From assembly GCA_902533945.1 (NCBI GenBank), contig CACANS010000001.1, positions 10,437 through 74,436 on the forward strand: a stretch of 64,000 nucleotides of DNA, read 5' to 3'. Below the pieces are notes generated by a model. The model saw only the letters and a program-made list of their open reading frames with translations, searched no databases and was not told where the DNA came from. A program made the position numbers and the translations under genes. The first letter of the stretch is position 1; every line of letters begins with the position of its first letter. This document shows positions 1 to 64,000 of the stretch, in pieces. Source of the stretch: an uncultured Pelagibacteraceae bacterium. GTDB taxonomy: Bacteria; Pseudomonadota; Alphaproteobacteria; Pelagibacterales; Pelagibacteraceae.

Positions 1-92
1 GATGTAGCAGCTTTTCTATCTGTACTTGGGTTACTAATAAATCCAGATAGACCTTTTGCTGTATAACATCCTAAAGTTATAAATTTAGCCAT
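1..92 (-). CDS. GYD-domain-like protein, 5' part only (runs off window)
   Basis: Manual translation MAKFITLGCYTAKGLSGFISNPSTDRKAAT; strong SD (AGGAGG) upstream on the minus strand; N-terminus resembles the GYD family. Confidence 0.65.
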   Translation of the reverse strand, partial: MAKFITLGCYTAKGLSGFISNPSTDRKAAT

Positions 93-203
93 ATCAACCT
101 CCTTTCAAAATATTAAATTATCATTATTACAGAAATATTATAACTAGTAATGATTAAATTGCATAGTAGACACAACCTCAAGTAATGTTACATTACATAA
201 TAT

Positions 204-1646
204 ATGTACGAAAAGTTTGGACAATTTATTGATGGTAAATGGCTAGAGTCATCAGATAAAGGAACTTACGAAGTAATTAATCCTGCTACAGAAGAAGTTA
301 TAGGAAACGCATCAAAAGCAACACCGAAAGATGTAGAGAGAGCATTAAAATCTGCTGAAAAAGGTTTATTAGTTTGGAAAAAGACAGCACCATGGCAAAG
401 ATCATATATTTTAAGAAAAATAGCTGACAAAATGAGAGAAAAACAAGATGTGTTGGCAAAATGGATGACATTAGAAGTTGGCAAACCTTTAGCAGAAGCC
501 AAAGGTGAAGTTGGAGGAGCAGCAGATATTTTTGAATGGAATGCTGAAGAAACAAAAAGAATTTATGGTCAAACGGTAGAAAGTAGATTTGAAGATACAA
601 GAGTACATGTTTATTACCAACCAGTTGGCGTTGTAGCAGCATTAACTCCTTGGAATTTTCCAGCTGTATTATCAGCTAGAAAAATTTCAACAGCATTAGC
701 TGCTGGTTGCTCTGTTATTATTAAACCAGATGTAATTACTCCAGGAATAATAATGCAAATGGTTGATATTTGTAGAGAATGTGGAGTGCCACCAGGTGTA
801 GTTAATCTTTTATCAGGTGATCCACCAAGTATTGCACAACAATTAATTGCTTCAGATATAATAAAAAAAATTTCAATTACTGGATCCTCAAGAGTTGGAA
901 AATTAATCTTAAAACAAGCTGCTGATAAAGTTCAAAGAGTTACTATGGAGCTTAGTGGTCATTCACCTTTTATTGTTTTTGATGATGCAGATATAAAAAA
1001 AGCTGCTGATATGGCAATTGCATCAAAGTTTAGAAATAATGGACAAGTATGTATATCACCTAATAGATTTTATATTCATGAAAGTAAAAAAGACGAGTTT
1101 GTTAATTTATTTGTAGATAAAACGAAAAAACTAAAGATTGGAAATGGTATGGATCCTAGTACTCAATTAGGTCCATTAACAACAAAAAAAAGATTAAATG
1201 AAATTGAAGAATTAGTCGAAAAAACTAAACAAGAGGGTGCCAAAGTTTTATTAGGAGGCAAAAGACCAGCTGGATTTAATAAAGGATTTTTTTATGAGCC
1301 AACAGTTTTTGATAATGTAAAAGATGATTTCACAATTATGAAGCAAGAACCTTTTGGACCATTAGTTCCAATGTTATCATTTAAATCATTTGATGAAGTG
1401 ATTGAAAGAGCTAATAACCACGAATTAGGTTTAGCAAGTTACATATGCACAAATTCAATGGAAAAAGCACATAAGGCTTCTGAATTAATGGAAACTGGCA
1501 CAGTAGCAGTAAATACTCCAGTAGTTGCAATAGCAGAAGCACCTTTTGGTGGCATTAAGCAAGCAGGCTATGGAAGAGAAGGTGGTTCAATGGCAATTAA
1601 AGATTATTTAAATGTAAAATATACTCATTTAGGAATTAAAGGTTAG
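204..1646 (+). CDS. gabD: NAD-dependent succinate-semialdehyde dehydrogenase family aldehyde dehydrogenase
   Basis: ALDH motifs PWNFP, TMELSG, GQVCIS (catalytic Cys), EPFGP, APFGGIKQAGYGREGG. Confidence 0.85.
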   Translation: MYEKFGQFIDGKWLESSDKGTYEVINPATEEVIGNASKATPKDVERALKSAEKGLLVWKKTAPWQRSYILRKIADKMREKQDVLAKWMTLEVGKPLAEAKGEVGGAADIFEWNAEETKRIYGQTVESRFEDTRVHVYYQPVGVVAALTPWNFPAVLSARKISTALAAGCSVIIKPDVITPGIIMQMVDICRECGVPPGVVNLLSGDPPSIAQQLIASDIIKKISITGSSRVGKLILKQAADKVQRVTMELSGHSPFIVFDDADIKKAADMAIASKFRNNGQVCISPNRFYIHESKKDEFVNLFVDKTKKLKIGNGMDPSTQLGPLTTKKRLNEIEELVEKTKQEGAKVLLGGKRPAGFNKGFFYEPTVFDNVKDDFTIMKQEPFGPLVPMLSFKSFDEVIERANNHELGLASYICTNSMEKAHKASELMETGTVAVNTPVVAIAEAPFGGIKQAGYGREGGSMAIKDYLNVKYTHLGIKG

Positions 1647-1648
1647 AA

Positions 1649-2494
1649 ATGAAACTATGTAGAATAGGAAAAGCTGGAGATGAAAAACCGGCTATAATTG
1701 ATAATGAAAATAATTTTAGAGATATTTCTTCAGTTGTTGTAGATTTAGATCGAAACACACTAAATTTTGAAACTTTAGAAAAGTTAAAAAATATAGATTT
1801 AAACAAACTTCCAGTACTAGATAAAAATTTAAGGATAGGAGCTTGCGTTTCTAATCCATCAAAATTTATAGGAATAGGTTTAAATTTTAAAGATCATGCA
1901 TTGGAACAAAATTTACCGATTCCAAAAGAACCAATAATTTTTTCAAAATTTACAAATTGTATTTGTGGACCTAATGACGATATTGAAGTTCCAAAAAATT
2001 CAGAACATACCGATTGGGAAGTTGAGTTAGGATTTGTTATAGGAAAAAAAGCAAAATATGTTAGTGAAGAAAACGCAATTAATTATGTTCTAGGTTTTTT
2101 TTTAGTGAACGATGTAAGTGAAAGAAATTTTCAAAAAAATAAAGGATTAACTTGGGATAAAGGTAAAGGCTTTGATACCTTTGGACCTATAGGACCATTT
2201 ATATTAACAAGAGACGAAATTACTGATTTTCAAAATTTAAACATGTTTTTAGATGTAAACGGTAAAAGAATGCAAACTGGAAACACTAAACATATGATTT
2301 TTAATGTTAGTCAACTCGTGTCATATATGAGTCATTGTATGACATTAAATCCTGGAGATATTTGTTGTACAGGCACACCTCCTGGTGTTGGAGAGAATAT
2401 GAAGCCTCCTGTTTTTTTAAAGGGAGGAGAGGAAGTAGAACTTGGTGTAGATAAATTAGGAATTCAAAAGCATAAAGTTAAATCTTATAAATAA
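1649..2494 (+). CDS. Fumarylacetoacetate hydrolase family protein
   Basis: Motifs IGLNF, DWEVELG, NDVSER, GKGFDTFGPIGP, TGTPPGVG. Confidence 0.9.
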   Translation: MKLCRIGKAGDEKPAIIDNENNFRDISSVVVDLDRNTLNFETLEKLKNIDLNKLPVLDKNLRIGACVSNPSKFIGIGLNFKDHALEQNLPIPKEPIIFSKFTNCICGPNDDIEVPKNSEHTDWEVELGFVIGKKAKYVSEENAINYVLGFFLVNDVSERNFQKNKGLTWDKGKGFDTFGPIGPFILTRDEITDFQNLNMFLDVNGKRMQTGNTKHMIFNVSQLVSYMSHCMTLNPGDICCTGTPPGVGENMKPPVFLKGGEEVELGVDKLGIQKHKVKSYK

Positions 2495-2522
2495 ATGTTT
2501 TAATGAAAAAACTTAGACTTAA

Positions 2523-3230
2523 ATGTTAGAATACATAATAGCATTTAGTGCAGGAATTATAAGTTTTTTATCTCCATGTGTTTTACCGCTTATTCCAGGT
2601 TATATTGCTTATGTTACTGGAAGTACATTTAATGAACTATTAGAAAAAAAAGAAACAAATTTAACACCAATAATTTTATTTGCATTTGGTTTTTCAATTA
2701 TATTTATTATCTTTGGAGCTGCCGCTACATTTATTGGCCAAATCTTACTTAATAACTCTTACGAATTAAGAATATTTGCTGGAATTTTAATTATAGTTTT
2801 TTCGCTTCACATAATAGGAATTATAAATTTAAAATTTTTAAATTATGAAAAAAGAATCCAAACAGAAAGAAAACAAGGAATATTTGCGCCTATTTTAATT
2901 GGAATGGCTTTTGCTTTTGGCTGGACTCCATGTATAGGACCTATACTTGGTTCAATTTTAATTTTGGCTTCGACAAGTGAAAGTTTAGTAAAAGGCATTT
3001 CATTATTAACTTTATACTCATTGGGACTGGCTTTACCATTCGTCTTGTCTGGTTATCTAATTCAAAAATTTATGTTATTTTCTAGTAATTTAAAAAAAAA
3101 GATGAATTTGATTACAAAGTTAGGTGGAAGTTTATTATTAATTACTGGTATTTTAATAATTACAAATCAGCTTCAAGCCATAGGTTTTTATATCATTGAA
3201 TATGTACCATTTTTACAGAAATTAGGATAA
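2523..3230 (+). CDS. ccdA: Cytochrome c biogenesis thiol-disulfide transporter CcdA
   Basis: SFLSPCVLPLIP and GWTPCIGPIL motifs; about six TM helices. Confidence 0.9.
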   Translation: MLEYIIAFSAGIISFLSPCVLPLIPGYIAYVTGSTFNELLEKKETNLTPIILFAFGFSIIFIIFGAAATFIGQILLNNSYELRIFAGILIIVFSLHIIGIINLKFLNYEKRIQTERKQGIFAPILIGMAFAFGWTPCIGPILGSILILASTSESLVKGISLLTLYSLGLALPFVLSGYLIQKFMLFSSNLKKKMNLITKLGGSLLLITGILIITNQLQAIGFYIIEYVPFLQKLG

Positions 3231-3240
3231 ATAATTAAAA

Positions 3241-3798
3241 ATGAAAAAAATAGACCCAGAACTTCAAAAAAAATTTGATATTGCTGATCAACTTTTTAAA
3301 GAAAAAAAATATATAGATTCAGCAAAAAAATATGAGGATATTTTAATCGAAAACCCTAATTCAATTTCTATTAAAAATAATTTAGCACTTTGTTACGAAG
3401 GTTTAGGCGAATTTGAAAAGGCAGTAAAATTATATAAAGAATGTATTGATGCAAAGCCTGATCCTTTATTTTTGAATAACATTGGTAGAGTTTATTTTAC
3501 AGCAAAAGATTACAAAAATTCCTGCATATATTTAGAAAAATCACTTAGTATGAATAATAAACAAATTAATAGTATAGAATTATTAACAGCATCATACAAT
3601 CAACTAAATTTACCAGATAAAATTATTAAACTTTTAGAAAATTTAATAGATAATTTTCCAAAAAATAGATTTTTAAATGGATGTCTTGGAAAAAATCTTT
3701 TGAAAGCAAACAGACATGCGGAAGGCTTATATTATTTAAGATTAGGATATGGTATGGTTGAGTTAAATGAAAATAAAGAAATTAATATAATAGCTTAA
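3241..3798 (+). CDS. Tetratricopeptide-repeat protein
   Basis: TPR-like units (NNLALCYEGLGEFEKAVKLY; NNIGRVYF). Confidence 0.75.
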   Translation: MKKIDPELQKKFDIADQLFKEKKYIDSAKKYEDILIENPNSISIKNNLALCYEGLGEFEKAVKLYKECIDAKPDPLFLNNIGRVYFTAKDYKNSCIYLEKSLSMNNKQINSIELLTASYNQLNLPDKIIKLLENLIDNFPKNRFLNGCLGKNLLKANRHAEGLYYLRLGYGMVELNENKEINIIA

Positions 3799-4394
3799 TG
3801 AAAAAAATAGATATTACTAATAACAAAAACCCAAATTTTATTGGAGCATATAATATAGAAAATGATTCACTTTGTGAAAGGATAGTTAGTTTTTTTGAAG
3901 AAAATAAAGATTTGCAATCACAAGGAGCTGTTGGCGATGGAGTTGATGAGAAAATTAAAAAATCAACTGACATAACTATTTATCCAAACAATTTAAAAGA
4001 GGAAAAATTTTTTCTATTCAAGGATTATTTAAATTCATTAAATAAATGTTACCAAGATTATAGAGAAACATATCCTTTTCTGAAAAAATTTATTACAAAA
4101 GTAGATTTAGGGTATTTTAATATTCAAAAATACTTACCAGGTGGACACTTCGCAGAGCTACATTCTGAAAGAACAAGTTTACAAAACTTACATAGACTTT
4201 TCGCCTGGATGACTTATTTAAACGATGTTGATGATGGGGGAACTACTGATTTTGACTATTTTGATATTAAAGTTAAACCAGAAAAAGGTAAAACTTTGAT
4301 TTGGCCAGCTGAATGGACACATGCTCATACTGGATCAATTTTAAAAAGCGGAAAAAAATATATTATTACTGGTTGGATGCATTTTGGAATATAA
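3798..4394 (+). CDS. 2OG-Fe(II) oxygenase (prolyl-4-hydroxylase-like)
   Basis: HSE...AWMTYLNDVDDGGTT...IWPAEWTHAH...KYIITGW. Confidence 0.85.
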   Translation: MKKIDITNNKNPNFIGAYNIENDSLCERIVSFFEENKDLQSQGAVGDGVDEKIKKSTDITIYPNNLKEEKFFLFKDYLNSLNKCYQDYRETYPFLKKFITKVDLGYFNIQKYLPGGHFAELHSERTSLQNLHRLFAWMTYLNDVDDGGTTDFDYFDIKVKPEKGKTLIWPAEWTHAHTGSILKSGKKYIITGWMHFGI

Positions 4395-4406
4395 AAAATA
4401 AAGCTT

Positions 4407-5267
4407 CTACTTTTTTTCTGGCTTTTTAAATACTATCAACATTACACCAATAATAATTACAGCACCGCCAATGAATAATTCTTTAGTTGGCTCTTCTCCT
4501 AAAAGAAAAATTGCAGCTAATAGTCCTGTAGGAGGTATACCCATAGTAACTATAGGTAAAACTTTATATAAAGGATTATTTTTTAAAACGTAGTAGAAGC
4601 AACCATAAGTTATTGGCTGCATAATAAATCCTAAATAAATTGCAATCATCCAAGTTTCAAAAGGTGCAGCTTTAAAGTAGGTAATTGGGTTTCCATCAAA
4701 AATAGCAGAAAGTCCTATTAATATTGGCCCAGAAAACAAACCTAACCAGGCAACGAGTGTTAATGGATTTATTTCTTTGCTTAATGGTTTTACTAAAACT
4801 TGACCTAATGCCCATACACCTGATCCTATAATTACTAAACTTACACCGATGAATTTGTCGTCTAAATTTGGTGAACCAGTTAAAATATATACACCAACAA
4901 ATGCAATAGTTATTCCAATTAAACTTCTAACTGTTGGTTTTTCTTTTAGCATAAAATATGCAAATACAACACCGAAAGGAACTTCAGTTTGAACAAGTAA
5001 TACTGCTGCTGAAGCATCTATAAAACTTAATCCTGTATATGTAATACTGTACTGAAGTGTATTAGCTATAAGAGAAGCAAAAAATATTCTTTTAAGATAA
5101 TTTTTTGGTATTGGAAACCACCAAATTAAAAGCGATGCAACAAAAGTAAACCTTAAACCCATTAATAAAAAAGGAGGAAGATACTCCATTGCAGGCTTTG
5201 CAATAACAAAACCAAAACCTAAAAAAATTGGAACTATCGCGGCTATTAATGAGTCACGAAGAGTCAA
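4407..5267 (-). CDS. EamA/DMT family transporter
   Basis: About ten TM helices in two EamA-like halves (PPFLLMGLRF; FLLGEEP). Confidence 0.85.
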   Translation of the reverse strand: MTLRDSLIAAIVPIFLGFGFVIAKPAMEYLPPFLLMGLRFTFVASLLIWWFPIPKNYLKRIFFASLIANTLQYSITYTGLSFIDASAAVLLVQTEVPFGVVFAYFMLKEKPTVRSLIGITIAFVGVYILTGSPNLDDKFIGVSLVIIGSGVWALGQVLVKPLSKEINPLTLVAWLGLFSGPILIGLSAIFDGNPITYFKAAPFETWMIAIYLGFIMQPITYGCFYYVLKNNPLYKVLPIVTMGIPPTGLLAAIFLLGEEPTKELFIGGAVIIIGVMLIVFKKPEKK

Positions 5268-6367
5268 ATTTTGAATTTTCTTTTTAGATGTCTTAATTTA
5301 CCTTCAGTACTATCAAAATCTATATAACAACCTTGTAAAAATCTATTACCTTCATCAGGATCATACTTTGTTCTTCCGTGTAGCACTCTATAATTATCCA
5401 TCATCATAAGATCATTTGGTGCCAATTTAAATTCTATTCTATTTTTTTCTGAATTATACATATCAGATAATTTTTTTCGGGCTTTATAATACTGATCTAA
5501 TTTATCTTTTTCTAGCATTGGAACATAATCTAATCTCGGACTAAATCTTACCTGTTTGAAATTTTTTTCATCATCTAAATGAATTAATTCGGACCAGTCT
5601 TCAAGCATTACATTTTTGTCTGTAAATTTAAATCTTACTTTAACTTCAGTAAGAATTTTATAAGCATCTGGATCTTCTTTTTTTAATTTTTCAGTAACTG
5701 TATATCCATCAACTAAAGTTGAATAACCTCCGCTTACTTCATTTTCAATGCAATGTAATAATTGAATACAAGGAACAGGGTTTCTATAAGGGTTATCAGT
5801 ATGTGGGCTTAAGTGTAGAGTAGTATAAGCTAAATCATTTGGATTTGATTTAGACTTAACATTAAAATGTTCACCAAAGTTAGTTCTTCTTACACTTCCT
5901 ATAGAATTTGCAAATTTAACAATATAATTATTTTCTGTAGGGACATTTTTAATTATAACAAAACCATATTCATAAAAAGATACTAACAAATCATACATTT
6001 CTTTAGATTCATAAAAACCTTCTTTGTATTCAAAATTTTTTACATCTTTCAAAGTTGAGTCCCATTTTTTTTTAGGAATTGATTTTATTACTATATCTTT
6101 ATTTGAAAATTCAGACTCGAGTTTATTTATGTCTAATTTAGAGTTAACACCATCGTTGAAATTAACTTCGAGAAAGCCATTTTTAATTTCAGCTTTTTTA
6201 ATAATTATTTCCCCATTCATTGTTGAAGGATCGAATAATCTTTGTTGAGTTCCTTTATCTAAAAATTCTTCACCATCAACTCTCTCACGTAACCAAAATG
6301 GGTGAATTTCTTGGATTGATTTTCCATTACTATAAAATATTTTATTTTCATTTAGCTTTATTTTCAT
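5264..6367 (-). CDS. Gamma-butyrobetaine dioxygenase/TmpA-like 2OG-Fe(II) dioxygenase (TauD family)
   Basis: N-terminal FWLRE domain, PHTDNPYR (HxD), DNYRVLHGR, RFLQGCY. Confidence 0.85.
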   Translation of the reverse strand: MKIKLNENKIFYSNGKSIQEIHPFWLRERVDGEEFLDKGTQQRLFDPSTMNGEIIIKKAEIKNGFLEVNFNDGVNSKLDINKLESEFSNKDIVIKSIPKKKWDSTLKDVKNFEYKEGFYESKEMYDLLVSFYEYGFVIIKNVPTENNYIVKFANSIGSVRRTNFGEHFNVKSKSNPNDLAYTTLHLSPHTDNPYRNPVPCIQLLHCIENEVSGGYSTLVDGYTVTEKLKKEDPDAYKILTEVKVRFKFTDKNVMLEDWSELIHLDDEKNFKQVRFSPRLDYVPMLEKDKLDQYYKARKKLSDMYNSEKNRIEFKLAPNDLMMMDNYRVLHGRTKYDPDEGNRFLQGCYIDFDSTEGKLRHLKRKFKI

Positions 6368-6434
6368 AACGGTTTTTGAGGATTATTTAAAATTTAGCTT
6401 TAATCAAGATAAATAAAATAGTAAGTGAAGATGA

Positions 6435-7238
6435 ATGTCTGAATTAAATTCAAAAAATATCCAGTTTTTTGCCAACTTTTTAAGTCGCTTAGCAAATGAC
6501 ATGACAAGATTTTATTATCAAAAACTAAACAAGTCATTTAAAGTAATAAACAAAGGCAAAGGCAAGAGTTACGATCCAGTGACTAAAGCAGACAGAGCTT
6601 TTGAAAAATTTATAAGATCTAAAATTAAAAAGAAATTTCCAACACACGAAATTATCGGAGAAGAATTTGGTCACAAAAAAACTAAAAGTGATTTTACTTG
6701 GGTCATTGATCCGATAGATGGAACTAGATCATTTGTAATTGGCAATCCAACATGGAGTAATTTGATTGCATTAAATTATAAAGGGAATCCAATCGTTGGT
6801 TTAGCAAATTTTCCAGATTTAAATAAATATTATTATAACATTTCTAAAAATACTGCTTATGTTGTTGAGAGAGGTAAAAAAAGAAAATTACTGGTTAATA
6901 AAAAAGTTACTTTTAAAAATATGAAAGTTGCTGGAGCCTTCCATGGTTGGTTATCATTAAAAAAACAAAGTAGAATTCCTAAGGTTTTAAAACTTATGCA
7001 GTTTCCATGTTTTGATGCTTTAAGCTACATGCATTTTTGTGAAGGTAAAATTGATGTTGTGCTTCAATGTCAAAATAAAATTTGGGATGTACATGCAGTA
7101 ATTCCAATTATTTCTGCAGCTGGTGGATTTGGTTCAACTTGGAACAATAGAGATGCAAAACATGCTGGAAATATTTTGTTTTCTGCAAATAAAACTATTC
7201 ACAAAAAAATGTTGAAGCTTTTAAAACGGGCATTATAA
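6435..7238 (+). CDS. hisN: Inositol monophosphatase family protein, probable histidinol-phosphate phosphatase
   Basis: DPVTKAD, GEEFG, WVIDPIDGTRSF, WD motifs. Confidence 0.7.
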   Translation: MSELNSKNIQFFANFLSRLANDMTRFYYQKLNKSFKVINKGKGKSYDPVTKADRAFEKFIRSKIKKKFPTHEIIGEEFGHKKTKSDFTWVIDPIDGTRSFVIGNPTWSNLIALNYKGNPIVGLANFPDLNKYYYNISKNTAYVVERGKKRKLLVNKKVTFKNMKVAGAFHGWLSLKKQSRIPKVLKLMQFPCFDALSYMHFCEGKIDVVLQCQNKIWDVHAVIPIISAAGGFGSTWNNRDAKHAGNILFSANKTIHKKMLKLLKRAL

Positions 7239-7253
7239 ATATTTTATTTAATT

Positions 7254-9443
7254 ATGAGAATATTGATTGCTTTATTTTTATTGTTAATTTTAAATGCTGC
7301 CAAAGCTGAAGTTGTTTCACCAACATTTAAATCATCAAAAAGTCTTGTTGGAGTAGTTAACGATCCATCGGATGTTGATTTTAGTCCAGATGGTACAAAA
7401 ATTTTCATCAGTGGATTTAGTGGTCTTAACATTAAACAATTTACAGTAACTACACCATTTGACATTACTACTATAGATACTTCATCAGTAGTTACGTTAA
7501 ATTTAAATTCCGGTGATGATCCAATTGATACTCATCTGCAAGGTTTCGCTTTTAATGATGATGGAACAAAAATTTTTGCCATATCTAATGCTGCTACCAC
7601 AAAAAGTATGTCAGTTCATACTTTGACAACAGCTTATGATCTATCAAATGTTTCTCAAGATGCTGATGATGGAAAACAATGGAAAGATTACTTAGATCCT
7701 ATTGGTGAAAATATAACACACAGAGATATTGAGTTTAATAACGATGGAACAAAAATGTACCTTATACATGCTTGGCTTAATGAACAAATGATTGAGTATG
7801 ATTTAAGTACCCCGTATCTCCCAAGCACAGCATCAGTAAGTTCTGTTTTAGATCTTAATGATATAAATCAGGATATAATTCAAGATTTTGAGTTTGATGA
7901 TGACGGAACCAGAATGTATTTACAAGAGTCAGGAGCTGCCGTTGATACCCATAAAATTTATGTTTACAAGCTATCTACTCCTTTTGCTATTAGTTCAGCT
8001 AAATATGTTGGTAGATTATTAAACTTTTTTAAAGCAGATGGAACAGGACAAGCATTACCGCTTGGACTTGATTTTTCTGCTGATGGAATGAAACTTTATC
8101 AAGTAGCATACTCACACAATGGAGATACAGATCCTCCTGATTTTATTTACCAATATGATTTAAGCTGTCCTTACGGAATTGTAATTTGTGAGAACGACAC
8201 ACTCTCAAACACTGGTGGACAAATAGAATTTGCTAAGAATTTAATTCGTAAAAATACATCAATAATTTTTAAAAGATTTGAATGGTTGAGACGTCATGAA
8301 GCTAATAAGAATCTCAACAGTAATAATATTAATTTAAATATTTACAATCCTGTTTTAGCCACATTAAAAAATAAACTAAAAGGCTCGTTTAATGAAAAAA
8401 TATATTCCCAAGTTTCACTCAAAGAAAATAAATCCACAGAAAATAAATCGAAAAAATGGTCTTACTGGTCCCATGGCGACATTTCATTTGGCAGAACTGG
8501 TGATACAGCTACCTCTAATCCAAATGAAATTAGGGTTTCAGGTTTAATGATTGGTGCAGATAAAAAGATAAATAATAATACATTTTTTGGAGCCGCTATC
8601 AGATACGGAAATGATGATATAAAATTTATATCTTCTAACGGTTTAAAATTAGATACAGAGTCTTTAACATTAAATTTGTATAGTACTTTGCCTGTGAATA
8701 ATAATTCTAACCTAAATGCTTTATTGGGTGTAAGTTTGTTAAAAATGGATCAACTCTATTCATCAACACGTACTGGCAAAAGAAATGGTAAACAAATTTT
8801 TACTGCTATTAACTTAAATCCTGAAAATGGATATGGCAATTTTAATATCATGCCAACAGTTAAGCTTGAATATGGAATTACTCATTTCTCTAAATATACT
8901 GACTTTGCAACATCATCAACCAATACTATAGATACTTATGAGTCACTTACATTTGAAACAGGCAGTGTTGCTGCAGGGTTCAAGTTTGATAATCTAATAG
9001 AAATTAATGATGGCAAACTAAGTAGAAATGGAAGTTTAGAATATATAAATGATTTAACACCGGATATTCATTATAAATTTAGAAACCATGATGATAATAT
9101 TACAAAACATAAAACAGCTCATGCTTATTCAATACACAATATAAAAGGAAATATTGGTTTTGAAGTATTGTATGAAAGCGGCACTACGTTTGCTTTGAAC
9201 TATGAAAGGTTTCAAGGACTTGATTACAGCAGTCATCAAGATAGTATATTTATTAAATTTGGACATGTAGGTGAAGAAGAATCAGAGTTTGCTTTAAACT
9301 ATAAACCATTAGAAAATAATCAAACTGAAATAACTTATAATAAAAATATAAATGGTTTGGACTTCAAATTTGGTTCAAACTATAGTTTGATGAGCCAAAT
9401 ACCGGATTATGGTGCAACCATAGAAGTTTCAAGTACGTTCTAG
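7254..9443 (+). CDS. Autotransporter-like outer-membrane protein with beta-propeller-like repeat passenger
   Basis: Signal peptide; five F-x-x-DG-T/M-K/R repeats; CPY..C pair; C-terminal amphipathic beta strands ending in Phe. Confidence 0.75.
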   Translation: MRILIALFLLLILNAAKAEVVSPTFKSSKSLVGVVNDPSDVDFSPDGTKIFISGFSGLNIKQFTVTTPFDITTIDTSSVVTLNLNSGDDPIDTHLQGFAFNDDGTKIFAISNAATTKSMSVHTLTTAYDLSNVSQDADDGKQWKDYLDPIGENITHRDIEFNNDGTKMYLIHAWLNEQMIEYDLSTPYLPSTASVSSVLDLNDINQDIIQDFEFDDDGTRMYLQESGAAVDTHKIYVYKLSTPFAISSAKYVGRLLNFFKADGTGQALPLGLDFSADGMKLYQVAYSHNGDTDPPDFIYQYDLSCPYGIVICENDTLSNTGGQIEFAKNLIRKNTSIIFKRFEWLRRHEANKNLNSNNINLNIYNPVLATLKNKLKGSFNEKIYSQVSLKENKSTENKSKKWSYWSHGDISFGRTGDTATSNPNEIRVSGLMIGADKKINNNTFFGAAIRYGNDDIKFISSNGLKLDTESLTLNLYSTLPVNNNSNLNALLGVSLLKMDQLYSSTRTGKRNGKQIFTAINLNPENGYGNFNIMPTVKLEYGITHFSKYTDFATSSTNTIDTYESLTFETGSVAAGFKFDNLIEINDGKLSRNGSLEYINDLTPDIHYKFRNHDDNITKHKTAHAYSIHNIKGNIGFEVLYESGTTFALNYERFQGLDYSSHQDSIFIKFGHVGEEESEFALNYKPLENNQTEITYNKNINGLDFKFGSNYSLMSQIPDYGATIEVSSTF

Positions 9444-9461
9444 TATACTCTCACAAATAAA

Positions 9462-10184
9462 ATGAGAATAATAATTCTACAGCATATCAAAATAGAAGAT
9501 CCTGGTTTTATAAAAGATTTAATGATTAAAGATGGAGTTGAACTTACAACAATAGAACTAGATGAAGGTGAAAAAATTCCAACTGACCTTTCAAAATTTG
9601 ATGCCATGTTTTGCATGGGTGGTCCCATGGATACTTGGATGGAAAATGAACATCCGTGGTTAGTTGATGAAAAAAAAGCAATAAAAGAATTTGTTGTTGA
9701 TTTAAAAAAACCTTATTTAGGTTTTTGTCTTGGTTGTCAGCTTTTAGGAGAAGTTGTTGGTGGCAAAGTTGTTAAATCAAATAACCCAGAAATAGGAATG
9801 TTAGATATTAATTTTTCTAATAGTAAGAATAAAGATGCTTTATTTTCAAAATTTCCCGAAAATATAACTTCTTTGCAGTGGCATTCTTATGAAGTTCAAG
9901 GTTTAGAAAATAACAAAGATGTGATTTTATTAGCTTCTTCCCCTCAAACAAAATATCAGATTTTTAAATATCAAAATCATGCTTACGGAATTCAGTTTCA
10001 TATAGAGGTTAAAGATACAACAGTAGAAGAATGGGGCTGTGTTCCAGAGTATAAATCAGCTTTAGAAAAGCAGTTAGGAGAAGGTGCATTAATTAAATTT
10101 GATAAAGACTCGCAAAAACATATGCCTAGTATGAATGAATATTCTAAAATTCTTTATGAAAACTTCAAAAAACTAGTACATTAA
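9462..10184 (+). CDS. Class I glutamine amidotransferase-like protein
   Basis: MGGPM, LGFCLGCQLL (nucleophile Cys), GIQFHIE. Confidence 0.9.
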   Translation: MRIIILQHIKIEDPGFIKDLMIKDGVELTTIELDEGEKIPTDLSKFDAMFCMGGPMDTWMENEHPWLVDEKKAIKEFVVDLKKPYLGFCLGCQLLGEVVGGKVVKSNNPEIGMLDINFSNSKNKDALFSKFPENITSLQWHSYEVQGLENNKDVILLASSPQTKYQIFKYQNHAYGIQFHIEVKDTTVEEWGCVPEYKSALEKQLGEGALIKFDKDSQKHMPSMNEYSKILYENFKKLVH

Positions 10185-10246
10185 TTTTTCTTTAGTTTCC
10201 TTAATTATTAAGTTAGATTTTTAAAAAATATAATTAGGAGGGGAAA

Positions 10247-11806
10247 ATGAAACCTAAAAACTTGCTAAAAATTTTGCTGGCATTTTTATTTGTTTTTGCA
10301 TCATCACAATCTTTTGCAAAAACTATTAAATGGTCCATGCAAGGAGATAGTTTAACACTAGATCCACATGCGCAAAATGAAGGTCCTACTACTCAAGTAT
10401 CAAGACAAATTTACGAAGCTCTTGTTACTAGAGGTTTAGATATGTCTATCGGACCACAACTTGCAACAAAATGGAAAGCAGTAGATCCAAACACTTGGTA
10501 CTTTTATTTAAGAGAAGATGTAAAGTTTTCTAATGGACAAAAGATGACATCAGAAGATGTTGTGTTTAGTATATTGAGAGCAAAACAACCTACATCAGAT
10601 TTTAAAGAATACATCAGTACTATTTCTGGAGTTAAAGCAATTGACGACTACACAGTTCAAATAAAAACAAGTAAACCAAACCCAATTTTATTAAACCAAT
10701 TGTCAAATATATTCATTATGTCTAAGCAATGGTCGAATGAAAATTTTGCAGTTGTCCCTCAAAACTGGGATGCTGGACAAGAAACTTTTTCAGCAACTAA
10801 TGCAATGGGTACAGGTCCATTTAAAATTACTTTAAGAGAACCAAATACTAAAACAGTTTTCAAAAAGAATGGTAAATGGTGGGGAGATGTTGAACACAAT
10901 ATAACTGAAATACAGTTACTTCCAATTAAGAATGCTGCAACAAGAGTTGCTGCTTTGTTATCTGGAGAAATTGATATAGTTACTGATGCACCTGTTCAAG
11001 ACTTGGCACGTATTACTGCTTCTGCTGGACACAAAGTAGAAAGCACACCACAGATGCGTACAATTTTTCTTGGAATGGACCAGGCTGCTGACAAATTAAG
11101 ATCAGGCAATACAGGAGACAATCCATTTAAGAAAAAAGAGGTAAGACAAGCTCTTTACCAAGCAATTGATATTGAAGCTATCAAGAAAAAAGTTATGAGA
11201 GGTTTAAGTGAACCTGCGGGAATTATAACTTTCCCAGGTGTAACTGGTTACACTAAGGCACTTGATAAAAGATTACCTTACGATGTTGATGCTGCAAAAA
11301 AACTATTAGCGGATGCAGGTTATCCAAATGGTTTTGACGTTGAACTAAGATGTCCGAATGACAGATATGTAAACGACGAAGCAATTTGTACAGCTGTTGT
11401 TGGAATGTTAGGAAAAATAGGTGTTAATGTAAATTTATTTGCTCAAACTAAAAGTAAACACTTTAAAGAACTAAAAGATGACCAAGGTGATTTTTATATG
11501 CTTGGTTGGGGTGTTCCTACTTTAGACAGTCACTACGTATTCCACTATCTATATGAATCTGGCGCAAGCTGGAACAAAGTTAACTTCAGCGATGCTGATG
11601 TTGATGCCGCAATTAGAGTAATGGAAGGTGAAGTTGATCTGGATAAAAGAAATGCTGCAATAGCTAAAGCTTGGAAAATAGTAAGAGATAACATTGCTTA
11701 TCTACCTTTACACCACCAAGTAATTTCTTGGGCATCAAAGACAAATGTTAATGTACCTATAAGACCGAATAATGAACCATTATTCCGTTTTTCTAGTGTA
11801 AATTAA
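10247..11806 (+). CDS. Dpp/Opp-family ABC transporter substrate-binding protein
   Basis: Signal peptide, TLDPH, IYEALV, GTGPF, family-5 SBP motifs; strong SD GGAGG. Confidence 0.9.
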   Translation: MKPKNLLKILLAFLFVFASSQSFAKTIKWSMQGDSLTLDPHAQNEGPTTQVSRQIYEALVTRGLDMSIGPQLATKWKAVDPNTWYFYLREDVKFSNGQKMTSEDVVFSILRAKQPTSDFKEYISTISGVKAIDDYTVQIKTSKPNPILLNQLSNIFIMSKQWSNENFAVVPQNWDAGQETFSATNAMGTGPFKITLREPNTKTVFKKNGKWWGDVEHNITEIQLLPIKNAATRVAALLSGEIDIVTDAPVQDLARITASAGHKVESTPQMRTIFLGMDQAADKLRSGNTGDNPFKKKEVRQALYQAIDIEAIKKKVMRGLSEPAGIITFPGVTGYTKALDKRLPYDVDAAKKLLADAGYPNGFDVELRCPNDRYVNDEAICTAVVGMLGKIGVNVNLFAQTKSKHFKELKDDQGDFYMLGWGVPTLDSHYVFHYLYESGASWNKVNFSDADVDAAIRVMEGEVDLDKRNAAIAKAWKIVRDNIAYLPLHHQVISWASKTNVNVPIRPNNEPLFRFSSVN

Positions 11807-11815
11807 ATTAATTTT

Positions 11816-11847
11816 TTACAAGCCCTTTTTTAAAAAAGGGCTTGTAA
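11816..11847. terminator. Intercistronic hairpin after the SBP gene (attenuator or mRNA stabiliser)
   Basis: Perfect 32-bp palindrome TTACAAGCCCTTTTTTAAAAAAGGGCTTGTAA. Confidence 0.75.
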
Positions 11848-11863
11848 CTTAAGATTTCATAAA

Positions 11864-12847
11864 TTGATAAAGTATTTTTTTAAACGTCTGTTTCAATCAG
11901 TCATGGTGATGCTGATTGTTGCTTTTGTTTCTTTTTCATTATTTAATTTTGTTGGTGATCCAATTAACAACATGGTTGGAGAAGAAACCTCTGATGAAGA
12001 AAGAGCAGAACTTAGAGAAACTTTAGGATTAATGGATCCAATATATGTTCAATTTTCAAGATTTGTAGTTAATGCTTCAAAAGGAGAGTTTGGAATTTCT
12101 TATCAATTAAGAAGACCAGTTTCAGAATTAATTACTGAAAGATTGCCAGCTACTATAGAGTTAGTTTTAATTTCAGCATTAATTGCACTTGTTTCAGGAA
12201 CATTGTTAGGAGTTTATACAGGAATAAATCGTAAAGGATTTTTGAGTGACATCATATTGGCAATCTCATTACTCGGAGTTTCACTCCCCACTTTTGTAAT
12301 TGGTATATTATTTATTTATCTTTTTGCCGTAATTTTAGGGGTATTACCTTCTTTTGGAAGAGGTGAAGTTGTTGATATTGGATTTTGGTCAACTGGTTTT
12401 TTAACAATATCTGGATTAAAAGCTATAATTCTTCCTTCTGTCACTCTCAGTCTTTTTCAAATGACTTACATCATTAGACTTGTCAGAGCAGAAATGATGG
12501 AAATATTACAAACTGACTATATTAAATTTGCAAGAGCTAGAGGAATAAGTGAAAAAAGCATTCATTATAAACATGCATTAAAAAATGGCTTAATACCTGT
12601 AATTACAATTGCAGGAATAAATATTGGTACACTAATTGCATTCTCAATAATTACAGAAACAGTATTTCAATGGCCTGGTATGGGATTTTTATTCATTCAA
12701 GCTGTTCAGTTCGTAGATATACCAATTATGTCTGCTTACTTAGTCTTTATCGCATTTGTTTTTGTCATGATAAATTTCATAGTAGATATTTTATACTATT
12801 TTATTGACCCAAGAATTAGAGTTAAAGCGGAGGCAGTAAGTGGATAG
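11864..12847 (+). CDS. Peptide ABC transporter permease (DppB-like)
   Basis: RLPATIEL, DYIKFARARG EAA loop, ETVFQWPGMG, IDPRIR. Confidence 0.9.
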   Translation: MIKYFFKRLFQSVMVMLIVAFVSFSLFNFVGDPINNMVGEETSDEERAELRETLGLMDPIYVQFSRFVVNASKGEFGISYQLRRPVSELITERLPATIELVLISALIALVSGTLLGVYTGINRKGFLSDIILAISLLGVSLPTFVIGILFIYLFAVILGVLPSFGRGEVVDIGFWSTGFLTISGLKAIILPSVTLSLFQMTYIIRLVRAEMMEILQTDYIKFARARGISEKSIHYKHALKNGLIPVITIAGINIGTLIAFSIITETVFQWPGMGFLFIQAVQFVDIPIMSAYLVFIAFVFVMINFIVDILYYFIDPRIRVKAEAVSG

Positions 12848-13766
12848 TAAAAATTTAACATTATTTAATAGAATTAAAGATAGTGATATTTACTTTAGCT
12901 TTATTAAATCGCCAACTGCCATAGTATCAACTGTTATATTAATAATAATTTTCTTTTGTTCTTTTTTTGTTGAATTAGTAACTCCGTATAATCCATTTGA
13001 TCCATCTTCTTTATCTTTAATGGATGCATTTACGCCACCTTCATGGACAGAAGATGGTCTTGCTAAATTTATTTTAGGAACTGATGGCCAAGGCAGAGAT
13101 ATGTTGGCAACAATTCTTTATGGCTCACGGATTTCTTTAATTGTAGGTTTTTCAGCAGTTATATTTGCTTTGGTACTAGGAGTATCACTGGGATTAACAG
13201 CAGGATACTTCGGAGGAAAATACGAAATGATTATCATGAGATTCACTGATGTGCAATTAACTGTACCAAGTATTTTAATGGCTCTTCTAGTAGACGGAAT
13301 TGCACGTGGAATTATTTCTAGAGAGCTACATGATGAAATGGCAATTTATGTATTAATTTTTGCAATAGGAATTTCAGAGTGGCCACAGTTTGCAAGAGTA
13401 TCCAGAGCTGCCACTTTAGTTGAAAAAAATAAAGATTATGTTTCTGCCTCAACAATTATTGGAGTTTCAAATTTAATTATTATGTTTAAACATATTTTAC
13501 CAAATATAATGAGACCAGTTCTTGTAATTGGAACAATAGGACTTGCGCTTGCAATAATAGCTGAAGCGACACTAAGTTTTTTAGGAGTAGGTGTTCCACC
13601 GACAACACCTTCTTTAGGAACATTAATTAGACTTGGTAATGATTTTTTATTTTCTGGTGAATGGTGGATAACATTTTTTCCAGCAATTTTTTTAGTTATT
13701 TTAGCGTTTTCAATTAATCTATTAGGAGATTGGATGAGAGATACACTTAATCCAAAATTAAATTAA
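12840..13766 (+). CDS. Peptide ABC transporter permease (DppC-like)
   Basis: LGTDGQGRD, HILPN, EATLSFLGVG. Confidence 0.9.
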   Translation: MDSKNLTLFNRIKDSDIYFSFIKSPTAIVSTVILIIIFFCSFFVELVTPYNPFDPSSLSLMDAFTPPSWTEDGLAKFILGTDGQGRDMLATILYGSRISLIVGFSAVIFALVLGVSLGLTAGYFGGKYEMIIMRFTDVQLTVPSILMALLVDGIARGIISRELHDEMAIYVLIFAIGISEWPQFARVSRAATLVEKNKDYVSASTIIGVSNLIIMFKHILPNIMRPVLVIGTIGLALAIIAEATLSFLGVGVPPTTPSLGTLIRLGNDFLFSGEWWITFFPAIFLVILAFSINLLGDWMRDTLNPKLN

Positions 13767-15448
13767 TGAGTTTTTTAAAAATACAAAATTTAAGTGTTGA
13801 TTATAAAATGAGAAGAGAAACTGTCAATGCAGCTAAAAAAGTTAATATAGAAGTTAGTAAGGGAGAAATTTTAGGATTAGTTGGTGAATCTGGATCAGGC
13901 AAAAGTACAGTTGGTAACGCAATCATAAATCTTATTGATGAACCAGGAAAAGTATCTGGTGGATCAATAATACTAGATGGAACGGATATTTATGAAAATC
14001 CTGAAAATATTCTTAAACTGAGAGGAAAAAAAATAGGTTTGATTTTTCAAGATCCTCAAACATCTCTTAACCCTATACTTACAATAGGAGAACAATTAAT
14101 TGAAACAATTCAAACTCATTTAAACTTAAGTACAGAAGAAGCAAAAAATAAAGCTATTAAATTGTTACAAGAAGTTGGTATTAAAGATGCTGAAACTAGA
14201 TTTAATAATTATCCTCATCAATTTTCAGGTGGGATGAGACAAAGAGTTGTTATCTCTTTAGCCCTTTGTTGTGAACCCGAGCTTTTAATTGCTGACGAAC
14301 CAACTACTGCGTTAGATGTTTCAATACAATCACAAATTTTAGATTTAATTAAAAGACTAACTAAAGAGAGAAATTTAGCAGTAATATTAATTACCCATGA
14401 TATGGGTGTCATCTCAGAAACAACAAACAGAGTAGCAGTAATGAAAAATGGAAATCTTGTGGAAATAGGACCTACAAAAGAAATATTAACTAAACCTAAA
14501 GAAATTTATACAAAAGCACTTGTAAGTTCGGTTCCTCCTACAAATAAAAAAATTAATAGATTCAAAATTATTGAAAAGGAAAATAAAAATCAGGGCGAAA
14601 CCAATATAAAAATTTTAAACAGATGGACAAAAAAAGAAATAGTTGATCAGGACTTAATTAAAGTCAAAAATTTAAGCAAAACATTTGACGATAGTTTTTT
14701 TATAGAAAGCACTAAAAATTCTGTAATGGCTGTAGATGATGTATCATTTAATATAAAAGAAGGAGAGTCATTCGGATTAGTTGGTGAAAGCGGCAGTGGA
14801 AAATCAACAATAGCAAAAATGATTGTTAATTTATATAGCCCAAGCACCGGTGATATTGATTTTGATAATGTTTGTATAACAAAAATTAAAAGTAATAAAG
14901 AAATGATGAAATTTAGAAAACAAATTCAAATGATATTTCAAGACCCTTATTCATCATTAAATGGAAGATTAAAAGTTAAAGATATAGTTTCAGAACCTAT
15001 AAAGCTTCACAACCCTTCAATTAGTTCTAATGATTTGGACAGTTATATTTATGATTTATTAGAATCTGTTGAACTAACCCAACAATCTGCAGAACGTTAT
15101 CCTCATGAATTTTCAGGAGGTCAAAGACAAAGAATATCAATCGCAAGAGCTCTTGCAACGCAACCAAGATTATTAGTATGTGACGAACCAACTTCTGCTC
15201 TAGATGTGAGTATTCAAGCGCAAATATTAAATTTATTGAAAGATTTACAAGAACAATTAAATTTGACAATCTTATTCATTAGTCATGATTTACCAGTGGT
15301 AAGACAAATGTGTGATCGAATAGCAGTATTAAAAAACGGAAAGCTTTGTGAAATTTCAAAAACTGAAGAGCTATTTAAAAATCCATCGCATCAGTACACA
15401 AAAGAATTATTAACATTAATGCCAAAAATAGAGTCGATTTATAACTAA
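13766..15448 (+). CDS. Fused double ABC ATPase (DppD/F)
   Basis: Two GESGSGKS Walker A and two FSGG signature motifs. Confidence 0.9.
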   Translation: MSFLKIQNLSVDYKMRRETVNAAKKVNIEVSKGEILGLVGESGSGKSTVGNAIINLIDEPGKVSGGSIILDGTDIYENPENILKLRGKKIGLIFQDPQTSLNPILTIGEQLIETIQTHLNLSTEEAKNKAIKLLQEVGIKDAETRFNNYPHQFSGGMRQRVVISLALCCEPELLIADEPTTALDVSIQSQILDLIKRLTKERNLAVILITHDMGVISETTNRVAVMKNGNLVEIGPTKEILTKPKEIYTKALVSSVPPTNKKINRFKIIEKENKNQGETNIKILNRWTKKEIVDQDLIKVKNLSKTFDDSFFIESTKNSVMAVDDVSFNIKEGESFGLVGESGSGKSTIAKMIVNLYSPSTGDIDFDNVCITKIKSNKEMMKFRKQIQMIFQDPYSSLNGRLKVKDIVSEPIKLHNPSISSNDLDSYIYDLLESVELTQQSAERYPHEFSGGQRQRISIARALATQPRLLVCDEPTSALDVSIQAQILNLLKDLQEQLNLTILFISHDLPVVRQMCDRIAVLKNGKLCEISKTEELFKNPSHQYTKELLTLMPKIESIYN

Positions 15449-15467
15449 TGAAAAAAAAGGAGGAATA

Positions 15468-15860
15468 ATGACAATGTTTAAACCAATTCAAGAAAGTGAA
15501 GCTGAAGGAAAAGTTAAAGAAGTTTTTGACGAGATAAAAAGTGCAAGAAAAATTACAGAAGTTCCAAATTTTTGGAAATATATTGCTAACAGCCCAAAAA
15601 CTTTAGAAAGAACTTGGAATTCAACATCACAAGTTATGAAAGCAGGTGCATTAGATCCTGTAACTAAAGAGCTAATTTATGTTGCAGTTTCAATGACAAA
15701 TAGTTGTGAGTATTGTACTAAATCTCATACAGCTGCTGCAAAGAAAAAAGGTGCAACGGATGAGATGATTAAAGAAATGATTGATGTTATGGGCACAGCC
15801 AATCAGAATAATAAATTAGTAGAAGCTTATGGTGTTGAGGTTGATGAAATATATAAATAA
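15468..15860 (+). CDS. Carboxymuconolactone decarboxylase/AhpD-like protein
   Basis: KELIYVAVSMTNSCEYCTKSH (CxxC..H). Confidence 0.85.
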   Translation: MTMFKPIQESEAEGKVKEVFDEIKSARKITEVPNFWKYIANSPKTLERTWNSTSQVMKAGALDPVTKELIYVAVSMTNSCEYCTKSHTAAAKKKGATDEMIKEMIDVMGTANQNNKLVEAYGVEVDEIYK

Positions 15861-15864
15861 ATAA

Positions 15865-15978
15865 TTAGAAATTAAAATAAACACCAAAAACACAGACTAA
15901 AAAAAAAGCAATACCAATAAATAAAGCAGTTTCTTTTTCATCATTTGTTTGTTGATGGGGTTTATTCTTATTTATCAT
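15865..15978 (-). CDS. Putative 37-aa single-TM small protein (below ORF-track cutoff)
   Basis: Manual translation MINKNKPHQQTNDEKETALFIGIAFFLVCVFGVYFNF. Confidence 0.5.
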   Translation of the reverse strand: MINKNKPHQQTNDEKETALFIGIAFFLVCVFGVYFNF

Positions 15979-16054
15979 TGTCACTATTTAATTTTAATTA
16001 TATTTCATTTGCAATAACTTATTGATCAATCTGAGTTCAACTAAAAATTGTAAA

Positions 16055-16516
16055 TTATTTATTAAGCTGTAAATTCATATAACAAGAATTGGGGTCTTCT
16101 TTGTAATGTGCAAATGGTTTGCAATCTTTAAATCCACATTTTTTGAAAAGTTTTCTGGCTGGTTTAAAAAATTCACCTGACCCCGTTTCAATACTTAATT
16201 TTTTTATTCCTAGTTCAGATGCTTGTTCAATTAAATGATTTATTATTTTTATACCTTTGCTTTTTCCTTTAAATTTATCAGACACTCTTATAGATTTAAA
16301 TTCACCATGAGTATCATTTAGAAATTTTAATGCTCCACAACCCATTAATTCATTACCTTCCCATAAACTCCAAAATTTAATAGTTTGATCTTTTAGACCA
16401 GCAATATCTAATACGTGTGTACTTCCCGCTGGAGAAACAGATCTTAATTCAACAAAATGTTTTTTTAATAATTCGTTTACCTGTGGATCGTCAAAATTTC
16501 CTTCAACAGATTTCAT
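16055..16516 (-). CDS. GNAT family N-acetyltransferase
   Basis: GCGALK, GEFKSIR, ETGS...PARKLFKKCGF...PFAHYKEDPNS. Confidence 0.85.
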   Translation of the reverse strand: MKSVEGNFDDPQVNELLKKHFVELRSVSPAGSTHVLDIAGLKDQTIKFWSLWEGNELMGCGALKFLNDTHGEFKSIRVSDKFKGKSKGIKIINHLIEQASELGIKKLSIETGSGEFFKPARKLFKKCGFKDCKPFAHYKEDPNSCYMNLQLNK

Positions 16517-17568
16517 TTTATAATATTTTCTAATAATTCTAATTGTCCTATTTTAAAGATAATTGCATCATCAACATGATATCCATATTGATTTGAAGAA
16601 TTTTTGAAACGTTTTGGAGGTTCAAATATAGGCTCTAAAGATAACACTACAGTTCCCCAGTGCATACCTAATACCTTTTTACTTTTCAAATCCTGACCAA
16701 TATTAAGTGCTTCTTCAGGATTTGTGTGATAAATCGATTTATCTTTTTGTGGTGACATAGGATAGAAATTATATGCTCCTATATTTATGAAGGTTAAATC
16801 TATAGGACCATATTTTTTTCCCAATTCTTTATAAATATTTCCATATCCCGTGTCACAAGCAAAAAATATTTTTTTATTTTTATATTCAATCAAAAAATTT
16901 CCCCACAAAGTTTTATTTGTGTCCCATAAACTTCTTTTAGACCAATGAACTGCAGGCAAAAAAGTAATTTTTAAATCATTTACTTTTATTTCATCATACC
17001 AATCCATCTCGTTTACATCTGCATATCCATTTCTTTTAAAATACTTTCCTAGTTTAAGAGGGGCTAAAACCTTAGCTTTTTTAAAAGGAAATTTTTGTAT
17101 AGTTCTTGTACTTAGATGATCATAATGATTGTGTGTTAATAAAAATAAATTTACCTCTGGTATTTCCTTAAGATCAATAGCAGGATCAACATATCTTTTT
17201 GGGCCAAATACAAGAGGTCCCATATTTTTTTCAAAAACTGGATCTGTAATTATAGTTGTATCTCCGAGTTTAATTAAAAATGTTGCATGACCTATCCATG
17301 CTACATAATCATTATTTTTATATTTATTTAGATTCCTTAAAACAACATTTTTATTTATTACATGGTCATCAGGGATCTCCATGTTAAGTTTTTTTTTTTC
17401 TTTATTAAATATTTTATAACTCCAGTTAAAAGACATATCTCTTTCAGGAGAACCTTCAGGGTTTCTAAAAGCGCCATTAGGTAAGTGATGATAAGGTTTT
17501 TTTTCCATAGCAAACGAATATTCGTTATAAACAAAAATTATCAGCAAGAAAATAACTAAATTTTTCAT
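16513..17568 (-). CDS. MBL-fold metallo-hydrolase (RomA/NAPE-PLD-like)
   Basis: WIGHAT, THNHYDH, PAVHWS, MHWGT. Confidence 0.85.
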   Translation of the reverse strand: MKNLVIFLLIIFVYNEYSFAMEKKPYHHLPNGAFRNPEGSPERDMSFNWSYKIFNKEKKKLNMEIPDDHVINKNVVLRNLNKYKNNDYVAWIGHATFLIKLGDTTIITDPVFEKNMGPLVFGPKRYVDPAIDLKEIPEVNLFLLTHNHYDHLSTRTIQKFPFKKAKVLAPLKLGKYFKRNGYADVNEMDWYDEIKVNDLKITFLPAVHWSKRSLWDTNKTLWGNFLIEYKNKKIFFACDTGYGNIYKELGKKYGPIDLTFINIGAYNFYPMSPQKDKSIYHTNPEEALNIGQDLKSKKVLGMHWGTVVLSLEPIFEPPKRFKNSSNQYGYHVDDAIIFKIGQLELLENIIK

Positions 17569-17597
17569 TAATATTTTTATACAAAAGTTATTATTTG

Positions 17598-18644
17598 TTA
17601 TTTCAATACTTTTGTAATGTGACCCATTTTCCTTTTTTCTTTAATATCTTTTTTTAAATAATCAAAGAAATACTCATTGTCTACATGCTTTTTTGATCTA
17701 TATTTAATAATATCATTACCTAAAATATTCAACATTTCGGCATTATATATCTTTTTTGTTTCAATTTTTTCTAGACCGCAAACTGCTCTTATATGATTTT
17801 CAAACTGACTTATATTATGAGAATTAATTGTTAAATGCCCAGAATTATGAACTCTTGGAGCAATTTCATTTACATATAGATTGTCATTTTGATCTAAAAA
17901 ATATTCAACACATAAAGTGCCAATATAATTTAATTTTTCTGATATTAATTTTGCCCAATTTAGAGATTGATCCACAATATTTTTATTTATATCTGCAGGA
18001 ATTTTTGAATTTTTTAGAATTTGATCTTCATGGTAATTTTCTATTGGTTCATATATTTCATATCTCTGGTTTCCAAATCTAGTTATAAGTACGGATATTT
18101 CTTTTTTTAATTTAACTAACTTTTCTAAAATATATTCATTTTTAAAATCAATATTAATCGATTTTAAATCATTTAAACTAAAAATCTTAAATTGACCTTT
18201 TCCATCATATCCTAATGTAGAAGTTTTTAAAATACCAGGTAATAGATTTTGATTATTTTCTAAATCTTCTTTTTTTTGGATTGAAACATATTTTGTAGTT
18301 ACAATATTTAAATTACTTAGAAAATCTTTTTCTAATAGGCGATTTTGTAAAATTTTAATTATTTCCGGGTTAGGCAAAACTTTTTTTTGATTGTTCATTA
18401 AATTTAATGAATCAAAAGGAATATTTTCAAATTCAAAAGTGATTACATCAACTAACTCTAAAAATTGTTTTATTTTTTCTATATCACTGTAATCGCTGTA
18501 GATAAATTTATCAGCATAATTTCTGGCAGGTGCGTTTTGATCGTCACAAAATATAATTGTTTTTATATTTAATTTTTTTGCTGCATTTACAAGCATACTA
18601 CCTAGTTGCCCACCTCCGATTATTCCAAGAGTAATGTGCGCCAT
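17598..18644 (-). CDS. purK: N5-carboxyaminoimidazole ribonucleotide synthase
   Basis: GGGQLG, GYDGKGQ, NEIAPRVHNSGH, SQFENHIRA, RKMGH. Confidence 0.95.
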   Translation of the reverse strand: MAHITLGIIGGGQLGSMLVNAAKKLNIKTIIFCDDQNAPARNYADKFIYSDYSDIEKIKQFLELVDVITFEFENIPFDSLNLMNNQKKVLPNPEIIKILQNRLLEKDFLSNLNIVTTKYVSIQKKEDLENNQNLLPGILKTSTLGYDGKGQFKIFSLNDLKSINIDFKNEYILEKLVKLKKEISVLITRFGNQRYEIYEPIENYHEDQILKNSKIPADINKNIVDQSLNWAKLISEKLNYIGTLCVEYFLDQNDNLYVNEIAPRVHNSGHLTINSHNISQFENHIRAVCGLEKIETKKIYNAEMLNILGNDIIKYRSKKHVDNEYFFDYLKKDIKEKRKMGHITKVLK

Positions 18645-18645
18645 T

Positions 18646-19140
18646 TTACCTAGGTTTTAGTTTTACAGATTTTGTTTGTTTTTTTCTCCAAAGATTTAAT
18701 CTTTGTCTTACTTTGGTATCACTTATAGCAATTATTGATGCAGCATATAAAGCTGAATTAATTGCTCCGTCTATTCCTATTGCTACCGTACCTACTGGAA
18801 TGCCTTTTGGCATTTGTGCTATCGATAATAGACTATCAAGACCTTTTAGTTTTTTACTTTCTATTGGAACACCAATAACAGGAATTTTTGTAATCGCTGC
18901 AATCATTCCTGGCAAATGAGCTGAACCACCTGCTCCTGCAATAATAACTGAAATCTTATTTTTTTCTGCATTTTCTGCGAATTTAAACAGTCTTTTAGGA
19001 GTTCTGTGTGCTGATATTATGTTTGTTTCGCTTTTGATTTTTAGAATGTCCAGAACTTTCTTACAGTGTTTCATAGTAGAATAATCAGATTGACTACCCA
19101 TTATAATTGAAACTTTATATGTATTTTTTTTCTGAGACAT
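18646..19140 (-). CDS. purE: N5-CAIR mutase
   Basis: MGSQSD, SAHRTP, AGAGGSAHLPG, QMPKGIPV. Confidence 0.97.
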   Translation of the reverse strand: MSQKKNTYKVSIIMGSQSDYSTMKHCKKVLDILKIKSETNIISAHRTPKRLFKFAENAEKNKISVIIAGAGGSAHLPGMIAAITKIPVIGVPIESKKLKGLDSLLSIAQMPKGIPVGTVAIGIDGAINSALYAASIIAISDTKVRQRLNLWRKKQTKSVKLKPR

Positions 19141-19189
19141 TTGTATCTTTTAATATCAAAAAATTTACTACTAATATATATTTAATCTA

Positions 19190-20155
19190 ATGAAATATAA
19201 GATTGATAATCTTCAGTATTGTAAGTGGACCAGAGAGGTTTTTCAAATAAATAGAGAAGCTAAATTAGATGCAGTTCATGTGACAATTGTTTACCACGAA
19301 GATTATAATGAATTATTGAATAAAATTAAAGAATGGGAGACTTTTTTTAAAGAAAATTCAGATATAATTTTTTTAGGCAAAAGCTTTAAAGATATTGAGA
19401 AAGCAAATAAAGAAAATAAAACAGCTATTTTTTTTGGTTTTCAAAACTGTTCACCAATAGAAGATGATATTAGTTTAGTAGAAAAAGTTCATGAACATGG
19501 ATGTCGATTTATGCAATTGACCTATAATAACCAGTCTTTGTTAGCAACAGGTTGCTATGAAAAATTAGATAGTGGAGTAACAAATTTTGGAAAAGAGGTA
19601 ATTAAAGAAATGAATAGAGTCGGTATTGTTATTGATATGTCTCATTCAGCAGAAAAAAGTACTTATGATGCAATCGAAATTAGTGAAAAGCCAATAGCAA
19701 TTACACATGCAAATCCTTTTTTTTGGCATCAGGCAAAAAGAAACAAATCTGATCAACTTTTAAAAACCTTGTCTGATAATGATGGAATGCTCGGTCTGTC
19801 ACTTTATCCTCATCATTTGAAAGATAACACAAATTGCACCCTTGAAAGTTTCTGCGAAATGACAGCCAGAACGGCCGAACTGATGGGAGTAGAAAAAATT
19901 GGAATCGGATCTGATCTTTGTTTAAACCAACCAGATTCTGTTGTTGAATGGATGAGAAACGGAACATGGGCAAAAAATAAAAATTATGGAGAAGGTTCAA
20001 AAAATAAATCAGGCTTTCCAAAACAACCTAAATGGTTTGAAGATGCGAGAGGATTTAAAAACTTGGAAAATGGCTTAAAAAAAGCTGGTTTCAATGATAA
20101 AGAAATTAATGGAATTTTAGGAAATAACTGGTTTAATTTTTATAAAAAAATTTAA
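19190..20155 (+). CDS. Membrane (renal) dipeptidase family M19-like protein
   Basis: QLTYNNQSLLA.GC.E, DMSH, THAN, IGIGSD, GNNW. Confidence 0.85.
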   Translation: MKYKIDNLQYCKWTREVFQINREAKLDAVHVTIVYHEDYNELLNKIKEWETFFKENSDIIFLGKSFKDIEKANKENKTAIFFGFQNCSPIEDDISLVEKVHEHGCRFMQLTYNNQSLLATGCYEKLDSGVTNFGKEVIKEMNRVGIVIDMSHSAEKSTYDAIEISEKPIAITHANPFFWHQAKRNKSDQLLKTLSDNDGMLGLSLYPHHLKDNTNCTLESFCEMTARTAELMGVEKIGIGSDLCLNQPDSVVEWMRNGTWAKNKNYGEGSKNKSGFPKQPKWFEDARGFKNLENGLKKAGFNDKEINGILGNNWFNFYKKI

Positions 20156-21808
20156 ATGCAAATTGAATTAAGAGATCCAAATATTATCATGAAGTTATCT
20201 AGACTAGGATCATTTCATCAATCTAAAATTTCCTTTCTTAGATCATTTCTTGAAGAATTTAAAAACTGGGAATTTAACAGAGATTTATTTGATCTTGATG
20301 AAAATGGATATGGTGAAGCTGTTTATTCACTAAAAAAAAATAAAAGAATATATTCATTAATATGTTTTGCAAATGCCTTAAGTGATGATGAAAGATCAGA
20401 TAGAGTTATTGCAACTAAGTGGGACGCAGCTTTTGTTTTACATGATGGGATTCCTACTAAGAAAGATATAAGTAGACTTAAAATTAATGTTCCTAAACAA
20501 GAAGTTGGAAGAGTTTCATATAAAGAGCTAACTTTATCTAGAGCAAATAAATCATTAAGAGTATTTAATCATGTTGTAGAAAGTTTAACTAATGGCAAAC
20601 AACCAAACAATAAAATACTGTCGGATGTAGGATATTTATATAGAACCACAGCAGTTTATGGTTCAGGCAAATTCGGATTAGCTGACAGGTTTAGGTTAAA
20701 AAATAGAAACGAAATAAATGGTCCATTTAGATTAGAGATGATGCTTGTTTATTTAATAAGACAATTTACTTTTGATCAAGTTAACCATATTGCTAAATGT
20801 AAAAATCCACAAAAAAGCATTCAGCTTGCTGATAAAGTATCTAGAAGTTTAGGAATAGGGAATTCAACTGGATTAGGAATGGCACCGTTTATAGTCAATC
20901 ATCCTACACTTCTAAATAATTGGATTTTAGCAAGAGAAAAATCATTAAAAAAAATAAGAGAAATAAAGATTGTTGATCACAATGATAAAGAACTTTTTAT
21001 TCGTTGCTTAAATAATTCATTCAAAAATGTTACTACCTGGCAAACAGATAGCGACTTCCAAAGAAAAAAAATAAGTCAGTTAATTAAGGATTTAACTAAA
21101 TTAAATCAATACTTAAAAAATAAATTTGATTTTAACAAAAATTATCCATTTAATGATTTATATTTATGGATAGAAAAAAATCTTAGTGAGGAATGTATAG
21201 AATATACTGTATCAATGATGATGGAACCTTATTCAAAAATAATTAACCCACACATTAAAGAAATGAGTTCTGATGAAGAAAAATATTTTAATATTCCCAC
21301 AGATAGAACAATTTCTGATTTAAGAAATATTTTGGAAACTAAGTATAATGAAATAATAAAAATAGATTTTTCAGAAAAAGAAAATAATCAAAATTTTTGG
21401 TTTATATCAAAAAACAAAGAAGAGCCTAGGATAGCTAATAGATATAAAGAAGAAGGTCACGAACTAGAGCAACCACTAGCAATAGCAAGAGATATAAAAA
21501 AATTATACATAAAGATTTCGAATGAAAAAAATAGTTTAACTATAGGAAATTTTTTAATAAATAATAATGATTTAAGACACGTTGTTAGAAGAGCTTTTAT
21601 AATTGAAAAATTTCCATATGCTGAAATTCAAGACAATATTATTGGTTCAAATTTAGTTCCAATTGATATGTTAAGATTAAAATTATCATTTTTTGGCGCA
21701 ATGAAATTTGATCCAAGATCAGATAAATGGTTGAGAATAACAATGTTTCAAGGAGCACCTCTCGCAAAAGAATTAAATAATTTAGATGAACATTGGATGT
21801 ATAACTAG
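20156..21808 (+). CDS. Conserved hypothetical protein in dipeptidase operon
   Basis: 550-aa ORF abutting the dipeptidase-like gene; conserved-looking blocks RTTAVYGSGKFG and GIGNSTGLGMAPF. Confidence 0.7.
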   Translation: MQIELRDPNIIMKLSRLGSFHQSKISFLRSFLEEFKNWEFNRDLFDLDENGYGEAVYSLKKNKRIYSLICFANALSDDERSDRVIATKWDAAFVLHDGIPTKKDISRLKINVPKQEVGRVSYKELTLSRANKSLRVFNHVVESLTNGKQPNNKILSDVGYLYRTTAVYGSGKFGLADRFRLKNRNEINGPFRLEMMLVYLIRQFTFDQVNHIAKCKNPQKSIQLADKVSRSLGIGNSTGLGMAPFIVNHPTLLNNWILAREKSLKKIREIKIVDHNDKELFIRCLNNSFKNVTTWQTDSDFQRKKISQLIKDLTKLNQYLKNKFDFNKNYPFNDLYLWIEKNLSEECIEYTVSMMMEPYSKIINPHIKEMSSDEEKYFNIPTDRTISDLRNILETKYNEIIKIDFSEKENNQNFWFISKNKEEPRIANRYKEEGHELEQPLAIARDIKKLYIKISNEKNSLTIGNFLINNNDLRHVVRRAFIIEKFPYAEIQDNIIGSNLVPIDMLRLKLSFFGAMKFDPRSDKWLRITMFQGAPLAKELNNLDEHWMYN

Positions 21809-21813
21809 TTTAA

Positions 21814-22425
21814 ATGATATCATTAAGTGAAATAGACACTACTTGCAAAAGAGCAACTAAAGCAATCGGATTTTCTTGGGGCGTAGCTGAAGAAATAGGA
21901 AAAAATATGAGATTACTTGAGATGTTCGGAATTCCTGGGGTTAACAATTTATTGGAATATTTTAATATTTATAAAGAAAATAATTTTAAAAAAACAAGTT
22001 TAATTACAGAAAAAAATTTTTCAGAATCAAAACCTTTCTGTCCAATTGTTTCTGGTTTGAATTTTTTAGATCAAATAAATTCTTTAAATAATTTTAAAGA
22101 AATAAATTTTAAAAATTTTGCATATCCTATAATATTTCTGCCATTTGCAAGTAGAGCTTCTGAAATTATAGGAAAAAGAATTTTTATTAATATGGATGAA
22201 AAAAAATTTATATTAAATTTTAATCAAACTATTTTTACCAATTCAATTAATGATTTCAAAATAGTAATTTGTAACAATTTAAGTATTAATTTTTTGGATA
22301 ATAAAAATACTTTTTCAGAAAAAAAATGGAATGATCTTTATGAATTATCAAAAAAAACATTTGTAGATGAAACAGACAATTTAAAAAAAAATACAGCAGG
22401 AGCTGGATTAACAGATAATGATTAA
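21814..22425 (+). CDS. DUF3726-like protein
   Basis: N-terminus SLSEID..KRA..G.SWG.AEE and C-terminus GAGLTDND. Confidence 0.7.
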   Translation: MISLSEIDTTCKRATKAIGFSWGVAEEIGKNMRLLEMFGIPGVNNLLEYFNIYKENNFKKTSLITEKNFSESKPFCPIVSGLNFLDQINSLNNFKEINFKNFAYPIIFLPFASRASEIIGKRIFINMDEKKFILNFNQTIFTNSINDFKIVICNNLSINFLDNKNTFSEKKWNDLYELSKKTFVDETDNLKKNTAGAGLTDND

Positions 22426-22588
22426 TCTTTTATTTAAAAAAAAAAATAAAAAAAAAATTGACAAAAAAATAGATAATATTTGCGAAGAATGTAACAAAAT
22501 AAATGAAACTGTTTCACAAAATTTAATAATTACTGGGTTTAAAATTTGTAATTCTTGCAGAACTTCTAAAACTATATTCCCAGTTTAA
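22418..22588 (+). CDS. Putative 56-aa C4 zinc-finger protein (CxxC-x18-CxxC)
   Basis: Manual translation MINLLFKKKNKKKIDKKIDNICEECNKINETVSQNLIITGFKICNSCRTSKTIFPV; start overlaps the upstream stop and the ORF fills the gap. Confidence 0.6.
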   Translation: MINLLFKKKNKKKIDKKIDNICEECNKINETVSQNLIITGFKICNSCRTSKTIFPV

Positions 22589-23130
22589 GTTATATTACTT
22601 ATTGGCAAAGCATTCATCCTACTCATTACAAATGAAACTGATAAAAAAGCTATAATTAAAAAAGATAAAAATACTATTCCAAAAGATTTGAGGCTAGATT
22701 TTAAATTTAAAGCTTGTTTTGTTGAAATTATTAGGGAAGCAAAAATCCATAATTGAGTTAGAAAAATTATTGGCACAACGAGTTCAGGAGTTACAGCAAA
22801 AAATCTAATCAAACCTGGTGCGTGCGCATATCCAACTGTTATAAGCACTTTTTTAAAAGGCATTTTACTTTCCTTATCTGGAAATATTTTTACTCCAATT
22901 ACATAGATTAATATTGACCAAACAAACCAAGTTAAAATTGCTGTAAGACCTGAAATTCCTATTGCAGTTTTTATAATTGTGTTTGCAGCCACAGCTCCTG
23001 CGACACCATCTAAAATCATTATTAATCCAGCAAAATATATTCCTGCTTCACCAAAGTATTTACTTTCTTTGTATAATGATTTGTCTAATTTTAGAGATCT
23101 AACAATTATATTTAAAAATTCACCAAACAT
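22585..23130 (-). CDS. Yip1-domain-like membrane protein
   Basis: About five TM helices; GYAHAPG motif. Confidence 0.65.
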   Translation of the reverse strand: MFGEFLNIIVRSLKLDKSLYKESKYFGEAGIYFAGLIMILDGVAGAVAANTIIKTAIGISGLTAILTWFVWSILIYVIGVKIFPDKESKMPFKKVLITVGYAHAPGLIRFFAVTPELVVPIIFLTQLWIFASLIISTKQALNLKSSLKSFGIVFLSFLIIAFLSVSFVMSRMNALPISNIT

Positions 23131-23202
23131 TATTAATTAATGAAATTTATACTAATCTCAAAGACATTGCTATTCTAATTTCTATACAAAATAATTTTAT
23201 TT

Positions 23203-23222
23203 GGGAGAGTTATTGCTCTCCC
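23203..23222 (-). terminator. Hairpin downstream of the GcvT-family gene
   Basis: GGGAGAG-TTATTG-CTCTCCC. Confidence 0.5.
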
Positions 23223-23229
23223 TATAAAA

Positions 23230-24588
23230 TTATCCTTTTACAACTTCTCTAGTATTTGCGTTGTAAGATTCTTTAAATGGTATATCAACTACCACTGCAT
23301 CAACAGGAACTCCTGGGCTATCTGAATACTTTTCAGGTAAGTGTATTTTATATTTAGTTCCAACTTTACCTTTTGGAAAACCGTTAGAATTTAATGTTCC
23401 ATCAAAAGGAACATAACCCATAGCTATATTTTTTTTCTTCTCTGGATGATACCAAGGCGAAGTTACAAACCCAACTGGGTCTCCGCCATCATCATTTGAA
23501 ATTAACCAAAAATCTGGAGCATAATCTTCAATTGGTTTTCCTCCGAGTTCAAATCCAACTAACTGAAGTTTATATGGTTTTTTGCCAGCTTTAATTTCAG
23601 CGCCCATTTTTTCTAAAGCTTTTTTACCTACATAATCAGTTTTTTTATTCCATTCACCTTTACCTGATAAAGAAACTTGATAACCTAAATTACATTGGAA
23701 AGGATTATGTTGTTGATCCATATCTTGTCCCCAAGAAAGAATTCCAGCTTGTATTCTTCTATGGTGAGCAGGAGCAATAACCATTAACTTATGTTTTTTA
23801 CCTGCTTCTAGAACTGCGTTCCACATGTCGTCAGCATATAAAGTTGCATTTCTTAAATATATTTCATACCCAGCTTCTCCTGAGAAACCAGATTGAGAGA
23901 TAACACAACTTCTTCCAGCAACTTCAACTTCTGCCAAGCCATAGAAAGGCATATTATCTAAATCAACTTGATCACCAAGCAAATCTTTCATTAGTGCTTT
24001 TGATTTCGGACCTTGGATTTGTACTGGACAGGCATCAATTTCTTCAACAGTACAATTAAATCTTCCATCTGCATTGACACCCTGAAGGTACATACCAATA
24101 TCAGAGTCCGATAAAGAAAACCAAAATTCATCTTTTGAAATTCTAAGAAGAATTGGATCATTTAAAACTCCACCATAAGCATTACATAAAATTACATATC
24201 TTGCTCTCATTGGAGAAATTTTAGTTGCGTCTCTTGTTATTACATAATCAGTAAATTTTTCTGCATCTGGACCTTTAACTCTTATTTGTCTTTCAACAGC
24301 TACGTTCCACATAGTAACATGATTTACTATTGCATCATATTCTACCATTGCTCCACCATCTTCTGGTTTAACATAACCTCTTGGATGGTAAATTCTGTTG
24401 TAAACTGTTGCTCTCCAACAACCAGCTTTCATAGATAAGTGCCAGTAAGGTGATTTTCTTACTCTTGTTGAAATTAACATTTCAACTTTAGTAGGACCAC
24501 TCTGTCTTAAATTGTACGGAACTTCACGATCAGATTGATCAACTGAAGTTGCATGTTTTAGTTTTGTATAGTCAAATTCATTAGACAT
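23230..24588 (-). CDS. GcvT/DmdA-family THF-dependent aminomethyltransferase or demethylase
   Basis: WNVAVERQI, GGVLNDPIL, SGFSGEAGYEIY, RRIQAGILSWG. Confidence 0.85.
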   Translation of the reverse strand: MSNEFDYTKLKHATSVDQSDREVPYNLRQSGPTKVEMLISTRVRKSPYWHLSMKAGCWRATVYNRIYHPRGYVKPEDGGAMVEYDAIVNHVTMWNVAVERQIRVKGPDAEKFTDYVITRDATKISPMRARYVILCNAYGGVLNDPILLRISKDEFWFSLSDSDIGMYLQGVNADGRFNCTVEEIDACPVQIQGPKSKALMKDLLGDQVDLDNMPFYGLAEVEVAGRSCVISQSGFSGEAGYEIYLRNATLYADDMWNAVLEAGKKHKLMVIAPAHHRRIQAGILSWGQDMDQQHNPFQCNLGYQVSLSGKGEWNKKTDYVGKKALEKMGAEIKAGKKPYKLQLVGFELGGKPIEDYAPDFWLISNDDGGDPVGFVTSPWYHPEKKKNIAMGYVPFDGTLNSNGFPKGKVGTKYKIHLPEKYSDSPGVPVDAVVVDIPFKESYNANTREVVKG

Positions 24589-25309
24589 ATTTGTTCTCCA
24601 TCAACCACTTGTTAGTTTCCTTCAAGCCGCCGAATGTATAAATATGGAAGAAATCAGTATGCGATTTAACTTTCCCTATTAAATCATTTGGGTCTCTAGG
24701 TTTCATTAAATCTAAAGCTTTAGTAAAATTAGATTTAAGAAAATTTAAGGAATTTTTTGCCCCAACTATATTAGCAAATTTAATTAAGCTAGTTATTTTT
24801 AGTGGCCCAGTAATCCCAACATGAACTGGAACTGATTGTTTAGAAATAAAATCTATGATTAGCTGAGGATTCAATAACCATTGAGTTACTATATAGTCAG
24901 CATAAGGCTTTTTATCATTCATAGCTTTTTCTAAATTTGAATCGGATATATCAGGACTCCCCTCTGGATGTCCAGCAATTCCTATCTTCATTTGCTCAAA
25001 ATAACCTGTCTCTAAAAGTTGAATTGAGCTATCAAATTTCCCAATTGGATCTCTACTTCCTCCGATAACAAGAGCTTGCTTCACACCCCCATCTTTACAT
25101 CTAGATACATATTCTTTAAGTTGAGTTTCACTCTCAATAGATCTAGCTGGAAAATGAGGTATTGGATTAAAGCCTTTTTCAACAAGCTTAATAGCTTGAT
25201 CAGCAGTGTCTTTAAAGTCGCCACCAGGAAGCATCGTTATGTATACATCTTTTAATGCTGGTAAAGTATCTAAGTCAGTTTTCGGACTAATTTCCAAAGA
25301 AAAATTCAT
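24581..25309 (-). CDS. metF: Methylenetetrahydrofolate reductase-like protein
   Basis: PHFPAR, AGHPEG, IVTQW, HIYTFGG; overlaps the demethylase start. Confidence 0.75.
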   Translation of the reverse strand: MNFSLEISPKTDLDTLPALKDVYITMLPGGDFKDTADQAIKLVEKGFNPIPHFPARSIESETQLKEYVSRCKDGGVKQALVIGGSRDPIGKFDSSIQLLETGYFEQMKIGIAGHPEGSPDISDSNLEKAMNDKKPYADYIVTQWLLNPQLIIDFISKQSVPVHVGITGPLKITSLIKFANIVGAKNSLNFLKSNFTKALDLMKPRDPNDLIGKVKSHTDFFHIYTFGGLKETNKWLMENKYV

Positions 25310-25374
25310 TAGAGGATATTTATGTATTTTGAAATAACTGTCTATAAAAATCTAACCTTATGCGCCAAAGAATA

Positions 25375-26259
25375 CTATCTCTTAATTCCTCTGTGCTTTT
25401 GTATTCTTCGACCGTACTCTTGAGTGATTCTATCAAAGATTATAGCCAAAGCTACAATAGCTAAACCATTGAATAACCCTAGGGCTAAATACTGGTTTGA
25501 TATAGCTCTTAAAATAGGAACACCTAAACCTTTAACACCAATCATAGATGCTATGACAACCATAGCTAAAGCCATCATAATTGTTTGGTTAACACCGGCA
25601 AAAACAGTTGGTAGAGCCAAAGGTATTTGTACAGTTCTTAGTTTTTGTATTTTAGTTGCACCAAAAGCTTCACTAGCTTCTATTGTTTCTTTATCAACTT
25701 CTCTTATTCCTAAATTTGTTAACCTGATAACAGGTGGGATTGCATATATGCAAACAGCAATTAAACCAGGAATTTTTCCTATACCAAGTAACATTAAAAT
25801 TGGAATTAAATAGACAAAACTAGGAATAGTTTGCATCATGTCTAGGACAGGAAGCATTGCTCTTTCAAACCTGTTAGATCTTGCCATTAATACTCCCAAA
25901 GGTATTCCAACAGCTATACACATAATTGTACATACAGTTATAATTGCTACTGTTGCCATACAATCTTTCCACATACCAAAGTATCCAATCAACATAAAAG
26001 CAACCATACTTCCAATTACAAGTTTCCAACTTCTTGAACCTAGCCAAGCTAATGTACCAAGTACCAATAGTATTATTGGCCAAGGTGTAGCTAATAATAG
26101 TTTTTCTAATCTTATTAAAAAAAATAATAATGGATCAAAAAAAGCCTCTATACTATCACCATAAGCTCTAGAAAATTCTCTAAACGTATGATCAATCCCT
26201 TTTCTTAATTCCATTAGGGAAGTACGTTCCATCACGGGAAATTTTGTTAAAAATTCCAT
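25375..26259 (-). CDS. proW: Glycine betaine/proline ABC transporter permease
   Basis: PVLDMMQTIPSFVYLIP, QIPLALP, MVVIASMIG. Confidence 0.9.
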   Translation of the reverse strand: MEFLTKFPVMERTSLMELRKGIDHTFREFSRAYGDSIEAFFDPLLFFLIRLEKLLLATPWPIILLVLGTLAWLGSRSWKLVIGSMVAFMLIGYFGMWKDCMATVAIITVCTIMCIAVGIPLGVLMARSNRFERAMLPVLDMMQTIPSFVYLIPILMLLGIGKIPGLIAVCIYAIPPVIRLTNLGIREVDKETIEASEAFGATKIQKLRTVQIPLALPTVFAGVNQTIMMALAMVVIASMIGVKGLGVPILRAISNQYLALGLFNGLAIVALAIIFDRITQEYGRRIQKHRGIKR

Positions 26260-26276
26260 ATAATTCCAAAAAAAAA

Positions 26277-26308
26277 TTAACGAGCCTATTTAATTATAGG
26301 CTCGTTAA
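26277..26308 (-). terminator. Rho-independent terminator/attenuator between proX and proW
   Basis: 13-bp stem TTAACGAGCCTAT/ATAGGCTCGTTAA followed by a T9 run on the minus strand. Confidence 0.8.
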
Positions 26309-26320
26309 ATAAATTATATT

Positions 26321-27340
26321 TTAAAGACCAGCTTTGATTTTTTTAGCAGCTGCTGAAGATACCCATTTACTCCAAACACCTTCATGCTGTTTTAAAAATT
26401 CAACTGCTGCATCTGAACCTTTAGCTTGATTATCTGCCATGTATACAAGCATTCCATTCATTACATCGCCTGGGTAAGTACGTTTTTCAACATAACTTAA
26501 AGCATCTTTTCCACCAGTTTTAGCAAAGTTTGCTGTGACGATAGAATTAACTTCAGATTTTGTCCAAGCAGTCGGTTTTGGAGCCGCACAATCTTGTTCA
26601 GCAAGAGTTATACAGTTATCCCAGTTATCTCTTCCAGCAAATGGAACTCCAAAATCAACTGCGATTAAACCATATTTACCAACCATTGATGTGGGGTTCC
26701 AATAGTAACCAAACCAAGGATTTCCTGAGTCTGCTGCTTTAGATATTGTACCATCTAAACCTGCTGCAGAACCTGGATCAATTAGTACCCATCCTTTTTT
26801 TTCCATTTCAAAAGCTCTGTAAAGGTTTGCATTAGCTAATTGACATCCCCATCCTGCAGGACAACCAACAAAAGCTCCTTTTGAAGGATCTTCTTTTGAT
26901 GGAAACCACTCTGGATGTTCTAAAATTTCCATTGCAGTCATGCCTTTTATTTTAGGATGCTTCTTAATAGTTCCTGGAGTTATCCACCAACCTTCACCAA
27001 GACCGGTAATAGGTGCTCCATTTGCAATGATTAGTCTTTTTTCTGAAACAGCTTTTTTTAAAGGTGTGTAAACAGCGTTAGCCCATTGTTCAGGGTTCAT
27101 GTCTGGTTCACCTTTTTCATCCATTGAAGTAAAAGTTGGCATAGTAGCACCCGGTATAAGTTCTACCTCACAACCATATCCTTTTTCTAAAATGATTTTG
27201 TCAACATTGGCCATTAATTCAGCCGATGCCCAGTTTTGTTCAGCAATTACTAATTTTCCGCATCCAGCATTTGCTATCCCACTTAAAGAAGTGAAACCAA
27301 ACAAAACTAGAGCAGAAATAAGTATTTTTTTTATTTTCAT
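26321..27340 (-). CDS. proX: ProX/OpuAC-family betaine ABC transporter substrate-binding protein
   Basis: Signal peptide, NWASA, GYGCEVE, GCPAGWGC, YYWNP. Confidence 0.85.
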   Translation of the reverse strand: MKIKKILISALVLFGFTSLSGIANAGCGKLVIAEQNWASAELMANVDKIILEKGYGCEVELIPGATMPTFTSMDEKGEPDMNPEQWANAVYTPLKKAVSEKRLIIANGAPITGLGEGWWITPGTIKKHPKIKGMTAMEILEHPEWFPSKEDPSKGAFVGCPAGWGCQLANANLYRAFEMEKKGWVLIDPGSAAGLDGTISKAADSGNPWFGYYWNPTSMVGKYGLIAVDFGVPFAGRDNWDNCITLAEQDCAAPKPTAWTKSEVNSIVTANFAKTGGKDALSYVEKRTYPGDVMNGMLVYMADNQAKGSDAAVEFLKQHEGVWSKWVSSAAAKKIKAGL

Positions 27341-27437
27341 TTATTTATCTCCTCATTAATTAATTAATTAATTTAATAATTCATCAAAACACATAGAATA
27401 AAAAAAAGCAAATGTGCTTCAACTTCTAGTTGTAGAT

Positions 27438-27475
27438 AAAATGTTTTTGCAAACATTTTTATTAAGATATAAATT
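27438..27475 (+). promoter_or_regulatory. Sigma70-like promoter (TTGCAA-N17-TAAATT) overlapped by a 9-4-9 inverted repeat
   Basis: AAAATGTTT-TTGC-AAACATTTT at 27438-27459; -35 at 27447-27452; -10 at 27470-27475. Confidence 0.5.
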
Positions 27476-27481
27476 TAAATT

Positions 27482-27604
27482 ATGTCCAACGGGGCACAAA
27501 AATTTATAAAAGAGTATTTGGTGGTCGGATATTCAAGATTTGACCATATATATTTGAATAGGTTTTATTATCACATTCATTCAAACTCTTTCCAGAGTCA
27601 GTAA
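27482..27604 (+). other. 40-codon upstream ORF and/or structured leader RNA ahead of bhmT
   Basis: MSNGAQKFIKEYLVVGYSRFDHIYLNRFYYHIHSNSFQSQ; overlapping hairpin and pseudoknot pairings. Confidence 0.4.
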
Positions 27605-27654
27605 ATTTTTTTCTTTAATAAAAAATAAATCAAAAAAATTAAAAAGGAGAATTT

Positions 27655-28701
27655 ATGAAAAAAGATTTAATAACAAGGCTAAATGAAGGGCCTGTTCTTT
27701 GTGCAGAAGGATATCTGTTTGCTATGGAAAGAAGAGGATACTTACAAGCAGGAGCATTTGTTCCTGAAGTAGTTTTAGAACATCCTGAAGTATTATCCCA
27801 ATTACATAGAGAATTTATAAGATCAGGATCAGATGTGATTCAAGCTTTTACTTATTATGGACATCGAGAAAAGTTAAGAATAATTGGAAAGGAACAATTG
27901 CTTGAACCACTTCAAAAAAATGCATTGCAAATCGCAAAAGATTCCAAAGAAGAGTTTAAAGATTTGGATTTGATGGTGTGTGGAGATATTGCTAACACAA
28001 ATGTTTACGATCCAAAAGATAAAAAAAGCAATATTGAGTGTCAAAAAATGTTTGAAGAGCAAGTAGCTTGGGCTAAAGAGGCGGGTGTTGATTTTATAGT
28101 AGCAGAGACAATTACTTGGGTAGAAGAAATGAAAATTGCTCTCAAAGCTATAAAGGATGCGGGTCTAATAGCCGTTTGTAATTATGCATTTAGACGAGAT
28201 GGAAAAACAAGAGATGGCTACTCTCCAGGTGATGCATGTAAAATTCTCGAAGACAATGGTGCCGATGTTGTTGGATTAAATTGTTTTAGAGGTCCAAAAA
28301 TGACAATGAAACTTTTGCCAGAAATTAGAAAAGCTGTTTCTTGTCATGTCGCAGCACTTCCAGTTCCATATCGAACTACTGAAAAAGATCCAGGATTTTT
28401 AAATCAAACTGATGAAGGTTGTGATTGTATTCCAGGTGGAAATGCATTCCCTGTCGCGCTAGATAATTTATATTGCAATCGATTTGAAATGGCAGAGTTT
28501 GCAAAAGAATGTGCAGAAAAAAAAATAAACTTTATTGGAATATGTTGTGGTGCTGAACCTCACCATGTTAGAGAAATGGCTGTTGCCTTAGGTCGAAAAC
28601 CTATTTCTTACAAATATTATCCTGACATGTCCAAACATTACGCACATGGAACTGACAAAACTTTAAAAAAACATAATACTGACGCAGCAAAAACTTTATA
28701 A
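27655..28701 (+). CDS. bhmT: Betaine-homocysteine S-methyltransferase
   Basis: EGYLFAMERRGY, QAFTYY, GLNC and ICC zinc ligands. Confidence 0.9.
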   Translation: MKKDLITRLNEGPVLCAEGYLFAMERRGYLQAGAFVPEVVLEHPEVLSQLHREFIRSGSDVIQAFTYYGHREKLRIIGKEQLLEPLQKNALQIAKDSKEEFKDLDLMVCGDIANTNVYDPKDKKSNIECQKMFEEQVAWAKEAGVDFIVAETITWVEEMKIALKAIKDAGLIAVCNYAFRRDGKTRDGYSPGDACKILEDNGADVVGLNCFRGPKMTMKLLPEIRKAVSCHVAALPVPYRTTEKDPGFLNQTDEGCDCIPGGNAFPVALDNLYCNRFEMAEFAKECAEKKINFIGICCGAEPHHVREMAVALGRKPISYKYYPDMSKHYAHGTDKTLKKHNTDAAKTL

Positions 28702-28710
28702 GAAAAAATT

Positions 28711-31116
28711 ATGGAGAAACATGCCAAGGTAGTAATAATAGGAGGAGGTGTTGTTGGTTGTTCAATACTTTATCACCTTTCAAAATTTGGACTAAAAGAC
28801 TGCTTATTACTAGAGAGGAATGAACTAACTTCAGGATCATCTTGGCATGCAGCTGGAAATGTCCATGTAATATCTTCAGATCCAAACATTTCTAGAATGA
28901 TGGCTTATACTATAGGTCTTTATAAAGAAATCGAAAAAGAATCAGGACACTCGACTGGATTTAAACCAAGCGGTGGTTTTTATTTAGCGTCAAACGATGT
29001 ATGGGCTGAATATCTTAAAAGGGAAAGATCAAAAGCAAGATATATGGGACTTGATCAAGAATTTATTTCTCTAGAAGAAGTTAAAAAAAAAAATCCACTT
29101 ATTGATCCTTCAAGATATCTTTTAGCATTATGGGATCCAATTGATGGAGAGGTTGATCCTTCAGGAGTAACATATGCTTTCGCTAAAGCAGCTAAAGTTC
29201 ATGGTGGAAAATATTATACACATACAGTTGTTAAGGACACAATACAAAAAGAAGACGGTTCATGGAACGTTATAACTGATAAAGGAAATATTAATGCAGA
29301 GATAGTTATTAATGCAGGAGGATTATGGGCAAGAGAAGTTGGAAAGTTGGCAGGATTAAACTTACCTGTTCAACCTATGGAACATCATTATTTAATTACA
29401 GAGGCAATTCCAGAGATTGAAGCTTTGGGAGATCAAAGACTACCAATAGGAACAGACTTCGAGGGTAATATTTATTTTAGACAAGAAGGCAAGGGGATGC
29501 TGTTAGGAACTTACGAACAAAAATCTACGGCATGGAAAGTAGAAGGAACTCCTATGAATTTTGGACATGAACTTTTAGAACCAAAGTTAGACAACATTCA
29601 AGACAGATTAGCAATTGGTTTTGAAAGAATGCCAGCTTTAGAAAAAGCAGGCATAAAAAATATTGTAAATGGTCCTTTTACTTTTGGACCAGATGGAAGT
29701 CCATTAATTGGTCCTGTTCCAGGAATGAAAAATTATTGGGTAGCTGTAGGTGTCATGGCTGGTTTTTGCCAAGGTGGAGGTGTAGGTAAATGTTTGGCGG
29801 AATGGATAATCGATGGCGAACCATCAATTGATGTTTGGGCAATGGATGTAGCAAGGTTTGGAGATTACGCGTCTCCTCAATATGGAACAATCAAATCATC
29901 AGAAAATTATGAAAGAAGATTCATAATGACATTTCCAAATGAAACTTTACCAAAAGGTAGAAAACAAAAAACCACCGCATTATATGATCGCTTTGTAAAT
30001 CAAGGTGCAGTAATGGGTGATGTCTTTGGTTTAGAAAATGTTTTATGGTTTGCAAAAAATAAAGATGATGCCCATGAAGAACCTACAATAAAAAGATCTA
30101 GATCACATAGTTACGTTTCAAAAGAAGTAATTAATGTAAGAGAAAATGTTGGAGCAATCGAAGTTGCAAATTTTTCAAAACATGAGTTTAAAGGTCCTGA
30201 TGCTAGAAAATTTTTAGATTACATAATGGCAGGGAGATTACCTAAACCAGGAAGAATTTCACTAACTCCAATGCTAACAAAGAAAGGAAAACTTTATGGA
30301 GATCTAACCGTTGCGTGTATGGATGAAAATGAATTTATGATTTTTGGTTCAGGTGCTGCACAAGAAATGCACAGACGATGGTTTGAAAGTCATATTGATA
30401 AGTTTAACTTAAGTTATAAAAATAGATCTGATGAATTCCATGGAATGGCTATTGCAGGACCGAAGTCTAGAGATTTACTTCAAAAAATTGTTAGAGAAGA
30501 TGTTTCAAATAATAAATTCAAATTCAGAGACTCTAAAAAAATGTATGTCGCTGGTGTGCCAGCTATAGTTAATAGATTATCATTCACAGGTGAATTGGGG
30601 TACGAAATTTATGTTGCTCCTCATTTTTTAATTAAATTATATGAAGAATTAATGGAAGCAGGAAAAGAATTTAATATAAAACCTTTTGGTTCAAGAGCTT
30701 TAATGTCAATGAGATTAGAAAAAAATTGGGGCGCATGGACTCTTGATTATAGACCTGATTTTACAGCTAAAGAAACAGGATTAGATATATTTATAAACTG
30801 GGATAAAGAATTTATTGGAAAAGATTCAGCTAAAAAAGATGATAGCAAACATAAGATTACCCCGCTTATTGTAGAAACTAACGAAATAGACGTAACTTAC
30901 AACGAAGCTGTTATGAAAGGTGATAAAAGTATTGGCTATGTTACATCTGGAGGATTTGCTCACTTTATTAACAAAAGTATTGCGTTTTCATACCTGGATA
31001 CAAAAGAATTAAATTCTGGCAAAGGCATACAAGTTGAAATTAACGGTGATATGTTTAATTGTTCAATTATAAAAGATCCACTTTATGATCCAAGTGGAAA
31101 GAAAATGAGAAGCTAA
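28711..31116 (+). CDS. Dimethylglycine/sarcosine dehydrogenase-like FAD oxidoreductase with GcvT domain
   Basis: GGGVVG, LTSGSSWHAAG, SFTGELGYEI; 801 aa. Confidence 0.9.
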   Translation: MEKHAKVVIIGGGVVGCSILYHLSKFGLKDCLLLERNELTSGSSWHAAGNVHVISSDPNISRMMAYTIGLYKEIEKESGHSTGFKPSGGFYLASNDVWAEYLKRERSKARYMGLDQEFISLEEVKKKNPLIDPSRYLLALWDPIDGEVDPSGVTYAFAKAAKVHGGKYYTHTVVKDTIQKEDGSWNVITDKGNINAEIVINAGGLWAREVGKLAGLNLPVQPMEHHYLITEAIPEIEALGDQRLPIGTDFEGNIYFRQEGKGMLLGTYEQKSTAWKVEGTPMNFGHELLEPKLDNIQDRLAIGFERMPALEKAGIKNIVNGPFTFGPDGSPLIGPVPGMKNYWVAVGVMAGFCQGGGVGKCLAEWIIDGEPSIDVWAMDVARFGDYASPQYGTIKSSENYERRFIMTFPNETLPKGRKQKTTALYDRFVNQGAVMGDVFGLENVLWFAKNKDDAHEEPTIKRSRSHSYVSKEVINVRENVGAIEVANFSKHEFKGPDARKFLDYIMAGRLPKPGRISLTPMLTKKGKLYGDLTVACMDENEFMIFGSGAAQEMHRRWFESHIDKFNLSYKNRSDEFHGMAIAGPKSRDLLQKIVREDVSNNKFKFRDSKKMYVAGVPAIVNRLSFTGELGYEIYVAPHFLIKLYEELMEAGKEFNIKPFGSRALMSMRLEKNWGAWTLDYRPDFTAKETGLDIFINWDKEFIGKDSAKKDDSKHKITPLIVETNEIDVTYNEAVMKGDKSIGYVTSGGFAHFINKSIAFSYLDTKELNSGKGIQVEINGDMFNCSIIKDPLYDPSGKKMRS

Positions 31117-31745
31117 TGGCACAAAAAGATGTAGGTAACAAAGTTCCAATTTATAAACTAAAAAAAACCGAAGAGGTTATGAAATACTATGATGAGTGGG
31201 GTGAAGGAAATAAGTACGATAAAGATATGGTTGATTGGAATTATACAGGTCCAAAAGAAACTTCAGAAGTTTTTATCAAACATAATAAGAATAAAGATGC
31301 TAAAATTTATGATGCTGGTTGTGGAACAGGATTGGTTGCTGTTGAATTAAAAAAGTATGGTTATAATAATTTTTATGGAGCAGATCTATCTCAAAAACTT
31401 TTAGATTTAGTCCCAGATGGTCTTTATCAAAAATTAGAAAAAGTAGATTTAAATAAACCCATTCAAGAAGAGGATAATACATTTGATGCTGTTTTGTGCG
31501 TTGGAACATTTACCTTTGGCCATGTAAAACCTCCTGCGCTTGATGAATTTATAAGAATAACAAAAAATAAAGGACTTATTTGTTTTACTATAAACGAAGG
31601 AATTCATGAAGAATATGGTTTTGATAAAAAAATTGCACAATTAAATAAAGATAACAAGTGGAAGGAAATAGAATTTTTTAAATCAGACTACATAGCAAGC
31701 AAAGATGTTAATGCTTGGCTTGGCCTTTATGAGGTAATTAAATAG
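31116..31745 (+). CDS. Class I SAM-dependent methyltransferase (METTL27/WBSCR27-like)
   Basis: YDAGCGTG motif I; GTFTFGH. Confidence 0.85.
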   Translation: MAQKDVGNKVPIYKLKKTEEVMKYYDEWGEGNKYDKDMVDWNYTGPKETSEVFIKHNKNKDAKIYDAGCGTGLVAVELKKYGYNNFYGADLSQKLLDLVPDGLYQKLEKVDLNKPIQEEDNTFDAVLCVGTFTFGHVKPPALDEFIRITKNKGLICFTINEGIHEEYGFDKKIAQLNKDNKWKEIEFFKSDYIASKDVNAWLGLYEVIK

Positions 31746-32920
31746 TGTCTGAAATATACAACATCATAGAGAAAAAAAAATTAGATGTTGTTAGCAATCC
31801 GATTGAAAAATCTCATGGTTTACCAAACGAATGTTATACAAGTGAAAAATATACACAACTTGAGAGAAAAAAATTATTTGAAGATAAATGGGTAGTAATA
31901 GGTGTTGCAAGTTCTTTACCAAAAATAGGCGATGCAAAACCTTTTGATCTTTTAGGTATTCCAATAATAATATTAAGAGATAAACAAAATAAAATAAGAG
32001 TTTTTCATAATGTTTGCAGTCATAGAGGATATAAAATTTTACAAAAAGACTGTAAAATTAAAAATGTAATAAGGTGCCCTTACCACTCTTGGTCATATGA
32101 TTTGACAGGAAAACTTGTTGCAACCCCACACGTTGGAGGAATGAATAAACATGAGTGTAAAAAGTTTGACAAATCAAAAAGTAATTTAAAAGAAATTAGA
32201 TCTTACATTTGGCTTGATATGATTTTTGTAAATATAAGTGAAAATGAAATTTCTTTTGAACAATATATAAAACCATTAAGTGATAGATGGGAAGAATTCT
32301 GGCCAGAAAAAGATAGAAAATTAATGGTTTATTCAAATGATTTTGGATATTTCAATTTGAATGCAAAATGTAATTGGAAATTTGCAATAGAGAATTATTG
32401 TGAAAGTTATCATTTGCCATGGGTACACCCTGGTTTAAATTCTTACTCAAAGATAAGCGATCATTATCATATTCAAGGATTACCAAACCGTTTTGCCGGG
32501 CAAGGAACTAAAGTTTATAATCCAAAATTAAAGGGTAAGGAAAAATTTCCTTTTTTTCCTAACTGGCCAAAAGATAAAGAAAATATAGCAGAATATGTGG
32601 CTTTATTTCCTAACGTTATGCTAGGTATACATAAAGATCATTTTTATGCATATTGGCTAGAGCCTGTAGATCACAAGTTTACCAAGGAACATATGGAAAT
32701 CTATTATGTGGGAGAAAAAGCAGCTAATTCAAAAAAATTTAAAAATTTACGTAAACAAAACTATAAATTATGGAAAGATGTACAGAGAGAAGACGTTCAT
32801 ATAATTGAGGGAATGCAAGAAGGAAGAAATTCACCATCTTATAATGGTGGTAATTTTTCCCCTGTAATGGATAATCCAACACATCACTTTCATAAATGGG
32901 TAGCAACTAATATAGTTTAA
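31745..32920 (+). CDS. Rieske non-heme iron oxygenase alpha subunit (choline monooxygenase/betaine demethylase-like)
   Basis: CSH...CPYH Rieske motif; ENYCESYHLPWVH iron motif. Confidence 0.9.
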   Translation: MSEIYNIIEKKKLDVVSNPIEKSHGLPNECYTSEKYTQLERKKLFEDKWVVIGVASSLPKIGDAKPFDLLGIPIIILRDKQNKIRVFHNVCSHRGYKILQKDCKIKNVIRCPYHSWSYDLTGKLVATPHVGGMNKHECKKFDKSKSNLKEIRSYIWLDMIFVNISENEISFEQYIKPLSDRWEEFWPEKDRKLMVYSNDFGYFNLNAKCNWKFAIENYCESYHLPWVHPGLNSYSKISDHYHIQGLPNRFAGQGTKVYNPKLKGKEKFPFFPNWPKDKENIAEYVALFPNVMLGIHKDHFYAYWLEPVDHKFTKEHMEIYYVGEKAANSKKFKNLRKQNYKLWKDVQREDVHIIEGMQEGRNSPSYNGGNFSPVMDNPTHHFHKWVATNIV

Positions 32921-32922
32921 TT

Positions 32923-34158
32923 ATGAAGTTTAATAGAAAAATTACACCTAATACAAAACCAAAAGTAAATTTTATAACAAAGAAAAGATTAAGAGAAGAT
33001 GAAATTAATTTTCAGAAACTTAGAACTTACAGGTTGGATAGAGTTAAAAAAGAATTAGAAAAAAATAATTTAGAAGCTTGTATATTATTTGATCCTGTAA
33101 ATATTAGATATGCTTTAGACACTGTAAACATGAGTGTTTACAATATGCATAATTTAACAAGATATTGTTTTGTTCCTGTAAGTGGACCAACAATACTTTA
33201 TGAGTATTTCAATTGTGAAATATTATCGAAACATTTAAATTTAATAGATGAAATAAGACCAGCAATTACATGGGATTATTTTAGTAATGGAGATCAAGCC
33301 AGTTTGCAATTAGAGAAATGGGTTAATGAAGTAAAAGATTTATCAAATTCTTATTTTAAAAATAAAAAAATAGCCATTGATGTTATTAATGGCCCAGCAG
33401 TAACAGCTTTAAATAAAAAAGGCTTTAAAGTAATCGATGCAAAGCTAATACTAGAACAAGCAAGAGTAATTAAATCTACTGAAGAATTAAAATGCATGAA
33501 AGCTGCAATTGATGTTGCAGAAATTGGTGTTACGAAAATGCGCAATGAATTAAAAGCGGGTATGACCGAAGATGAACTTTGGTCTATTTTGCACAAAACT
33601 AATATTGAACACGGTGGAGAATGGATTGAGTGTAGAATTTTATCATCAGGAGAAAGGACAAATCCTTGGATGCAAGAAAGCAGCAACAAAGTTATTCAAA
33701 GTGGTGAATTAGTATCTTTTGATACAGATATGGTTGGTCCTTATGGATATTGTGCGGACATATCAAGAGCGTTTGTAGAAGGACATAAATTTAATGACGA
33801 TCAAAAAAAATTATATCAAATGGCTGTTGAGCAGATTAATCATAATTATAGATTAATAAAATCTGGGACATCTTTTAAAGAATTTACTGAAAAATCTTGG
33901 AAACTTCCTGATGAATATTATGGAAACAGATATTCATGTATGCTTCATGGAATTGGTCTTTGCGATGAGTGGCCGCAAATAAAATATCCAACTGATGGTG
34001 GACAAAGAGAAGGTCATTTTGAAAAAAATATGACTATCACACTTGAGAGTTATATTGGCAAAGTAGGTGGTAAAGAAGGGGTTAAACTTGAGCAACAGTA
34101 TGTAGTTGGTGAAAATAACCTTGAACTCATGTCCCATCATCCATTAGAAGATATCTAA
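32923..34158 (+). CDS. M24 peptidase-fold protein closely resembling DMSP lyase DddP
   Basis: FDPVNIRYA, GGEWIECR, RTNPW.QE, FDTD...DISR, HGIGLCDEWP, KLEQQ. Confidence 0.75.
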   Translation: MKFNRKITPNTKPKVNFITKKRLREDEINFQKLRTYRLDRVKKELEKNNLEACILFDPVNIRYALDTVNMSVYNMHNLTRYCFVPVSGPTILYEYFNCEILSKHLNLIDEIRPAITWDYFSNGDQASLQLEKWVNEVKDLSNSYFKNKKIAIDVINGPAVTALNKKGFKVIDAKLILEQARVIKSTEELKCMKAAIDVAEIGVTKMRNELKAGMTEDELWSILHKTNIEHGGEWIECRILSSGERTNPWMQESSNKVIQSGELVSFDTDMVGPYGYCADISRAFVEGHKFNDDQKKLYQMAVEQINHNYRLIKSGTSFKEFTEKSWKLPDEYYGNRYSCMLHGIGLCDEWPQIKYPTDGGQREGHFEKNMTITLESYIGKVGGKEGVKLEQQYVVGENNLELMSHHPLEDI

Positions 34159-34568
34159 TGAAAATTATTTTAATTATGGGACTGCCCGGGGCTGGCAAAA
34201 CAACTCTAGCAAATGAGCTAGCAAAATTAATAAAAGCCAAAAGATTAAATGCAGATGAAATTAGAAAAGCTGCAAACGATTGGGATTTTTCAGAAGAAGG
34301 TAGAACAAGACAATCAAAAAGAATGGCAGATGCTGCGCTAAAAATTAAAAATGAAGGCAACAATGTAATAGCTGACTTTATATGCCCAACACCTGAAGCG
34401 AGAAAATTATTTCCAGCAGATTATGTTGTTTGGGTAGATACCATCCAAAAAGGTAGATTTGACGACACAAATCAAATGTTCGTAAAGCCTGAAAAATATG
34501 ACTTTCATGTCACTTCTCAAGATGCACAAGCTTGGGCGCCTAAAATATATGAAGATCTAAAAAAATAA
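34158..34568 (+). CDS. Minimal adenylyl-sulfate kinase-like P-loop kinase
   Basis: GLPGAGKTT, NADEIR, DFSEEGR, ADFICP; only 136 aa. Confidence 0.7.
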   Translation: MKIILIMGLPGAGKTTLANELAKLIKAKRLNADEIRKAANDWDFSEEGRTRQSKRMADAALKIKNEGNNVIADFICPTPEARKLFPADYVVWVDTIQKGRFDDTNQMFVKPEKYDFHVTSQDAQAWAPKIYEDLKK

Positions 34569-34586
34569 GATATCAAATCTTTTTTT

Positions 34587-36887
34587 ATGAACTTTTTAAA
34601 AAAAATTATCATTATCTTATTATTTTTATTTCCAATCTCTAATTCATTTGGAGAGATGTTAACTCATGTTCAAACAGTAACCGTTGACATTAAAAGTGAA
34701 GGAGGAGGTCTTGTAGCTGGTATCGAGTTTAACAATGACGGAACTAAAATGTTTACAACTTATGCTAATAAAAATGATAGTAATGAACATCGCGTATTAG
34801 AATATAATCTATCTACACCTTATGACATATCCACAAGAGTTGCTGCAGGAAATAGTGAAAGATGTTTATTAGATGGCGTTGCTACTACTACTATATATGA
34901 CTTAGAATTTAGTAGTGATGGAATGAAGCTATTTACAACAACTAGAAATGCAGGTTCTGATGTAGCGGACGCTGACAAGGCTTATGGATTTGATTTAACT
35001 TCACCTTATGATGTTTCAACTTGCACATTAGCTTCACAAACTACAGATCTAGACTCTTCTACTAATACAAGTGGAAGTCTAGCAGGAAATTTTGATCATG
35101 CTGGTACACAGAATAGAAAACATAGACTACAAGGTATAGAAATTAATAATGATGGCACTAAATTATTTTTAATTTGGATGGACGCTGCCGATGCGGATGT
35201 AGGTGCTAGATTGCTTGAGTATACACTCTCAACTCCATATGACTTAACAACATTATCACTTGTTACTACTGCAGGAATTGAACTATCTCGTTCAACAACA
35301 AATGGTGTAGAAAACCCAGCTTCAATGAGATTTAGCTCTAATGGAAAAAGAATTTTTGTAATTAGTCATGATGATACAGACGCAGGTATAACTCAAATTT
35401 CACTTGATATGGCTTATGACACATCATCTTATAAACTAGATGGCAGAGTTAATTTATTTAGCGGTGTTAGTCCAAAAAATAAAGAACCTAGAGGAGTTGC
35501 ATTTAATTCAAGTGGGTTAAAAATATATATAGGAAGTGATTTTAATTGGGATTCCGAAACAGAAGCAAACGATGGTGACAATCCAGATCAAGTATTGGAG
35601 TTTGATTTGGTCTGTCCTTTTAATATTATTTCAGGAAAATGTCCTTCTATTACTGATAATAGTGACAGAACTGGAATGGCAGAAGCTCAAGTAGAATTAG
35701 CAAAAAGAACAATTAATTTTTCAACAAACTCAGTTTTAAATAGATTGAAGTGGATTAGAAGAAATAAAGATAAACAAAATTTATCAAACCAAAATATTAA
35801 ATTAAACTTTTCAAATAGCATGCTTTCGTCTTTAAACGCACTACCAGTTTCATCTTTTAAAAAAATATCAACTTCAAAAAAAAATAATGAATCAAATAAA
35901 AGTTATTTTTATTGGAGTGAGGGTAGCATATCTCTTGGAAGAGTCGGAGACACCAGTATTGCATCAACGAAAGAGCTTCATACAAACTCTTTAACTTTTG
36001 GTCTTGATAGGTTTACAGATGATTATGGTCTTGAAGGATTTGCCTTTAGATTTGGCAATGATGATGTTGATGTTGGTAGCGCCGGAAGTAATTTAGATTC
36101 TAATACATATAACATCACATATTATAGTACGTCGCCTATTAAAGATGATACAAAATACCTAGATAAGATCTTTGGAATAGGAAAAATAAAATCAAATATA
36201 CTTAGTGTACTTGATGGTAAAAATTTAACTGCGGACAGAACAGGCAATCAAATATATGGCACTTTAAAAATTAAGGACGAGTATAAAAGGGATAAATTAA
36301 CTCTTATACCTTCTGGACAATTCGATTTTGGGCATACAATATTACACGGATATAAAGAAGCAGGCACAGGAGCTATTGAAGTTGAAGATCAACACGTTCG
36401 AACAAAAAATTTAAGGGCAACGATGGCAGTGGTTGAAGATTTATCAAGTGATAAATACACTTTAAAGAGACACGGAAAACTAGAGTATGTTGCTGAGTTA
36501 GATCGTTCATCAAACTTTAAATATACCTATGTGGGGGATGGTAGTGTTAAGTTTAATGATACATTGCACACTGGAGCGTTACATAATCTTAACGGTGAAA
36601 TTGGTATAGATATAATTTTTCCCGAACACTACAGTGTCTTTATTATTTATGAGAGAAACCATGCTTTTGGCACTGGATATACTGACAACTTATATATAGC
36701 TTTAGGATATTTACCTCACGAAGATACAGAATATGCATTTTCAATAAATGGATCTGAGAATTTAATATCAAAATTTGAAATTAAGAAAAGTATTAATGGT
36801 TACGATTTAAGTTTTAATTTAAATGACGATTTAATTAATTTGGGCGATAGTAAAGAAGCTAGTATAAACCTAAATAAAGTCTTTTAA
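34587..36887 (+). CDS. Autotransporter-like outer-membrane protein with beta-propeller-like repeat passenger (paralog of 7254..9443)
   Basis: Signal peptide; five F/I-xx-(D/N/S)G repeats with LSTPYD; CPF...C pair; C-terminal beta strands ending in Phe. Confidence 0.75.
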   Translation: MNFLKKIIIILLFLFPISNSFGEMLTHVQTVTVDIKSEGGGLVAGIEFNNDGTKMFTTYANKNDSNEHRVLEYNLSTPYDISTRVAAGNSERCLLDGVATTTIYDLEFSSDGMKLFTTTRNAGSDVADADKAYGFDLTSPYDVSTCTLASQTTDLDSSTNTSGSLAGNFDHAGTQNRKHRLQGIEINNDGTKLFLIWMDAADADVGARLLEYTLSTPYDLTTLSLVTTAGIELSRSTTNGVENPASMRFSSNGKRIFVISHDDTDAGITQISLDMAYDTSSYKLDGRVNLFSGVSPKNKEPRGVAFNSSGLKIYIGSDFNWDSETEANDGDNPDQVLEFDLVCPFNIISGKCPSITDNSDRTGMAEAQVELAKRTINFSTNSVLNRLKWIRRNKDKQNLSNQNIKLNFSNSMLSSLNALPVSSFKKISTSKKNNESNKSYFYWSEGSISLGRVGDTSIASTKELHTNSLTFGLDRFTDDYGLEGFAFRFGNDDVDVGSAGSNLDSNTYNITYYSTSPIKDDTKYLDKIFGIGKIKSNILSVLDGKNLTADRTGNQIYGTLKIKDEYKRDKLTLIPSGQFDFGHTILHGYKEAGTGAIEVEDQHVRTKNLRATMAVVEDLSSDKYTLKRHGKLEYVAELDRSSNFKYTYVGDGSVKFNDTLHTGALHNLNGEIGIDIIFPEHYSVFIIYERNHAFGTGYTDNLYIALGYLPHEDTEYAFSINGSENLISKFEIKKSINGYDLSFNLNDDLINLGDSKEASINLNKVF

Positions 36888-36919
36888 TTTTTTTTTATTA
36901 GGAATAAACTGAAATTCTT

Positions 36920-37294
36920 ATGAGCTATAAATGGGACAACAAAAAACCAACAGCACAAATGCTTGGAAGATGGCAACCATTTCATGATGGCCATTATGCT
37001 TTATTTGAAGAAATAATTAAGAAAACTGGACAAGTTTGTATTCAAATAAGGGATGTACAAGGAGTAGATGACAATCCTTTTGATTTTGAAACAGTAAAGC
37101 AAAAAATAGAAGAAAGATTAAACCCAAAATATGAGGGTAGATTTAAAATTATTCTAGTGCCAAATATAACTAATATTTGTTATGGAAGAGGTGTTGGTTA
37201 TAAAATTGAAGAAATAGTTATGCCAGAAGAGATACAAAAAATTTCTGCTACAAAAATTAGAGCTAAAATGCGTGAGGATGGAGATCTAAAGTGA
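36920..37294 (+). CDS. Small HxGH nucleotidyltransferase (cytidylyltransferase-like fold)
   Basis: GRWQPFHDGH, YGRGVGY, ISATKIR. Confidence 0.8.
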   Translation: MSYKWDNKKPTAQMLGRWQPFHDGHYALFEEIIKKTGQVCIQIRDVQGVDDNPFDFETVKQKIEERLNPKYEGRFKIILVPNITNICYGRGVGYKIEEIVMPEEIQKISATKIRAKMREDGDLK

Positions 37295-38142
37295 ACGAAA
37301 GACTTAAGTCAATAGTAGATTTAAAAAAATATCCAATCTATGACTTAAATTCTCCAACAATTAAAAATTTAATTAAAAGGTGTAAAGAGGAACTAGATCA
37401 ATTTAGCTGCTCAACTATTCCTAATTTTATTTTACCAAAATCATTAGAAATAATGAATTCAGAATTAGAAAAGCAATTAGACGAGGTTTATATGTCCAAA
37501 GAAAGTATAAATCCTTATTTATATGCTGAAGACAATCCAAAACTACCTAAAGATCATCCAAAAAGAACTTTTATGAATAGATATAATGGATATTTAAATT
37601 CAGATTGTTTTCCAAAAAATTCTGAAATGAAATATCTTTATGAAACGGATGAACTTTTAAAATTTGTATCTGCGTGTTTAGGAGTTTCTCCAATTTATAG
37701 ATGGGCAGATCCGTTGGCTTGCCATGCATATAATGTTATGGAACCAGAAGGAATTCTTCCTTGGCATTTTGATAGTTGTGAATTTACTTTAAGTTTAATG
37801 ATTCAAAAACCAGAGAAAGGTGGAGTATTTGAATATTGTCCAAATATTCGAGAACCAGGAAATGAAAATTTTGATGAAGTTAAAAAAGTTTTAAATGGTG
37901 ACAGAGCAAGAGTTGAACAATTAAAATTAGAACCAGGTGATCTACAAATATTTAAAGGAAGATTTACTTTACATAGAGTAACAAAAATAGAGGGTAAAAA
38001 ATCGAGATACATGTGTATTCCAGCTTATGTTTTAGATCCTTGGAGAGTAAATACCCCTGAGCATTCTAAGGCTATATATGGCAAAGTGTTACCAATTCAT
38101 TTAGAGAGAAATGTTGCTAGATCAGATGGCCTAGCAGATTGA
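37291..38142 (+). CDS. BesD/HalD-like 2OG-Fe(II) enzyme, hydroxylase type
   Basis: WHFD (HxD), GGVFEYCP, LHRVT; GTG start overlapping the upstream stop. Confidence 0.7.
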   Translation: MNERLKSIVDLKKYPIYDLNSPTIKNLIKRCKEELDQFSCSTIPNFILPKSLEIMNSELEKQLDEVYMSKESINPYLYAEDNPKLPKDHPKRTFMNRYNGYLNSDCFPKNSEMKYLYETDELLKFVSACLGVSPIYRWADPLACHAYNVMEPEGILPWHFDSCEFTLSLMIQKPEKGGVFEYCPNIREPGNENFDEVKKVLNGDRARVEQLKLEPGDLQIFKGRFTLHRVTKIEGKKSRYMCIPAYVLDPWRVNTPEHSKAIYGKVLPIHLERNVARSDGLAD

Positions 38143-38156
38143 TATGAGTATTAATT

Positions 38157-38354
38157 ATGATAAAAAAATCTAAAGAACATTTAGATTTAGTAAACGAAAC
38201 TTATATTCAACATTTTAAAGTTGCATTTAATGTTAGTCGTTTAATGATAGTAGGAGGTTTTCAAGCAATTATACACGCCATATGTCCTGCAGTATTTCAG
38301 AATTCCGCAAGCGACAAGATAAAAAGATTACATGAAAAAGTTTCTAAAAGATGA
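38157..38354 (+). CDS. Small conserved protein (DUF6356-like)
   Basis: HL..VNETY.QH...HAI.P..F...AS..I pattern. Confidence 0.65.
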   Translation: MIKKSKEHLDLVNETYIQHFKVAFNVSRLMIVGGFQAIIHAICPAVFQNSASDKIKRLHEKVSKR

Positions 38355-39298
38355 AAAGCAACATTAAAAACGTTGCTGTTGTTGGCACAGGAGTAATTGG
38401 AACTGGATGGATAATTAGATGTTTGGCTCATGACAAAAAGGTTGTAGCTTTTGACAAAGATCTTAAATTAAAAAAGAGATTAGTTGCAGAAATAAAACGT
38501 ACTTGGCCTTATGTAAAAAAGTTATTCAATAAAAAAAAATTAAATCTAAAAAATTTTATTTATGTCACTTCTATTCAAGAAGTTCTAAAGGAAGCAGATT
38601 TTATTCAAGAATGCGCAACTGAAAACTATAAATTAAAAACAAAATTGATGAAAGTAATTGGCAATTATGCAAAACCAAATGCTATAATTTCATCAAGTTC
38701 ATCTGGGTTACTTCCAACAAAAATATATTCAAAATGTAAAAATCCAGCGCGTACCATGATAGGACATCCATTTAATCCAGTTTATATGTGTCCCGGTGTT
38801 GAAATTGTTCCTGGTAAAAAAACAAAAAATAAATTTTTGAATAAAGCTAATAAATTTTACAAATCTATCTCAATGAATCCAATCATGTTAAAAAAAGAAT
38901 TACCAGGTTATTTATCAGATAGACTCCAAGAAGCCTTATGGAGAGAAGCATTACATATAGTAAACGAAGGATACGCTACTACAAAAGATTTAGATAGAGC
39001 AATTGAAGATGGTCCTGGCCTAAGATGGTCTCTGATGGGAACTTTCCTAACATTTCATTTAGCAGGTGGTAAAGCGGGCATGAAACATATGTTAGAACAA
39101 TTTGGACCTGCGTTAAAATTACCTTGGACAAAACTAAAAGCTCCAAAGCTTTCAAAAAAACTTTCATCGAGAGTTATTAATGGCACTAGAAAACAAGCAA
39201 AAGGCAAATCAGTAGAAAAATTATCAAAAATTAGAGATGAATATTTACTTAAACTTCAGAAGTTAAGAAAAAAATATGAAGACAAGATAAGAAAATGA
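38351..39298 (+). CDS. lcdH: L-carnitine dehydrogenase (3-hydroxyacyl-CoA dehydrogenase family)
   Basis: GTGVIGTGW, GHPFNPVY, DRLQEALWRE, GPGLRW, HMLEQFGPALKLPWTKL. Confidence 0.8.
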   Translation: MKSNIKNVAVVGTGVIGTGWIIRCLAHDKKVVAFDKDLKLKKRLVAEIKRTWPYVKKLFNKKKLNLKNFIYVTSIQEVLKEADFIQECATENYKLKTKLMKVIGNYAKPNAIISSSSSGLLPTKIYSKCKNPARTMIGHPFNPVYMCPGVEIVPGKKTKNKFLNKANKFYKSISMNPIMLKKELPGYLSDRLQEALWREALHIVNEGYATTKDLDRAIEDGPGLRWSLMGTFLTFHLAGGKAGMKHMLEQFGPALKLPWTKLKAPKLSKKLSSRVINGTRKQAKGKSVEKLSKIRDEYLLKLQKLRKKYEDKIRK

Positions 39299-39313
39299 TA
39301 GTAATAAAATATT

Positions 39314-40087
39314 ATGAATGTCTTGGTCAAAAATTTAGGCAATGGAATAAGGAATGTAACAATAAATGATCCAAAAACATATAATTCATTATCTTTTGCA
39401 ACTCTAAGATCTCTTTTAAATACCTTTAAAAAACTTGATAAAGATAACAATACAAAAGTAATTATTTTAGATGGTGCGGGAAAAGGCTTTAGCGCAGGTC
39501 ATAATTTGAAAGAAGTAAGATCTTTAAAAGTAAGATCTAAATATCTTAAACTATTTAATCTTTGTTCAAAACTAATGATCCAAATAGTTGAAGGAAGAAA
39601 ACCAGTTATAGCAAAAGTACATGGGGCTGCTTATGCTGCTGGATGCCAATTAGTAGCTAGTTGTGATCTAGCTTACAGCACTAAAGATACGATGTTTGCA
39701 ACACCTGGAGTTAATATAGGATTATTCTGCAGCACTCCAATGGTTGCGGTTAGTAGAAAAATACATAGAAAAAGAATGATGAAAATGCTTTTAACTGGAG
39801 AACCAATAAAAGCTAACTATGCTAAAGACATAGGTTTGATTAATGATCATTATTCAAAATCAAAATTAAATAGCGAAGTTCTAAAAGTAGCAAAAACAAT
39901 TGCTTCTAAATCAAATCTAACAATAAAAATTGGAAAACAAGCATTCTATAAACAATTAGAAATGCCATTAAGGAAAGCATATTTATATACAAGTAAGATG
40001 ATGACTTTAAATATGATGGCCAGAGACGCTCATGAAGGAATATCTGCATTTTTAGAAAAAAGAAAACCTAAATGGAAAAATAAATGA
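39314..40087 (+). CDS. Enoyl-CoA hydratase/isomerase family protein
   Basis: FSAGHNL, AAGCQLVASCD, TPGVNIGLFCSTP, EGISAF. Confidence 0.9.
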   Translation: MNVLVKNLGNGIRNVTINDPKTYNSLSFATLRSLLNTFKKLDKDNNTKVIILDGAGKGFSAGHNLKEVRSLKVRSKYLKLFNLCSKLMIQIVEGRKPVIAKVHGAAYAAGCQLVASCDLAYSTKDTMFATPGVNIGLFCSTPMVAVSRKIHRKRMMKMLLTGEPIKANYAKDIGLINDHYSKSKLNSEVLKVAKTIASKSNLTIKIGKQAFYKQLEMPLRKAYLYTSKMMTLNMMARDAHEGISAFLEKRKPKWKNK

Positions 40088-40551
40088 ATAATAATGAAAT
40101 AAAAACAATATTAGAAAATTCAAAAACTATAGCGATGGTTGGGGTGAGCTCAGAAAAAAAAGGTGAAGATCCGAAAAATTTAAAAAGAAAACCAGCTAAT
40201 GTAGTAATGAAATACATGCAAGATTTTGGATATAAAGTAATACCAGTCAATCCTTTTGCAAAGGGAGAAGTGATAAATGGAGAAACAGTAGTAGAGAGTC
40301 TAGATAAAATTTCTGAAAAAATAGATATTGTAGATATCTTTCGGCCTTCAAAAGAAACACCTGCTATTGCAAAGGAAGCGGTAAAAATTGGGACCAAAGT
40401 CTTGTGGTTACAATATGGAATTCAAAACGAAGAGGCTAAAAAAATTGCTGAAGATGCAAATATTCAATATGTATCAAACTTATGTATAAAACAAGAATAT
40501 CAAAAATTATTTCAAAAAGCTAATCCGGTATTCCCTGTTCTTAAAAATTAG
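40084..40551 (+). CDS. CoA-binding protein (YccU-like)
   Basis: IAMVGVS, IPVNP, VDIFR, WLQYGI. Confidence 0.85.
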   Translation: MNNNEIKTILENSKTIAMVGVSSEKKGEDPKNLKRKPANVVMKYMQDFGYKVIPVNPFAKGEVINGETVVESLDKISEKIDIVDIFRPSKETPAIAKEAVKIGTKVLWLQYGIQNEEAKKIAEDANIQYVSNLCIKQEYQKLFQKANPVFPVLKN

Positions 40552-41117
40552 TGAAAAAAATTCTAATATTAATTTTTCTTTTTCAAACATCAGTTTTCAG
40601 TCAAGATTTGGAAAAAGCATATTTTGCAGGAGGTTGTTTTTGGTGTATGGAAGAATCTTTTGAAAAAAAGGACGGAGTTACCGAGGTTATTTCTGGTTAT
40701 TCAGGTGGAAAAACAAAAAATCCGACATATGAAGAAGTTACATATGGAAATACAGGACATTTTGAAACAATTGAAATTATTTACGATAAGAGCAAAATAA
40801 ATTACAAAGATTTACTTGATCATTTTTGGAAAAATATAGATCCATTTGATAAATACGGTCAATTTTGCGATAAAGGTTATAGTTATAGATCCGTAGCTTT
40901 CTATAAAAATAAAGAAGAAAAAGATTTAATAAATAAAAGTATTATGGAATTAGAAAAAAAATTTGATAAAAAAATCGTAACTTACGTCATAGAATTTAAA
41001 AAATTTTACAAAGCTGAAGACAAACATCAAAATTATTATCAAGTTAAATTTTTAAACTATTTAAGATATAAAAAAGCTTGTGGAAGAGAAAAAACCTTAA
41101 ATAAAATTTGGAATTAA
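40551..41117 (+). CDS. msrA: Peptide-methionine (S)-S-oxide reductase, signal-peptide bearing
   Basis: FAGGCFWC, GYSGG, GQFCDKG, AEDKHQNYY. Confidence 0.95.
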   Translation: MKKILILIFLFQTSVFSQDLEKAYFAGGCFWCMEESFEKKDGVTEVISGYSGGKTKNPTYEEVTYGNTGHFETIEIIYDKSKINYKDLLDHFWKNIDPFDKYGQFCDKGYSYRSVAFYKNKEEKDLINKSIMELEKKFDKKIVTYVIEFKKFYKAEDKHQNYYQVKFLNYLRYKKACGREKTLNKIWN

Positions 41118-41686
41118 TGAAAAAAGTTTTTTTAGTTTATGGACATTATAATGACAAATCATTTAATGCTGCAATTAAAGAAGAATTTATCAATACTGTA
41201 AAAGAAAACGGAAATGAAGTAGATGTAGTTGATTTATATAAAGAAAAATTTAACCCAGTCTATGCTGGTGAAAAACCAGATGAAATAGTATTGGATCATC
41301 AAAAAAGAATAGAAGCTTCTGATGTAATTGTTTTAATTGCACCAATATGGAATTTTAGAATGCCAGCAATTTTAGAAGGATGGATTGATAAAGTTTTAGC
41401 TCCACCTTGGGCATTTAAATTTAAAAAAATTTTTGGAAACTATGGTTACCCAATAGGAAATTTAAAAGGAAAAAAGGCTATTGTATTTTGTACATATGGT
41501 TCGCCGCAGTTTGCTATTAGGACTTTTTTTTTAAATATGCCGACTAAAAGACTTAGAAGAGGGGTATTTAACATTTGTGGAATAACAAATGTTATTTATA
41601 AAAGATATTTTGCTGTACCATTTGTTTCAGATGACAAGAGAAAAAAATTTCTAAAAGACGTAAAAAAAACTGCAAATAATTTATGA
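41117..41686 (+). CDS. Flavodoxin-like NAD(P)H:quinone dehydrogenase
   Basis: SFNAA, PIWNFRMPAILEGWIDKV; start moved to the ATG overlapping the msrA stop. Confidence 0.85.
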   Translation: MKKVFLVYGHYNDKSFNAAIKEEFINTVKENGNEVDVVDLYKEKFNPVYAGEKPDEIVLDHQKRIEASDVIVLIAPIWNFRMPAILEGWIDKVLAPPWAFKFKKIFGNYGYPIGNLKGKKAIVFCTYGSPQFAIRTFFLNMPTKRLRRGVFNICGITNVIYKRYFAVPFVSDDKRKKFLKDVKKTANNL

Positions 41687-42147
41687 TCAAAATATTAAAA
41701 TATTTTGTTATAATTTTTTTTATTCTTTCAAGCAATTCTATTTCAGATATTTTAAAACCAAATATTAAAATAGAACCATATCAAGTAGTTAAAATTCAGT
41801 TGAAAAGTTTAATGAAAAATGACAATCCAACCAAAGATAGAGGCATTGAACAAACATGGGAATTTGCCCATCCAAATAATAAAAAATTTACTGGTCCATT
41901 GGATAAATTTCAAATCATGTTAAAGGGGAAATCTTATTCAATGCTTTTAAATCACAAAGATCACAAAATTAATGAAGTTTATTTATCTGACAAAGTAGCC
42001 ACTTTTGAAGTTATAATTTTAGATACAGAGAAAAAGTATTACAAATTTAAATGGCAGGTTGAAAAGTATAATAAAGAAGGCCCTTTAAAAGATTGTTGGT
42101 TAACCACGGCTGTTTCTCAGCCAGTGACTATAGGCTCATCTATATAA
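41683..42147 (+). CDS. Exported DUF4864-like protein
   Basis: Signal peptide; VVKIQL..L, FAHP, F..ML...Y..L. Confidence 0.6.
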   Translation: MIKILKYFVIIFFILSSNSISDILKPNIKIEPYQVVKIQLKSLMKNDNPTKDRGIEQTWEFAHPNNKKFTGPLDKFQIMLKGKSYSMLLNHKDHKINEVYLSDKVATFEVIILDTEKKYYKFKWQVEKYNKEGPLKDCWLTTAVSQPVTIGSSI

Positions 42148-42193
42148 AAAAATTATGTTTCGTTAATATTAAAAATTTAGTAGGAATCGCAAG

Positions 42194-44626
42194 ATGAAAT
42201 CAAAAGCTAAAGTTGTTGTTGTAGGTGGAGGTGTTGTTGGAGTTAGCATGCTCTACCATCTTGCAAAAAAAGGTTGGTCAGACGTTGTTCTTGTAGAAAG
42301 AAAAGAATTAACATCAGGATCAACTTGGCACGCAGCTGGCTTACTTCCACTATTTAATATGAGTTATTCTGTGGGACAACTCCATAAATACGCAGTTAAT
42401 TTTTATAAAACTTTAGAGGAAGAAACTGGAAAAAATGTTGGTTTCAGTGTTGTATCTAATATTAGACTAGCAAGCACAAAAGATAGAATGGATGAATACC
42501 ATCAATATGCAGGAGTGGCGCAAACTATTGGTGTTAAATATAAATTTTTAACTCCTGATCAAGTAAAAGAAATATGGCCTTTATGTAATACTTCAGATTT
42601 AATTGGTGCAATTCAACATCCCGAAGATGGATATATTCAACCAGCTGATTTAACTCAAGCGCTAGCAACAGGTGCTAGAAATAAAGGAGCCGAAATTTAT
42701 AGAAACACAACAGTAGTTGGAATTAAACAAACTAAAGACGGATGGGTAGTTGAAACTGACAAAGGAACAATAGAATGTGAACATGTTGTCTCTTGTTCAG
42801 GAAACTTTGCAAGACAAACAGGGAAAATGGTTGGTTTAGATATACCCGTGATACCGGTCGAACATCAATATATTGTTACTGAACCACATCCTGAAATTCA
42901 AAAAAGAAAAAAAGAAGGTCTTCCAGAAATGGGAGTTCTTAGAGATAGCGATAGTCGTTGGTATATGAGAGAAGAGGCTGGGGGATTAATATTAGGACCC
43001 TATGAAGATGGTGCACCATGTTGTTATGTAGATGGACCATCAAAAGATTCAGAATATGAATTATTTCAAGAAGATTTAGAAAGACTCGGACCACACATTG
43101 AAGGCGCAATTCATCGTGTTCCAGCTTTTGGCGAAGTTGGAGTAAAAAAAGTTTATAATGGAGCTATCTGTTATACCCCAGATGGAAATCCTATTGTTGG
43201 ACCTGCTTGGGGTCTGAAAAATTTTTGGATAAATGAAGGTCATAGTTTTGGAATTACTGCAGCAGGTGGAGCAGGTTGGCAATTAGCAGAATGGATTATT
43301 GATGGTGAACCAACTGTAGACATGCTTGGAGTAGAACCAAGAAGATACGGAGACTATTGTTCTAAAGCTTATCTAAAAGAAAAAAATGAGGAAGCTTATA
43401 GAAATGTTTTTATCATTCACTATCCTGATGAAGAAAGGGGAGCGGCTAGACCATTAAGACAAGCACCATGTTATGATAGATTAAAAAAATTAGGCGCTGT
43501 TTTTGGACAAAAATTTGGATGGGAAAGAGCTAACTTTTTTGCAACGGATGGCATGGAACAAAAAGATGATTGGTCCTTTAGAAGATCTAAATGGTTTCAA
43601 GCAGTACAAAAAGAATGTAAAAATGTAAAAGAAAATGTAGGTCTTTTAGATATGTCTGCTTTTGCAAAATGCAGAATCAAAGGACCTAAAGCTGAGGAAT
43701 TTTTAGATTATTTAGTTGCAAACAAACTCCCAAAAAAAATTGGCAGAGTAAATTTATGTCATGCTTTAAATACAAAAGGCGGAGTACATTCTGAATTTAC
43801 GATAATGAAAGAAGCAGAAGATAGTTTTTATTTGGTTTCAGCAGGAGCTTTTCAAAGACTAGATCATGATTGGATACAAAAATGGATGCCAAAAGATGGT
43901 TCAGTTCAGTTTGAAAACTTAACAAATTCAATTGGAGTTTTAGTTGTCGCTGGTCCAAAAGCTAGAGATTTAATGAATAAAGTTTCTAAAGATGATTTCT
44001 CAAATGAAAATTTTAAATGGCTAAGTTCCAAGAAAGTAGATATCGGGTATGCACCAAGTACAGCAATTAGAGTAAATTTTGTTGGTGAATTAGGATGGGA
44101 ACTTCATCATCCTCTTGAATATCAAAATCATATTTTTGATAAATTAATGGAACACGGAAAAGATCTTGGTTTGAAACCATTTGGAATCAGAGCCATGAAT
44201 AGTTTAAGAGTTGAAAAGTCTTACAAACTTGTTGGTACAGAATTATCTATAGAATACTCACCATACGAGTCAGGTTTAGATAGATTTATTCATCCAAACA
44301 AAGGAAAGTTTATAGGTTTAGAAGCATTAAATAAATGGAGAGAAAAGGGTTTTCAAAATAAATTAGTAACAATGGAAGTGCACAATGTTACAGACGCAGA
44401 TGTATTAGGCAACAACCCAATTTATCAAAATGATAAAGTAGTCGGAAGAGCAACAGGAGGAGATTTTGGTTTTAGATTAAATAAATCTATAGCAATTGGA
44501 ATGGTTAAACCTGAGATTGCGACAACAGGACAAAAATTAAAAATTGATATTTTAGGAAAAATGCACGACGCTACAATTCTGGATGAAAGTCCATATGATC
44601 CAGAAAACAAATTATTAAGAGCATAA
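42194..44626 (+). CDS. Dimethylglycine dehydrogenase-like FAD oxidoreductase with GcvT domain (second paralog)
   Basis: [28 protein letters not shown]; directly upstream of etfBA. Confidence 0.9.
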
Positions 44627-45375
44627 TGAAAATATTAGTCGCAGTTAAAAGAGTTATTGATTACAACGTTCAAGTAAGAGTAAAAGAAGATGGCACAGGC
44701 GTTGTCACAGATAATGTTAAAATGTCAACTAATCCCCCAGATGACAATGCAATCGAAGAAGCAGTAAAAATAAAAGAGTCGGGAAAAGCCAAAGAAATAG
44801 TAGCGGTTACTATTGGAGAAGATAAGGCACAAGAAACAGTAAGAAAAGCATTAGCAGTTGGAGCTGACAGAGGAATTCATGTTAAAGTTAGTGGAATTGT
44901 AGAACCTTTAGCAGTTTCAAAAATCTTACAAAAAATTGTAGATAAAGAAAAACCTGACTTAATTTTTATGGGTAAACAAGCGATAGACGATGATTGTAAC
45001 CAAACAGGACAAATGTTAGCAGCACTTTTAAATTATCCTCAAGCAACTTTTGCATCCAAAATTGAAGTTAAAGATAAATCATTAGAAGTTACAAGGGAAG
45101 TAGATGAAGGATTAGAAACCATTGAAGTAAACATTCCTGCAATAGTTACATGTGATTTGAGGCTAAATGAACCTAGGTATGCATCATTGCCAAATATAAT
45201 GAAAGCAAAGAAAAAACCTTTGGAACAAATTAATGCTGCCGATTTAGGAGTTGATACAAAACCAAGAATAGAACAAATTAAAGTTGAAGAACCTCCAAAA
45301 AGAAAAGCAGGTATAAAAGTATCAAGTGTAGCTGAATTAGTTCAAAAATTAAAAAATGAGGCAAAGGTAATATAA
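44626..45375 (+). CDS. etfB: Electron transfer flavoprotein beta subunit
   Basis: [23 protein letters not shown]. Confidence 0.97.
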
Positions 45376-46328
45376 TGTCTGTATTATTAATAGCGGAACA
45401 CAACAATAAGGAAGTAAAACCATTTACCCAAAACGCCATTACCGCCGCTTCACAAATAGACCAAGATCTACATGTTTTAGTCATTGGAAAAAATGTTGAT
45501 GCAGTATCTAAATCAATATCAGAAGTGCCTAATGTTAAAAAAGTAATTCAGGTTGATAATGAAATTTACGAAAATTTTTTAGCTGAAAACTATACTCCAG
45601 TTATAATTAAACAATCTGAAAATTATTCTCACATTGTTTGTTCAGCAAACACTTTTGGAAAAAATTTAATGCCGAGAGTAGCAGCTTTGCTAGACACTTC
45701 CCAAGTAAGTGATATCATAAAAGTTATTTCAGCAGACACTTTTTTACGACCTATATATGCAGGAAATGCTTTTGCTACTGTTAAAAGTAACGATAAAAAA
45801 AAATGTATTACAATTAGACCAACTTCTTTTGACCCAGCACCATCAACAGGTGGATCTGCTGAAATTATAAAAGTTGATGGTAGCGAAGCTACTACATTAA
45901 CAAAATTTATAAAAAGAGAAGAAGTTAAATCAGATAGACCAGAACTTGGAACTGCAAGAATAGTAATTTCAGGTGGAAGAGGAATGCAAAGCGGTGAAAA
46001 CTTTAAACTAATCACATCAATTGCAGATAAATTAAATGCTGCCATTGGAGCATCAAGAGCTGCAGTAGATGCCGGATATATAACAAACGATCATCAAGTG
46101 GGTCAAACAGGAAAAGTTGTTGTTCCTGATCTTTATATTGCAGTAGGTATTTCAGGAGCAATACAACATTTAGCAGGAATGAAAGAAAGCAAAGTTATTG
46201 TTGCAATAAATAAGGATGGAGAAGCTCCAATTTTTAGTGTTGCAGACTATGGATTAGAAGCAGATTTATTTGAAGCACTACCTCAGTTCTTAGAAGAATT
46301 GAACAAATTAAACACTATACAAAAATAA
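45375..46328 (+). CDS. etfA: Electron transfer flavoprotein alpha subunit
   Basis: RPIYAGN, SGGRG, QVGQTGK, GISGAIQHLAGM. Confidence 0.97.
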   Translation: MSVLLIAEHNNKEVKPFTQNAITAASQIDQDLHVLVIGKNVDAVSKSISEVPNVKKVIQVDNEIYENFLAENYTPVIIKQSENYSHIVCSANTFGKNLMPRVAALLDTSQVSDIIKVISADTFLRPIYAGNAFATVKSNDKKKCITIRPTSFDPAPSTGGSAEIIKVDGSEATTLTKFIKREEVKSDRPELGTARIVISGGRGMQSGENFKLITSIADKLNAAIGASRAAVDAGYITNDHQVGQTGKVVVPDLYIAVGISGAIQHLAGMKESKVIVAINKDGEAPIFSVADYGLEADLFEALPQFLEELNKLNTIQK

Positions 46329-46349
46329 CAAATACTGTAAAAAAATAGT

Positions 46350-47969
46350 ATGTCCAGAGAAGTGATGGAATACGATGTAGTAATCGTAGGTGGCGGACCG
46401 TCAGGACTTTCAACTGCTATTAAGTTAAAGCAGTTAAATTCGGATTTAAATGTCTGCCTTTTAGAAAAAGCATCTGAAATAGGTGCACATATATTATCCG
46501 GGAATGTGTTTGAAACACGTGCCTTGGATGAGCTATTGCCTAAATGGAAAGAATTAAGTGCTCCAATAAAAACTAAAGTTAATAAAGAAAAATTTTTATT
46601 TTTAGGTAAGTCAAAAAGTATAAGTTGGCCTACTTGGTTACTTCCTAAAGTACAACACAATAAAAATAATTATATTATAAGCCTTGCAAATTTGTGTAGA
46701 TGGTTAGCTGAACAGGCAGAGGGACTTGGGGTAGAAATATTTCCAGGATTTCCTGCAAGTAAAGTTTTATATAATGAAGATGGATCAGTTAAAGGCATAG
46801 TTACTCAAGACATGGGCTTAGATAAAGAGGGTAACAAAAAAGACAGTTTTGAACCAGGAATGGAGCTTCATGCAAAAGTAACAGTTTTTGCAGAGGGATG
46901 TCGGGGTCATTTGGGAAAAACATTAATAAAAAAATTTGAACTTGATAAAAATAGTGATCCACAACAATACGGAATAGGATTTAAAGAAATATGGGAAATT
47001 AAAGAGGAAAATCACCATGAAGGGCTTGTAATGCATACAGCAGGATGGCCTTTAGATAAAAAGACATATGGAGGAAGTTTTGTTTATCATGCAGAAAATA
47101 AACAAGTATTCTTAGGTTATGTAATCGGTTTAGATTATCAAAACCCTCATCTATCACCTTTTGATGAATTTCAAAGATTCAAAACACATCCTTCTATAAA
47201 ATCAATATTAGAGGGAGGAAAAAGAATTTCTTATGGTGCAAGAGCTCTTATTGAAGGTGGACTACAAAGTTTGCCTAGAATGCATATGCCCGGTGCTTTA
47301 TTAATTGGTTGTGATGCCGGAACTTTAAATATGCCTAAAATAAAAGGATCACATACTGCAATGAAAAGTGGAATTATAGCTGCAGAAACAATTTTTGATC
47401 ATTTTAAAGAAAAAAAAGAATTATCAATTTATGAAGATAAATTTAAAAAAAGCTGGGTTTATGAAGAACTTAAAGCTGCAAGAAATGTTAAACCGAGTTT
47501 TAGTTGGGGATTAATATTGGGTATAATTTTTACAGGAATTGATCAAATTTTATTTAGAGGAAAATTACCTTTCACATTAAGACATAAACACGCTGATCAT
47601 GAAACTTTAAAAGCAGCAAATAAAATGCCAAAAATTGAATATCCAAAACCAGATAATGTAATAACATTTGATAAAACTAGTTCGGTATATCTTACAGGAA
47701 CAAATCATACTGATAACCAACCAGTTCATTTGAAATTAAAAGATAAAGATTTGCCAATAAATTATACTTTAGAAAAATTTGATGAACCAGCACAAAGATA
47801 TTGTCCTGTAGGAGTTTATGAAGTTCAAAGTGAAAATAATGAAAAAAAATTTGTTATAAATTCTCAAAACTGCATTCATTGCAAAACATGCGATATAAAA
47901 GAACCTTCCCAAAATATTAATTGGGTTACACCTGAAGGAGGAGGAGGTCCTAAATATGGAAATATGTAA
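46350..47969 (+). CDS. ETF-ubiquinone oxidoreductase
   Basis: GGGPSG, GAHILSG, KIKGSH, YCPVGVY, NCIHCKTCD. Confidence 0.95.
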   Translation: MSREVMEYDVVIVGGGPSGLSTAIKLKQLNSDLNVCLLEKASEIGAHILSGNVFETRALDELLPKWKELSAPIKTKVNKEKFLFLGKSKSISWPTWLLPKVQHNKNNYIISLANLCRWLAEQAEGLGVEIFPGFPASKVLYNEDGSVKGIVTQDMGLDKEGNKKDSFEPGMELHAKVTVFAEGCRGHLGKTLIKKFELDKNSDPQQYGIGFKEIWEIKEENHHEGLVMHTAGWPLDKKTYGGSFVYHAENKQVFLGYVIGLDYQNPHLSPFDEFQRFKTHPSIKSILEGGKRISYGARALIEGGLQSLPRMHMPGALLIGCDAGTLNMPKIKGSHTAMKSGIIAAETIFDHFKEKKELSIYEDKFKKSWVYEELKAARNVKPSFSWGLILGIIFTGIDQILFRGKLPFTLRHKHADHETLKAANKMPKIEYPKPDNVITFDKTSSVYLTGTNHTDNQPVHLKLKDKDLPINYTLEKFDEPAQRYCPVGVYEVQSENNEKKFVINSQNCIHCKTCDIKEPSQNINWVTPEGGGGPKYGNM

Positions 47970-47970
47970 C

Positions 47971-48345
47971 TCAAGAAAGATCTATTGCAAATTTTTTCAA
48001 TTTTTCAATTGGAACAAGTTTAAGTGTATTTTCGTGAGTTTTTTTTAAATATATTGAGCATCCTTTACCAGCTTCTATAGCTCTTGCCACCCAACCTGCA
48101 CAGACACACCAATTATCCCCATCTTTTAAACCTGGAAAACCAAATTCAGGATGTGGTGTAATTAAATCATTGCCAGATTCTTTGCACCATTCTAAAAATT
48201 CATTATTAACTTTTACACATACAGTATGTAGCCCTGTATCATTTTCATCTGTATTACAACAACCATCTCTAAACCATCCTGTTAAAGGATTTTTAGAACA
48301 TTCTTCTAGATCTTCACCTAGCACATTCTTTTGTTTTTCGCTCAT
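47971..48345 (-). CDS. DUF2237 family protein
   Basis: NVLG..L..CS..P.TGWFRDGCC, GNDL.TP, PGLKDGD.WCVC. Confidence 0.85.
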   Translation of the reverse strand: MSEKQKNVLGEDLEECSKNPLTGWFRDGCCNTDENDTGLHTVCVKVNNEFLEWCKESGNDLITPHPEFGFPGLKDGDNWCVCAGWVARAIEAGKGCSIYLKKTHENTLKLVPIEKLKKFAIDLS

Positions 48346-48812
48346 TAAATTTTTGTTGGATTAGGTTGCCCTTTATAAACTTTTTCTGGATCAAATTTTT
48401 TTTCTTTTTCTTCAAATCTCATTTCTATTTGTCTAGCGTTATCAATTTTTCCCAAAGGTACAGATCTATAAAAACAAGAACGATAACCAACATGGCAACT
48501 TGCACCATCACCTATATCAACAGCTAGCCATACTGAGTCTTGATCATCGTCAATTCTTATTTCGTTAACTTTTTGGACAAATCCACTTGTCTGTCCTTTG
48601 TGCCAAATTTGTTTTCTAGATCTACTCCAATAATGCGCTTCTTTAGTTTCTATTGTTAATTTTAAAGCTTCCACATTCATATAGCCATGCATAAGAATTT
48701 CTTTAGTTTTAGAACAGGTTGTAACTACTGGAATAAGGCCATCATTATCAAATTTAGGCGATAAAAGGTTTCCCTCTTCAATATCAGCGATATTTTCTCT
48801 TTTTTTAAACAT
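48345..48812 (-). CDS. hisI: Phosphoribosyl-AMP cyclohydrolase
   Basis: YWSRSR..WHKG.TSG, DDDQD, CHVGYRSCFY. Confidence 0.95.
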   Translation of the reverse strand: MFKKRENIADIEEGNLLSPKFDNDGLIPVVTTCSKTKEILMHGYMNVEALKLTIETKEAHYWSRSRKQIWHKGQTSGFVQKVNEIRIDDDQDSVWLAVDIGDGASCHVGYRSCFYRSVPLGKIDNARQIEMRFEEKEKKFDPEKVYKGQPNPTKI

Positions 48813-48888
48813 TATGTGGTATTTTGTAACATATTCAGGAATATAATAAATATTTTAAAAATTAGCATTTATATATATAACCATCGCG

Positions 48889-49494
48889 ATGAAATTAGTA
48901 AAAAACGAAAACAACAAAAATCCACAAAATCAAATTTCTGAAAAAGAGGTAGAAGAGGCATTTATAAAAATTTTAAAATGGCTGGGAGAAGATCCTTCAA
49001 GAGAAGGTCTAATAGAGACGCCGAAAAGAGTAATTAAAGCATTTAAAGAATATTTTAAAGGATATAACGAAGATCCAAAAAAAATTTTAGAAAAAACTTT
49101 TGGAGATGTTGAAGGTTACGATGATATGGTTATTCAAAAAAATATATCAGTACAAAGTCACTGCGAACATCACATGGCACCAATAATTGGAGTAGCTCAT
49201 GTTGCATACATTCCTAATGATAGAGTAGTTGGGTTAAGCAAACTCGCAAGGGTTGTAGAAGTATTTTCAAAAAGACTTCAAACACAAGAAAGATTAACAA
49301 TGCAAATTGCAAATACATTAATGGAATCATTAGACGCAAAAGGAGTAGCGGTTTCAATAGATTCAACGCACCATTGTATGACTATGAGAGGAATTAAAAA
49401 AGAACAAGCTACAACTGTAACAAATTACTACTTAGGAAAATTTAAAGAAGATTTAAGTTGTCAAAATAGATATTTAAGATTTATTAGCAAATAA
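48889..49494 (+). CDS. folE: GTP cyclohydrolase I
   Basis: ETPKRV, CEHH, GLSKLAR, QERLT, HHCMTMRG. Confidence 0.97.
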   Translation: MKLVKNENNKNPQNQISEKEVEEAFIKILKWLGEDPSREGLIETPKRVIKAFKEYFKGYNEDPKKILEKTFGDVEGYDDMVIQKNISVQSHCEHHMAPIIGVAHVAYIPNDRVVGLSKLARVVEVFSKRLQTQERLTMQIANTLMESLDAKGVAVSIDSTHHCMTMRGIKKEQATTVTNYYLGKFKEDLSCQNRYLRFISK

Positions 49495-49519
49495 ATCTAG
49501 ACTATATTCCATTATTGTT

Positions 49520-50521
49520 ATGTCAGAAAAATTTAAAGCCATATTGCTCAATCAAGAGGGTGAAAAATTTTCAAGAGAAATTAAAGAAATAGACAAAAGT
49601 TTTTTAAAACATGGAGATGTTTTAATTAAAGTTGATTATTCTACATTAAATTTTAAAGATGCTTTAATTTTAAAAAATGGTGCAAGACTAGTCAAAGAAT
49701 TTCCACATATTCCAGGAATAGATTTTTCAGGAAAAGTTGTTGAAAGCAAAAGTAATAAATTTAAAGAAGGTGATGAAATTATTCAAACTGGTTGGAGAGT
49801 TGGAGAGATTTATTATGGAGGATATTCACAGTACGCAAAAGTAAACGCAGATTTTTTAGTTAAAAAACCAAACAATATAACATCAAGACAAGCAATGATG
49901 CTAGGTACTGCGGGTTTAACAGCTATACAGTGTGCTTTTACAACAAAGCAAACTAGAGAAGTGTTGTTATTAGGAGAAAAGGTAAATGACGTAATTGTTA
50001 CTGGTGCTTCAGGAGGTGTTGGAAGTATTGCAGTTATGATGTTAAGTAAAATGGGTTGTAATGTAACTGCAGCAACTACTAAATCAAATGAAGATTATTT
50101 AAAATCTATTGGTGCTAAAAATGTTTTAAAATCAAGCGATTTAGACACAGAGTCAAGACCTTTGGATAAGGGTTTATATGATGGAGCAGTGGATACTGTT
50201 GGTGGTAATATTTTATCAAAAGTTTTATCTCATATAAAACCAAATGGAATTGTTGCAGCATGTGGTAATGCTTCAAGTATTAAACTTAATACTACAGTAA
50301 TGCCATTTATTATTCGTGGCGTAAAACTCTGGGGAATTGACTCAGTAAGTGTTTCAATTAAAAGAAGAGAATTTCTATGGGATGAAGCATCAAAACTAGT
50401 AGATTTTGAACTTTTAGATAAATCTATTAAAGAAATATCTTTAGAGCAGCTTTTAAATGAATATTCAAAGATGCTTGAAGGAAAAACATCAGGAAGATAT
50501 ATAATTAATTTAAATAAATAA
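49520..50521 (+). CDS. acuI: Acryloyl-CoA reductase AcuI/YhdH family MDR
   Basis: PGIDFSG, GTAGLTA, TGASGGVGS, PFIIRGVKLWGIDS. Confidence 0.8.
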   Translation: MSEKFKAILLNQEGEKFSREIKEIDKSFLKHGDVLIKVDYSTLNFKDALILKNGARLVKEFPHIPGIDFSGKVVESKSNKFKEGDEIIQTGWRVGEIYYGGYSQYAKVNADFLVKKPNNITSRQAMMLGTAGLTAIQCAFTTKQTREVLLLGEKVNDVIVTGASGGVGSIAVMMLSKMGCNVTAATTKSNEDYLKSIGAKNVLKSSDLDTESRPLDKGLYDGAVDTVGGNILSKVLSHIKPNGIVAACGNASSIKLNTTVMPFIIRGVKLWGIDSVSVSIKRREFLWDEASKLVDFELLDKSIKEISLEQLLNEYSKMLEGKTSGRYIINLNK

Positions 50522-51411
50522 TGGATTGGGATAAGTTAAAAATTTTTCATGCTGTTGCAGAAGCAGGAAGTTTTACAAGTGCTACTGTCAATTTGAATTT
50601 AAGTCAATCAGCTATAAGTAGACAAATACAATCTTTAGAAGATGATCTGAAAGTTAAATTATTTGAAAGGCACGCAAGAGGTTTAACATTAACTGAAAAT
50701 GGTGAGTATGTGTATAAAACAGCTCATGATGTTATATCTAAACTTAAAGAAGTTGAAGCAACCTTAGGAGATCAAAAAAATAAACCTAGCGGAAAACTGA
50801 CAGTAACAACAGTTGTTAGTTTTGGAACAACTTGGTTAACTCCAAGAATTCAGGAATTTATGCAGTTAAATCCCGAAATCGAAGTTGAATTAATTTTTGA
50901 TGATAAAGAATTGGACTTAAGTACTAGACAAGCTGATATAGGAATATTTATGAGAAGACCAAAACAACTTAATTATATCCAAAAAAAATTGATTGATATC
51001 AACTATCATATTTATGGGTCTAACAAATATCTTGAAAAATATGGTTATCCCAAAACAGTAGGTGATTTAAATAAACATAAATTCATATCTTATGGAAAAG
51101 GGAATCCATCACCTGTTTATAATCCTGATTGGGCTTTAAAACTTGGAATTAAAGACAATAAAAAAAGAAAGACATGCATGAAAGTAAATAGTGTTTATGG
51201 CTTACTTTTAGCAGTCCAAAGCGGCGTAGGACTTGCTGCTTTACCTGATTATTTAACTGTAAATCAACCAAATATTGTTAAAATTTTACCAAATATAGAA
51301 GGACCTATTACCGAAGCACATTTTGTATACCCTCAGTCAATGAAAAATGTAGCAAGAGTCCAAGCTTTTAGAAATTTTCTTTATAGCAAAATATCAGAGT
51401 GGAAATTTTAA
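50521..51411 (+). CDS. LysR-family regulator resembling LsrB/VtlR
   Basis: MDWDKLKIFHAVAEAGSFT..LSQSAISRQI HTH; ARVQAFRNFL C-terminus. Confidence 0.85.
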   Translation: MDWDKLKIFHAVAEAGSFTSATVNLNLSQSAISRQIQSLEDDLKVKLFERHARGLTLTENGEYVYKTAHDVISKLKEVEATLGDQKNKPSGKLTVTTVVSFGTTWLTPRIQEFMQLNPEIEVELIFDDKELDLSTRQADIGIFMRRPKQLNYIQKKLIDINYHIYGSNKYLEKYGYPKTVGDLNKHKFISYGKGNPSPVYNPDWALKLGIKDNKKRKTCMKVNSVYGLLLAVQSGVGLAALPDYLTVNQPNIVKILPNIEGPITEAHFVYPQSMKNVARVQAFRNFLYSKISEWKF

Positions 51412-51440
51412 GGATTGACAACTGCGTCATTTGATGCAAT

Positions 51441-51471
51441 TGATAATCATTATCATTGATAATAGTTATCA
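51441..51471 (+). promoter_or_regulatory. Two tandem Fur boxes upstream of sfuA
   Basis: TGATAATCATTATCA (perfect 7-1-7, 51441-51455) and TGATAATAGTTATCA (51457-51471); TTGACA at 51415-51420. Confidence 0.85.
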
Positions 51472-51496
51472 TTTTCAATAAAAAATAAGGAGAAAA

Positions 51497-52525
51497 ATGA
51501 GAAAAATAACAATTTCAGCTTTTATTCTTTCAATGGTTGTATCGACTTTTGCAATTTCAAGCGAAGTAAATATTTTCAATGCAAGACATTATAAAGCTGA
51601 TGCTGAACTTTACGATAAGTTTACAGCGGCGACTGGAATTAAGGTGAATTTAATTAATGGGAAATCAGGAGCTTTAGAAAAAAGAATGATAGAAGAAGGC
51701 TCAGACTCTTCAGCAGACCTTTACATAACAGCTGATGCTGGAAGATGTGGCGCTTTTCAAGCAAAAGGTATGACTCAAGGAGGATTAGTTTCATCTACAA
51801 TTAGATCATCTGTTCCAAAAAACTTTAGAACAACACATTGGGTTGGAGTAGCAAAAAGAGCAAGAATAATTTACTACTCACCAGAAAGAGTTACTGGTGC
51901 TGAATTATCTGGAATGACTTATGAAGGTCTAGCTGATCCAAAATGGAAAGGTAGATTAGTAATTAGAAAATCTAGCAACATTTACAATAAATCTCTTGTA
52001 GCTTCATTAATTGCTAACAATGGAAAAAAAGCCACTGCAGAATGGGCAAAGGGAGTTGTTGCTAACATGGCTAGAGACTCTAAAGGAAACGACAGAGCTC
52101 AAATTATGGCAGTAGCAGCTGGAGAAGCTGATATTGCTGTAGCTAATACATATTATTTGGCACTTATGTTATCTGGTAAAAAAGGTGCAGAACAACAAGA
52201 AGCTGCTAAAAAAGTTAAAGCATTTTTTCCAAATCAAGATGACAGAGGAACACACATGAATATTAGTTGTGCTGCTCTAGTTAAAGGTGCTCCAAACAAA
52301 GCAAATGCTATAGCTCTTGTTGACTATTTATTATCACCTTCAGCTCAAGAGCACTTTACTAATAATACTTTTGAGTTTCCAATGATTGCTGGTGTTTCAC
52401 CAAGTCCATTAGTTGTAAACAATTTGGGATTAGATTTTAAACAAGATCTAAAAACAAAAGTTTCTACTTATGGAAAAAATCAAGCTGCTGCATTAGAAGT
52501 AATGACTGCTGCTGGTTGGAAGTAA
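51497..52525 (+). CDS. sfuA: Fe(III) ABC transporter substrate-binding protein (SfuA/FutA)
   Basis: ARHY, YNKSL, ANTYY tyrosine iron ligands; Fur boxes upstream. Confidence 0.93.
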   Translation: MRKITISAFILSMVVSTFAISSEVNIFNARHYKADAELYDKFTAATGIKVNLINGKSGALEKRMIEEGSDSSADLYITADAGRCGAFQAKGMTQGGLVSSTIRSSVPKNFRTTHWVGVAKRARIIYYSPERVTGAELSGMTYEGLADPKWKGRLVIRKSSNIYNKSLVASLIANNGKKATAEWAKGVVANMARDSKGNDRAQIMAVAAGEADIAVANTYYLALMLSGKKGAEQQEAAKKVKAFFPNQDDRGTHMNISCAALVKGAPNKANAIALVDYLLSPSAQEHFTNNTFEFPMIAGVSPSPLVVNNLGLDFKQDLKTKVSTYGKNQAAALEVMTAAGWK

Positions 52526-52526
52526 T

Positions 52527-52694
52527 ATGGATAAAAAAGAATTTATCTCTGATATTGATTATAATAAATCAGCTAAGCCATGTCCCACATGTTACTTAGA
52601 GTGTCAAAAAATCAATAAAAGAATAAATGATAGAAATTTATCTGAATTAAAAACTGAGGAGGTTCCGCACATCCTAAAAGTTTTTAATTTATAG
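52527..52694 (+). CDS. Putative 55-aa CxxCxxxC protein between sfuA and sfuB
   Basis: Manual translation MDKKEFISDIDYNKSAKPCPTCYLECQKINKRINDRNLSELKTEEVPHILKVFNL; ATG 1 nt after the sfuA stop. Confidence 0.65.
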   Translation: MDKKEFISDIDYNKSAKPCPTCYLECQKINKRINDRNLSELKTEEVPHILKVFNL

Positions 52695-52709
52695 ATATTT
52701 TCTTGAATT

Positions 52710-52752
52710 AGTGCTTGTGGTTTAAGGCAGTCTCTTTTCCCCCACAAGCACT
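52710..52752. other. GC-rich 11-bp hairpin with 21-nt loop between the small ORF and sfuB
   Basis: AGTGCTTGTGG-TTTAAGGCAGTCTCTTTTCCC-CCACAAGCACT. Confidence 0.7.
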
Positions 52753-52786
52753 TATAAAGCTTTCAGATTATAAGGCGGATTATAAT

Positions 52787-54409
52787 ATGAGACAGCTAAA
52801 CGGTTGGTATTTAAGTTCATTTGTAATTTCAATAGTTGTTGCTATTCCAATTTTAACAGTTTTTGCAAGTTTCTTTGAAGATATATCAAACTATTTTGAA
52901 ATTCTTAAACAAACTTTCTTTTTCGAATATATATTTAATTCATTAACTCTTTTGATTGGGGTTTTATTTTTAACATTTATATTAGGAGTAGGTTCGGCAT
53001 ATCTAGTTTCTTTTTATCAGTTTCCATGTGCTAATTTTTTTAAATGGGCTTTAATACTATCTTTTGCAGTACCTCCTTATATCTATGCTTATTCTTTATT
53101 CGCTTTTTTTGAAAATTATGGGACAGCATTTACGATTTTAAAATATTTTTTTGGTGATGGAAATTACAACAAACAAATTCCAAAGTTAGATGGTATGTTT
53201 GGATTAATATTATCAATATCTTTCTCATTGTATGTTTATGTATATATACTTGCAAGATCGTCATTTTTATACCAATCGCAAAGTTTAATAGAACTAGGTA
53301 AAAATCTTGGTTTTTCAAAATTTAAATCTTTTTATTCAATAATATTACCTTCCGCGCGCCCTGCAATTGTTGCAGGTTTATCATTGGTAGCAATGGAAAC
53401 ATTAGCTGAATTTGGAGCAGTAGATTTTTTTTCTGTAAACACATTAACTACTGGTATTTATAATGCTTGGATAACTTTTGATGATTTGGCATTAGCAAAT
53501 CGAATATCTTTTTTTCTTTTGCTATTTATTTTTATATTATTTTTAACTGAAAATTTATCTAGAAAAAAAGCCAAGTATCATTTGGAAGCAAAAGGTGGAT
53601 TTAAGAAAAAGGAAAAAGTTAAACTTTATGGTACGAAGTCTTTTTTTGCATTTATTTTTTGTTTCACTTTGTTTTTTTTAAGTTTTTTATTTCCATTAAG
53701 CCAAATGTTATACTGGACAATAAAATTCCCTGAAAATTTTATTGGCTTTGAAATAATCGATCTTTTACTAAATACTTTATATCTAGTTTCTTTATCAAGT
53801 TTAGTTTTGATATTTTTTGCTTTAATTTCTAATTATGGAAATAGAGTTTCTAATAAAAAAATTTTAAATGCTTTATCTACTTTTTCAATTTCTGGTTATG
53901 CAATACCAGGAGTAATTCTTGCTATAGCATTTATAACTTTTGTTGCGTGGTTTGATGAAAATATGATTAAAGCATTAGGATTTTTATCAATAAAAAAAAT
54001 ATTTATTGGTTCGGTCTTAGGTTTAGTAGTAGTTTATTTTGTAAGATTTTATTCATTAGCTTTTAATGGAATAAAATCTGGATATGAAAAAATGAATATT
54101 GCTGTTGATGAGAGCGCTTATCTTCTTGGATATTCTAAAACAAAAACATTTTTAAGCATTCATATTCCTTATTTAAGAAACTCACTTTTATTTGTTATTA
54201 TATTAATTTCACTAGAAATAATCAGGGAATTGCCAATTACACTAATATTGAGGCCTTTTAATTTTGAAACCTTCGCAACCACAGCATATATTTCTGCATC
54301 TGAGGATTTATTAGAAGCTGCAGCTGTCCCATCTTTATGTTTGATAATTATTGCAAGTTTTTTTATTTTGTTTACATCTAAATATATTTTAAGAGATACT
54401 AATGAGTAA
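52787..54409 (+). CDS. sfuB: Fe(III) ABC transporter permease
   Basis: Two EAA-type halves (ARPAIVAG, ELPITLILRPFNFET); start revised from the TTG at 52715, which lies inside the hairpin, to the ATG at 52787. Confidence 0.9.
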   Translation: MRQLNGWYLSSFVISIVVAIPILTVFASFFEDISNYFEILKQTFFFEYIFNSLTLLIGVLFLTFILGVGSAYLVSFYQFPCANFFKWALILSFAVPPYIYAYSLFAFFENYGTAFTILKYFFGDGNYNKQIPKLDGMFGLILSISFSLYVYVYILARSSFLYQSQSLIELGKNLGFSKFKSFYSIILPSARPAIVAGLSLVAMETLAEFGAVDFFSVNTLTTGIYNAWITFDDLALANRISFFLLLFIFILFLTENLSRKKAKYHLEAKGGFKKKEKVKLYGTKSFFAFIFCFTLFFLSFLFPLSQMLYWTIKFPENFIGFEIIDLLLNTLYLVSLSSLVLIFFALISNYGNRVSNKKILNALSTFSISGYAIPGVILAIAFITFVAWFDENMIKALGFLSIKKIFIGSVLGLVVVYFVRFYSLAFNGIKSGYEKMNIAVDESAYLLGYSKTKTFLSIHIPYLRNSLLFVIILISLEIIRELPITLILRPFNFETFATTAYISASEDLLEAAAVPSLCLIIIASFFILFTSKYILRDTNE

Positions 54410-55463
54410 AAATTTTTTTGAAATTACAAATGCAACATTTAGGGTAGGGGGTATAAATAAGGTAAATAATGTATCTTTTTCAATTGAAAATGAAGGTGAT
54501 ATTATTTGTCTTTTAGGCCCTTCCGGTATTGGCAAAACCACAATTCTTAGATCAATAGCTGGTTTAGAAAAAATTGATTCTGGAGAAATAAAACTGAAGG
54601 GAAAAACTATTTCGTCAAATAAAATAAATATAGAACCAGAAGATCGAAATATATCATTATCATTTCAAGAAAATAGTTTATTTCCACATTATACAATTGA
54701 ACAAAATATTAACCTAGGTAGAGAAAGAAAAAATCCATCAAAAAAAAAGAAAATAAGTGTTAATAAAATTATAAAACTACTTAATATTGGTAAAATATTA
54801 AATCATTATCCACATCAAATTAGTGCAGGAGAAGCACAAAGAGTTTCTCTAGCAAGATCATTAGTTTCTCAACCAGATCTTTTACTTTTGGATGAACCTT
54901 TGTCTAATGTTGATCAAAGTTTTAAAGAAGAAATACAAGTTCAATTAAAACAACTTTTAAAAAATTTAAAAATAACCACTATAATTGTTACACACGACTC
55001 TTATGAAGCGTTTTATTTGGGTAATAAATGTGGAATTATTTTAAATAAGCAACTTAAACAATTTGATGATCCATATAATGTTTATCATTTTCCTAATTCA
55101 ATTGAAGTTGTAAATTTTTTAAATAGAGGAATTTTAATACCTGCAAAAGTAACTGGAGAAAGTAGTTTAGAAAATAAAGATTTAGGAACTATTAAAGGTA
55201 ATTTTATAAAACATTATAAAAAAGGGGCCAATGTAAAATTGTTATTACAACCTGAAGATTTAGAACATGACGATCAAAGTAATCTAAAGTTAGAAGTTGT
55301 TGATAGAAAATTTAGAGGTACAAATTTTATTTATACATTGAAAACAAATAGTAATCTTTTAATACCTGTCTTTGTACATTCTCACCATATTCATCAACAT
55401 GAAGTTGATGAAAAATTTGGAATAAAGAGACCAATAAATATTGATCATATAGTTTGTTTTTAA
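54402..55463 (+). CDS. sfuC: Fe(III) ABC transporter ATPase
   Basis: GPSGIGKT, ISAGEAQR signature, LLLDEP, His-rich C-terminal HSHHIHQH. Confidence 0.9.
   Translation: MSKNFFEITNATFRVGGINKVNNVSFSIENEGDIICLLGPSGIGKTTILRSIAGLEKIDSGEIKLKGKTISSNKINIEPEDRNISLSFQENSLFPHYTIEQNINLGRERKNPSKKKKISVNKIIKLLNIGKILNHYPHQISAGEAQRVSLARSLVSQPDLLLLDEPLSNVDQSFKEEIQVQLKQLLKNLKITTIIVTHDSYEAFYLGNKCGIILNKQLKQFDDPYNVYHFPNSIEVVNFLNRGILIPAKVTGESSLENKDLGTIKGNFIKHYKKGANVKLLLQPEDLEHDDQSNLKLEVVDRKFRGTNFIYTLKTNSNLLIPVFVHSHHIHQHEVDEKFGIKRPINIDHIVCF
55395..55463 (+). repeat. Direct repeat copy 1 (functional sfuC 3' end)
   Basis: 56 of 69 positions identical to 56403..56470 by manual alignment. Confidence 0.9.
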
Positions 55464-55469
55464 TAATTA

Positions 55470-56162
55470 TTACTTAGAATTTATTTTTTTTTTTTCTTTA
55501 ATTAAATAATTATAAATTTCGTAATCTTTTTTTAGGAATTCTTTTAAATTTATTAAAGCGTTTTTACTTAAAGGAATATCAACTTTTTTTGTTGTTATAA
55601 TTTCTTTTTTAAAATCAGTTTTATCAAACGAATTTAAATTTAATCTTAATTTTAAAAAATCTTCAGTATCTTTTAATAAACTATCATGAGTTATTAAATA
55701 GGCTGGTAAATTTTTTTTTAAGAATTCTATTGTGATAAAACTATTTAGATCTTCATTTAAATGATGCGAAAGTCTAATGTAGCTTCTTGCTTTTTTGCTA
55801 AATATTTCTATAGCCAGTTTTTCAATCGTTGGATAAATAGAAAAAAAATCATCATAATATGTTATGAATTGACCATTTTTTAAATGAAAATATGCACTAG
55901 CAAATCTTTCGATAGGGTCTCTTATTGAAATAAAATAATTACAATTTTTATTGAACTTAGGTTTAAAATAATGTGTAGGAAATTCTATATTTGACTGATC
56001 TTTTAAATTTTTTTTTATTAATGATGTTATAATAGACGTTGAGCACCTAGGAACTTGAGCAAATATTAACTTTTTATTTTCCAACCTTAGATTACCAGAA
56101 ATCAAATTAGAAACATCATTTAGATAATATAAAAATTTTATTCTTTTTAATATGTTTTTCAT
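55470..56162 (-). CDS. Sulfotransferase-family-like protein
   Basis: Degenerate 5'-PSB motif (QVPRCSTS), 3'-PB motif IRDPIERFASAY, C-terminal DYEIY; extremely AT-rich. Confidence 0.6.
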   Translation of the reverse strand: MKNILKRIKFLYYLNDVSNLISGNLRLENKKLIFAQVPRCSTSIITSLIKKNLKDQSNIEFPTHYFKPKFNKNCNYFISIRDPIERFASAYFHLKNGQFITYYDDFFSIYPTIEKLAIEIFSKKARSYIRLSHHLNEDLNSFITIEFLKKNLPAYLITHDSLLKDTEDFLKLRLNLNSFDKTDFKKEIITTKKVDIPLSKNALINLKEFLKKDYEIYNYLIKEKKKINSK

Positions 56163-56198
56163 GCTTAAATATTTCTATTAGATAATTGTTATTAAATA

Positions 56199-56450
56199 AT
56201 GAAAATCAATCATAGTATTTTTAATTTAAATTATTATCAGCTATTAATCAAAATTATTTTTTTAATTTTAGTAACTATTCCCTCTATTACTTATGCCGAA
56301 GATAATAAAATTGCATCAGTTATAGAAATTTCTGGAGATGCAATAGCTCTTACCGAAGATGGGGACGAAAGAGAATTAGAAATATTTGATAATTTATTTA
56401 TAGAACATGAAATAGATGAAAAATTTGGTATAAAAGGCCGATTTATATAG
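56199..56450 (+). pseudogene. Truncated exported (FecR-domain-like) gene fused to an sfuC tail remnant
   Basis: Signal peptide plus IASVIEISGDA...RELEIFD, then EHEIDEKFGIK, which is sfuC C-terminal sequence. Confidence 0.65.
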
Positions 56451-56470
56451 ACCATATAGTTTGCTTTTAA
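56403..56470 (+). repeat. Direct repeat copy 2 (frameshifted sfuC 3' remnant)
   Basis: Encodes EHEIDEKFGIK(R)PIYIDHIVCF* with a 1-nt deletion versus QHEVDEKFGIKRPINIDHIVCF*. Confidence 0.9.
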
Positions 56471-56491
56471 ATTTTATTTAATATAATTTAT

Positions 56492-56560
56492 TTTAAAGGG
56501 GTGTCGAAAGACTGAGATTAAACCCTTAGAACCTGTCCGGTAATTCAGAAAGGGATTAAA
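56492..56560 (+). ncRNA. TPP (THI-box) riboswitch, variant aptamer
   Basis: P2 AAGGG/CCCTT, P3 GTC-GAAA-GAC, J3/2 TGAGA, GAACCTG, TAAT loop, AGGGA; overlaps the SD and start of thiV. Confidence 0.85.
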
Positions 56561-57987
56561 TGAAAGAAATAAACATAATTAGCCAATCTTCAGCGATTAC
56601 ACTAACTTTTATCACGTGTATTTTGTTTGCAATCATAGGAATTATTTATTCAAAAAAATACCGTGGAATAAATAATTATTTAGTTGCGAATAGAACAGTT
56701 GGAATTTTTTCATTAACAACAAGTTTTGTTGCATCGGCTCTTGGTACATGGATTTTATTTGGACCAGCATCTGCTGCAACATGGGGAGGTATAGGAGCTG
56801 TTATTGGATATGCTTTGGGAACAGCATTTCCACTATTTATATTAATTTATGTGGGAAAGAAAATTAGAAAGTCATATTCAAAAGCAAGAACTTTAATAGA
56901 GGTAATTCGAATAAGATTTGGCTTAAATTTATTTAAGCTAATACTTTTTTTATCAGTTTTCTATATGACAATATTTTTAATTGCAGAAGTTACTGCCGTT
57001 TCAATATTAGTTAATTATATTTCGGGAACTGATCTATGGATAACTTCTTTTATAATAATTATTTGTTCACTAATTTACACACTATATGGAGGTTTAAGAG
57101 CTTCTATTTTTACTGATAATATACAATTTATTGTTTTTGGAATATTGTTATTAATTAGTTTTAGTTATTTAATTTCAATAAATAACGAGTTTAGCTTTGA
57201 GTATATTAAAACAAATAAACCTGAATTGTTAAGTATAAAATATTTACCTAATTTCACAGCTGGTTTAACTTTTTTTATCGCAGTTGCAGCAACAAATCTT
57301 TTTCATCAAGGTAATTGGCAAAGAGTATATGCAGCAAAAAATCATAAAATATTAAAAAATAGTTTGATTTTATCATTTTTTATTATTGTACCTATAGTAT
57401 TTGTAATGGGATTTTCAGGTTTAATAGCAGTTTCAAAAAATTCAAATATTTTTCCTGACCTAGCATTTTTTTCATTGTTATTAAAAGAAAATATTTGGAT
57501 AATTTCATTTATAATATTATTGTTAGCAATATCATTAACCATTAGCAGTATTGATACTTTAATTAATGCTATATCAAGTTTAATTATAGTTGATGTTAAT
57601 AAATTATTAAAATTTAAAGGAGATTATTTAAATTTTTCTAAAAAAATAGTACTTATTTTATCTTTGATAGTTTTTTTTGTAGCATCAGAAGGTTTTAGTA
57701 TATTATACTTATTTTTGTTAGCTGATTTATTTTGTTGTGCGGCAGTTTTAACTATTTTTTATAGTTTTTATGACAAAAGTATTAAAGAAAAAAATGCTTA
57801 TATTTCAATTATTATTGGTTTATTAATTGGACTTTTGCTATTTCCGAGTCCGGATTTTTCTAAATCTATTTTGATAGGAATTTTAATTCCGGTCCATTAT
57901 TTTCCAGTATTTATCACAAAATCATTACTCTTTTTGTCATTTTTATTTGCTACATTTTTTCCAATTCTTACTTGGAAAATGAGATAA
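56560..57987 (+). CDS. thiV: Sodium:solute symporter, probable thiamin-pyrimidine (HMP) transporter ThiV
   Basis: SSS-family motifs (YTLYGGLRASIFTD, WQRVYAA), multi-TM, preceded by a THI box. Confidence 0.8.
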   Translation: MKEINIISQSSAITLTFITCILFAIIGIIYSKKYRGINNYLVANRTVGIFSLTTSFVASALGTWILFGPASAATWGGIGAVIGYALGTAFPLFILIYVGKKIRKSYSKARTLIEVIRIRFGLNLFKLILFLSVFYMTIFLIAEVTAVSILVNYISGTDLWITSFIIIICSLIYTLYGGLRASIFTDNIQFIVFGILLLISFSYLISINNEFSFEYIKTNKPELLSIKYLPNFTAGLTFFIAVAATNLFHQGNWQRVYAAKNHKILKNSLILSFFIIVPIVFVMGFSGLIAVSKNSNIFPDLAFFSLLLKENIWIISFIILLLAISLTISSIDTLINAISSLIIVDVNKLLKFKGDYLNFSKKIVLILSLIVFFVASEGFSILYLFLLADLFCCAAVLTIFYSFYDKSIKEKNAYISIIIGLLIGLLLFPSPDFSKSILIGILIPVHYFPVFITKSLLFLSFLFATFFPILTWKMR

Positions 57988-58007
57988 AATGATTATTATT
58001 ATATTTT

Positions 58008-59117
58008 ATGCTTAATTTTATCTTACCATTTATTATTTTAATTCTAGTTGTTGTGTTCATACATGAATATGGACACTATTATTTTGCAAAAAAATATGGA
58101 GTTGGTGTAACTGATTTTTCTATTGGTTTTGGAAAAGAATTATTTGGTTGGAACGATAAGTCAGGAACTAGATGGAAAATTTGCATGATACCTTTGGGTG
58201 GATATGTTAAATTTTTTGGAGATAGAAATGTTTTTTCTCAATCTGATCAAAAAGAACTTTTAAAAAAATACAATGAAAATGATAGAGAAAAATTATTTGT
58301 TTTAAAACCATTATATCAAAGATCTTTAATTGTTGCTGCTGGTCCAATAGCAAATTTTATATTAGCTATATTTATATTTTTATTTATTTATATGTTTGTT
58401 GGTAAAGATTTTACACCAGCTGTCATTGATGAGGTTCAAAAAGATAGCCCTGCATATATTAGTGGTTTAAAAAAAAATGACATAATATTAGAAATTGATG
58501 ACTCTAAAGTAAAAAGTATACTCGATGTTTCTAAACTTATTACAATGTCTACTTCTGATATTATTAATTTTAAAGTTTCAAGATACGATCAAGAAATATT
58601 ATTAAGAGTAAAACCAAACCTAGTAGACACAGAAGATAATTTGGGGAATAAAATTAAAAAAAAGATGGTTGGTATTAAATTAAGTCCTTACAATAATAAA
58701 ATCAATCATGTAAAATTAGGGCCAGCTAAAGCTTTTTACTATTCTTTAAATGAAGTTTATTTCGTAACTATTTCTTCTCTAAAATATCTTGGGTCTATGA
58801 TAGTTGGAAAAGGAGACACTTCTCAGCTTGGTGGACCTATAAGAATTGCAAAAATAACAGGACAAGTTGCTGAATTTGGAATTATACCATTTTTAAGTAT
58901 TATGGCTTATATTTCAATTAGCCTTGGATTAATTAACTTATTTCCAATTCCTCTTCTTGATGGTGGACATTTACTATTTTATGCATTTGAAAAAATTTTA
59001 GGAAGACCTTTAACTCAAAAAACGCAAGAGGGTTTTTTTCGAATCGGAATGTTTTTGTTATTGTCCTTAATGTTTTTTGCAACTTTTAATGATTTAAGAG
59101 ATTTAGGCTTATTTTAA
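58008..59117 (+). CDS. rseP: RIP metalloprotease RseP
   Basis: HEYGH, AAGPIAN, PDZ domain, NLFPIPLLDGGH. Confidence 0.95.
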   Translation: MLNFILPFIILILVVVFIHEYGHYYFAKKYGVGVTDFSIGFGKELFGWNDKSGTRWKICMIPLGGYVKFFGDRNVFSQSDQKELLKKYNENDREKLFVLKPLYQRSLIVAAGPIANFILAIFIFLFIYMFVGKDFTPAVIDEVQKDSPAYISGLKKNDIILEIDDSKVKSILDVSKLITMSTSDIINFKVSRYDQEILLRVKPNLVDTEDNLGNKIKKKMVGIKLSPYNNKINHVKLGPAKAFYYSLNEVYFVTISSLKYLGSMIVGKGDTSQLGGPIRIAKITGQVAEFGIIPFLSIMAYISISLGLINLFPIPLLDGGHLLFYAFEKILGRPLTQKTQEGFFRIGMFLLLSLMFFATFNDLRDLGLF

Positions 59118-59175
59118 CTTAATTTTAACCATCAAAAAAACCTTTAAAATCAATACTTATTTAAGTGCTATATAT

Positions 59176-59184
59176 TGTGGATAA
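59176..59184 (-). promoter_or_regulatory. Consensus DnaA box upstream of the HU gene
   Basis: TGTGGATAA is the reverse complement of TTATCCACA. Confidence 0.45.
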
Positions 59185-59267
59185 AATCATTTTGAACACT
59201 AAAAAAAAGCTTGAAAAATCAACATATTTGTAAAATATACTAAATAACCTTTAAAACCGGAGCTAAA

Positions 59268-59543
59268 ATGAACAAAAAACAATTAGTCGCTAAGTTAGCT
59301 GGATCTTTAAACCAGAGCAAAGCAGATGCAGAGCGTACTTTTGATACTATTACCAACACTATTCTTGATGCACTGAAAGGCGACGATTCAGTGAAAATAG
59401 CTGGTTTTGGTACTTACAAAGTTGCAAAGAGAAAAGCTAGAATTGGAAGAAATCCTAGAACAGGAGAGCAGATCCAAATAGCAGCTTCTCAAAAGGTAAA
59501 ATTTTTACCAGCAAAAGCACTTAAAGAAATATTCAATAAGTAA
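59268..59543 (+). CDS. hup: DNA-binding protein HU
   Basis: MNKKQL, GFGTY, GRNPRTGE. Confidence 0.95.
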   Translation: MNKKQLVAKLAGSLNQSKADAERTFDTITNTILDALKGDDSVKIAGFGTYKVAKRKARIGRNPRTGEQIQIAASQKVKFLPAKALKEIFNK

Positions 59544-59551
59544 ACTTTTAC

Positions 59552-59590
59552 AAACAGCCTTTATTAATAAATTTTTAATAAAGGCTGTTT
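59552..59590 (+). terminator. Terminator hairpin after hup
   Basis: Perfect 16-bp stem AAACAGCCTTTATTAA/TTAATAAAGGCTGTTT. Confidence 0.8.
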
Positions 59591-59693
59591 CTATATGCAT
59601 AAACTGCATACCTATTTTTAATCATTAGCGTTAGTTATTTTTTTTTTTGAAATTATAAAAAATTATTATTTAAAATTTAAAGGAGATAATAAT

Positions 59694-60995
59694 ATGTTTA
59701 AAATTTCGAAAAAGTTTTTAACTTCAGCTATTACCTTATCCTTTCTGCTTAATATGAGCAGTGCTGGAGCAGCGGAAACGACTGTTTCTGCTGAAGTAGG
59801 ATTTATTTTTAATACTTTTCTTTTTTTAGTTTGTGGATTTTTAGTTATGTTCATGGCCGCAGGTTTTGCGATGTTAGAGTCAGGAATGGTTACATCGAAA
59901 AGTGTATCTGTAATTTGTGCAAAAAACATCGGTTTATACTCAATTGCTGGAATAATGTTTTGGTTAGTTGGATATAATCTTGCTTATGGAATACCTGAAG
60001 GAGGATACATTGGTAAATTTCTACCATGGTCAGATGCTAGTTCATTAACAAAACCTTATGCCGATGGTTCTGATTGGTATTTTCAAATGGTATTTTGTGC
60101 AACTACTGTTTCGATTGTTTCGGGAACGTTAGCAGAGAGAATAAAATTATGGCCATTTTTTTTATTTGCAGCAATTTTAACAGGTTTCATTTATCCGATT
60201 CAAATGGGATGGCAATGGGGCGGTGGATGGCTAGCGGCAAGAGGATTTTCTGATTTTGCTGGATCAACACTTGTTCATTCAGCCGGAGGAGCCGCAGCTT
60301 TAGCTGGTGCAATTATACTTGGACCAAGACTAGGTAGATTTACTAAAAAAGGAGATCCAGCACCTGTGAAACCTTTTGCAGCATCTTCAATTCCTTTAGT
60401 AACATTAGGGGTATTTGTTTTATGGTTGGGATGGTTTGGTTTTAATGGAGGTTCACAGCTAGCAATGGGATCGTTTACTGATGCTGTCGCAGTATCTAAA
60501 ATTTTTATAAATACAAATCTTGCAGCTTGCGGAGGTGTATTGGCTGCAGCAATCTTAACGAGATTAATGTTAGGAAAAACTGATGTAATACAAATGTTAA
60601 ATGGTGCGATTGGTGGATTAGTTGCAATCACAGCAGAACCTTTAATGCCATCACCACTTGCAGCAATATTAATTGGAGCTGTGGGAGGTATAATTGTTGT
60701 ATTAGGAACAAAACTTCTTTTTTCATACAAAATAGATGATGTAGTTGGAGCTATACCAGCTCACTTATTTGCAGGTATTTGGGGAACATTAGCTGTACCA
60801 ATTACTAATTCAAGTGCTAATTTTGGAACACAACTTCTTGGTGTTATATCCATAAATGTTTTCGTATTTATTTTAGCATTTGTTATTTGGTCAATTATGA
60901 AAAATACTGTTGGTATCAGATTAAGCAAAGAAGCTGAACTTAAAGGAACAGATGTTTCAGAAACAGGAGTAATTGCTTACGCTATAAGAGATTAA
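59694..60995 (+). CDS. amtB: Ammonium transporter
   Basis: FQMVFCAT, DFAGSTLVH, GWFGFNGGS, DDVVGAIPAH. Confidence 0.95.
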   Translation: MFKISKKFLTSAITLSFLLNMSSAGAAETTVSAEVGFIFNTFLFLVCGFLVMFMAAGFAMLESGMVTSKSVSVICAKNIGLYSIAGIMFWLVGYNLAYGIPEGGYIGKFLPWSDASSLTKPYADGSDWYFQMVFCATTVSIVSGTLAERIKLWPFFLFAAILTGFIYPIQMGWQWGGGWLAARGFSDFAGSTLVHSAGGAAALAGAIILGPRLGRFTKKGDPAPVKPFAASSIPLVTLGVFVLWLGWFGFNGGSQLAMGSFTDAVAVSKIFINTNLAACGGVLAAAILTRLMLGKTDVIQMLNGAIGGLVAITAEPLMPSPLAAILIGAVGGIIVVLGTKLLFSYKIDDVVGAIPAHLFAGIWGTLAVPITNSSANFGTQLLGVISINVFVFILAFVIWSIMKNTVGIRLSKEAELKGTDVSETGVIAYAIRD

Positions 60996-61008
60996 CAAAT
61001 CATGATAA

Positions 61009-61059
61009 AGAGGCTCTCTGTTCTCCGCTCTAAAGAAGCACACTCAGCAGAGAGCCTCT
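61009..61059. other. GC-rich hairpin with structured 27-nt interior between convergent genes
   Basis: 12-bp stem AGAGGCTCTCTG/CAGAGAGCCTCT. Confidence 0.7.
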
Positions 61060-61064
61060 AAAAA

Positions 61065-62093
61065 TTAAACCTCGTTTTCATCCCAAATTTTCTTTAAATT
61101 AAAGTTAGGAGGTAAACCATAAACTGAATTTATATTTGTGCAATGCATTGCTAAAGAAGGAACAGGGCTAAAACAATACTCTTTTTTATAAATGTCATGT
61201 AAGGGTTTTTCAAAAGGATAATGCTCAAATTTACACATCGATTTTAATCCTTCAAAATACTGATTAACTAATTTTTGACTGGTTAAAAATGTACACAAAG
61301 TTTGATTTACTATTCTCCAATGTTTTTGATTACCTAATAAAATTCTTGTATTTTCAGGAGAATTATAAAGATATGGATAATCTGCAGGGCATATAAATAT
61401 ATCTTTTTCTAAAATAGTTGAAAATTTTTCATATGTATAAACGATTTCTTTAAAACTTTCCTTTGTATGAATATAATCATCTTCAACAAAATAAACTAAA
61501 TCACTACATTTTTTTGCAAGTAATATCGATTGATAGATATTTGACATATTTGAAATTTGGTTATTTGAGACATTATTTTTTTGTTCATTTATTTTATCTA
61601 TTTCATTTTCAAATTTTGAGATATCTAATTTAAAAACTTCAAATTCAAAATAATTATTAGAAAGAATTTTGTTAATTGACTCTAGTACAAGATTGGATGA
61701 ATTATGATCTACAACTGTAATTTTAATTTTAATATTTTTAAATTCTTCTTTTGAATAATTTAATGACTTAACAATTGAATTAAGTGATCTTAGTGTGTAT
61801 TCAGACTTTTCCTTTTCAAATAATCTTTTTTTATTTTGTGTTAACATATTTACCGATGAACATGATCTAAATATAATATCTAAATTATTAACTTGTCTTT
61901 TAATTTCAATTTTCCCCATTGGTATACTTATGGATTTTTTACCAAGTATGGATAAACTTTCTTCTCCAGTCTTATTTTCCAAAGGTAAATAAAAATTTGC
62001 CTGATCGATAATTTCAAAGTTAAAAAATCTACAAACTTTTATGAAAAACTTCTTAAGAAAGCTATTTTTTTTCTTTAAATATGATTCTTTCAT
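61065..62093 (-). CDS. Glycosyltransferase family 2-like protein
   Basis: VVDHNS, YFVEDDYIH (DxD-like), SPVPSLAMH. Confidence 0.6.
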   Translation of the reverse strand: MKESYLKKKNSFLKKFFIKVCRFFNFEIIDQANFYLPLENKTGEESLSILGKKSISIPMGKIEIKRQVNNLDIIFRSCSSVNMLTQNKKRLFEKEKSEYTLRSLNSIVKSLNYSKEEFKNIKIKITVVDHNSSNLVLESINKILSNNYFEFEVFKLDISKFENEIDKINEQKNNVSNNQISNMSNIYQSILLAKKCSDLVYFVEDDYIHTKESFKEIVYTYEKFSTILEKDIFICPADYPYLYNSPENTRILLGNQKHWRIVNQTLCTFLTSQKLVNQYFEGLKSMCKFEHYPFEKPLHDIYKKEYCFSPVPSLAMHCTNINSVYGLPPNFNLKKIWDENEV

Positions 62094-62116
62094 TATATAA
62101 ATATATGTAATATAAA

Positions 62117-62503
62117 ATGAAAATTAAATCATCACAAACTCTTGTTGAAGAAGCATTAAAATCTGTGAAAACTATTTCCCCAGAGGAAGCATTACAATTA
62201 ACCAATGAAAACAAATGCAACTTAATTGATATTAGAGATGCGGCTGAACTCCAAAAAACTGGAAGTATTGAAAATTCGCTTAATATCTCAAGAGGGCTGT
62301 TGGAATTTTCTATACATCCTGAAAGCGCATATGTTCAAAACAAAAAAATAGATCTAAATAAAGAAATAGTTCTTTTTTGTGCAGCCGGAGGTAGATCTGC
62401 ATTGTCAGCTAAAGCTCTTAAAGAGATGGGCTTTGAAAAAGTATCGCATGTAGAAGGTGGTTTTGGGTTAATGCAAAATTCTGGCTTTAAAGTAATTAAG
62501 TAA
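62117..62503 (+). CDS. Rhodanese-like protein
   Basis: IDIRD, FCAAGGRS active loop, EGGF. Confidence 0.9.
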   Translation: MKIKSSQTLVEEALKSVKTISPEEALQLTNENKCNLIDIRDAAELQKTGSIENSLNISRGLLEFSIHPESAYVQNKKIDLNKEIVLFCAAGGRSALSAKALKEMGFEKVSHVEGGFGLMQNSGFKVIK

Positions 62504-62511
62504 TTAATCTA

Positions 62512-62985
62512 TCAATCATAAAGGCTTATTTTTTTTGCAAAAAATATTCTAATTAACCAATAGATTATTAGTCCAGCAGGTCCTACAAAATATGTTATTA
62601 CCAGTGGTATAAAAATTAGAAATTTTGAAATCATTAGTTTTTGTGAATCTTTGACTATCCAACATCCACAAAAAAGATTAATTGCAATGAAATGTACCCA
62701 AAACATTATTAAAAAAGGATAATCTGAAAATAAGTTGTTAAGATGTTTTATACCTAAATAAAGTTTGAAGTTATTAAAAAAATCGTAACCAGATATATAA
62801 AAATAATAGACTAAATAAACATAAAGAGTTCCAAGAATAATATGGGGAAAAATCGAAGTTACTAGAAAAGATGATAATTTAGTATTTGAAAAAAAAATTA
62901 ATAAAATCCAGAAAGGCAATACACCTATATTCAGCCATAAATATATCATTTCAATGGTAAAAAAATCAGAAATTTGTTCGATCAT
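62512..62985 (-). CDS. ABA4-like (DUF4281) membrane protein
   Basis: LPFW.LLI, FWVHF.A.NLF.G.W, GPAG. Confidence 0.75.
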   Translation of the reverse strand: MIEQISDFFTIEMIYLWLNIGVLPFWILLIFFSNTKLSSFLVTSIFPHIILGTLYVYLVYYFYISGYDFFNNFKLYLGIKHLNNLFSDYPFLIMFWVHFIAINLFCGCWIVKDSQKLMISKFLIFIPLVITYFVGPAGLIIYWLIRIFFAKKISLYD

Positions 62986-63012
62986 TTATAGATATATTAT
63001 AATAGAGATTTA

Positions 63013-63576
63013 ATGATTCATACAAAAAATAAAAAAAAATCTTTAGAAGCAACTGTAGACGAGATGCGTAATTTTTCTTTAACTTACATTGAAAAATACG
63101 CACCTTCTAAACAGCAGTTAAAAACTTATTTATTAAAAAAATATTTAAATTCTAAATTAAACAATATCAGTAAAAATAATATCAAAGATTTAATTGATGT
63201 AGTCTTACAAGATTTAGAGAAAAATAAATTTATAAATGATAAGTTTTACTCTAATTCTAAAGCAAAGAGTTTACTTAACAAAGGAAGTTCAATAAATAAA
63301 ATTAGAAATTATTTATTATCCAAAGGAGTTAATGATCAATACATTATACAAACAATTGAACAAATTAAAGAGAGTAATGAAGATCAAGATTTTTTCTCAG
63401 CAATTAAAATTTGTAAAAAAAAAAGAATTGGACCCGCAAGAACAGAAGATAACAGATCAATATTTTATAAAAAAGATATTTCTATATTAGCACGTTCAGG
63501 TTTTGATTATCAAACATCAAAAAAAATAATGGACTTAAATAAAGATGAATATTTAAAAATTATAAGATTACTTTAA
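63013..63576 (+). CDS. recX: Regulatory protein RecX
   Basis: IND.FY, KG.S...I...L..KG, LARSGF. Confidence 0.8.
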   Translation: MIHTKNKKKSLEATVDEMRNFSLTYIEKYAPSKQQLKTYLLKKYLNSKLNNISKNNIKDLIDVVLQDLEKNKFINDKFYSNSKAKSLLNKGSSINKIRNYLLSKGVNDQYIIQTIEQIKESNEDQDFFSAIKICKKKRIGPARTEDNRSIFYKKDISILARSGFDYQTSKKIMDLNKDEYLKIIRLL

Positions 63577-63711
63577 ATTATTCTTATTTTTTTCTTTAAG
63601 GTAATAGTTAATTTTATTTTTTATGTAGTTTTTTACAAAAACAAAAACTAATAACCCAAATATTGACACTGAAACAATTATAATTAATATTATTCTTAAC
63701 TGTTCACTCAT
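63568..63711 (-). CDS. Putative 47-aa single-TM protein coupled to cysQ
   Basis: Manual translation MSEQLRIILIIIVSVSIFGLLVFVFVKNYIKNKINYYLKEKNKNNLK; start overlaps the cysQ stop. Confidence 0.55.
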   Translation of the reverse strand: MSEQLRIILIIIVSVSIFGLLVFVFVKNYIKNKINYYLKEKNKNNLK

Positions 63712-64000
63712 TTAAATTTAATGATCTTTTTAAAATTATACTAGGATTTTTAAAATTTTTTTTTCCATAAAGTATTTCATTTCCTTCAAAATCAGTAATA
63801 ATTCCACCAGCATTTTTAAGAATTGTATGGCCTGCAGCAATGTCCCATTCCAATGCTCTTGGATCAGCAGCATATAAATCAAATTCTCCAGCCGCCATTA
63901 CACAAAATTTTAATGAACTGCTCATTTTTACAGAACTTGTTACTTCATTTTTTTTATGAATTTTCAATATTTCAGGTTTAATGTTGTGAGAATAAACTAA
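63704..64000 (-). CDS. cysQ: 3'(2'),5'-bisphosphate nucleotidase, 3' part (start outside window)
   Basis: SSSLKFC..A.G..D.Y, EWDIAAG..I...AGG. Confidence 0.85.
   Translation of the reverse strand, partial: LVYSHNIKPEILKIHKKNEVTSSVKMSSSLKFCVMAAGEFDLYAADPRALEWDIAAGHTILKNAGGIITDFEGNEILYGKKNFKNPSIILKRSLNLNE

Follow-up and report, generated by a model that had tools for sequence, protein, structure and literature searches.

A clade-wide, shortened variant of the TPP riboswitch precedes thiV in SAR11 bacteria

The thiV leader and its locus

The stretch analysed here (the window, 64,000 nucleotides from an uncultured Pelagibacteraceae bacterium) carries on its + strand a gene for a sodium:solute symporter of 475 aa (56560..57987; PF00474, E 1e-16). 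The nearest 80 homologous loci encode proteins 68-78% identical to that of the window; 79 of them are labelled Pelagibacteraceae or Pelagibacter, and one, on a 2.9-kb contig, is labelled Flavobacteriaceae. The gene is therefore the SAR11 thiV, and its product is likely an HMP importer, a role assigned in PMC11452348 (like all literature named below, cited from part of the text). Overlapping the start of thiV, positions 56487-56572 (+) match the TPP riboswitch family RF00059 in cmscan with 51.9 bits (E 2.2e-8), short of the gathering score of 54.3 bits. No second RF00059 match was found elsewhere in the 69%-complete source genome, and no other Rfam family matched this RNA at E up to 1. Two ORFs directly upstream of the riboswitch, of 230 aa (55470-56162, -) and 83 aa (56199-56450, +), have no Pfam match. 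The SAR11 thiV element was catalogued as a TPP riboswitch by Meyer 2009 (PMC2704228), the word 'TPP' being absent from those of its supplementary files that were searched. It is also a TPP riboswitch in McRose 2014, PMC10881298 and PMC11452348, and in Carini 2014 as cited by PMC11452348 and PMC4260697; according to PMC11452348, its ligand and activity need confirming.

The aptamer core, from P2 to the GA after P4, occupies 59 nt (56497..56555, + strand, as are all features below) and is defined by the RF00059 match and an alignment of 92 distinct homologues. Pairing and the 92 aligned rows place its pyrimidine-sensor arm at 56497..56526. This arm comprises P2 (56497-56500 / 56523-56526), P3 with its GAAA loop (56503-56505 / 56510-56512, whole 56503-56512), the pairs of which compensate among homologues (U-A 55, C-G 37), and J3/2 UGAGA (56513-56517), in which G40, G42 and A43 correspond to 56514, 56516 and 56517. 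The E. coli numbering was placed by us via G40/G42/A43/G60 and agrees with the structural literature cited. The J2/4 linker (56527..56531), identified by sequence, is in canonical aptamers the bulged strand of a k-junction (PMC10573300). It leads into the shortened P4-P5 arm (56532..56553), in which P4 (56532-56534 / 56551-56553) is followed, according to the pairing analysis, by G60 (56535) opposite purine 56550, by a new pair (56536-56549) that replaces A61.C77, and by a P5 stack of C-G, a C.A mismatch (56538 / 56547), G-C and G.U. The loop UAAU (56541-56544) has 4 nt if closed by the G.U pair; with that pair counted as open, it has 6 nt. Both the letters of the arm quoted in an earlier note on this DNA, CCUG-UCCGG-UAAU-UCAG-AA-AGGGA (56532-56555), and the elements it had recognised (P2, P3 with the GAAA loop, UGAGA, P4 and the UAAU loop) are exactly as read there. 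The spacing from CCUG to AGGGA is 15 nt in the window RNA versus 19 nt in the E. coli thiM sequence fetched for comparison.

Distribution and origin of the short arm

An aptamer could be parsed at 79 of the 80 protein-selected, species-level Pelagibacteraceae loci. Only five forms of the arm occur in these 79 loci, with 73 identical to that of the window; P3 takes 39 forms, J3/2-P2 12 and J2/4 14. RF00059 matches 123 of the 151 genomes of the family and reaches its cut-off in 25, thus missing most such RNAs. Ninety-one of these matches were fetched as loci and, together with the 80 protein-selected ones, yielded 168 parsed aptamers out of 171 loci; the invariance of the arm rests on these 168 and on the 79 protein-selected loci. 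The pooled collection of 211 loci, in which the sets overlap and 80 members were chosen by a pattern fixing most of the arm, was not used for this purpose.

Four arm types occur in the family. The canonical 19-nt arm occurs in genera g10 and g12 and once in g17; a 17-nt arm retaining C77-G78 is found in g17 and in part of g1, the genus of the window; and the 15-nt short arm is present in g1, g2, g4, g5, g7, g8, g9, g11, g13 and g18. Genus g14 (L021-L029) has a separate 16-nt arm that has lost C77-G78 and retained P1, with at least 4 bp in four of five flank pairs in the Rfam register. Of the 77 genomes of the window's genus, 63 show the short-arm pattern (62 of 76 when one unpublished genome is set aside), a further 12 have the C77-G78-keeping form, and in two neither element was found. 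The short-arm pattern is absent from the 60 genomes of the sister family examined. It has one match in 397 other alphaproteobacterial genomes and ten in viral contigs, all treated as chance because none shows a 5' G-run and P3 on inspection. A metagenome scan returned at least 117 matches, and the 80 examined all lie in DNA of 23-37% GC with SAR11-like genes.

In a tree of 35 chosen ThiV proteins of the family, rooted on seven distant homologues, all 26 proteins with C77-lacking arms form one clade (support 99/98) opposite those with canonical and C77-keeping arms. A quick tree of 87 rows agrees with a single clade of C77 loss, and canonical aptamers lie near four of the seven outgroup genes. 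The short-arm RNA is thus a variant shared by a clade and of single origin, while both the riboswitch family and the thiV locus were known before. Of the two readings given in the earlier note, a riboswitch variant or simple decay, this supports the first.

The altered pocket

In canonical RNA, C77 and G78 contact the beta-phosphate and A61 and G60 contact Mg (bioRxiv 10.1101/2025.01.21.634073), while U62 and U79 bulge outward and shape the pocket (bioRxiv 10.1101/155580). This pyrophosphate loop (G60, A61, U62 / C77, G78, U79) is not intact in the short form. C77 is absent from every parsed short-arm sequence, the U62 and U79 bulges are lost, and positions 61 and 77 are paired in all 92 distinct aptamers, as U-A in 65, A-U in 25 and G-U in 2. 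These tallies count sequences and not events: on the tree, the swap between U-A and A-U happened once or twice. At position 64/75, 84 rows have a C.A mismatch and 8 have U-A; G60 is retained in 91 rows and A75, mostly unpaired, in all 92. Position 78 stays a purine, alternating freely between A and G, and G78 itself persists in many deeper-branching genera. The pyrimidine pocket (P2, P3 and J3/2 UGAGA), by comparison, is present in the window RNA, and CUGAGA is invariant in 92/92 rows, although the parsing pattern partly demands it.

Which positions count as deleted hinges on the alignment register. In the Infernal register, A61/U62 and C77/G78 are deleted and G72 is read as U. A register that keeps P5 close to that of E. 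coli instead deletes U62, A67, G72 and U79 and leaves 61, 77 and 78 substituted. Both yield identical pairs and retain G60 and A75, and the earlier conclusion that pyrophosphate contacts have been lost stands.

How much such a loss may cost can be judged from E. coli thiM, in which TPP, bound at 0.74 nM by the wild type, is bound at 2200 nM after A61U alone (~3000-fold weaker), while ligands of the pyrimidine pocket still bind and fold the mutant RNA; on wild-type thiM, TMP binds ~1.4 and thiamin ~3 orders of magnitude more weakly than TPP (bioRxiv 10.1101/2025.01.21.634073). By this comparison of sequences with measured mutants, the view that the SAR11 variant would no longer read phosphate is well grounded. 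The thiazole side is different: in the canonical complex the thiazole ring is nearly contact-free (PMC9171761, PMC9495366) and G72 caps open space (PMC9171761). The suggestion that a lost thiazole contact has altered specificity is therefore not supported, and the loss of G72 does not exclude thiamin-type ligands.

Helix P1 and gene control

P1 was described as intact, and in the window it can indeed form, with five A-U pairs between 56492-56496 and 56556-56560. Across the class it is not conserved. The mean P1 run of 103 distinct short-arm flank pairs is 0.65 bp versus 0.72 +/- 0.10 for shuffled flanks, and only five of the 103 reach 4 bp or more, versus 12 of 13 canonical SAR11 aptamers, in which the mean is 5.31 bp (1.03 shuffled). 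None of the 80 metagenome loci examined (of at least 117) exceeds 3 bp, and at one locus (L310) the aptamer begins immediately downstream of the stop codon of the upstream gene. The absence of a conserved P1 from the SAR11 short form is, as far as the sources cited go, a new observation. P1 was accordingly rejected as a conserved switch helix for the short-arm class, and the window's 5-bp helix, drawn from A/U-rich flanks, is likely a chance pairing. The loss of P1 may represent general streamlining, since P1 is weak as well (best run 2) in all three sister-family aptamers with a canonical arm. The canonical junction is a k-junction, that is, a k-turn with a third helix, and sets the direction of both ligand-binding helices (PMC10573300); P1 would then be an added and dispensable helix.

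A predicted ribosome-binding site (56550..56555) lies in the 3' strand of P4. Its AAGG ends 6 nt before the AUG, a spacing that falls in the 6-9 nt peak seen among 485 long ORFs of the source genome, 93 of which have a motif of this kind; the source assembly yielded no 16S 3' end. AGGGA (56551-56555) is inside the aptamer, as had been stated of the Shine-Dalgarno sequence, but the companion statement that the A of the AUG (56560) also lies within it needs qualifying: with P1 unconserved in the class, that placement is likely incidental to the source genome. The start codon mostly follows AGGRA by 2-5 nt in short-arm loci versus 6-9 nt in canonical ones. Predicted formation of P4 without ligand at 37 C is 0.40 for the window and on average 0.51 for 55 short-arm aptamers, versus 0.78 for 18 canonical ones; the overall folding energy is no better than that of shuffles (z 0.06 to 1.23). 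No terminator-like site occurs within 56150-56700. A promoter scan of the + strand upstream of the aptamer gave no match, the -10-like profile was flat, and the one RNA run searched matched contigs of relatives only, with neither a start site nor expression seen. Translational control, as proposed before, fits this anatomy. The folding predictions suggest that P4, carrying the predicted ribosome site, is likely the switch helix, and we infer a ligand-dependent translational OFF switch for thiV.

Thiamin pathway genes and ligand pools

Arm type showed no association with thiL, thiC, thiN, thiE or thiG. thiC is missing from all 51 genomes examined, including those with canonical arms, thiE is present in all 51 and thiG in 48 (it was not found in one incomplete genome, G000); thiD occurs in all five genomes examined for it. 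thiN (51 genomes) and thiB (five genomes) gave no match over cut-off, so free thiamin has no obvious route in these cells. thiL exceeds its cut-off in 23 of 68 genomes, with one more just below, and is missing in 44, short-arm and canonical groups alike; arm type therefore does not follow known TPP synthesis. The pyrimidine-bearing pools of these cells are thus HMP, HMP-P, HMP-PP, TMP and TPP. The 44 Pelagibacteraceae lacking thiL (in g2, g4, g5, g7, g10, g12, g14 and g17), many of them 93-100% complete, lack thiN too, which extends the unexplained loss of thiL reported for SAR11 subclade IIIa (PMC10030771).

The gene under the short arm is thiV at 73 of the 80 metagenome loci examined (of at least 117), NMT1-like at one and truncated at six. 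In genus g2 the short arm also heads lone NMT1/THI5-like and tenA genes. The former (L310:1559-2425 and L311:2054-2920; also L133, L137, L140, L141 and L263) encodes 289 aa with a domain match from residue 12, has no adjoining permease and finds its nearest solved structure in 4NMY, a weak match (E 1e-5); it may represent a different HMP source. In G091 the short arm stands directly before a lone tenA (L312:1826-2549; TIGR04306 above cut-off), which occupies the lpxB-adjacent site where other g2 genomes have the NMT1-like gene. thiV was not found in four of the NMT1-like g2 genomes or in the tenA genome, which are 82-92% complete.

Within the window's genus, tenA is absent from all 57 short-arm genomes. 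The 12 genomes with a C77-G78-keeping aptamer (L313, L332-L339) have a divergent thiV together with tenA. Their ThiV proteins, 96-99% identical to one another and ~50% identical to that of the window, group with g17/g10/g12 transporters on the tree, which suggests that this cassette arrived by transfer or is an old retained allele. In g17 (L314:1605-4505 and L020) the riboswitch heads a putative porin of the TorF/Gcw_chp type followed by thiV and tenA, the porin being a candidate outer-membrane channel for B1 precursors. Two canonical aptamers (L007:749-1510, L016:1582-2343) head a short-chain dehydrogenase of the PRK08642 family, resembling the published oarX arrangement in the part of that account consulted; thiV was not found in G026, a genome 99% complete.

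Discussion

Our preferred view of the thiV leader, held with about even confidence, is that a TPP riboswitch shortened throughout the clade, with its pyrimidine pocket kept and its pyrophosphate loop closed by a base pair, now senses B1 compounds at lower affinity and blind to their phosphates, and probably turns off thiV translation. The aminopyrimidine ring would bind J3/2 between G42 and A43 while the UAAU loop docked on P3, and the two contacts together would stabilise the marginal P4 and mask the ribosome site. Since these cells have neither thiamin kinase nor a thiamin transporter, the RNA would read TMP along with TPP, and HMP, HMP-P and HMP-PP would likely contribute more weakly. HMP uptake in HTCC7211 drops within an hour of exposure to HMP (PMC11452348), a fall that could have other causes.

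The best placed alternative, in our judgement unlikely, is that the RNA is still in effect a sensor of TPP (or of TMP and TPP), its pocket rebuilt or merely detuned. Judging from their near-constant retention and from the survival of G78 in deeper-branching genera, G60, A75 in its C.A mismatch and the purine at 78 might together make up a new site for metal or phosphate. End-product feedback is the rule for riboswitches of this class, and among the B1 pools that of TPP is usually the largest. Binding of TPP at 2.2 uM persists even in the A61U mutant (bioRxiv 10.1101/2025.01.21.634073). On the other hand, C77 and the U62/U79 bulges are gone, position 78 alternates freely between A and G, and thiL is missing from 44 of 68 genomes, with both arm groups among them.

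A rather more doubtful possibility is the one closest to the earlier note, that the shortened loop and arm cap the pocket so as to exclude the thiazole half, making the RNA a ~59-nt, P1-less derivative selective for the imported pyrimidine (HMP, HMP-P or HMP-PP). All identified genes headed by a short arm are of the pyrimidine branch (thiV, NMT1/THI5-like, tenA), arm type tracks the import cassette within the window's genus, these cells offer free thiamin no obvious route, and the odd pairs, being invariant, hint at a new surface of precise shape. Against this, G72 caps open space next to a thiazole that is unbound even in the canonical complex, so its loss creates no steric block, and the 12 tenA genomes share one cassette and hence count as one event. 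Nor is the link between tenA and arm type clean: one short arm stands directly before tenA in G091, and the canonical-arm genera give only weak TenA-family matches. Dependence on HMP, offered as the rationale, does not distinguish the two arm types, thiC being lacking from all 51 genomes examined. AmMP, the other ligand proposed, fits badly because short-arm genomes of the window's genus have no tenA and because AmMP scarcely competes with HMP uptake (PMC11452348). A switch to HMP or AmMP specifically is further disfavoured by the report that P4-P5 variants bind thiamin, TMP and TPP alike. If the HMP-selective reading were true, the RNA would represent a second, structurally unrelated HMP-type riboswitch class, through which, in the most abundant bacteria of the ocean, the substrate itself would feed back on its importer.

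It is quite improbable that no B1 compound is sensed and that the RNA is a fixed structure or protein-binding site setting thiV expression. The lack of a conserved P1 would agree with such a role, and according to PMC11452348 HMP transport behaved as constitutive in induction tests and predicted TPP aptamers of diatoms did not regulate; however, the whole clade has kept the ligand-binding letters of J3/2 and the docking loop UAAU, and the element stays with thiamin-pathway genes when the gene downstream is swapped. Finally, decay or sequencing error unique to the source genome, to which only the score under the Rfam cut-off would point, is virtually ruled out by the identical arm at most loci, by the presence of the pattern in most genomes of the genus and by the compensatory changes.

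The thiV leader shares much with the canonical TPP riboswitch (RF00059, E. coli thiM): P2, P3, J3/2 UGAGA, J2/4, P4, the UAAU loop, the GA after P4 and a place before a thiamin-pathway gene (here thiV, NMT1/THI5-like or tenA). It differs in an arm 4 nt shorter, in the loss of C77 with A61.C77 turned into a covarying pair, in the absence, in the P5-preserving register, of the U62/U79 bulges and two loop letters, in an unconserved P1 and in a score under the family cut-off. On the pyrophosphate loop and P1, the SAR11 short form falls outside canonical RF00059 membership. The element that Meyer 2009 (PMC2704228) described before a sodium:solute symporter is the same, at the same type of locus; in the parts of the published SAR11 accounts consulted these RNAs are noted as short only, and we found no description of the altered pocket in the full-text literature, in which coverage of subscription papers is thin. 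Marine B1 studies treat the SAR11 thiV riboswitch as a TPP sensor. Most published genomes of the window's genus have the short form. The HMP-PP riboswitch (thiS motif; Atilho 2019, PMC6478431) shares only the proposed link to a pyrimidine precursor: as described there, it is an ON switch found in Firmicutes, unrelated in fold and embedded in a terminator, whereas the window RNA has no terminator-like site.

The nearest parallel is found in McCown 2017 (PMC5473149), where many bacterial P4-P5 mutants are mentioned, from unpublished work (Roth et al., in preparation), as binding thiamin, TMP and TPP alike; a full paper on these variants was not found in the same thinly covered literature, and the comparison is by description only. 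The SAR11 form is likewise altered in P4-P5 and by analogy likely works like these non-discriminating variants. Its special traits, next to them, are the shortened L5, the missing P1 and a host that, having neither thiamin transporter nor kinase, is unable to use thiamin. If it does, SAR11 would give sequences to a type of variant met in print only as a mention. It also offers a natural series within one family, each member ~60-90 nt long: the canonical 19-nt arm, the C77-G78-keeping 17-nt arm, the 16-nt arm with P1 and the 15-nt arm without it. This series bears on the throttling of HMP uptake and on P1-less switching by aptamers of the TPP class.
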